A DNA stretch of 29,991 bases from a virus (Duplodnaviria; Caudoviricetes): the IMG/VR virus record IMGVR_UViG_3300033407_000091, positions 1-29,991 of that record; one strand, written 5' to 3'. Shown one piece after another: positions 1 to 29,991 of the stretch. Under the pieces are notes generated by a model, which worked only from the letters and a program-made list of their open reading frames with translations, searched no databases and had not been told where the DNA came from. Made by a program: the position numbers and the translations under genes. Within the stretch, counting starts at the first letter, position 1, and each line of letters starts with the position of its first letter.

Positions 1-4
1 CGCT

Positions 5-322
5 GTGATGGCTGCGCTGCTGGCGGGGCAGTCTATTTCCGAGCTTGCCGAAAAGTACAAGATCCCGAAGGGCACAGTTAAGGGATGGAGCTCCAAGCTG
101 GACCGAGACCCCGCAGTTCCAACCACAAAAAAAGAGGAGATAGGCGAACTGATCATCGAGGCGCTGCGCGAAAATATCCAGGCTATTCGATTCATCTCGC
201 AAACGATCCAGAACAAAGAGTGGATATTGAAACAGGATGCCGCCTCGCTCGCGACTCTATTTGGGGTGAAGTTTGACAAGGCGATGAAGGCCATAGAGGC
301 ATTCGGCGAGGCTGACGAGTAG
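5..322 (+). CDS. terS: Terminase small subunit (HTH); may be 5'-truncated by the window edge
   Basis: N-terminal HTH-like segment (QSISELAEKYKIPKGTVKGWS). Its stop overlaps the large terminase start. The frame stays open to the window start. Confidence 0.7.
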   Translation: MMAALLAGQSISELAEKYKIPKGTVKGWSSKLDRDPAVPTTKKEEIGELIIEALRENIQAIRFISQTIQNKEWILKQDAASLATLFGVKFDKAMKAIEAFGEADE

Positions 323-1710
323 TGTTTACCGCGCCGATCATATCACGCCCAACCATCCCCATGGGTCGACGCGCGCTCAATGAGGCCCGCCTTCCGTACC
401 CGAAGTGGTTTCGAACGACACTCCCCGCCGGATGGACAGAACCGGACCACATACGAATCATCAACGAGCACCTTGCGGCCGTCGAGACAGGCGATATCGA
501 CCGGCTGGCAATTCACATGGCTCCCCGTCATGGCAAATCGGAAACTGTAACCATCCGTTTCCCGCTGCGGTGGATTATTCGCAACCCCTCCGACAACGTG
601 CTCGTGACGGGATATAACGAACGCTTTGCCCGCAAATTCAGTCGCCGCATACGGAACATGGCCTCTGAGCGCGGGATGGTGGCTCAGGACAAGAGCGCTA
701 CCGACGAATGGGCAACAACTCACGGCGGAATCGTCATGGCGCGCGGCGTCGGTAATCCGCCAACTGGAACGGGATTCAGTCTAATCGTAATCGACGACCC
801 GATCCGAAAGCGGGAAGATGCAGAGAGCGAGGTCTACCGCGCGAAGACGTGGGACTGGTACACCGACGACCTTTACAACCGCCTCGAGCCCGGCGCGCCC
901 CTGGTTTTGGTCATGACTTTGTGGCATGAAGACGATATCGGATCGCGTGCAATCGCTGCCGAGCCTGGACGATGGACGGTTCTTAAGCTCCCGGCCATTG
1001 ATGACGCCGGTACGCCGCTGTGGCCCGAACGATTCGACCTACAATCGCTCGAGCGCATCCGCGAAGTCATGCGGCAGAACGAAGGGCTTCGCTCGTGGGA
1101 TGCCCTATATCAGCAGAACCCAACCCCAAAGGAGGGCTCGATATTCAAGGTCAGCGAGCTCAAGTATATCGACGCGTCCGAGTTGCCATTGCCGCCGCGG
1201 ATGCGCCTGTGCCGCGGGTGGGATCTAGGAGCGAGCGAGGGCAAGGGGGATTATTCAGTCGGGGTGCTTATTGGCCGGTCCGACGGCATGACGTACGTAA
1301 TCGACGTCGTTCGTGGGCAATGGGAGGGCGCGAATCGAAACCGGCAGATGCGAGCGACGGCGGACCGCGACGGATCTGCCGTGAAGGTCCGATTACCCCA
1401 GGATCCAGGCCAGGCAGGAAAGGATCAGGCGAAGAACCTGTCTCAGATGCTTGCCGGCGTTCCGGTAAGGACGATGCCGGTTACGGGTAGCAAAGAGACG
1501 AGAGCCGATCCATTCGCCGCGCAGGTCAACGAAGGGAACGTCGTACTCGTCCGCGCCGCGTGGAATGCTGCCTACATCGAAGAGCTTCGCGGCTTTCCCG
1601 CAGGAAAGCACGACGACCAAGTGGATGCGAGCGCTGACGCATTCAACGAACTCACGACCCGCAAGAAACCAGACTGGTCCACCGCCAAAGCCTACGTACC
1701 ACGAGTATGA
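322..1710 (+). CDS. terL: Terminase large subunit
   Basis: Walker A MAPRHGKS, Walker B LIVIDDP, YQQNP linker, RNase H-like nuclease motifs GWDLG and HDDQVDA. Confidence 0.95.
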   Translation: MFTAPIISRPTIPMGRRALNEARLPYPKWFRTTLPAGWTEPDHIRIINEHLAAVETGDIDRLAIHMAPRHGKSETVTIRFPLRWIIRNPSDNVLVTGYNERFARKFSRRIRNMASERGMVAQDKSATDEWATTHGGIVMARGVGNPPTGTGFSLIVIDDPIRKREDAESEVYRAKTWDWYTDDLYNRLEPGAPLVLVMTLWHEDDIGSRAIAAEPGRWTVLKLPAIDDAGTPLWPERFDLQSLERIREVMRQNEGLRSWDALYQQNPTPKEGSIFKVSELKYIDASELPLPPRMRLCRGWDLGASEGKGDYSVGVLIGRSDGMTYVIDVVRGQWEGANRNRQMRATADRDGSAVKVRLPQDPGQAGKDQAKNLSQMLAGVPVRTMPVTGSKETRADPFAAQVNEGNVVLVRAAWNAAYIEELRGFPAGKHDDQVDASADAFNELTTRKKPDWSTAKAYVPRV

Positions 1711-3320
1711 ACGACCAAATCAAAGCAATCCTAGCCCTAACCCGCAAGGAATACACCGACAACCTCGAAGCGTGGAAGCGCAACGAGATGCGTTTCAACG
1801 CGGGCGAGGACGTCTACGGCGAACTACGCGCTTTCCAGTGGGAAAACGTGGTCCAGACCGAAGACAACGAGACGGGCGGTCGTACGGTAACCCCAGGGCT
1901 TTCCAGCTATCAACAGCGGCAGGACGCGGCGGTGTGCGTCGAATTCGCCGCGATGACGAAGGAGAAGTTCGGAGGACTGCTATTCCAGCACTTCCCACAA
2001 GAAGACAAGGGAATGGATCTCGGCAATCTCCGGTCTGCTGAGGATGGATGGCGAGCCGAATCACTGATGCACAACGCGGACGGGACGGGCCACAATGCGA
2101 GGGCTCTGGATTCGTTCTGGCGTGACGAAATGGAAATGGCGATGGCTACCCGTTACAGGTGGATCATGGCGGAAGCCCCGGCCGGAGGGGCGCAGAGTAG
2201 AGCGGAGGAAGAAGAAAACAGGCCTTATTTCGTCGGCTTCAGTCCTACCCAAGTTCCGTACTGGTTCGAAAGACGGGGTAATCTTCAGTGTATTCGGATT
2301 CTGCTCGAGGACACGAAGCCAAGAATGGGTAGTGATGGCAAAGTCGTACACGAGACGATCACGTTCCACTACCTCATGACGAGGGAAGGATTTGAGGGCT
2401 GGGGAACGGCCGAAAACGCCGGAGATCCCAGGTTCGCATTCGATAAGGGCGGGTGGTGGCTTGTCGATGACGAGGGTGAGATTGTCACGGATGGCGAGAT
2501 GGAGATGTTCGGAGATTGGGAATCGACGGGAGGTGAAATCCCCGTCGCGCCTCTGTATTACGAGAGAGGAAAACCCGGCAGCAAGGACACCGGGATCACT
2601 CATATCGGACGAATCCAGGTCGAGTTCATGAACCAGCTCTCCGCGATGTTCTACGACTCGTGGAGCGGCGGTTCGGGTACGCTCTTCTTTGCCGGTGCCG
2701 ATAACGAGCAGTGGGATACTATCAGGCAGGCCGGGCTCTTAAATGGAAAGTGGATACCCATTCCTCCGAAGACCAGCGAAACCGGCGCTCCGGCGAACGT
2801 GCAGGTCATATCTCAGGCTGCTTTCGACGCATCTCCGGCGATCGTGTCGTCGCTGGAATGGCTGCTGAAGCTCGCCACGCAATTAATCATCAGGGAGCTT
2901 ACCACGTCTCCCGATGCATCAGGTACGTCCCGGCAACTGGAATTCTTGCAGGGCAACACGCCACGTCTATCCAACATGGCCGCGAACCTTGAGGAGTGCA
3001 TGGGTACGATGCACCGTTTCCTCGAAATGCGGTGGGGATACCCCGAGCCGGAATCGTCGGTCAAGTGGTCTCGGCACTTCGACCTCAGAACGACTCTGGA
3101 GAAGATCAGGGGAGTGTTCGAGATCATGGCGCTTTCGTCGGGTCAGAGTCCGACGCTGGTTGCGAATACGATGATTGCCGCCCTCAAGTCGGAAGGGTTG
3201 ATTCCGGATGAACCTCCGGAAGACGGGGAGGATTTGGAGGCGGTGATTCGGGAGGAGTTTTTAACGAGTTCGAGAGACCGGGCGACTGAGGTCGACGCGT
3301 TAAGTCAAGTATTCGGGTAA
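1707..3320 (+). CDS. Portal protein
   Basis: 537 aa, directly after terL with an ATGA overlap. Size and position are typical of a portal. Confidence 0.75.
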   Translation: MNDQIKAILALTRKEYTDNLEAWKRNEMRFNAGEDVYGELRAFQWENVVQTEDNETGGRTVTPGLSSYQQRQDAAVCVEFAAMTKEKFGGLLFQHFPQEDKGMDLGNLRSAEDGWRAESLMHNADGTGHNARALDSFWRDEMEMAMATRYRWIMAEAPAGGAQSRAEEEENRPYFVGFSPTQVPYWFERRGNLQCIRILLEDTKPRMGSDGKVVHETITFHYLMTREGFEGWGTAENAGDPRFAFDKGGWWLVDDEGEIVTDGEMEMFGDWESTGGEIPVAPLYYERGKPGSKDTGITHIGRIQVEFMNQLSAMFYDSWSGGSGTLFFAGADNEQWDTIRQAGLLNGKWIPIPPKTSETGAPANVQVISQAAFDASPAIVSSLEWLLKLATQLIIRELTTSPDASGTSRQLEFLQGNTPRLSNMAANLEECMGTMHRFLEMRWGYPEPESSVKWSRHFDLRTTLEKIRGVFEIMALSSGQSPTLVANTMIAALKSEGLIPDEPPEDGEDLEAVIREEFLTSSRDRATEVDALSQVFG

Positions 3321-4468
3321 TGCCAGTTTACCAAGACGAATTCAACGAAGCCCTACACGAGGCGAGACGGGCGTTCTTCCAGGGGGAGGGCGTGCCGCAA
3401 CGGCAACTCCGCGCACTATACGTGGAGTTCGCACAGATGCTCGTACGGATCGACAGGGAAGCGGGGACGGGCATTATTACGGCGGAGAGGGCGGAAGCGC
3501 TGCGGAGGTCCATACTGACCGAAATGGCGCGGTTCGGCATCAGGCTGGAAGCCCAGTTGATAGCGGGGACGAACCTCGCTGCCGAAGCTGCTGCCGCGGC
3601 CCACGGAGAAGCCTTGCAAGCTGCAGCGAGGGCGGCCGGCGTCACGATATCGCATTCGTTCGCGTCCGTACCTCGAAGGGCGCTTGAGAATATGATGATG
3701 CGGAGAGGACTTGATATCATATCGGATCGCGGTCGTGGCGGTGTCGGAAGAGGTGGTCTATCAGGGACTTTCGAAACCCTTGTGAGGCGGCGGATTCGTA
3801 ACTTACAGCCTGACGTAGACAGGATTTTAACGTCGGCTGTCGCTCGAGGCCAGAGCGCCGGAAGATTGACGAAAGAACTGGCGCTCACGATGTCCCGCGA
3901 CGATCCGGCGTTGTCGTTGGCGCTTGAACGAATAGGGGCAAGGGGATCGAGGCTGAACCGGCTTTTGCACGAAGGGAAGCTGGATGAGATTACGGATGTA
4001 CCGGAGATTCGGCGGTTGTTATATGATGCGCGAAGGATCGCCGTCTCGGAGCCGCTCCATGCTTTCCATGAGTCGAACATCCAAGGCATGGTAGAGAGCC
4101 CTGTCGTAAAACTCGTGAAGTGGTCCGTCTCGGGGAGACATGGGGGGCTGCACAGTTCCCCGGACAGTTGTGACGCCTTCGCCGATGCGGATATCTATGG
4201 GTTTGGCGCCGGGCTTTATCACCCTGGACAGGCTCCATCTCTCGCTCATCCCCACTGCGCATGTACCCTACAAGCCGTCGTTGCTCGACCCGCCGAATGG
4301 GGTGATCCGAAACCGCCGATGCAGCCGCTTAAAACCATCTCAGAGGACGGCATGAAGTCCATTCTCGGCGAAGACGCAACGGAGGCTTACGTAAAATCAC
4401 AGTCCAGGATGATGAACAACAAAATACGGGATGCTTGGACGGCTTCAAATGTGGCGAAGGCGGCATGA
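3320..4468 (+). CDS. Minor head / head morphogenesis protein (Mu gpF / SPP1 gp7-like)
   Basis: Follows the portal. Has ARRIAVSE, a CD motif and the C-terminal HPHCAC motif typical of gpF-like proteins. Confidence 0.75.
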   Translation: MPVYQDEFNEALHEARRAFFQGEGVPQRQLRALYVEFAQMLVRIDREAGTGIITAERAEALRRSILTEMARFGIRLEAQLIAGTNLAAEAAAAAHGEALQAAARAAGVTISHSFASVPRRALENMMMRRGLDIISDRGRGGVGRGGLSGTFETLVRRRIRNLQPDVDRILTSAVARGQSAGRLTKELALTMSRDDPALSLALERIGARGSRLNRLLHEGKLDEITDVPEIRRLLYDARRIAVSEPLHAFHESNIQGMVESPVVKLVKWSVSGRHGGLHSSPDSCDAFADADIYGFGAGLYHPGQAPSLAHPHCACTLQAVVARPAEWGDPKPPMQPLKTISEDGMKSILGEDATEAYVKSQSRMMNNKIRDAWTASNVAKAA

Positions 4469-4893
4469 GCGATTTAATTGACAATATCAGCGACTTTATC
4501 GGCGAAATAGACGGCATGATGCCGAAAGGCAATCATACGCTCGATCTGGCAAACAACATGGAGTATGCCGAGACGGTCCACAATAAACGAGGGCTGTATC
4601 TCTTTAACGACGCCAAGCTTCGCGAGGGGGTCGTTAAGTGGCTGAAAGAGGTTATCCAGGCCGACTTGCCGCTGAACGACAGAAATATAGTCTTGGCGCT
4701 GGATGGAGTTCGGTACGAGTATATCGGGCATCTACAATCCCTCACGGCCAAGATGCGACCGCCCGTGAAGGCTGGAGAGGGGCCACGCAAAACTCACCCA
4801 GGCGGCTGGAGTGACGTCAGTGGTCAATTGGCGAATGCATTCCAAAGCAAGATCGATGGGAAAGGATCAGTAAATCATGAATACGACGGCTAA
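4465..4893 (+). CDS. Hypothetical protein, possibly HK97 gp10-like neck protein
   Basis: ATG 4465 overlaps the upstream TGA (ATGA). Motifs NNMEYAETVH and WSDVSGQLANAF resemble gp10-like motifs. Confidence 0.45.
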   Translation: MSDLIDNISDFIGEIDGMMPKGNHTLDLANNMEYAETVHNKRGLYLFNDAKLREGVVKWLKEVIQADLPLNDRNIVLALDGVRYEYIGHLQSLTAKMRPPVKAGEGPRKTHPGGWSDVSGQLANAFQSKIDGKGSVNHEYDG

Positions 4894-5609
4894 TGCCTGC
4901 TATTAATAAGTGCACTTTGTGTGGAGACGAGTACGAAACTCAGCGGAGTAGGGCCGCAAAGAGCAAGTACTGTTCTCGACGGTGTCGAGACGAGTCGTAC
5001 CGAAAGGGTCGACACAAACCATGTGCTCAGTGCGGCAAGAAGTTCTACGTAAAGCCCGCCCTAGAGAGGGTGCGGTTTTGCTCGACAACATGTTACCACA
5101 AGAGCATGGAAGAACAGTTCGAAAAGACGTGCAAGCATTGCGGTACGGACTTCACCGTCGAGCGGTGCCGCAAGGATGAGGCGGTGTACTGCTCATGGGA
5201 TTGCGCGATGGAGGCGCAGCAACGTCCGCGCGACGAACTGGGCAATCTGCGCTGCTCTTCCTGTAAGGAGTATATGCCGCCAGATGAGTTTCACAACAGT
5301 TCGTTCACGCTAGATGGGTTTAGCCTCCGGTGCAAGGAGTGCTCACGGCATAGGTGGAATGCCAGGCGTGCAGTAATGGCGGACACAGATATCGATCCCG
5401 GATTCCTGCGACAACTCAGACACGAGGGCCAGGGGAATCTATGTGCCTATTGCGCCACCTGTCTGGATGACGTGACTCCTCATCTAGACCATAAGCAGCC
5501 TATCTCGAAAGGCGGTACCCACACACGCGACAACGTTCAGTGGCTTTGCTCCGTATGCAATGTCGCAAAGCGTGATACGCCGCATGACGAAACGATGCTA
5601 GCAGCTTGA
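4893..5609 (+). CDS. HNH endonuclease with multiple N-terminal CxxC zinc ribbons
   Basis: Repeated CxxC...(Y/F)CSxxC modules. C-terminal CAYC...HLDHKQPISKGGTHTRDNVQWLCSVCN is a canonical HNH. Confidence 0.9.
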   Translation: MPAINKCTLCGDEYETQRSRAAKSKYCSRRCRDESYRKGRHKPCAQCGKKFYVKPALERVRFCSTTCYHKSMEEQFEKTCKHCGTDFTVERCRKDEAVYCSWDCAMEAQQRPRDELGNLRCSSCKEYMPPDEFHNSSFTLDGFSLRCKECSRHRWNARRAVMADTDIDPGFLRQLRHEGQGNLCAYCATCLDDVTPHLDHKQPISKGGTHTRDNVQWLCSVCNVAKRDTPHDETMLAA

Positions 5610-5827
5610 CCAACCCCCAACCCATATCCGAAACCCGCCTATCCGGCACCATGAAACGCGGCGCCGTCCTCTTCTTCACGGCCCAGACCGGCAATAGCAC
5701 GGAGTGGCGGTACGACATGATCGTAGCCTACGTCCATCACAACGGCTATCCGATGACGGAGGCTTTACGAAAGCTCAAATGGCTCCCGCTGACGGACTTG
5801 GGGTATGCGGGGGAGTTTCAGAATTGA
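5606..5827 (+). CDS. Hypothetical protein
   Basis: Overlaps the HNH stop (TTGA) and fits the tightly packed operon. Confidence 0.5.
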   Translation: MTNPQPISETRLSGTMKRGAVLFFTAQTGNSTEWRYDMIVAYVHHNGYPMTEALRKLKWLPLTDLGYAGEFQN

Positions 5828-5829
5828 CC

Positions 5830-6378
5830 ATGTGCAACCACGCCAACAGAGAAGCCGCAATGGTCGTCGTTAAGGACGGCGTATGGTGCGATCCGTGCCT
5901 TGTGCCACTCGTGAAGGCTCTGAATGATGCCGGAATACGCACCGTAGCGTCATGCTGCGGTCACGGCCACCGACCCGGTAACATTGTACTTGAAGACGGA
6001 CGCGAGCTAGTCATTGCGCGAGATTGGAACGAGGCCCGCGAAATCGACGCGTTGTTCCCGATTGACATAAACGGCGATGCGATGACTCTCCTCGTACCAG
6101 AACACGACCCCCTGCTCGTTTACTGCCCGTTCGAATCCGGCTGGTTCGGCAGGCGGGCGTCACGATCCGAAGTCATCCGGCTGTTAGGTGAGAACGGCTA
6201 CGATGATCCTCCTGATTACATCGAGGATGCGATATGTACCGGCCACGCCCCGGAAGGCGAATTCTACGTGAGCAGCCGCAAGCCGTCGCCGGGACTATGG
6301 GCGATCATGGGCGCGGAGAAGAACGCGGATCAGGTCGCGGAAGAGCAGATGGACGAAAGCGAATCAACCAAACCATGA
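5830..6378 (+). CDS. Hypothetical protein with DPCLxxLVxALN...TxASCCGH motif
   Basis: ATG 5830 lies 2 nt after the upstream stop. Contains the conserved-looking motif DPCLVPLVKALNDAGIRTVASCCGHG. Confidence 0.6.
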   Translation: MCNHANREAAMVVVKDGVWCDPCLVPLVKALNDAGIRTVASCCGHGHRPGNIVLEDGRELVIARDWNEAREIDALFPIDINGDAMTLLVPEHDPLLVYCPFESGWFGRRASRSEVIRLLGENGYDDPPDYIEDAICTGHAPEGEFYVSSRKPSPGLWAIMGAEKNADQVAEEQMDESESTKP

Positions 6379-6791
6379 ACAGACCACCAACCAGCATGCA
6401 CCCCGATCTAGCCGTTAGCGTCTGGGATATCCTGCAAAAGCTAGCCGATGCCGTAGCTGCTGCCGACAAGGTATTGCCCGAGCATGCCGCCAAGATCCTA
6501 TTCAAGGCCGCGTATTCGGCATGGTATCGGCTCGAGGAATTCCGCCCGGCAGGTGGATGGCCCGAACAGGTGACCGATGCCTCCACGAGACCAACGGAAA
6601 ACGAGATCGTCGATAAACTCATGGCAATTCACGCGAGCGAAGAGGCGCGATCGTTGTTCGCCGACTTGTTCGGCAATGGACACATCCCGATCAGAGCGGC
6701 AGTTGACGCCGCATATCGATTCAGGATGCGGGAGTATGATAGGGATTGCCGTATCCGTCTCGAGAAAATAAGGCTAAATGAACGAGAGTAA
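6375..6791 (+). CDS. Hypothetical protein
   Basis: ATG 6375 overlaps the upstream TGA; helical composition. Confidence 0.6.
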   Translation: MNRPPTSMHPDLAVSVWDILQKLADAVAAADKVLPEHAAKILFKAAYSAWYRLEEFRPAGGWPEQVTDASTRPTENEIVDKLMAIHASEEARSLFADLFGNGHIPIRAAVDAAYRFRMREYDRDCRIRLEKIRLNERE

Positions 6792-7008
6792 ACCAGCATT
6801 CCGCTACGCCCTACCAGACTGGACCGGACGCGTCTACAGCGTGGAAACAGGCGGCGAATCCCATCCGATGCCCGGCGAAGAAGTGAACATCATGCTCACG
6901 AAAACACGCGCTCCGATATCGCTCGCTCTCATGATGAAGAACATGCCACGCGGACATAGGCTTCCGGTGGAGTTCGGCGGGAAGAAAATCACGATCACGA
7001 GGGAATAG
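6778..7008 (+). CDS. Hypothetical protein
   Basis: Overlapping operon-style arrangement. Confidence 0.55.
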   Translation: MNESKPAFRYALPDWTGRVYSVETGGESHPMPGEEVNIMLTKTRAPISLALMMKNMPRGHRLPVEFGGKKITITRE

Positions 7009-7371
7009 ATGGACTACGAAATCCTTCTCGAACAAGGTCATTGCTGGCTGTGGCGGGTCGATGCGCCCGTAAACCGCTTCACCGAAAAGGAACTGGATAC
7101 ACTCAATATCGATCCGGACGGCCCTGACGCATCTGATCCTATGGGTACGATCATCGATATCGGTGCCGCGTCGCCTCTCCGGTATATCCGTCCGTCGAAT
7201 GTCCATGAAGACGCGACGACGTTCTACGATAGGGCGGGCGAGGGATACGTGGTGTTCGTGTCGTTCGAGCAGTTCGTATCCGAGTATGTGGCCTGGCTGA
7301 GACGCCATCCGGAATTGTACGAGATCGAAGATGGTGATGATGACGGACAAAACGAGAGGGTGAAGGCATGA
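7009..7371 (+). CDS. Hypothetical acidic protein
   Basis: Abuts the upstream stop; GAGGG RBS-like sequence. Confidence 0.6.
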   Translation: MDYEILLEQGHCWLWRVDAPVNRFTEKELDTLNIDPDGPDASDPMGTIIDIGAASPLRYIRPSNVHEDATTFYDRAGEGYVVFVSFEQFVSEYVAWLRRHPELYEIEDGDDDGQNERVKA

Positions 7372-7553
7372 ACGAGTACCACGTGATGCCCGCTTTCGAT
7401 AGGCCTGGCTGGGCTGTCCGACGAACTGGCGCCCGTCGTGCCACGAAGATCCATCCCGAGAAACAGGATGCAATAGAGGATGCGAAACGGCGCGGGGATG
7501 TGGTGTACGTTCACCGAAAAGACGGGATGGTAGAGAACAGAATCGAGAGATGA
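7368..7553 (+). CDS. DUF2188-like small protein
   Basis: YHVMP...GWAVRRTGARRAT...KQDAIEDAK...VYVHRKDG pattern matches my recollection of DUF2188. Confidence 0.75.
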   Translation: MNEYHVMPAFDRPGWAVRRTGARRATKIHPEKQDAIEDAKRRGDVVYVHRKDGMVENRIER

Positions 7554-8035
7554 TCCACAGTCCCGAATACCTCGAATCCAAGTACGAAACCCGCGATCCG
7601 TGGGGCTACCGCATCCATCCCGACGATATCGAGCGGAAGCGGCGGATCCTTGCGGTCATTGAAGAACTAGTGACGACGCATACTTTTCAGCGCGCGCTTG
7701 ATATCGGAGCCGGGGAAGGCTGGATCACGGCAGAACTGCCGGCCGAAGAGATCGAAGCGATTGAGATCAGCGACAACGCCGCTTCGCGCTTCCCGGACCA
7801 CGTTCGGCGCGTCAATGCCCCTACGGGTCACTATAGCCTCATTCTCGCCACCGGGATTCTCTATGCGCACTACAATGTTGATCTCTTCCATCACTGGATT
7901 AGACGCCACGCTTCCGGCCTGGTGGTCACGTGCAATCTTGCCGATAGCGAAGTGCCGCTAGATGCGGAAACTATCTATGAGGAGCGGTTTCCGTATCGGG
8001 ATAGGGTGCAACATCTCGCAGTCTATACGCCTTGA
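7550..8035 (+). CDS. Class I SAM-dependent methyltransferase (NodS-like)
   Basis: SAM motif ALDIGAGEG; N-terminal Y...DPWGY...ERK as in NodS-type methyltransferases. Confidence 0.8.
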   Translation: MIHSPEYLESKYETRDPWGYRIHPDDIERKRRILAVIEELVTTHTFQRALDIGAGEGWITAELPAEEIEAIEISDNAASRFPDHVRRVNAPTGHYSLILATGILYAHYNVDLFHHWIRRHASGLVVTCNLADSEVPLDAETIYEERFPYRDRVQHLAVYTP

Positions 8036-8511
8036 TCCTACTTCATTCCATAGCTCCCGAAAAACCAACCTCGAATTACAACACGAGGGCGGAAGTAATG
8101 TCGTCGACCGGCCCGCTCTCCTTCGACGGCGTGTACCGGAACGTCTTCGAGAACCGGGACGCGCTGAAGGGCAGAGAAGGAATAGCGTTCGTCATTGGAA
8201 ACGTCGTCGGCAAAGACAACTCGTTCGATACGGGCCAACCTCACGAGACGTTTTGCACGTGGGAAGAACTGGTCGAGCTCGGCCTTGAAATCGGCTGGCA
8301 CACGTGGACGCATCCTGATTTACGTGCGCTGTCCGATTCGGATTTAGAGAGCGAAGTCACGCCGCCGTATCACATGCGGCATTTCGCCTATCCGTACGGG
8401 AAGTTTGACAACAGAGTAATCGATGCCGTGAAGGACGCGGGGTTCGAATACGCATGGACGGCAGGCGGGGGAGATGATTCGCAGTATCAGAGACGGAGGT
8501 GGCACATTTGA
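8032..8511 (+). CDS. Polysaccharide deacetylase (NodB/CE4-like)
   Basis: LSFDG, EIGWHTWTHPDL and FAYPYG motifs. Confidence 0.85.
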   Translation: MILLHSIAPEKPTSNYNTRAEVMSSTGPLSFDGVYRNVFENRDALKGREGIAFVIGNVVGKDNSFDTGQPHETFCTWEELVELGLEIGWHTWTHPDLRALSDSDLESEVTPPYHMRHFAYPYGKFDNRVIDAVKDAGFEYAWTAGGGDDSQYQRRRWHI

Positions 8512-9158
8512 AATACCTCGTAGCCGTCACTCCGATTTGGCGCCGTCCCGCCCTAACCACGCAGTACATCCGTCAGATGCAGCGATGGAAGGATCGCGCC
8601 CGAAACTTCTCCCTGCTTTTGGTAGGCAGCGAACGCAAGCGGTCGAAGGCGCTCGCAGTTCCAGGCACGTGGTACATCGAGCACCGAAATAAACCTCTCG
8701 GCAAGAAATTCAACGCCGGCATCAGAAAGGCTCTCGAAATGGGCGCCGATTACGTCCTGATCATGGGCAGCGACCAGTTCGCGGACGTGTCGATGCTGGA
8801 TAAATACATCGAACTGATGGAAGAGGACGTTCCGTACGCCGGTGTGCTGGATACGTACGTGCTGGACGGCACGAGGGCGCTGTACTGGAAAGGCTACAGC
8901 GATGAACGCAAGGGCATGCCCGTTGGACCGGGGCGGCTCATTCGAAGGGACGTAATCGAGTCGATAGGCGATCTGTACGCCAACGGTCTCAGCCGGAATC
9001 TCGACGGTAGCGCGGATGCGAAACTGCCCGATCCGGTCGTGTTCTCGGGCAAGCCGTACCGGTTCGTCTCGGTGAAAACCGGAGAGTCGATCACGCCTGC
9101 GCGGCGGTATAAGGGGCGGGCCGTAAAGGCGTCACTGTTTCAGGATTTCTTTGAGTGA
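8508..9158 (+). CDS. GT-A fold glycosyltransferase-like protein (paralog 1)
   Basis: TTG start overlapping the upstream stop, with GGAGGT RBS. Has VTPIWRR, KFNAG and ADYVLIMGSDQF (DxD-like region). Confidence 0.7.
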   Translation: MKYLVAVTPIWRRPALTTQYIRQMQRWKDRARNFSLLLVGSERKRSKALAVPGTWYIEHRNKPLGKKFNAGIRKALEMGADYVLIMGSDQFADVSMLDKYIELMEEDVPYAGVLDTYVLDGTRALYWKGYSDERKGMPVGPGRLIRRDVIESIGDLYANGLSRNLDGSADAKLPDPVVFSGKPYRFVSVKTGESITPARRYKGRAVKASLFQDFFE

Positions 9159-9775
9159 CTGCGTCTAAAAACATATTGGTAGTTGCCCCACATTGCGATG
9201 ACGCCGAGCTCGGCTCCGGCGGCACTATCGCCCGATACGTCGAGGAAGGCCACAGCGTCCACGTCGTCGCGCTGTCGGACTGCCGGGACTCCATCCCTGC
9301 GGGCTTACCATCCGACGTACTGAGAGGCGAAGCACGGGCCGCAGGGAGCGTATTAGGAGCAACCGTCGCGGTGTATGACTTCGCCGTACGGACGTTTCCC
9401 GAGAAAAGACAGGACATCCTCGATTACCTGCACATGCTCGGGACGACGATCAAGCCGGATCTCGTTATCTGCCCGGCGCCGTCTGACTTCCACCAGGATC
9501 ATTTGACGGTATCGCTCGAATGCTTGCGCGCGTTCAAGTGCTCTATATGGGCAACCGTACTCCCCTGGAACACCCTTCGCTCGAACGTGAACGGCTTCGT
9601 CAGACTTGAGGAAAGGCACATTGAAAAGAAGGTCGAGGCATTGAGCAAGTACGCGAGCCAATCGCACCGGGCTTACATGGACCCGGTGACGGTGATTTCG
9701 TGGGCGCGGACGGACGGGCTGCAATGCGGGGCGAAATACGCTGAGAAATTCGAGGTCTTGAGGGAGATCAACTGA
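9155..9775 (+). CDS. PIG-L/LmbE family N-acetyl-sugar deacetylase
   Basis: VVAPHCDDAELGSGG, DFHQDH, KYASQ and AEKFEV motifs. Confidence 0.9.
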   Translation: MTASKNILVVAPHCDDAELGSGGTIARYVEEGHSVHVVALSDCRDSIPAGLPSDVLRGEARAAGSVLGATVAVYDFAVRTFPEKRQDILDYLHMLGTTIKPDLVICPAPSDFHQDHLTVSLECLRAFKCSIWATVLPWNTLRSNVNGFVRLEERHIEKKVEALSKYASQSHRAYMDPVTVISWARTDGLQCGAKYAEKFEVLREIN

Positions 9776-10086
9776 TGGCGAAAGTTCGAATTATGACTAC
9801 CCAAGGCACGGGCGAGAAAAGCGCCTGGTTCTGGTGCCCCGGATGTAAGGGATATCACCGGATTCCATTTGAAAATGGGCCGGTCACATGGGATTTCAAC
9901 GGCGACGTTGACGCGCCCACGATCAGCCCCTCGATACTCACGGACGGACACCGCCCTGAGCGCCGCTGTCACAGCTTTGTCCGGAGCGGCAAGATCCAAT
10001 TTCTCAACGACTGCGGGCATGAGTTGGCAGGCCAGACCGTCGAGTTACCTGAATGGAACGTTGAAAACGAGTCGTTTATAAACTGA
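9775..10086 (+). CDS. DUF6527-like Cys/His metal-binding protein
   Basis: FWCPGC...WDFNGD...PTISPSIL...CHSFVRSGKIQFLNDCGHELAGQTVELP pattern. Confidence 0.7.
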   Translation: MAKVRIMTTQGTGEKSAWFWCPGCKGYHRIPFENGPVTWDFNGDVDAPTISPSILTDGHRPERRCHSFVRSGKIQFLNDCGHELAGQTVELPEWNVENESFIN

Positions 10087-11141
10087 TGCGAGTATTACTG
10101 ACCGGCATCGGCGCGCCCGGCACCCCCGGAACCGTCCACTGTCTCCGCAATGGAGGCCCCGTCCGAATCATCGGATGCGATGCCGATCCGGACCCCGACA
10201 ACGCGCACCTCGTGGACGCCGTGTATCACGTGCCGAGACCGGACAACCCGGAATACCTCGATGAGATCGCTTCGATCTGTATTTGGGAATCCGTCGACGT
10301 CGTTCTCCCCCAAACCACAGCAGAAGTCGAGTTTCTATCCAGAACGAAGCATCAGCGACATTTGCTCGACGCGGGAGCAAGGGTAGCTTGCGCGAACGGG
10401 CACGCGGTAAAAGGGGCGAACGATAAGGCGCACGTGATGGAGGCGTTCGCGGCGATCGGGTTGCCGTCGCCCGAGTTTTTGATTATCTCAGATCGGCAAT
10501 GGCTGTATGAGGCAAAAGATCGTTTCGGGCTGCCATTCGTGATCAAGCCAAGGTCGTCGAATGGGAGTCGGGGGGTTCGGATTGTTCGGGACGACAACTG
10601 GATCGTGGATCATTTTCTCACCGACAAACCCGATGGCCTGAGCACGACGATGACGGCCATGTCTTTGATATTGGCCGCAATGGAGTCAGATGAAGGAGGG
10701 GCTCCCGAGCTGATCGCCATGGAGTTTTTGCCCGGCGATGAATTCTCCGTCGACGTATTCCGAGGCCTTCACGCACAAGCCGCCGTCCCGAGACTGCGAA
10801 AGAAGATGCGAGGCGGAATCTGCACGCACGCGGTTGTTGAGATGCGACAGGACTTGATCAACTACTCACTGAAGGCCGCGAAACATCTTGCGCTCACGGG
10901 CGCATTCGGGTTTCAGTATCGGCTTGATGGGGACGGCGTGCCGAAGGTGATCGAGTGCAATCCACGCGTGCAGGGTACGATGTGCGCCTCGTATTACGCC
11001 GGGCTGAACGCGCCGTGGCTTGCCGTCCGAGAGGCGATGATGGACCATCCGACTGAAATCAATCTGATAGACGGAAATATCGAATTCCGCAGGTGCTGGA
11101 GTGGAGTTGGGTTCGTCGACGAGGTGGCCGAATGCGTATAG
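10086..11141 (+). CDS. ATP-grasp domain protein
   Basis: NDK, PFVIKPRSSNGSRG, MEFLPGDEFSVD and IECNPR motifs, plus a Rossmann-like N-terminus (VLLTGIGAP). Confidence 0.9.
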   Translation: MRVLLTGIGAPGTPGTVHCLRNGGPVRIIGCDADPDPDNAHLVDAVYHVPRPDNPEYLDEIASICIWESVDVVLPQTTAEVEFLSRTKHQRHLLDAGARVACANGHAVKGANDKAHVMEAFAAIGLPSPEFLIISDRQWLYEAKDRFGLPFVIKPRSSNGSRGVRIVRDDNWIVDHFLTDKPDGLSTTMTAMSLILAAMESDEGGAPELIAMEFLPGDEFSVDVFRGLHAQAAVPRLRKKMRGGICTHAVVEMRQDLINYSLKAAKHLALTGAFGFQYRLDGDGVPKVIECNPRVQGTMCASYYAGLNAPWLAVREAMMDHPTEINLIDGNIEFRRCWSGVGFVDEVAECV

Positions 11142-11860
11142 GGCTCCTGACGTGCTGCTGGGCCGACGACGACCCCCCACGAGGCCGACTCGCGGAAATA
11201 GTTCTTCGTCATAATGGCGCAATCCGCGTTCCCGGCGTGGAGCTCGTCAGAGTCGCCGTGTACAGCCGTGAGGACAAACATATTTCCCCGGCCCTAGCCG
11301 TTCCGGGATGGACGTATCAGCAGTTTCCGAATCGCCCACTATCGGACAAATGGGACGCCGGCGCGAAGCTGCTCAGAACGAAGAACGTCGACGCCATGAT
11401 GATATTCGGCTCCGACGATTTCCTGAATGCGGAGTATATCGAAGCCGCTGCGGATGCCCTTCGAAAAGGCGCAAAGTACGCCATGCCAAAAAGCCTGTAT
11501 TTCTTCGACGCGAAGGAAAAGAAGGCGATGTACTGCCCGGTGATCGGAAGAGTGGGGGGAGGCCGGGCGCTGTCTAGGAATCTACTCGACAGGATGCACT
11601 GGGAGCCGTGGGAAAGGGGCTACCAGAGAAACATTGACGGCTGCATGGACCGGAGATTGATCGACATAGGCCACAAGCATCCCGACGCCACGATTGACGA
11701 CATACGATCCCTAAGCGCTCTGATTCTCGGGATTAAGACAGGCGGTAACCTTCACTCGTTCGACAAGATGCGCCGTGGATTGCAGGGCGAGCCTGTCGAT
11801 TCGGGGGCGCTTTTGGAAAGGTACGTGCCGGAGTATTCTGAGGAATTGCTCAATTGGTAA
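11132..11860 (+). CDS. GT-A fold glycosyltransferase-like protein (paralog 2)
   Basis: ATG 11132 after a GAGGTG RBS. Motifs NRPLSDKWDAG and VDAMMIFGSDDF are colinear with the 8508..9158 protein. Confidence 0.65.
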   Translation: MRIGLLTCCWADDDPPRGRLAEIVLRHNGAIRVPGVELVRVAVYSREDKHISPALAVPGWTYQQFPNRPLSDKWDAGAKLLRTKNVDAMMIFGSDDFLNAEYIEAAADALRKGAKYAMPKSLYFFDAKEKKAMYCPVIGRVGGGRALSRNLLDRMHWEPWERGYQRNIDGCMDRRLIDIGHKHPDATIDDIRSLSALILGIKTGGNLHSFDKMRRGLQGEPVDSGALLERYVPEYSEELLNW

Positions 11861-11898
11861 AGTGCGCGAAGTCACATATTGACCGCGATACCGAGCCC

Positions 11899-12045
11899 AT
11901 GCGACTGACTGAAAAGCAGTGGCAGGCCATCCGTCTACGAATCGAGTCGTATATCTCGCGGGGATGGGATGAGGCCCGAATCTACTGGCCTGACGGGGAG
12001 ATCGGCGTTTCGCCGGTACGGTTGGGGAAACGGGAGAAGGTATGA
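11899..12045 (+). CDS. Small hypothetical protein (48 aa; start uncertain, could be 11854)
   Basis: MRLTEKQWQAIRLRIE... fills the gap after the glycan cluster. Confidence 0.45.
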   Translation: MRLTEKQWQAIRLRIESYISRGWDEARIYWPDGEIGVSPVRLGKREKV

Positions 12046-12092
12046 TTGTGGAAAAGAAAGTCTATGCAGTTGGAAACGGGCGGCTTACAAGG

Positions 12093-12121
12093 TTGAAAGT
12101 GTAGCGCATCCCGGCTATATT
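12093..12121 (+). promoter_or_regulatory. Sigma70-like promoter upstream of the RAMP-like gene
   Basis: TTGAAA (12093-12098), 17 nt spacer, TATATT (12116-12121). The same GGTTGAAA...TATATTG frame recurs at 13990-14022. Confidence 0.65.
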
Positions 12122-12132
12122 GGTAGCGCATC
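12101..12132. repeat. 10-bp direct repeat GTAGCGCATC x2 flanking the -10 box (candidate operator)
   Basis: Exact copies at 12101-12110 and 12123-12132; quasi-palindromic with a GCGC core. Confidence 0.55.
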
Positions 12133-12160
12133 TAACAATCAACAAACTTCGGTTATTACA

Positions 12161-12829
12161 ATGGAAACGGTAGCAGTAAACGGCAAGTCTCATGCGGATC
12201 AGCTCCTGACGATCCCGCCGCCGAATTTCAAGGTGGCGCTCTTCACGGTTCGTGGTGATGCCCCGCTCGTGATGAACAAGTTCTCGGCGAAAGCCCGCGA
12301 GCAGATGAGGCAGAAACAGGAGGCCGGGTCGACGGGGAAGAAGGGCACGAAGCGGGAAGCGAAGGATTTCAATCTTGCCTATGAGCAGGCCATCCATCGT
12401 TCACGCGAGGGGTGGGTAGGTATTCCGGCCGGCGCGGTCAGGTCTTCTATGATTTCCGCCTGCAAGATCGTCGGGTTTCACATGACGAAGGGCAAGCTTG
12501 CCGTATTCATCCAGGCCGATGGATTCGAGGTGACGGACGGGACGCCGCTTATCAAGATCACGAAGGGCGAACCGCATTATCACGAGTCGTTGGTCCGGAA
12601 CGCCACGGGCGTGGCTGACATTCGCCCGCGCGCGATGTTTGACGAAGGATGGGAGGCGGATGTCCGTGTGAAATTCGACGCCGATATGTTCACCCTCGAA
12701 GACGTGGCGAACCTGCTTGTTCGGGCCGGGGCTCAGGTTGGTCTGCTCGAAGGTCGTCACGATTCGAGCAAGTCGTGCGGGCAGGGCTGGGGTACGTTCG
12801 AGGTGGTCGAAAGGAAGGAGGGCACATGA
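12161..12829 (+). CDS. Stand-alone Cas7/RAMP-like protein (Vipr-like), 222 aa
   Basis: RAMP-type motifs: first strand VRGDAPLVMN, GIPAGAVRSSMISA (cf. the IPGSSLKG motif) and C-terminal Gly-rich loop GAQVGLLEGR...GQGWGTFEV. ATG 12161 follows the promoter. Confidence 0.75.
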   Translation: METVAVNGKSHADQLLTIPPPNFKVALFTVRGDAPLVMNKFSAKAREQMRQKQEAGSTGKKGTKREAKDFNLAYEQAIHRSREGWVGIPAGAVRSSMISACKIVGFHMTKGKLAVFIQADGFEVTDGTPLIKITKGEPHYHESLVRNATGVADIRPRAMFDEGWEADVRVKFDADMFTLEDVANLLVRAGAQVGLLEGRHDSSKSCGQGWGTFEVVERKEGT

Positions 12830-13275
12830 GACGATCCGAAGTCTTATCCATACTGGAGGAAATGCGTGTCGAAAATGGCGGCACGCTTCCTCCTGAAATG
12901 GTGCTTGAGCGGGCGACACCCGTAAGCCATCCACTTCACGAGTGCTTTGAGTGGGATGATTCGAAGGCATCCCATGAGTATCGGCTGTGGCAGGCGCGGC
13001 AGCTCATCCGCGTTTCGGTCTCGGTGGTTCACCCTGAATTATCCCCCACGCGGACGTACGTTAGTCTTGTGGGGGATCGGCGCAACGGCACGGGGTACAG
13101 GAGCACCGTTGACTGTGCCCGAGATCCTGTACTCCGGGAACAGATGCTTGACGAGGCCCTCCGATATATGCAGGTTTTCGAGCGGAAGTATGGAATATTG
13201 TCGGAGCTTGCGACTGTTTTTACGGAGGTGAAAAGAGTGCGCCGATCTCGGAAGCGGGAGGGCGTTACAGCCTGA
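12826..13275 (+). CDS. Accessory protein coupled to the RAMP-like gene, 149 aa
   Basis: ATGA overlap with the RAMP stop and AAGGAGG RBS. Contains the motif HPLHECFEWDDSKASHEYRLWQARQLIR. The array starts 5 nt after its stop. Confidence 0.75.
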   Translation: MRRSEVLSILEEMRVENGGTLPPEMVLERATPVSHPLHECFEWDDSKASHEYRLWQARQLIRVSVSVVHPELSPTRTYVSLVGDRRNGTGYRSTVDCARDPVLREQMLDEALRYMQVFERKYGILSELATVFTEVKRVRRSRKREGVTA

Positions 13276-13280
13276 ATTGT

Positions 13281-13666
13281 GGCAGATGCGGTGTGACCAG
13301 GCGCGGTATGGTAAGGCCAGGTACGGCAGATGAGGCGAGGCCTGGTAAGGTACGGCATGATCGGGCAAGTTGAGGTATGGCAGATGCGGCTAGGCTCGGT
13401 GTGTTAGGCTCTGGTCTGGTAAGACTCGTTGCGGTTGGGCGTGGTACGGCAGATTTGGTGAGGCAAGCCCTGGTCGGTTTTGGTCTGTTCGGGTGGGGTG
13501 CGTTAAGTTACGGCAGGTTTGTTGTGGTGAGTCTTGGTATCGTGAGGTCGGGTTAGGTGAGGTACGGCAGATGAGGCAAGGTATGGCGCGGCAAGATGCG
13601 GCAAGGCGTGGCCGGGCGAGGTCTGGCATGGCACAGTAAGGTATAGTAGGACACGGCACGGCAGGC
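13281..13666 (+). ncRNA. GGY-NN pentamer guide-like array 1 (6 units)
   Basis: GGCA delimiters at 13281, 13325, 13379, 13448, 13512, 13566 and 13660. The units between them hold exactly 8, 10, 13, 12, 10 and 18 in-phase pentamers. No credible ORF. Confidence 0.8.
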
Positions 13667-13681
13667 AAAAAGACAACACGA

Positions 13682-13846
13682 ATGAAAAAGACTCCAACGA
13701 GCTTCAGGCTTTCAGACGATGCTCGCGACCTTTTACAGCAGCTATCCGAGAAAACCGGCATAAGCCAGGTAGCGGTACTCGAGATATTGATAAGGGAGAA
13801 GGCGAAGAAAGACGGGCTTACTGTGAGGCGTGATCCGCCAAGGTAA
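13682..13846 (+). CDS. Ribbon-helix-helix (CopG/Arc-like) DNA-binding protein, 54 aa; not in the ORF track
   Basis: Hand translation: MKKTPTSFRLSDDARDLLQQLSEKTGISQVAVLEILIREKAKKDGLTVRRDPPR*. TSFRL ribbon, helix, G-turn, helix. Confidence 0.8.
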   Translation: MKKTPTSFRLSDDARDLLQQLSEKTGISQVAVLEILIREKAKKDGLTVRRDPPR

Positions 13847-13862
13847 GTCTATGGTGAGATAC

Positions 13863-13989
13863 GGCAGGCAAGGTGCGGCCAGGCAAGGTCTGGCAAGGCG
13901 AGGTGTGGTGGGGCGAGGTGCGATAAGGTACGGCAGATATGGTGCGACCAGGTGTGTTTGGGTGTGCTTGGGTGTGATAGGGCATGGCA
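13863..13989 (+). ncRNA. GGY-NN pentamer guide-like array 2 (2 units, preceded by a degenerate unit at 13827-13862)
   Basis: GGCA delimiters at 13863, 13932 and 13986 enclose 13 and 10 in-phase pentamers. Confidence 0.8.
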
Positions 13990-13991
13990 GG

Positions 13992-14021
13992 TTGAAACAT
14001 TACCTGTTTCGGTGGTATATT
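13992..14021 (+). promoter_or_regulatory. Sigma70-like promoter with extended -10
   Basis: TTGAAA (13992-13997), 18 nt spacer, TGn-TATATT (14013-14021). Confidence 0.55.
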
Positions 14022-14111
14022 GATATAGAATAACGCCGCTTGCGTGGCGGGGTCGGCTCCGAACCCTATAATTCGGGCAACGATTACATCGCATTAGCGA
14101 AACCGCACTGT

Positions 14112-14160
14112 AGAAGGGCGGCATTTTCCTTAACCGGAAGATGCTGCCCTTTTTCTATTT
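14112..14160 (+). terminator. Intrinsic terminator-like hairpin
   Basis: 16-bp stem AAGGGCGGCATTTTCC / GGAAGATGCTGCCCTT (two G-U pairs), 6-nt loop, T-rich tail. Confidence 0.7.
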
Positions 14161-14232
14161 CATCCGGTCTGGCGAGCCGCAATTCGTCTTATCGGGTCTT
14201 TGCACCCTAAAGCAAATCAAAAAAACTGACCT

Positions 14233-15105
14233 ATGGACTGGGAAGCAATCAACAAAGCAATCGGCGAACTGATCACCGCAGCGAAAGCAACGGTGAAAGT
14301 CGATGGCCTGTCCGCGAAGGACGTCGAGCGTGCACATAACGAAGCCCTTGCCGCCGAACTCAGAAACATGGAGCACAGTGTGCGCCAGTTCCTGCATGAC
14401 GGCGGGCACTCTCAGGCGACCGCGCAGAACGCCGAGAAACTGAGAGTAGCCGCCGAGGCGACGAAGGCTCTTGAGACCGCGAAAGCGGATCTAGAGAAGC
14501 AGGTGAAGGAGCACAAGGACCGGATAGCCGAGATCGAGGCGAATACGCCCGATGCGGCCAAGATCCGCGACACGCTCCAATCTGAGTTCCAGAAGCGCGA
14601 AGAAGAGCTCGAGGGGAAGGTAACCTCTGCTGAGCAGCGCATGAAGGATCTCGAGGAAGCCCGAAAGACCGACAAGGTCGACGGCTTCGTGAACCGCTTC
14701 TTCGGACACGCCGGAAGCCGCGTAACGCCTGACGGTGAAGAGTGGCTGCGGGTGCGCGTCCAGAATATGCGCAACGATGGCCGCTTCATCCCGAAGATCG
14801 TGAGCGAAGAGGGCAAAGAGTCCCGGATCGGCGTGGCTGTGCTACGCCCCGGAAGCTCGGAGCTTGAATACCACGCCTCGAATGAGGAGGAGCTGCTCTC
14901 CGTCATCGCGAACGAAGTCTTCGAAAAGGCTCCCAAGTGGGCCGTGAAGGCGAACGTTTCCGGTGGAGGCGGCGCGCAAGGCGGCGGCTCAGGCGGAGGA
15001 GCGACGAAGTGGGATAAGATCCGAGAGACGGCCCAGGCCCGAGGCGTACAGCCCGGCCAGGAAAGCCTCAACGATCGCCGCGCGAAGCTTCTGCCGCAAG
15101 ACTAA
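14233..15105 (+). CDS. Capsid scaffold protein
   Basis: Coiled-coil-rich with a Gly-rich C-terminal linker; lies upstream of the decoration and capsid genes. Confidence 0.7.
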   Translation: MDWEAINKAIGELITAAKATVKVDGLSAKDVERAHNEALAAELRNMEHSVRQFLHDGGHSQATAQNAEKLRVAAEATKALETAKADLEKQVKEHKDRIAEIEANTPDAAKIRDTLQSEFQKREEELEGKVTSAEQRMKDLEEARKTDKVDGFVNRFFGHAGSRVTPDGEEWLRVRVQNMRNDGRFIPKIVSEEGKESRIGVAVLRPGSSELEYHASNEEELLSVIANEVFEKAPKWAVKANVSGGGGAQGGGSGGGATKWDKIRETAQARGVQPGQESLNDRRAKLLPQD

Positions 15106-15141
15106 TTCCCAGGGGGTCAACCATCAATTTAGGAGAAGATC

Positions 15142-15585
15142 ATGCCTTTTAAGCGCGAACAGGTCACGGCAGGGGGTACTCAGTACGGGTATCCTTTCGT
15201 CGACGGCCCGCGTGACGTGGAGCAGATCACGGTCGACCTCTCAACACTAACCTTTGCCGATGGATCGGGCGGGGAAGTGGACGGGGACGGCTACATCATT
15301 CCCGGCACGCCCCTCAATCAGTACGGCGACCTTTGCGGCGGATCCGTCACGGACGAATTCGTCTACGGCGTCGTCACGGCTCCCGTCTACGTGGGGTCGA
15401 ACCCCATCGACGCCGACGCCGACCTCGACGTCCTGACGGACATACAGTGCGCCGTTGCGCGCAGTGGTCTCGTCAACCGGGATATCGTCGAGGACAATCT
15501 CGGACGCGCACTGAATGCGAACGAGATCGCGGCCTTCAATGCCGCCGGGTCCGAACTCATGATCACCAGCACCGGAACACCCTAA
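15142..15585 (+). CDS. Head decoration/stabilising protein (lambda D-like)
   Basis: 147 aa, IIPGTPL motif, AGGAG RBS; lies between scaffold and capsid genes. Confidence 0.65.
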   Translation: MPFKREQVTAGGTQYGYPFVDGPRDVEQITVDLSTLTFADGSGGEVDGDGYIIPGTPLNQYGDLCGGSVTDEFVYGVVTAPVYVGSNPIDADADLDVLTDIQCAVARSGLVNRDIVEDNLGRALNANEIAAFNAAGSELMITSTGTP

Positions 15586-15600
15586 TAGCGAGGTATACAA

Positions 15601-16674
15601 ATGGCCTTGAACTGGCTTGAAGAAATCCAGGAGGTCAGCTCGACGGGACTTACGGTGCAGGCACAGGCACTCAGTCTCGATCAGATTGACCCGAACCAGA
15701 TGCTCCAGCATCCGGTCTTTTTCCCTTATGCGGACGTTCCGTCCGTCAACCTACAGCAAATCTTCGAGACCGACTACCGCCCTACGGCGGATCGGCGTGA
15801 ATGGGATGCTCCCGGCCGGTTCATTCCGACCGTGCTCCCCGAGATCGAAAAGCTCCAGATGGTCCCGATCGAGTCGAACGACAAGATCGGAGAAGAGGAG
15901 ATGCAGGCGATCGAAGAGCAGGCGATGGGTAACGACGAGGTGTACAAGCGCCTCGCTACCGTTTCCATCCCAGGACGAGTGGACAAGCTTGTGGGGGCGA
16001 ACTTCCGCCGCGCCGAACTCGACGCCATCGAGGCGTGGACGAAGGGCACGATCACGGCGAAGAACCCGACGAAGGGCGGAAACGCTCAGGTGTTCTCGCT
16101 CGGGTTCGCTGTAGGTCGTCTCCAGACGGCAGGTACGGCGTGGAATGACGGCGGCACCAACGCTTTCAACGATCTCATGTCGTGGATCGAAGACGGCGAG
16201 GCCGAAATGGGTCCGATCATCGCCGTGAAGCTCCGCCGCGCGACGTTCAACGCGATCCAGACCGACGCGCCGAACATCCTCGACTACGGCGGCAACTCCA
16301 TCAAGCCGTCGCCGGGTCAGGTGTCGGCTCGGGTTGCCGACATGCTCGGGCACGCCTTCCGCTTCATCATCAGCGAGGAGCGGGTCGACGTGTTTGATGA
16401 TGGAGGCACAGCCTACACGCGTACGGCCGCATGGCCCGCTCAGTACGTTGCGGCCATCCCGCAGTCGGGTGTCATCGGCCAGACGGCGCGGGCTCCTGTG
16501 GTGCGAGCCATCGAACTGGCCCGAGGCGCTCCCGAGGCCGGAATTGACGTGCGCGGACAGACCGTGTACTACAATTTCAAAAACAACGGCCGCACGGCGG
16601 TGATCGAGTGTCAGTGCAACTGGCTCTCCCTCCCGCAAGAACGGAATGTCTGGACCATCGACGCCGGGGTGTAA
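15601..16674 (+). CDS. Major capsid protein (lambda E-like)
   Basis: 357 aa, GAGGT RBS, REWDAP motif; synteny with scaffold and decoration genes. Confidence 0.8.
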   Translation: MALNWLEEIQEVSSTGLTVQAQALSLDQIDPNQMLQHPVFFPYADVPSVNLQQIFETDYRPTADRREWDAPGRFIPTVLPEIEKLQMVPIESNDKIGEEEMQAIEEQAMGNDEVYKRLATVSIPGRVDKLVGANFRRAELDAIEAWTKGTITAKNPTKGGNAQVFSLGFAVGRLQTAGTAWNDGGTNAFNDLMSWIEDGEAEMGPIIAVKLRRATFNAIQTDAPNILDYGGNSIKPSPGQVSARVADMLGHAFRFIISEERVDVFDDGGTAYTRTAAWPAQYVAAIPQSGVIGQTARAPVVRAIELARGAPEAGIDVRGQTVYYNFKNNGRTAVIECQCNWLSLPQERNVWTIDAGV

Positions 16675-17124
16675 ATGCGAAGCATTCGCCTGAACGATAA
16701 GGACGCCGCGAAATACGGGATCCGCGTACTCTTGCCTTCAGCGGCGGGGTACGCGGATTTCACCGGCAAGAAGCCGGCCGTTGCAGCGACGCCGGAACCG
16801 CCGACTGAGCCCCAAGGCCCAAGCGTCACCCACGAAATCCGTGAGGATGGAACGTGGGTCGTCACGAGGGACGGCGTGTTCTTCGCGGACGGCGACAATG
16901 CGGAAGACATTCCGCAGGTCGTCGCATTGGCGGAATCCGGTGGGGAGTCATTCGCGCCGAGTTTCGATGTGCCATCCTTCGACGTTCCCGGGCGTCCCGC
17001 GCTGGAAAAGAACGGCATCAAGAGCGTGGACGATCTACGCGCTTACGTCGATGGCGGAGGTGTGCTCACGGACATCAAGGGCATCGGGGAGGCCACGGCC
17101 GTCAAGCTGCTCAGGGTGATCTAA
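16675..17124 (+). CDS. Protein with C-terminal helix-hairpin-helix motif
   Basis: LEKNGIKSVDDL...LTDIKGIGEATAVKLL is HhH-like. Confidence 0.65.
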   Translation: MRSIRLNDKDAAKYGIRVLLPSAAGYADFTGKKPAVAATPEPPTEPQGPSVTHEIREDGTWVVTRDGVFFADGDNAEDIPQVVALAESGGESFAPSFDVPSFDVPGRPALEKNGIKSVDDLRAYVDGGGVLTDIKGIGEATAVKLLRVI

Positions 17125-17483
17125 TGGCCGTCGTAAGCGGAGACTTCATCGCGCCGACTGGTGAACTAAGGGCCGATATGTTCCCCGGCGACACGCTCGC
17201 CACGAACATCGCGGCATGGATCACCAGTGCCGAGGCGAAGGCTCCCGACAACGACGATGCGCAAACCGCGTGGGTCTATTACCGGGCGTGGACGTCGGTA
17301 GCCAACCGGCTCGGTACGAACCCGGCTGAGGTGGACATTGAAGGGGAAGGGGGTGTCAAGACACTGAAAGAGCAGATCGCCTTCGCGCAGAGCCGCGCCG
17401 CCTACTGGCGCAGTGAGTACGAAGCCGAGTCGTCTTCGCAGGTGTCGCAAAGGTCATTTTCCATCCTTCGTTCTTTGCGTTGA
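17124..17483 (+). CDS. Putative head-tail adaptor
   Basis: ATG 17124 overlaps the upstream TAA; 119 aa, helical; neck-gene position. Confidence 0.55.
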   Translation: MAVVSGDFIAPTGELRADMFPGDTLATNIAAWITSAEAKAPDNDDAQTAWVYYRAWTSVANRLGTNPAEVDIEGEGGVKTLKEQIAFAQSRAAYWRSEYEAESSSQVSQRSFSILRSLR

Positions 17484-18085
17484 TGCTGTTTCATGACTCC
17501 GCGATAGCACAGATGAAGACGCTGTCCGACGACAGCCTGAATCATACCTGTGTTATCTCTGGAGCCTATTCCGGAGCGTGCCAGGTCTACGACGACGAAG
17601 TGCAGATAAGGCGAATGACGGGAGGTGATGCATCCTTCGACGCACAGGCCCTCATTCGCCTTCCGCATCAGTCGCATTCGAACTGGACGAATAAGACGTT
17701 CGACCAGGACAGTGCGACCGTAACGGCGACGTACGAAGGGATTGTGCAGACCGGAAGAATCAAAGCCGTCATGCGGAAGCAGGCGATGTGTTTTGTCGCC
17801 GTGAACTGGCTGGACGCGGCGGAAGGGTCGGATCTCGGAACGATCTCAGACCTTGCCGTCCTGGACAACGGCTCGGGAGGTGTCGCGCTAACCTTTACGC
17901 CTGCCACGGGTGCGACGTCGCATCAGGCGCAGGTAGATGGGGTGGACGAAGGGGCGTCGGTGGATGGGGATACGGGCATCATCGTGCTGTCGGGACTCTC
18001 GTCGGGAGAACAGGACTTCACCGTCATTGCCTCCGATGGAACGGACGAGACCACGAGTAACGAAGTGACCTTCGAGGTGTCATGA
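17480..18085 (+). CDS. Putative head-closure protein with C-terminal FN3/Ig-like domain
   Basis: Neck position. The C-terminal VALTFTPATGATSH...LSGLSSG...FTVIASD...SNEVTF segment is FN3-like. Confidence 0.5.
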   Translation: MMLFHDSAIAQMKTLSDDSLNHTCVISGAYSGACQVYDDEVQIRRMTGGDASFDAQALIRLPHQSHSNWTNKTFDQDSATVTATYEGIVQTGRIKAVMRKQAMCFVAVNWLDAAEGSDLGTISDLAVLDNGSGGVALTFTPATGATSHQAQVDGVDEGASVDGDTGIIVLSGLSSGEQDFTVIASDGTDETTSNEVTFEVS

Positions 18086-18579
18086 GAGTCCTGACGTCAA
18101 ATACATATCCGATGCCCGACGAGCTGCGGGCGCCGTTCTTGGAGGCGGTTGGAAGCCGCCTTTCGGGATACGTGGCGCTGCTCCAGCTTCTCGGCGGTGC
18201 GAACGTGAACGTTGGGGCAGACCCGGAAGACAAACCGGCAAGCGGGAAATGGTTAACCGTAGGATACGAGAAGCCGAACGGACCGGTGCCGGAGACTTTC
18301 GAGGGGTGGCTTACACCGAGACTGTGGATCAAGAGCGAGTGCCGGCGAAACCTGTTTTCGTTCGTCGATGCGCTTTCGTGGCACGGGGAGGTTCATGCCG
18401 AGGTGTTCAACCGGCTCGAGAATTACCGGCCGTCACTCTCTGGGGGACTAAACGGAGGAAATGGGTCAGTCGTCGAGCGGGAAGAGATGACGGCGGACAT
18501 CATGGTCGATGCGGACGACGACACCTATTACTTCACCAGCTTCTATTCGACAAGAATAATCGCCGCGCACGCGGCATAA
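18082..18579 (+). CDS. Putative tail terminator/completion protein
   Basis: Immediately upstream of the tail tube gene; typical size. Confidence 0.5.
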   Translation: MRVLTSNTYPMPDELRAPFLEAVGSRLSGYVALLQLLGGANVNVGADPEDKPASGKWLTVGYEKPNGPVPETFEGWLTPRLWIKSECRRNLFSFVDALSWHGEVHAEVFNRLENYRPSLSGGLNGGNGSVVEREEMTADIMVDADDDTYYFTSFYSTRIIAAHAA

Positions 18580-18593
18580 ACGGAGGTTAAACT

Positions 18594-19214
18594 ATGTCAG
18601 GCCAGGCAGTAGCAATTTCAGAAATCGAAGGCGGTGCCCGCTGGGCACTGATCGGCGATCCTACGACAGGAGCGGGCGCGGGCATGGTCTCGCTCGGCCG
18701 CGTAGTCCGTGCCACTCGCACCCCAGCCCTCTTCCGGCAAAACGTCCGGAATGAGGTAGGCCAGGTGCTCAAGACGTACGGAAACGTACAAGAGCACACG
18801 ATCGAGATCGAACTCCAGAAGCGTAGTGCCGCGATCCTCGCCGCGATGGTTCATGAGTATACCGATGAGACGACCTCCATCAGTATAGACGAGGCGTACG
18901 CGGAGATCGTCGGGGCAACGCTCTGCCTCGTGACGCAGGAAGTCAAGGACAATGGAACTCCACTCACCGACCTCACGACCGAGTGGTATACGTCCGTCGT
19001 CTCGACGAACCTCGGGGCGATCGCGAACCAGATCGTAAACGGCGACGATCAGCAGACCTATACGGTCACGTTCCTCGCGCAGACCGTGTCGACCGATCAG
19101 GACGGCCAGGCGATCAACACGAAGTACCGCCAGGCCTTCCGCGGCGATCCGGCCGATGCGATCAATGAGGTCACCCCTACGGCGTGGAGTTTGCCGACCG
19201 CATCCGGCTGGTAG
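18594..19214 (+). CDS. Major tail tube protein
   Basis: GGAGGT RBS, 206 aa, beta-rich; precedes the chaperone and tape measure genes. Confidence 0.6.
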   Translation: MSGQAVAISEIEGGARWALIGDPTTGAGAGMVSLGRVVRATRTPALFRQNVRNEVGQVLKTYGNVQEHTIEIELQKRSAAILAAMVHEYTDETTSISIDEAYAEIVGATLCLVTQEVKDNGTPLTDLTTEWYTSVVSTNLGAIANQIVNGDDQQTYTVTFLAQTVSTDQDGQAINTKYRQAFRGDPADAINEVTPTAWSLPTASGW

Positions 19215-19217
19215 GCC

Positions 19218-19823
19218 ATGTTTGACGTCGTCCGGTCGCTCGTCCCCGTTGAAGTCCATGTTCCAGGGCTCGGGGTCTACACGATACGGAGACCCACGCT
19301 TCAGGAGGCGCTTACCGTCATGGCGGGTGCCGAGGATGGGTGGGATGACATTCGGGTGGTCGTGGGGAAGTGGCTCCCACTTCGGTTGTCGTCAGCGCTC
19401 ATGGCGGCAGGTCCATCAGAGGCCATACCGGCGCTTCTCAGTCTATTGTCGGTGGGAATTCCCATACGACATGAGAATGACGAAAAGCGGCTGAAGCGGA
19501 AGCTCAGGGAGATGTCTTGGTGGGAGGTGGTCGCGGAGTATGCGACGTGGCGAAGAATGACGACCGATGAAGTCTTGTCGGAGGCGTGGCCGGCTTTCGT
19601 TGCCATGCACGCCGAGATGGACCGCATGAGGGCGCGCGAACAGTTAAGAGCGTGGGAGGCCGCTGCCGGGGCACAGACGGGCAAAATAGACGGCATGATT
19701 GAGCGGGCCGGATACGAAATAGCCGAATACGACGAACCCGAGTCAATGAATGACGAGTGGTTCGACCGGCAGATGAACGCGGCGAAGGCATGGCGCAACA
19801 GAAATCAGCAGGGAGAGGCGTGA
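19218..19823 (+). CDS. Tail assembly chaperone
   Basis: Lies between tail tube and tape measure; YTIRRPTLQE pattern. Confidence 0.55.
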   Translation: MFDVVRSLVPVEVHVPGLGVYTIRRPTLQEALTVMAGAEDGWDDIRVVVGKWLPLRLSSALMAAGPSEAIPALLSLLSVGIPIRHENDEKRLKRKLREMSWWEVVAEYATWRRMTTDEVLSEAWPAFVAMHAEMDRMRAREQLRAWEAAAGAQTGKIDGMIERAGYEIAEYDEPESMNDEWFDRQMNAAKAWRNRNQQGEA

Positions 19824-20116
19824 TGCTCAAAATTGTACGGTCCATATGGATGCACGGCCGCGTGTTCAAGCCGGGCCAGGAAGAAGCGTTGGAGATGGCC
19901 GGATTGACGGCGAAGGACCGTCGGAAGTACGTGCGGAGGGGGAATATCCGGGTGGATGGCGTGAAGGCCATTGATGCGAAGTCGTTCGCGGCGAATGAAA
20001 CGCCTGCGCTTGACTATCGGACCGTCGACGAACTCCGGCAGATCGCGAAAGAGAAAGACATCCCCTATTCCGGGCTCCGTAAGGATGAACTCATTCAGGC
20101 ACTTGGTGACGCGTAA
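19823..20116 (+). CDS. Small protein with C-terminal Rho-N/HeH-like motif
   Basis: ATG 19823 overlaps the upstream TGA. TVDELRQIAKEKDIPYSGLRKDELIQAL is a Rho N-terminal/HeH-type motif. Confidence 0.7.
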   Translation: MLKIVRSIWMHGRVFKPGQEEALEMAGLTAKDRRKYVRRGNIRVDGVKAIDAKSFAANETPALDYRTVDELRQIAKEKDIPYSGLRKDELIQALGDA

Positions 20117-23100
20117 TGGCGCTCAGACAGGTACTGACCCTCGACATATCTCAGCAGAAACGAGCGTACGGTGAGGCGAAGCGCGAGGCGAAGTCGTATT
20201 CGGACACGTCGAAGCGTGATGTAAACGCCGCACATGAAGACATGGGCCGATCGGCAGGCCGTATGTCCGGTATGGTAAAGACGGCGCTTGCGGGTGTGGT
20301 CGCGTTTATAGCGACGCGCCTACTTGGCGCATTGAAAGCTGTCACGAGTCAGCTCTTCGAAATATCTACGGCCGCCGAAGAAACCGAATCGAAATTCCGA
20401 ACGACCTTCGGTAGTTCCGCTGCCGTAGTAGATGAATTTCTCTCATCTTTTGGCCGGGTTGCCGGACTCACCCAGACTGAGGGGCGCGAAATAACGGCAA
20501 CGCTTGGTGCGATGTCGCAAGGATTTGGTCTCAATCAATCGGCCGCCGCCGAGTTCTCAAAGCGCGTAGTCCGCGCTGCGGCTGATATGGCGTCCTTCAA
20601 CAATTCGTCAATCGAGAATACGCTTCGGGCGGTCCAATCCGGCCTAATAGGTGAACAGGAGCCGCTCCGCCGATACGGCATTCTTCTGTCAGCAGCCACG
20701 GTTGAGCAAAAGGCTCTTCAAATGCGCTCCGCTGGCGTAACAGGCGAGCTCAGCGAGCAAGAGAAAGTGATGGCGCGATTGGCGCTCATCTATGAAATGA
20801 TGGGCGTGCAGGGTGGAGACCTCGAGCGAACGCAGGGCAGCACACAGAATACGATGCGCCGACTCACGGCTGAGATTCGGCAGCAGCGTGAAGCATTCGC
20901 CACACAACTCCTACCCGCCTTCGAGCAGGCGGTATTCTATCTGGGGCAGCTCATAGACCTATACAGGGATGCGGCAGATGCTGCGGGACAGGAGTTTGCT
21001 TCAGGAATTGTAGATGTCGTCACGGAGCTTATAGACCTTTTTGATAAGACGCGCGCAGCGACAGAGGCGGCCGTCGACCTCGCGCTCAGTTTTGGAGATT
21101 TGCGAGACGATGGAGAAGACGCTATTGGTGTTCTCGGCCGCCTCGGGTCCACGCTTGACTTTTTGCGCAAGGGGTTTGAGGGTGCCGCATTAGCGTGGTT
21201 GGGCTTGCGGCGCGTCATAGGCGAGGCGGATCTGTTCCTGATGGAGAGGACGGCAGTGACGGCCGCGGACCGCGAAAGCGTCGAGCGTCAACGTGAAATA
21301 GTAGACGCCGTCAAGGAAGAGCAGCAAGCTATCAGAGAGCGAATCGTCGTTCGGGAGTTTGAGTTGGAGCTTCTCCGCGAGGACCGTGCGCGTAGGCGTG
21401 AGATTTCTGACCTCCAGCGCCAAGCGCAAGCAGTGATGCGGGGCGACCTGGAGATGAGTAATAGGGAGCTTCAGAAGTTCATCCTATCGCTGGAGATTGC
21501 AGCTGCCGAAGCAACGCACGATAAAGAGGAATACTTCGCGCTGTCTCAGGCATTACAGGCGTTTGCGAGAAGGGCGAAAGACGCTGCGGATGGCCCAATT
21601 GAAGACTTCGGTACAAAGCTATCCAAGGCTGTTCTGTCCGCCAAAGAACTTGCAGCCGCTCTTAAGGAATTGAACGAAGAACGCTTTGCCGTCGTCGGGG
21701 ACCGAGGCATGGCCTTTGATCTTCCTATCGACATTCCTGACTTGACGGCCCTTGACACGGCGAATTCGCTGTTCCAGCGGGTGGCGGATCTGGACGTGAT
21801 GGAGCAATCGATCGACCGGCTCCGGCACGGATTGTCCCTTCTGAGACAGGCCGAAGAGAACGCGACAGATCCTATTCTGCGCGAACGCATTCGAAAATTG
21901 GCCGACGAGTGGGGGGTGTTTTTGGATCTAGCCGAGGGTATCACCCCAGAGATAAAAAGGGCCGCAGTAGGGTTTGATGCCTTCATTAAGGCCTCGCGAG
22001 GCATTACAAGGTTGGCTGATTCCTTCGGACTGTTATCCGACGAGCTTTCGGATGTTGTTTCAGGGGCGATCGACGCGGCTGATGCTCTCCAGGAAATCGA
22101 TCAGATCAAGGCGGACACGGACCTATCGGGCTTTGTAAAGACGGCCTCGCTTGCGGCTGGATGGGTTGGCGTTGTGGCGGGTGTGGCAACAACGGTCGTC
22201 GGCCTTATCGGGGCCATCCAGAAACGCGGCGAGGACGAGAAGAAGGCGACCGACGAGCAGATCCGCGCGATGCGCGATCTGGCGCAGTCCATCAAGGACT
22301 CGGCTAGATCGATTCGGGCACAGCTATCGGCCATACTCGGAGAGGGCGTCGTCGGCGGTGACATATCCGCATCCGACCTTCATGCATCGCAGGCGCGCGC
22401 TCGCCAGCTGCGAAATATCGTCGAGTCGCCCACGGGCACATTCGCACCCGGCGCGGCCCACGACATTATACAGAGCCTGATTGACGCGGGCGTGCTGGAT
22501 TCCGGGGCATCGAGTCTGTTCGATGACCTGCTTGAACAATTCGGTGGGGATCAGAAGCAGGCCGTCGCAGCGTTCCTTCAGAAGACCGGTCTCGAGCAGG
22601 CGCTCGCCGACCTGGCCGCGGCCTTCGGCACATTCGGCGACAGCGTTGAGGGCGCCATCGAGTCGACGCGGTTCATGGGACAGTTCCTCGGCGCCGATCT
22701 CCTGGCCCAATTCGAGCACTTCGTCGCGTTCCTCGCGGACAACGTAATACCGCTCGGAAGCGATCTCGGGCAGATGCTGAAGGAGGTACGCGGACTCGAC
22801 CTGTCCACACCTGAAGGCCAATCGCGACTAAAAGAGATCGTCGCGATCATCGCGGCATCCATGCCGCAGTTCCTTTCCGGCCTCGATATGTCTCCGGATG
22901 AGCTTCAGCGGATCCTCGAGCAACTTCTAGGATTTGCGGAAGGCGACATCTCAGCGGGGGGTGACGAATTCACCCGCTCCGTCCAGATCGCCCGCTCCAT
23001 CACGGAGATCCAGGCGAATGAAATGGTCGTCATTCTGGACGAAATGCTGATCGTCCTGAAGCAGATTCGCGGACTTGTCGGCGGCAGCTTCCCGGATTAC

Positions 23101-23349
23101 ACGGGCGGGGTGACTCCGGGGAATCTTCCGCCTGCTTTAGGCCAGCTCGTTACGAAGATCACACTGATGCCGTCGATGCCTGTGCCCGTGGCCCCTGTAC
23201 AGAACCAGAGCTTTTCCGCCAGCTTCGGGGACATCAATATGAACGGACCCCTGAATGAGCAGAGTATCCAGGCCATCGGCCGCGTGGTGATGGACGAACT
23301 ACGCCGCCGGTCAGCCGACCCCATTAACACCACGTTTCGCAGGATTTGA
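20116..23349 (+). CDS. Tail tape measure protein
   Basis: 1077 aa, Ala-rich and helical. Contains AADMASFNN...AVQSGLIGEQEPLRRYGI (tape-measure motif) and hydrophobic segments. Confidence 0.9.
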   Translation: MALRQVLTLDISQQKRAYGEAKREAKSYSDTSKRDVNAAHEDMGRSAGRMSGMVKTALAGVVAFIATRLLGALKAVTSQLFEISTAAEETESKFRTTFGSSAAVVDEFLSSFGRVAGLTQTEGREITATLGAMSQGFGLNQSAAAEFSKRVVRAAADMASFNNSSIENTLRAVQSGLIGEQEPLRRYGILLSAATVEQKALQMRSAGVTGELSEQEKVMARLALIYEMMGVQGGDLERTQGSTQNTMRRLTAEIRQQREAFATQLLPAFEQAVFYLGQLIDLYRDAADAAGQEFASGIVDVVTELIDLFDKTRAATEAAVDLALSFGDLRDDGEDAIGVLGRLGSTLDFLRKGFEGAALAWLGLRRVIGEADLFLMERTAVTAADRESVERQREIVDAVKEEQQAIRERIVVREFELELLREDRARRREISDLQRQAQAVMRGDLEMSNRELQKFILSLEIAAAEATHDKEEYFALSQALQAFARRAKDAADGPIEDFGTKLSKAVLSAKELAAALKELNEERFAVVGDRGMAFDLPIDIPDLTALDTANSLFQRVADLDVMEQSIDRLRHGLSLLRQAEENATDPILRERIRKLADEWGVFLDLAEGITPEIKRAAVGFDAFIKASRGITRLADSFGLLSDELSDVVSGAIDAADALQEIDQIKADTDLSGFVKTASLAAGWVGVVAGVATTVVGLIGAIQKRGEDEKKATDEQIRAMRDLAQSIKDSARSIRAQLSAILGEGVVGGDISASDLHASQARARQLRNIVESPTGTFAPGAAHDIIQSLIDAGVLDSGASSLFDDLLEQFGGDQKQAVAAFLQKTGLEQALADLAAAFGTFGDSVEGAIESTRFMGQFLGADLLAQFEHFVAFLADNVIPLGSDLGQMLKEVRGLDLSTPEGQSRLKEIVAIIAASMPQFLSGLDMSPDELQRILEQLLGFAEGDISAGGDEFTRSVQIARSITEIQANEMVVILDEMLIVLKQIRGLVGGSFPDYTGGVTPGNLPPALGQLVTKITLMPSMPVPVAPVQNQSFSASFGDINMNGPLNEQSIQAIGRVVMDELRRRSADPINTTFRRI

Positions 23350-23360
23350 GCGTCCCCGCT

Positions 23361-23600
23361 TTAAATATCGCGTATCGACACGATGATTCGGTCATTCGCC
23401 CGGAAGCAGATGGGATACCCCTTTTCCTCCAGGGTGCCATACAGAAGCTTCGTCGTAGCCATTTGAGTCGTCGTCTCGTTGGTCGTGGTGATGATGCAGC
23501 CGCTCCTACCACCCTGAGCCCCTGCCAACCGGAACACGTCGGAGGCGTCGTTTACCTCGGCGTATCCACGTGCCGTCGTGTGGTATTCCTCTTTTCTCAT
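23361..23600 (-). CDS. Hypothetical protein (reverse-strand insert); alternative is + strand 23346..23624
   Basis: 79-aa ATG-started ORF filling the gap between tape measure and tail tip genes. Confidence 0.35.
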   Translation of the reverse strand: MRKEEYHTTARGYAEVNDASDVFRLAGAQGGRSGCIITTTNETTTQMATTKLLYGTLEEKGYPICFRANDRIIVSIRDI

Positions 23601-23624
23601 GAGCCTGTTTTACCTGCAATATAA

Positions 23625-26600
23625 GTGTCCGTCCCCACTTCCATATCAGCCATCGACATCCTGACGGCGGACCGTTCTGCCGCCATAGGGTCGATCGGGG
23701 ACATCCGCGACTATGTCTCGGGCGCCACCGTGAAAGGACGTCTCATGCAGGGCGAGGGTCTGACGGTGACTCTTGCGGCCGGGGTGAACACCTTCGACGC
23801 GATCCGGGAGCTTGCATATGGACAGGTATTGGATATCTCCACGTGGACGAACCAGTATTTTATCTCGAAAGTCCGCCGCAACTATCCCGATCTCGGTGGA
23901 CTGCAGATCGAGGCCAGGGCTTACTACGAGCGCCTCAAGTTCTCCCGGTGCAAAAGGACCTACGACGAGACGAAACGTGTCGACCGGGTCTTTACCATCT
24001 ACGCGCAGACGCCGGAGGAAGCACTCGACACCATCATGGACTCGGCGCCGTCCGGATTTGCGGCGGGCTCTGTAACAGCCCTTGCTACCGATCAGAAGAC
24101 GGCGAAAATCACGCTGTCGCTGGAAGACGATACGCACTGGACGGCGATCGAAAAGCTGTGCGGCGCGATCGAGGCGAAAACCGGCGTGGCGTGTGAGTTC
24201 ACATTCACCCGCAACGGCGACACGTACGAGGTCGATCTCGTTCAACAGGTTGGGATTTCAGGGAACCGCTCCGTCAAGGCGGGCGGGGGTTCCGTTTCTT
24301 CCCCCTCGAACCGGTTGAACCTCCAGAGAATCACCCACGGCGACGACTACTTCTCCCGCATGTCGGCGGTGATGGGCGACGAGGCCGAGAACATCACTTT
24401 GGGGAGGGACTTCGATGGCCGGCCGATCCACTGGAACGTACAGACGGCGACGCCGGGATCCCCTTCGGCGGGACGTACGACGCTAACGCTCTCCGGCGAA
24501 CCCGTTCCTTATGACGACTGGGGGACGGGCGCGGGCGACGACTCGCCTCATTATTTCGGCAACGATGCGGAAGGGTTCTTTGCGATAGGCGATTCAACCT
24601 ATCCGAATACGATCGTCCTTCAAACCGGCACGACCGAAATCGAAGATGGGTACTTCGCCTCGGATTCCCAGGGAACGGCGCTCGACTACATCCGGGCGTC
24701 GGACGTGGAGGGTGATTACGGAATCGTCGAGAAAAAAGCGCCGGTTCAGGGCGCTCCGGTACCCAACCTCATTCGACGGGCAGGGGATTCCGATGACATG
24801 GAAACGTTCGTTTCCGGCGTGCCGGACGGGTGGGTCAAGATCCTGGGGGCTACGACGGTAGCCCAGGTTACCGACGAGCGGTACGCCGAGATCGGGACCA
24901 ATTCATGCCAGGTACAGGCGGCGATAGGCGGGGGGATTCGAAGCGGGTTCTACACGGTCAGGGGTGGGCTTGCATCCTGTCTCGTGAGAGTCGCCGTAGA
25001 GGCGGGGGAAGTCCAGGTCCTGATGCGGGACGAAGAGGGGAATACCTTTCCCGGCCCCGACGAAGGCCAGGCTATCTCGTCTTCCCGCGCTCTTCAATCA
25101 TTGGCCGTCGGCGTCTGGAACACGTTTGAGGGCACGGTCGCTGTTGAGATCCTCGCCACGAAGCCCGGAACGGTATTCTACGTCGATGCGGCGACACTTA
25201 CTCCGTCTAACGGCTCCTACGACTGGCAAGCCGTCATGGGCGGCCGGGAACTATGGGCCGAGGCGGGACGGATTCTGACGCTCGATGGGGGTGTCATCTG
25301 GAACGAACTTTCGGGTTCGTCGATCGACCTCTCCGAAGTGACCGGATTCACCGACTTCGACGCCTTTGAACTCGGGGCCCTCGTCACGATTCAGGACGGC
25401 TACAACGACTCTGTCCACGACGTCAACTTCTCGACCCGGGTTCTAGAGTTCGAGAAGTCCATCGTAGGGAGTGCTTACGAGGCCAGGTGGACGGCCGAGC
25501 GGGTCCGAGACGACTTTATCGACTATCTGAGGGCAGGGAAGCCCGTCCGCCCCCGCCCGGTCCCTCAGACGCCCGTCACGCCGCGATACCCGCCTCGGCT
25601 ATCGGTTGAAAGGGAAGACGTAGCCGACGCGGACGGAGGGGGGAATCCCGGTGTGACCTTCACGCTCTTCCCGAAGACGTCCAAAAACGAGGACCTCGAG
25701 AACTGGGAGATTTTCGTCTCGGTCGACGGGGAGGCGTTTTCGTCTCTCGGCACGGACGAGGATTCTTTGGTGTCCGATCCCGACACCGCGTACTTCATCG
25801 GTGGGGGCTACGCCTCTAGTCTCGGTACGACCGCGCAGCCGACGTACTCGGTTGTCTACCCGCCTGATGACGGGTCGGTCAAGTCCGTCCGGTTCTACGT
25901 GGTGGCGAGGTCTACGGGGCTGGCGTCGGAGCCGGTAGAGTATCTCGTGCGAAACCCCGAGATAGCGGCGGGGCAGATCACCGGAACCCTCATTTCCTCG
26001 CAATTAGGCGAAGCGGCGCAGTCCTACGGCAAGACGTTCGCCTTTTCCTCTGCCGATGCCGATACCGTCGCGTGGGGAGCGGGAGTGCTCACGATGGCGA
26101 GCGGAGCTGGATTCAACATCAACGCCGGCAATACCGGCGACATGGTTTTCGGGTCGATATACTTCATCTATTTGGACCCGGACACATCCACGACGGACCT
26201 CCAGGTATCGACGACGAACGCCGATGCGGTGGGCTCAAGGAAGGTCTTATTAGCCGTTGCCCAGATGTCCCTCGTTTCCGCCTCCGCGTTCTTCCAGGAT
26301 GCGGTCGGGATTCTCAGCCTGACGAACGAGCAGCTTGCCGTTGACTCGATTTTAGCAGCCAACATCAAGGCGAATCAGATCGCTGCGGTTCATATGACGG
26401 CTGCGTCGATTGAAACACTTCATCTTGCGGCGAATGCGGTCACGACGGACAAGCTGAATTTCACTCCTCTTATTTCCACGTCGGGGACGGGAAGCATTGT
26501 CGCTACCATCAACGCGACGGCGGAAGGGATACGGATTTCCGCCGGGCTGCTTGAAATCGACGCTACGACGACGTTCGCGCCGGGATTCGATCCGACGACT

Positions 26601-27914
26601 AAGACGGTCACGATTTTAGACAACGCGGCGCCCACTGAGCGTCCTGACGGAACGGCGCTTGTGAATGGCGACCAGTGGCGGGATACCGACGATGGCCGCA
26701 AGCCGTATTCGTGGAGCGGCACGCAGTGGTTCGCGGATTATACGATCATTGATGGAGGGAATATCGATGTATCGACGCGTATTACCGTGGGGACGGGGAA
26801 TAATGTCGGCGTCATTTCGGGAGCTGATGCGACGTACCGGATATGGGCCGGTCACGCCACGGCGGCAAGTGCGACGTTCAGAGTAACACAGACGGGCGTC
26901 CTCACGGCAACCGGGGCAACGATTACAGGCTCGATTACAGCTACGTCCGGGGCCATTGGAGGGTGGACGGTCGGGGCGACGACGATAACGGGTGGCGATG
27001 CGGTGCTTTTCAGCACCGGTGTTCTCGTACTCGGCACGGCGAACGACGTGGTGAAGCTGTCGGCAGCGGATGCCACCTACCGGCTCTGGGTTGGTAATGC
27101 CACGGCAGGGAGCGCTCCGTTCAGGGTGTCAAAGACGGGTGCGTTGACCACCACCGCATTGACGGCTACTGGTGGAACGATCGCCGGATGGGACATCACG
27201 AACGACGATATCTCGAAGAACAACCTCATTCTGGACAGCTCTGGGCTCATTATAGCAGGCACCGGGAATGACAAGGCCACCATCGACGCGACGAACGCGA
27301 CGTATAGGTTTTGGATTGGGAACGCGACGGCGGCGTCGGCGCCTTTTAGGGTGACCAATTCGGGGGCGCTTGTGGCAACCAGTGCGACAATTACGGGAGC
27401 AATTACGGCAACATCTGGCAGCCTGGAGGACTTGGATATTGACGGGACGCTCACGATGGGCGCTAGTGGCGCAATCACGAACAGCGGCGCGGATTATACG
27501 CTTGATATAAGCGGCCTGCGATTCGCTGCTACCGCTCTATTCGATGCCCAGCGGGCTATCCAATTTGGAAACGGTGCCGGGCGTATTTATGGCGACCTTT
27601 CGACGCTTTTCATTCAAAACGATCAAGGCGGCGCATCCACGGTATCAATTATTGGGAATGTCGGTGTAACAATTGCGGCTACCAATGTTGATCTCCAGGG
27701 CGCCACAACTATTAATAGTCAAACGGTATGGTATGCCGGTAACGATGGCGCCGGCTCGGGCCTGGATGCAGATAAGCTCGACTCGTTCGAAGCCTCGGTA
27801 TTCCATCGTAATACGGCTATTGCATCCGGCTCGTATTCGCCATCGTTTAGCCGCCGCTTTACGGTGATGATCGGCGGGACTGGATACTACATATTTGGAA
27901 CGCTCGCGGCGTAG
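23625..27914 (+). CDS. Large tail tip / central fibre protein
   Basis: 1429 aa after the tape measure. The Thr/Gly/Ala-rich C-terminal half has internal repeats and the GSGLDADKLD fibre motif. Confidence 0.8.
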   Translation: MSVPTSISAIDILTADRSAAIGSIGDIRDYVSGATVKGRLMQGEGLTVTLAAGVNTFDAIRELAYGQVLDISTWTNQYFISKVRRNYPDLGGLQIEARAYYERLKFSRCKRTYDETKRVDRVFTIYAQTPEEALDTIMDSAPSGFAAGSVTALATDQKTAKITLSLEDDTHWTAIEKLCGAIEAKTGVACEFTFTRNGDTYEVDLVQQVGISGNRSVKAGGGSVSSPSNRLNLQRITHGDDYFSRMSAVMGDEAENITLGRDFDGRPIHWNVQTATPGSPSAGRTTLTLSGEPVPYDDWGTGAGDDSPHYFGNDAEGFFAIGDSTYPNTIVLQTGTTEIEDGYFASDSQGTALDYIRASDVEGDYGIVEKKAPVQGAPVPNLIRRAGDSDDMETFVSGVPDGWVKILGATTVAQVTDERYAEIGTNSCQVQAAIGGGIRSGFYTVRGGLASCLVRVAVEAGEVQVLMRDEEGNTFPGPDEGQAISSSRALQSLAVGVWNTFEGTVAVEILATKPGTVFYVDAATLTPSNGSYDWQAVMGGRELWAEAGRILTLDGGVIWNELSGSSIDLSEVTGFTDFDAFELGALVTIQDGYNDSVHDVNFSTRVLEFEKSIVGSAYEARWTAERVRDDFIDYLRAGKPVRPRPVPQTPVTPRYPPRLSVEREDVADADGGGNPGVTFTLFPKTSKNEDLENWEIFVSVDGEAFSSLGTDEDSLVSDPDTAYFIGGGYASSLGTTAQPTYSVVYPPDDGSVKSVRFYVVARSTGLASEPVEYLVRNPEIAAGQITGTLISSQLGEAAQSYGKTFAFSSADADTVAWGAGVLTMASGAGFNINAGNTGDMVFGSIYFIYLDPDTSTTDLQVSTTNADAVGSRKVLLAVAQMSLVSASAFFQDAVGILSLTNEQLAVDSILAANIKANQIAAVHMTAASIETLHLAANAVTTDKLNFTPLISTSGTGSIVATINATAEGIRISAGLLEIDATTTFAPGFDPTTKTVTILDNAAPTERPDGTALVNGDQWRDTDDGRKPYSWSGTQWFADYTIIDGGNIDVSTRITVGTGNNVGVISGADATYRIWAGHATAASATFRVTQTGVLTATGATITGSITATSGAIGGWTVGATTITGGDAVLFSTGVLVLGTANDVVKLSAADATYRLWVGNATAGSAPFRVSKTGALTTTALTATGGTIAGWDITNDDISKNNLILDSSGLIIAGTGNDKATIDATNATYRFWIGNATAASAPFRVTNSGALVATSATITGAITATSGSLEDLDIDGTLTMGASGAITNSGADYTLDISGLRFAATALFDAQRAIQFGNGAGRIYGDLSTLFIQNDQGGASTVSIIGNVGVTIAATNVDLQGATTINSQTVWYAGNDGAGSGLDADKLDSFEASVFHRNTAIASGSYSPSFSRRFTVMIGGTGYYIFGTLAA
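26810..27420 (+). repeat. Three ~80-aa tandem protein repeats in the tail fibre
   Basis: ADATYRIWAGHATAASATFRVTQTG / ADATYRLWVGNATAGSAPFRVSKTG / TNATYRFWIGNATAASAPFRVTNSG. Confidence 0.85.
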
Positions 27915-27915
27915 A

Positions 27916-28281
27916 CTAGAATTCGCCAATGCTCGGACGCCGCCAATAACCATGAAGAGAGTAGACGCATTGATCGAGACTGCTCGCCGACAAATAAAGC
28001 GAGTCGCCGACGACGGTGAAGCCGTAGGACGCGTTCTCGGTCGAGCACGGGCCGCTTATGAGCGTGACGATCGAGTCTCCGCGCGTCTCCGCGATGCCAC
28101 TAAAGCCCGCGGTAGAACCCGTGTAACCGTAATACTGCCCGTCGATGTCAAAACCAATTTGTTCAGACCGGTCGTGGGGGCGCTCCCAATTTCCAGTAAG
28201 TTCGTCCGTAATGCGCTGGTCATGGCGAACTACCCCAGAACACGCACCGACAAAAAGGAGAATAAGTATAGAGAGTTTCAT
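27916..28281 (-). CDS. Lipoprotein (moron), 121 aa
   Basis: Signal peptide with lipobox MKLSILILLFVGA-C, followed by LTGNW (lipocalin-like GxW) and a Cys pair. Convergent with the tail gene. Confidence 0.7.
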   Translation of the reverse strand: MKLSILILLFVGACSGVVRHDQRITDELTGNWERPHDRSEQIGFDIDGQYYGYTGSTAGFSGIAETRGDSIVTLISGPCSTENASYGFTVVGDSLYLSASSLDQCVYSLHGYWRRPSIGEF

Positions 28282-28369
28282 AATTCCATCCGGTTGATTC
28301 CGAGTACGTAGATAATGTAACCACACACCGCCCCAACTGCATTCATAAACCCAACCCAAAACCTGAACC

Positions 28370-28447
28370 ATGCCAAAAATCCCAACAAGCGCCGACCTCC
28401 TGAAAGCTCGTCAGGCGGCTGTCGTTCGGCAGTCCGAGGCGAAGTAA
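28370..28447 (+). CDS. Possible 25-aa micro-ORF MPKIPTSADLLKARQAAVVRQSEAK
   Basis: A/C-rich leader; its TAA overlaps the ATG of the next gene (TAATG). Confidence 0.35.
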   Translation: MPKIPTSADLLKARQAAVVRQSEAK

Positions 28448-29028
28448 TGGCAAAAGCCGCGAAGAAAAAGCCGGGCAAAATCACACTATCCCTCGACGCT
28501 AAAGCGGTCATGGACGGGATCTCTCGTCTCGATCGTCTAAAGAGGCACATGAAGGGACGCCGTCGCCTTCAGATAGAGATGAATATACACGAGCTCAACC
28601 GGATTGCCGATCCTATTCGAAAGGCCGTCGAGGGCGTGTCGAAAGAGCGGGCGATCAAAGATCCGTCAGGCGAGCCGGTTCAGAACTTCATCCCGATCAG
28701 GAAAAACCCCGACATGCGGCTCGACTTCTCCCGATACGACGGGCAGTGGAAAGAGGGCGAATACGCCCCAGGGCGAATCGTGATGTTCTCGAACGCCTTC
28801 TACGAGGCCGAGGACGTGACGAGCGAAAGGCCTCCGTCTGATACGTGGGCACATATCGGAGATGGGGGGAACGGGCATTTTCTCGAGGATCCTGTCGCGT
28901 GGCGGAAAGAGGTTCAGGAAATCGAATTGGAGACACACGACATGGAGCTTTACACCATACCGGCCTCGCTCTACGACGAGCATGACATTGACGAGTGCTG
29001 GCTGGAGATAACGGATATGGGGGAATAG
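28447..29028 (+). CDS. Hypothetical protein with CBM5/12-like segment
   Basis: WKEGEYAPGRIVMFSNAFYEA...PPSDTW resembles ChtBD3/CBM5/12 aromatic spacing. Confidence 0.6.
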   Translation: MAKAAKKKPGKITLSLDAKAVMDGISRLDRLKRHMKGRRRLQIEMNIHELNRIADPIRKAVEGVSKERAIKDPSGEPVQNFIPIRKNPDMRLDFSRYDGQWKEGEYAPGRIVMFSNAFYEAEDVTSERPPSDTWAHIGDGGNGHFLEDPVAWRKEVQEIELETHDMELYTIPASLYDEHDIDECWLEITDMGE

Positions 29029-29033
29029 AATCC

Positions 29034-29991
29034 ATGATAAGCGTATTCACACCCGTCCATCCGAGTAGCGCGGTCCACCTCCCCGAGGCGGTCAAGTCGA
29101 TGCGCGAGCAGTCTCGCGACGACATGGAATGGGTGCTCCTCTATAACGGAGGCGCGGAGCCTATCGGCACGGGGTTTCGAGAGATCGTTCTACCTGAGCG
29201 CCATCCTGCACAGGGCAGCGTCGGCGCGCTAAAGAAATACGCCTGCTCGGAAGCGAAAGGAGATATCTTGGTCGAGCTCGACGCAGACGACATTTTAACA
29301 CAGGACGCACTCGAGAAGATCGAGACGACTTTTTCCGATCCGTCCATTCAATTCGCCTACTCCAACTGTGCGGAGTTTCGCAGCGGTACGTGGGAGCCGC
29401 GCGTTTTCTCCGAGTACTGGGGATGGACGGACCGGCCTTTCGAGTGGGATGGAAAGGCGCTCCGGGAGCAAGTCGCATTTAGTCCGGGCCCTAACTCTTG
29501 GCGACGGATCGAGTGGGCCCCGAACCACGTCAGGGCGTGGAGAAGATCGGCTTACGACGCACTCGGCGGACACGACGAGAAGTTGAAAGTCGGCGACGAT
29601 CACGACCTCGTTTGTAGGACAGCTGTCCGGTACGGGTTCTCCTCTGTAAAGCACATCGACGAGTGCCTGTATCTCTATCGGCTGCACGAGAATAACACGT
29701 GCTATTCGAAGAAGGGGAACCGGGCTGTTCAGGATCAGACTTCGGTGAACTACCAGGTCTATTACGAGCCCATGGCGATGCGGTGGGCTCGGGATAACGG
29801 GCTCCTGTGCCTCGACCTTGGCGGGGGCATCGACGGCCGGCCGGGTTACGTGACGGTAGACCAGCGCGGCGGACAGATCGAGGCGGATCTCACGAAGCGT
29901 TGGCCGTTTGCGGATTCGTCCGTCGGTGTGCTCAGGGCATCGCACTTGCTCGAGCATCTACCCGACCCGATCCACTCGATGAACGAGGCGT
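29034..29991 (+). CDS. GT2 glycosyltransferase fused to class I SAM methyltransferase (3'-truncated; not in the ORF track)
   Basis: Hand translation from ATG 29034: MISVFTPVH...AKGDILVELDADD...LGGHDEKLKVGDDHDL...LYLYRLH (GT2), then LDLGGG...WPFADSSV...SHLLEHL (methyltransferase). Open to the window end. Confidence 0.85.
   Translation, partial: MISVFTPVHPSSAVHLPEAVKSMREQSRDDMEWVLLYNGGAEPIGTGFREIVLPERHPAQGSVGALKKYACSEAKGDILVELDADDILTQDALEKIETTFSDPSIQFAYSNCAEFRSGTWEPRVFSEYWGWTDRPFEWDGKALREQVAFSPGPNSWRRIEWAPNHVRAWRRSAYDALGGHDEKLKVGDDHDLVCRTAVRYGFSSVKHIDECLYLYRLHENNTCYSKKGNRAVQDQTSVNYQVYYEPMAMRWARDNGLLCLDLGGGIDGRPGYVTVDQRGGQIEADLTKRWPFADSSVGVLRASHLLEHLPDPIHSMNEA

Follow-up and report, generated by a model that had tools for sequence, protein, structure and literature searches.

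A probable staggered VIPR array in a virus genome, with a conserved four-base GGCA step as candidate guide boundary

VIPR systems are made up of a vipr gene, a vap gene and vrRNAs of 9-16 GGY/NN repeats, which read their DNA targets with one skipped base, usually the wobble base (bioRxiv 10.64898/2026.04.26.720920). In the staggered arrays of the same preprint the vrRNAs overlap by one base. Small RNA sequencing confirmed the ribozyme and single-RNA layouts, not the staggered one, while the wording of the legend to Fig. S18 mentions processed vrRNAs, and replacement of GGY by GAY in phage SUSP1 abolished silencing (10.64898/2026.04.26.720920). According to another preprint, the filament has one Vipr protomer on each repeat, and purines are kept out of position 3 by a pocket in the protein (10.64898/2026.04.26.720927). 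SUSP1 Vipr is described to grip G-G-Y and to offer NN to double-stranded DNA, every third target base being skipped, and this binding represses transcription (10.64898/2026.04.26.720920, 10.64898/2026.04.26.720927). VIPR silencing of a satellite is described in a third preprint, where the words 'staggered', 'processing' and 'GGCA' are absent from the main text (10.64898/2026.10.15.759431), and non-canonical triplets are reported in a fourth (10.64898/2026.10.21.760802). No further literature on VIPR was found beyond these four preprints. The GGY/NN grammar and the array with one-base overlap are thus already in a 2026 preprint; GGCA has no match in its text, legends or supplement text, and its figure images or data files may show it (10.64898/2026.04.26.720920).

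The window, i.e. the whole stretch of 29,991 bases analysed here, is a complete virus record that encodes terminase, portal, scaffold and major head proteins. Its VIPR cassette has a block of modification-type enzymes on one side and the scaffold gene on the other, and the parts of the cassette listed below are all on the plus strand. A promoter-like site upstream of vipr (12093..12121; TTGAAA, 17 nt, TATATT) is a consensus match only, two such sites having been found against 1.6 expected. The vipr gene (12161..12829) encodes a stand-alone RAMP of 222 aa with a Cas7/Csm3-like fold, and its stop is overlapped by the start of a vap-type accessory gene (12826..13275; 149 aa, PHROG 15946). Array A (13281..13666) and array B (13863..13989) follow, with a ribbon-helix-helix (RHH) gene between them (13682..13846; 54 aa; Pfam RHH_3 at E 1e-4, above the cut-off). 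The array is interrupted by this gene, the last codons of which fit the pentamer grammar (13682-13862). Since tblastn found no homologue of it in 89 related loci, the RHH gene does not belong to the conserved components of the system, and it may have been inserted recently or serve as a local regulator. Directly after array B, a second promoter-like site with the same hexamers TTGAAA/TATATT (13992..14021) faces a stretch of 120 nt that might represent a small RNA and that ends at a terminator-like hairpin (14112..14153; 18 pairs, T tail), the likely end of the cassette transcript. The modification-type block (7550-11860), between the head genes and the VIPR cassette, carries methyltransferase, polysaccharide deacetylase, PIG-L deacetylase, DUF6527 and ATP-grasp genes together with two possible glycosyltransferase-like ORFs that have no Pfam match. 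An HNH endonuclease with Cys-rich repeats (4893-5609) is present among the head genes. No cas family was detected among the 20 window proteins scanned, nor was any CRISPR-type array (invariant repeat with unique contiguous spacers) found in the window.

Parsing of arrays A and B yielded 94 pentamers in eight complete units, of 8, 10, 13, 12, 10 and 18 pentamers in array A and 13 and 10 in array B. Position 3 is C or T in all 94, position 1 is G in 91 and the triplet is GGY in 64; an earlier note on this DNA had arrived at the same figures by hand, and each of them was reproduced, as was its unit span of 44-94 nt with GGCA included. The coordinates 13281..13666 it had given for the arrays hold for array A but not for array B, which lies at 13863-13989. 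Information content at positions 1 to 5 was 1.77, 0.74, 1.06, 0.14 and 0.07 bits, respectively, and the longest strict GNY run in 13281-13666 was 14, compared to at most 8 in 2000 shuffles. Positions 4-5 had been thought to vary freely. Their information is low indeed, but 67 of the 94 pentamers have A or G at position 4 and none has CC at positions 4-5, so that NN is nearly, not wholly, free. Counting the junction pentamer, the window's units have 9-14 repeats, and one has 19.

All boundaries of the eight complete units are 4-nt steps, with nothing between the units. There are ten GGCA steps: those opening the six units of array A start at 13281, 13325, 13379, 13448, 13512 and 13566, with a closing GGCA at 13660, and those opening the two units of array B at 13863 and 13932, with a closing GGCA at 13986. 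GGCA and the next G form a full pentamer, the last base of which doubles as the first base of the next unit. When all slip sizes were charged alike by the parser, a degenerate ninth unit was also obtained (13827..13862, plus strand; 7 repeats, one 6-nt step), sharing bases with the 3' end of the RHH gene. AC or AT, claimed earlier to precede GGCA always, does so at nine of the ten steps here, the opening step at 13281 being preceded by GT, and the GGT of the proposed consensus GGT-AY-GGCA is found in five of nine junctions and not in the remainder. GGCA does mark the phase break at all ten steps, but it also opens 13 in-phase pentamers, three of them after AC or AT (13354, 13630, 13655); the boundary mark is therefore GGCA followed by G, and not AY-GGCA alone. 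Minus-strand ORFs cross the arrays at 13390-13761 and 13849-14124. The predicted fold of array A was no more stable than that of shuffles (z +1.25), and a search of the arrays against Rfam up to E 1 gave no match, hammerhead ribozymes included.

The 222-aa ORF did not match Pfam, and had 1109 relatives among 1408 candidates. With 116 of 120 listed relatives as input, its structure was predicted at pLDDT 90. Foldseek with this model returned 110 matches at E <= 0.001, the top rows all being type III/VII CRISPR RAMPs and the best ones Csm3-type chains (E 2e-6). The wide VIA search gave Z 12.1 with a Cmr subunit (rmsd 3.3, 154 aligned) and Z 11.6 with Csm3, Csm3/Cmr matches lying at Z 10-12, and RAMPs filled its first 33 rows. 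A Vipr structure was not found in the PDB, and there is none among the Foldseek and VIA matches listed. PHROG 4652 is common to the window's Vipr (E 9e-14) and SUSP1 Vipr (E 1e-96), and the only match of the Vipr profile in phage SUSP1 was a 195-aa ORF flanked by GGY/NN tracts. Residues H17 and K33 of this ORF agree with the numbering of the structure paper; its thumb R138 and G-loop R179 align with the clade-invariant R157 and R199, and D177 with E197. Compared directly, the two Vipr proteins are remote (hhalign probability 77%, 46 columns). K68, Y74 and H79 are near-invariant in the clade of the window's Vipr, SUSP1 Vipr having no His in the alignment, and these three residues may resemble a Cas6 triad.

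A vap homologue was present in 83 of 89 vipr loci. The window's vap and SUSP1 vap1 fall in different PHROGs (15946 vs 5926) and gave no BLASTP alignment, a difference that holds at the sequence level only; a vap model made from the single sequence reached pLDDT 49, and the Atlas listed unnamed viral clusters only. The locus thus has a stand-alone RAMP, vipr with one vap, adjacent GGY/NN tracts and carriage by a phage, the features by which VIPR is defined, and we are almost certain that it is a VIPR system.

We compared the step in 89 related viral loci, to which a second search contributed the best 80 of 481. Arrays were found in 86 of them, beside vipr and without exception on its strand; by exact sequence, 160 arrays were distinct. 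With a parser that set an equal charge for every slip size, 495 phase slips were recorded: 482 of 4 nt, spread over 76 loci, 7 of 6 nt, 3 of 3 nt and 3 of 1 nt. GGCA accounted for 334 of the 482 4-nt steps, and xGCA for 390 of 482 as compared to 1273 of 5409 in-phase repeats. Among 470 distinct junctions, position 3 was C in 93% and position 4 was A in 84%; the related loci are not independent, and close relatives inflate all of these counts. The spacing between steps was 8-12 pentamers in 235 of 357 intervals. Only 151 of the 470 distinct junctions were preceded by AC or AT, which makes that preference of the window a local habit and not a general signal. GGCAG was also read in phase 157 times, vs 332 times as a step; hence, a boundary does not follow from the motif by itself. 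The same steps occur in the cultured actinophages Donkeykong and UmaThurman and in the assembled cyanophage Cy-LDV1, the hosts of the cultured phages with these junctions being Mycobacterium smegmatis and Gordonia terrae. GenBank calls two such GGCA-step arrays hypothetical proteins (L209:1489-1875, Donkeykong gp48; L211:1650-1973, UmaThurman gp40). Nine orthologous unit pairs showed 18 changes at positions 1-3 and 21 at positions 4-5. The number of units varies widely among the loci. Two units, at approximately L066:826-881 and L069:3827-3882, have eight 5' pentamers in common and differ only in the last three NN, a pattern that suggests exchange of unit ends.

The published target code was checked by comparing the NN strings of the related and the window's own units with 2.46 million unmasked bases of VIPR-bearing phage DNA, comprising the related loci and 100 fetched stretches with overlaps counted twice. 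At a threshold of at least 9 consecutive matched pairs, set after preliminary counts had been seen, 6 of 363 guides had a match at skip 1, whereas no guide had one at skip 0 or skip 2; when a GGY filter was applied, a match at skip 1 was obtained for 5 of 342. Out of 200 order shuffles, 178 had no match and the maximum was 2. The 17 matches at skip 3 were without exception the guides' own unmasked arrays. Of the six matches at skip 1, five are in ORFs, on the sense strand, and have the skipped base at the wobble position. ATPase genes, identified by eye from a Walker A motif, account for three of them, the vap gene of two other VIPR phages for one and a 430-aa unknown (PHROG 7858) for one. The one-base-skip target code holds for the guides of this clade. 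The L012 guide has 10 consecutive pairs with the ATPase gene of L011, two of the codons concerned being different in the copy that L012 itself carries. In L011, L012, L015, L031 and L150, several guides converge on the phage ATPase gene that adjoins the array in siblings. The L037 unit ending at 1382 matches the vap genes at L027:4838 and L033:5115 with 10 and 11 consecutive pairs, a case, as read from the matched sequences, of VIPR apparently directed against VIPR within the clade. As the closing AG pair was mismatched in all three terminal units that included it, the junction pentamer seems to belong to the scaffold and not to the guide; at the pair preceding the step, both matches and mismatches occurred. 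This test covered seven of the eight units of the window, none of which had a match. A guide of L048 (ending at 2190) has 8 consecutive pairs, 9/15 overall, with the window's major head gene near 16050, a weak match, as runs of 8 pairs also occur in shuffles.

Targets of the window's own guides were sought in nine exact-match scans of sequence collections with units 2-7, and nothing was found above chance. With 18 specified bases, where chance would give about 0.7-3 matches per 1e11 sites (collection size estimated), viral contigs gave one match for unit 6, one for unit 3, six loci for unit 2, two matches each for units 4 and 5 and three for unit 7. These were rejected as targets, as none extended convincingly, the best short cases reaching 19/20 bases (units 2 and 5). 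Units 6 and 4 had no match in metagenome contigs at 20 bases. Unit 7 had one match in genome contigs at 22 bases, at L100:4001-4038 of a Bacteroidetes MAG, in frame in a chromosomal galactokinase-like ORF (read by eye), with 23 of 26 bases matched (23 of the first 24); it would satisfy the published 80% rule, and the expectation is 0.08 by phage DNA statistics or about 0.3 by a rough codon estimate. No link between the MAG and the window's phage was seen (best E 0.46), and the target was found in none of 200 other genomes of the MAG's order, where the reversed control matched one. We therefore consider this match to be probably due to chance. Unit 3 had no match in the 89 VIPR phage records with 3 mismatches allowed, and there is no self-target in the window, the best being 19/26 at skip 1. 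The rivals of this phage are probably absent from the collections or differ at a few positions, and such targets would be missed by exact scans.

How the array is used can be proposed from these data. Family membership, the step in 76 of 89 related loci and the target test at the level of the clade bear out the earlier note's view of the units as guides: each unit is most likely a guide RNA of its own, bounded by the GGCA step. In the account that we favour and regard as likely to be right as a whole, this is a staggered VIPR array whose RNA is cut near GGCA into eight guides. The array would be transcribed together with vipr and vap, its RNA is predicted to be cut near each four-base step, and with the eight resulting guides Vipr would be led to genes of rival phages and silence them. 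The purine-excluding pocket accounts for the 94 pyrimidines at position 3. Since a filament in 5-nt register cannot pass a 4-nt step, GGCA(G) would end one Vipr filament and start the next; and since there is no 3' tail or ribozyme between units, the step is the only boundary mark and a likely cut site. Cutting at the junction is what we infer from this arrangement, and the cutter could be Vipr itself or a host RNase. A more specific version takes the GGCA step as a tail-less maturation signal, at which the break in register exposes one bond that Vipr cuts. One small protein would then be both a Cas6-like nuclease and a Cas7-like backbone, with K68, Y74 and H79 as candidate catalytic residues; we put this forward tentatively and think it rather unlikely.

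The array RNA may instead stay uncut and carry several filaments like beads, with GGCA only resetting the register and the guides acting independently. A junction that has no hairpin, tail or ribozyme (z +1.25; no Rfam match to E 1) would suit such a system, and confirmation by small RNA sequencing covers ribozyme arrays and single vrRNAs only (10.64898/2026.04.26.720920); however, the legend of Fig. S18 has processed vrRNAs (10.64898/2026.04.26.720920), and the specificity of the step (C in 93% and A in 84% of 470) goes beyond what a register reset needs, which makes uncut RNA improbable in our judgement. It is very improbable that the step serves at the DNA level only, as a scar or crossover point for gain, loss and exchange of units with no role in RNA. 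The variable unit number, the L066/L069 units and the RHH gene interrupting the window's array agree with such a role, but homologous exchange between GGY/NN tracts keeps phase and needs no 4-nt step, and the peak of step spacing at 8-12 pentamers (235/357) corresponds to the length of a single guide. A decaying pentanucleotide microsatellite or a low-complexity coding stretch, to which the minus-strand ORFs across the arrays and the GenBank hypothetical proteins over the arrays of Donkeykong and UmaThurman might point, is scarcely credible. Variation is restricted to fixed positions, 482 of 495 slips in relatives are of one size and the arrays are always on the vipr strand beside vipr, in keeping with the earlier rejection of a decaying microsatellite; moreover, real coding sequence is recovered from the NN strings at skip 1 alone.

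Beyond this one locus, the boundary of the staggered array has kept its sequence, GGCA followed by G, throughout a large phage clade, whose guides follow the one-base-skip code and are directed at siblings (ATPase genes, the vap of another system). If the step is a cut site, back-to-back guides with a four-base separator would make a very compact multiplex repressor. A self-cutting Vipr, if true, would be what one expects in a forerunner of CRISPR whose RAMPs had not yet become specialised. The presence of the junctions in cultured Mycobacterium and Gordonia phages makes cutting testable.

Comparison with known systems places the locus closest to VIPR. It resembles Class 1 CRISPR-Cas, with its Cas7/Csm3 backbone and Cas6 processing, in a RAMP fold that polymerises on a guide and in having several guides per array, but has no invariant repeat with unique contiguous spacers and no cas gene among the 20 window proteins scanned, and the pairing of VIPR is gapped, unlike that of Class 1. 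In ribozyme-interspersed VIPR, hammerhead ribozymes lie between the guides, whereas the window has no room for them and no Rfam match. With type II VIPR (Escherichia phage SUSP1, Pseudomonas fulva prophage) it shares PHROG 4652, GGY/NN and the one-base-skip code. The type II guides of SUSP1 are, however, separate, each with a structured 3' tail, whereas the window's units abut and form no stable fold; the four tracts of SUSP1 have no 4-nt step, whereas the window has one at each boundary, and SUSP1 vap1 belongs to PHROG 5926, the window's vap to another family at the sequence level. Compared with published staggered VIPR, GAT/GTT triplets are more numerous in the window, and AC/AT precedes its step as a local trait; with only 64 of 94 triplets GGY, and given the loss of silencing with GAY in SUSP1, part of the units may act weakly, or the clade may tolerate more variation. 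Staggered VIPR (Fig. S18) and the window's locus have in common a phage-borne vipr and vap, GGY/NN pentamers, units of similar repeat number and overlap of the units by one base, and in both the end of one unit marks the start of the next.

Follow-up and report, generated by a model that had tools for sequence, protein, structure and literature searches.

A staggered GGY/NN pentamer array behind a vipr homologue in a tailed phage probably encodes eight VIPR guide RNAs

The wobble-skipping guide code was reported in 2026 and proved by biochemical, genetic and structural work. VIPR was defined, and its one-base skip established by target search, binding and repression of GFP, in 10.64898/2026.04.26.720920; the skip falls mostly on codon position 3 (the wobble position), targets lie on both strands, and wobble skipping was argued to block synonymous escape. 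The guides described in that work have no self-target and a reported length of 9-16 pentamers. The skip rule was tested experimentally in SUSP1 only, and gap-1 matches of at least 80% were obtained for 44/63 type III and 23/39 type V guides (10.64898/2026.04.26.720920). The available part of its Fig. S18 presents staggered vrRNA arrays, in which guides overlap by one base, and the texts consulted report no functional test of this clade. Three further sources, each accessible in part, provide structures of VIPR (10.64898/2026.04.26.720927), a case of wobble-aligned targeting of a satellite recombinase (10.64898/2026.10.15.759431) and the recovery of 99 period-5 clusters (10.64898/2026.10.21.760802). 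A literature search for VIPR papers beyond these four returned none; the strand bias or the type of the staggered clade may already stand in their supplementary tables.

The window analyzed here, the whole 29,991-nucleotide stretch of IMG/VR record IMGVR_UViG_3300033407_000091, carries tailed-phage genes (terminase, portal, head morphogenesis, scaffold, major head and tape-measure) and the cassette listed in Table 1, which is flanked on one side by a block of sugar-modifying and ATP-grasp genes and on the other by the scaffold gene. Its array very probably represents eight VIPR guide RNAs encoded behind Vipr and an accessory gene, with each NN reading two target bases and the third base skipped. 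The locus is accordingly one more phage example of a published code, and a compact candidate for one-base skipping without a structured tail. Within this 30 kb fragment it has the minimal composition of VIPR, vipr plus an accessory gene with no cas operon or CRISPR array, and not the combination of repeat-spacer array and cas genes that marks class 1 CRISPR-Cas: no Cas Pfam family was found among the 33 window proteins scanned, and no CRISPR repeat-spacer array in 12000-15500, where the only repeats are those of the pentamer array. A homologue of the accessory gene is present in 82/90 related vipr loci. No similarity between the accessory protein and SUSP1 Vap1 was found, and Foldseek gave no match to it at E≤0.001; the best fold match (Z 5.4) covers 51 residues of helical hairpin.

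Table 1. Features of the cassette and its flanks, in window coordinates
Feature	Position	Strand	Basis or remark
Sigma-70-like promoter match upstream of vipr	12093..12121	+	10/12 consensus matches; chance level (2 found vs 1.6 expected in shuffles)
vipr, 222 aa stand-alone RAMP (Cas7-like) protein P0001	12161..12829	+	Predicted structure; phrog_4652
Accessory (vap-position) gene, 149 aa, mostly helical	12826..13275	+	Overlaps vipr stop; phrog_15946, unknown function
Guide array A, six staggered GGY/NN units U1-U6	13281..13664	+	Pentamer parsing
U1-U6: 8, 10, 13, 12, 10 and 18 pentamers, GGCAG closing each	Array A	+	
Ribbon-helix-helix (RHH) gene, 54 aa, interrupting the array	13682..13846	+	Pfam RHH_3, E=1e-4, 22.5 bits vs cut-off 21.6
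Degenerate ninth unit, one-base slip, overlaps RHH gene end	13827..13867	+	Read from sequence
Guide array B, two staggered units U7 and U8 (13 and 10 pentamers plus GGCAG)	13863..13990	+	
Structured stretch 3' of array, terminator-like hairpin at 14112-14153	14030..14160	+	Folding z -5.1; terminator scan

Parsing of 13285-13659 and 13867-13985 yields 94 pentamers. It reproduces exactly the eight NN strings that a preliminary description of this DNA had extracted, along with its dinucleotide counts (AA 14, GA 11, GC 10 and CC 0 among 94). The first three positions of the pentamer form the scaffold (G in 91/94, G in 67/94 and a pyrimidine in 94/94), and positions 4 and 5 are near-maximal in entropy, at 1.86 and 1.93 bits. 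This format, a fixed GGY and a variable NN on the vipr strand, is that of VIPR guides. The scaffold score is 252/282, whereas 10,000 shuffles average 118 and never exceed 146, and the period-5 signal is confined to the + strand and the array region of the 29,991-base window. Ten GGCAG motifs mark the unit junctions. All eight start-to-start unit spacings are 4 modulo 5, so that neighbours share one base, which is the defining arrangement of a staggered array; with this spacing at GGCAG, a constant AG therefore also ends each unit. Among the long tracts of related loci the last NN is AG in 157/229 and the penultimate NN starts with A in at least 155/229, and the last one or two NN of each unit (AC/AT, AG) are likely a structural end and not target letters. 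Counting the closing GGCAG, units are 9-19 pentamers long. They fold as RNA no better than shuffles, with the exception of U7 (z -2.1; one of eight).

U1 and U8 (13281-13324 and 13932-13985) have almost identical first four scaffold triplets with one NN in common, and U8 contains an internal 10-base repeat, which together with the U1/U8 likeness may record a duplication. The tail of U6 consists of degenerate pentamers, and the ninth unit contains a CC. The last codons of the RHH gene come from this degenerate unit; tblastn found no match to the gene in 90 related vipr loci, a search of low power at 54 aa. Lying within the array, the RHH gene might add its own control.

The vipr product, P0001, is homologous to the characterized Vipr of SUSP1: phrog_4652 matches both (E=9e-14 over residues 29-215 of P0001, E=1e-96 for SUSP1 Vipr), and hhalign aligns the two over 45 columns with a probability of 72% (E=3e-5). 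SUSP1 Vipr was picked by gene position and by the residues named in the available part of 10.64898/2026.04.26.720927, with which its sequence agrees except at position 175. Profile alignment places R157, E197 and R199 of P0001 on SUSP1 R138, D177 and R179, which the same partly available source identifies as GGY contacts in the structure. A Pfam scan of P0001 and a sequence search of solved structures with it returned no match; homologues at E≤0.001 number 2,328. The AlphaFold2 model (pLDDT 89.6) has 58 Foldseek matches at E≤0.001, headed by Csm, Cmr and type VII complexes, and its comparison with a Cmr chain gives Z 11.2 and rmsd 3.5 over 148 aligned residues. The predicted fold is that of VIPR, a stand-alone RAMP with RRM core, thumb and G-loop; we infer that the hairpin at 138-160 is the thumb. 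The RAMPs of class 1 CRISPR (Cas7, Csm3, Cmr4) share the predicted RRM-based fold with its G-rich loop and, likely, the filament on guide RNA; unlike them, P0001 is accompanied by no Cas family or repeat-spacer array, and its specificity would be non-contiguous.

As far as the available part of Fig. S18 (10.64898/2026.04.26.720920) extends, staggered VIPR loci and the present one have in common vipr with one accessory gene, GGY/NN pentamers, the one-base overlap, a location in phage and the lack of a self-target; the present array differs in being split by a small RHH gene and in the length of U6, whose 18 pentamers plus end exceed the reported 9-16. Eighty related viral loci were kept from 558 confirmed. 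A GGY/NN tract of at least six units lies on the vipr strand in 65/80 of them, and 113/167 neighbouring tracts overlap by exactly one base, 70 of these at GGCAG.

Likeness to the type II system of the Escherichia phage SUSP1 extends to the Vipr PHROG family, the aligned thumb arginine and G-loop acidic and arginine residues, and the logic of the repeat. In contrast to SUSP1, no structured 3' tail follows each guide, the accessory protein is a different one, and a glycine stands in place of W178; the invariant structured 3' tail and vap1 that define type II VIPR (SUSP1, P. fulva) are absent, and units abut directly. In SUSP1, W178 stacks on G2. Its counterpart in P0001 is G198 (window 12752-12754), which lies among the glycines at 190-211 that are invariant among 120 homologues and is itself invariant. 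The array, for its part, varies most at scaffold position 2, more than at position 1; the corresponding SUSP1 tally is GG 40, AG 5, TG 4 and GT 1 of 50. With no structured 3' tail and a glycine at the W178 position, details may therefore differ from SUSP1. Taken further, the locus might be VIPR of a staggered, tail-less clade that reads its guides differently, by skipping a different number of bases, reading a shorter stretch or targeting RNA. The glycine, the G at scaffold position 2 in only 67/94 pentamers and an accessory gene unrelated to vap1 would all suit such a reading, but the published type III and type V gap-1 matches extend the one-base rule beyond type II (10.64898/2026.04.26.720920), and the composition and order of the NN, described next, are what a one-base skip predicts. 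A different way of reading is accordingly improbable.

The preliminary description held that the NN read like codon positions 1+2. Scoring of the 86 internal NN with frame models built from the window's own genes upholds this to the extent that sense 1+2 is the best of the six frames (p=0.0002 vs base shuffles); the signal is, on the other hand, mainly one of positional base composition (p=0.05 in within-position shuffles). Log-likelihoods relative to a uniform model are +9.0 for sense 1+2, +3.0 for antisense 2+3, which also passes the base-shuffle test (p=0.0006), and negative for the other four frames. Unit by unit, sense 1+2 does better than the uniform model in six of eight; U3 and U8 misfit it, each with a log-likelihood ratio of -1.7. 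In 201 guides of relatives the score of sense 1+2 reaches +89 and that of every other frame is negative; these guides come from tracts of at least nine pentamers, leave out the last three NN and contain no exact duplicates. NN order, tested independently of composition in 198 of the relatives' guides, is positive for sense 1+2 only (z=2.3, p=0.012, which for the clade becomes ~0.07 after allowing for six frames); strings of real codons have z 2.1-4.8 in this test, and the window alone gives a non-significant p=0.17. A mixture fit to the 198 guides assigns 88% to sense and 12% to antisense. These codon-order and strand statistics rest on loci that are related to each other. The four guides of SUSP1 are too few to rank frames and make an uninformative control. 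Two supports that had been offered for the codon reading fall away: the peptide readings of the units carry no evidence, and a lack of CC is no property of codon starts, which predict 3.5 CC among the 86 internal NN (p=0.03 for none).

A protein preference for purines after a pyrimidine could mimic part of this codon-like signal. Extended to the whole array, the argument would be that the NN bias reflects constraints of RNA or protein (a purine favoured after the pyrimidine, pairing with GG disfavoured), or that the array is decaying, and that its letters no longer specify targets. A signal that is mostly positional base use, the count of CC (0/94) and the A-start of the penultimate NN in most relatives (at least 155/229), which shows that structural bias exists, fit such a reading, as do the interruption by the RHH gene and a slipped unit, a repetitive U8 and the degenerate end pentamers of U6. 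Yet vipr and the accessory gene are intact, scaffold position 3 is a pyrimidine in every pentamer, relatives do use CC (52/1,616 NN), the units (U7 apart) fold no better than shuffles and the order signal is specific to one frame, all of which makes loss of target meaning improbable, somewhat more so than an altered mode of reading. An origin of the array as a simple tandem repeat, repetitive coding sequence or error of assembly can be all but dismissed: short ORFs do overlap it on both strands, but near-maximal NN entropy stands beside a fixed scaffold, 65/80 related loci have an array of this design next to their vipr gene, and one public soil-metagenome contig, which may be the source of this DNA, spans 11800-14400 without a difference. 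That soil metagenome is the one run listed as containing the whole stretch, and no RNA data set is listed with it.

The preliminary description had seen no self-target by eye, and this is borne out at gaps 0-3 within the 30 kb fragment, where the best matches stay within the range of shuffled guides; VIPR guides likewise do not target their own locus. The search for gapped patterns that it proposed led to no target, held-out bases being unmatched or matches too short to judge. Nine exact gap-1 scans of sequence collections were run with six units (U2-U7), gaps 0, 2 and 3 being confined to local sequence. In viral contigs the patterns were 9 (U3), 22 (U4), 23 (U2) and 19 (U5) bases long, with 18 bases for U6 (0 loci) and 16 for U7 (32 loci); metagenome contigs gave 23 matches to 18 bases of U6 and none to 22 bases of U7, and species genomes gave 2 matches to 22 bases of U6. 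Agreement at held-out bases was 17-38% in five scans; for U2, where GA is a common codon start, it was 57% of 2 bases.

Several candidates were set aside. The two U6 genome matches lie at the C-terminal end of one gene in two related genomes, whose motifs suggest an acyl-CoA synthetase-like protein; only 4-5/12 held-out bases agree, and ~0.1-0.5 such events are expected by chance on a rough codon-usage estimate. Chance could equally account for the short 18/18 matches of U2 (4 distinct) and U5 (2 distinct), and eight of the best-scoring genes belong to unrelated families. Long in-frame ORFs contain 22/25 distinct chance matches of U7, which indicates codon likeness and not targeting. Allowing 3 mismatches, U3, U6 and U7 match 0/50 related phage records. 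For 159 clade guides searched against 2.76 Mb of related loci, the mean best match is 0.802 at gap 1 vs 0.794-0.796 at other gaps, with none at 95% or more; guides compared with other VIPR loci, arrays unmasked, stay within the shuffled range. In natural targets one in ten of the bases read is often mismatched, according to the available part of 10.64898/2026.10.15.759431, and exact scans are weak for that reason. This outcome, no gap-1 target, also agrees with a staggered clade that reads its guides in another way.

For the one-base-skip reading of the array, the gapped, wobble-skipping code proposed in the preliminary description is thus upheld as the published mechanism of VIPR, at a locus with the VIPR features that were looked for; it falls short in the matter of a target here and as a new idea. 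The code is probably correct for this locus, and a one-base gap in codon phase would follow from membership of the VIPR family. What was observed is the anatomy of the repeats, their stagger at GGCAG, the homology to SUSP1 Vipr, a gene order conserved among relatives and a composition like codon positions 1+2; for expression, processing, skip length, targets and outcome, SUSP1 and the published type II systems serve as the model. By that analogy, the operon would be transcribed through the array and cut into units at the overlaps; Vipr would coat each guide, one protomer per pentamer, hiding GGY; and the filament would bind double-stranded DNA without a PAM, two bases on and one off, with the skipped third base expected at the wobble position of a codon in most cases. 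The bound filament would keep a competing mobile element, such as another phage or a satellite, from being transcribed. Most guides likely carry coding-strand letters and would pair with the template strand.

This apparent coding-strand bias differs from the type II targets, which are reported on both strands. A tentative and rather doubtful generalization is that guides of the staggered, tail-less clade almost all carry the sense of their target's coding strand, in codon register (about 88% of 198). If it holds, it would suggest that a single strand of a gene is what guides are derived from or selected against, and this bias would offer a lead on how guides arise and a handle on how five-base-repeat guides are acquired.

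The surroundings of the cassette merit brief description. Directly 3' of the array a promoter-like match is followed by several hairpins, and a stem resembling a terminator precedes the scaffold gene; this stretch (13992-14160) could be a small RNA or a leader, and an Rfam search of the stretch after the array found no family at gathering score. Between the head morphogenesis genes and the cassette, 7550-11860 contains methyltransferase, polysaccharide deacetylase, PIG-L deacetylase and ATP-grasp genes, and a family 2 glycosyltransferase gene lies at 28995-29990; block and glycosyltransferase possibly serve modification of the virion or of DNA.

Related loci vary in their arrays. By the parser, 15/80 have no six-unit GGY/NN tract, and one of these (L156) is cut short; tract-less loci that retain the accessory gene (L167-L171, L173, L175, L182, L186, L189, L198, L201, L209 and L214) may use a different repeat consensus. 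Second GGY/NN arrays occur 3-7 kb from vipr in L147 (10729-11010), L158 (5760), L163 (5848-6000) and L215 (15624), and opposite-strand GGY/NN arrays in a few other loci, for example L142, L159 and L215. Cyanophage Cy-LDV1 (BK059895.1; L001, 3977-5540) carries a staggered VIPR whose protein, annotated as hypothetical, is 56% identical to P0001, and 27 mycobacteriophage records (H2-H28) carry a homologue that is 34% identical to it.
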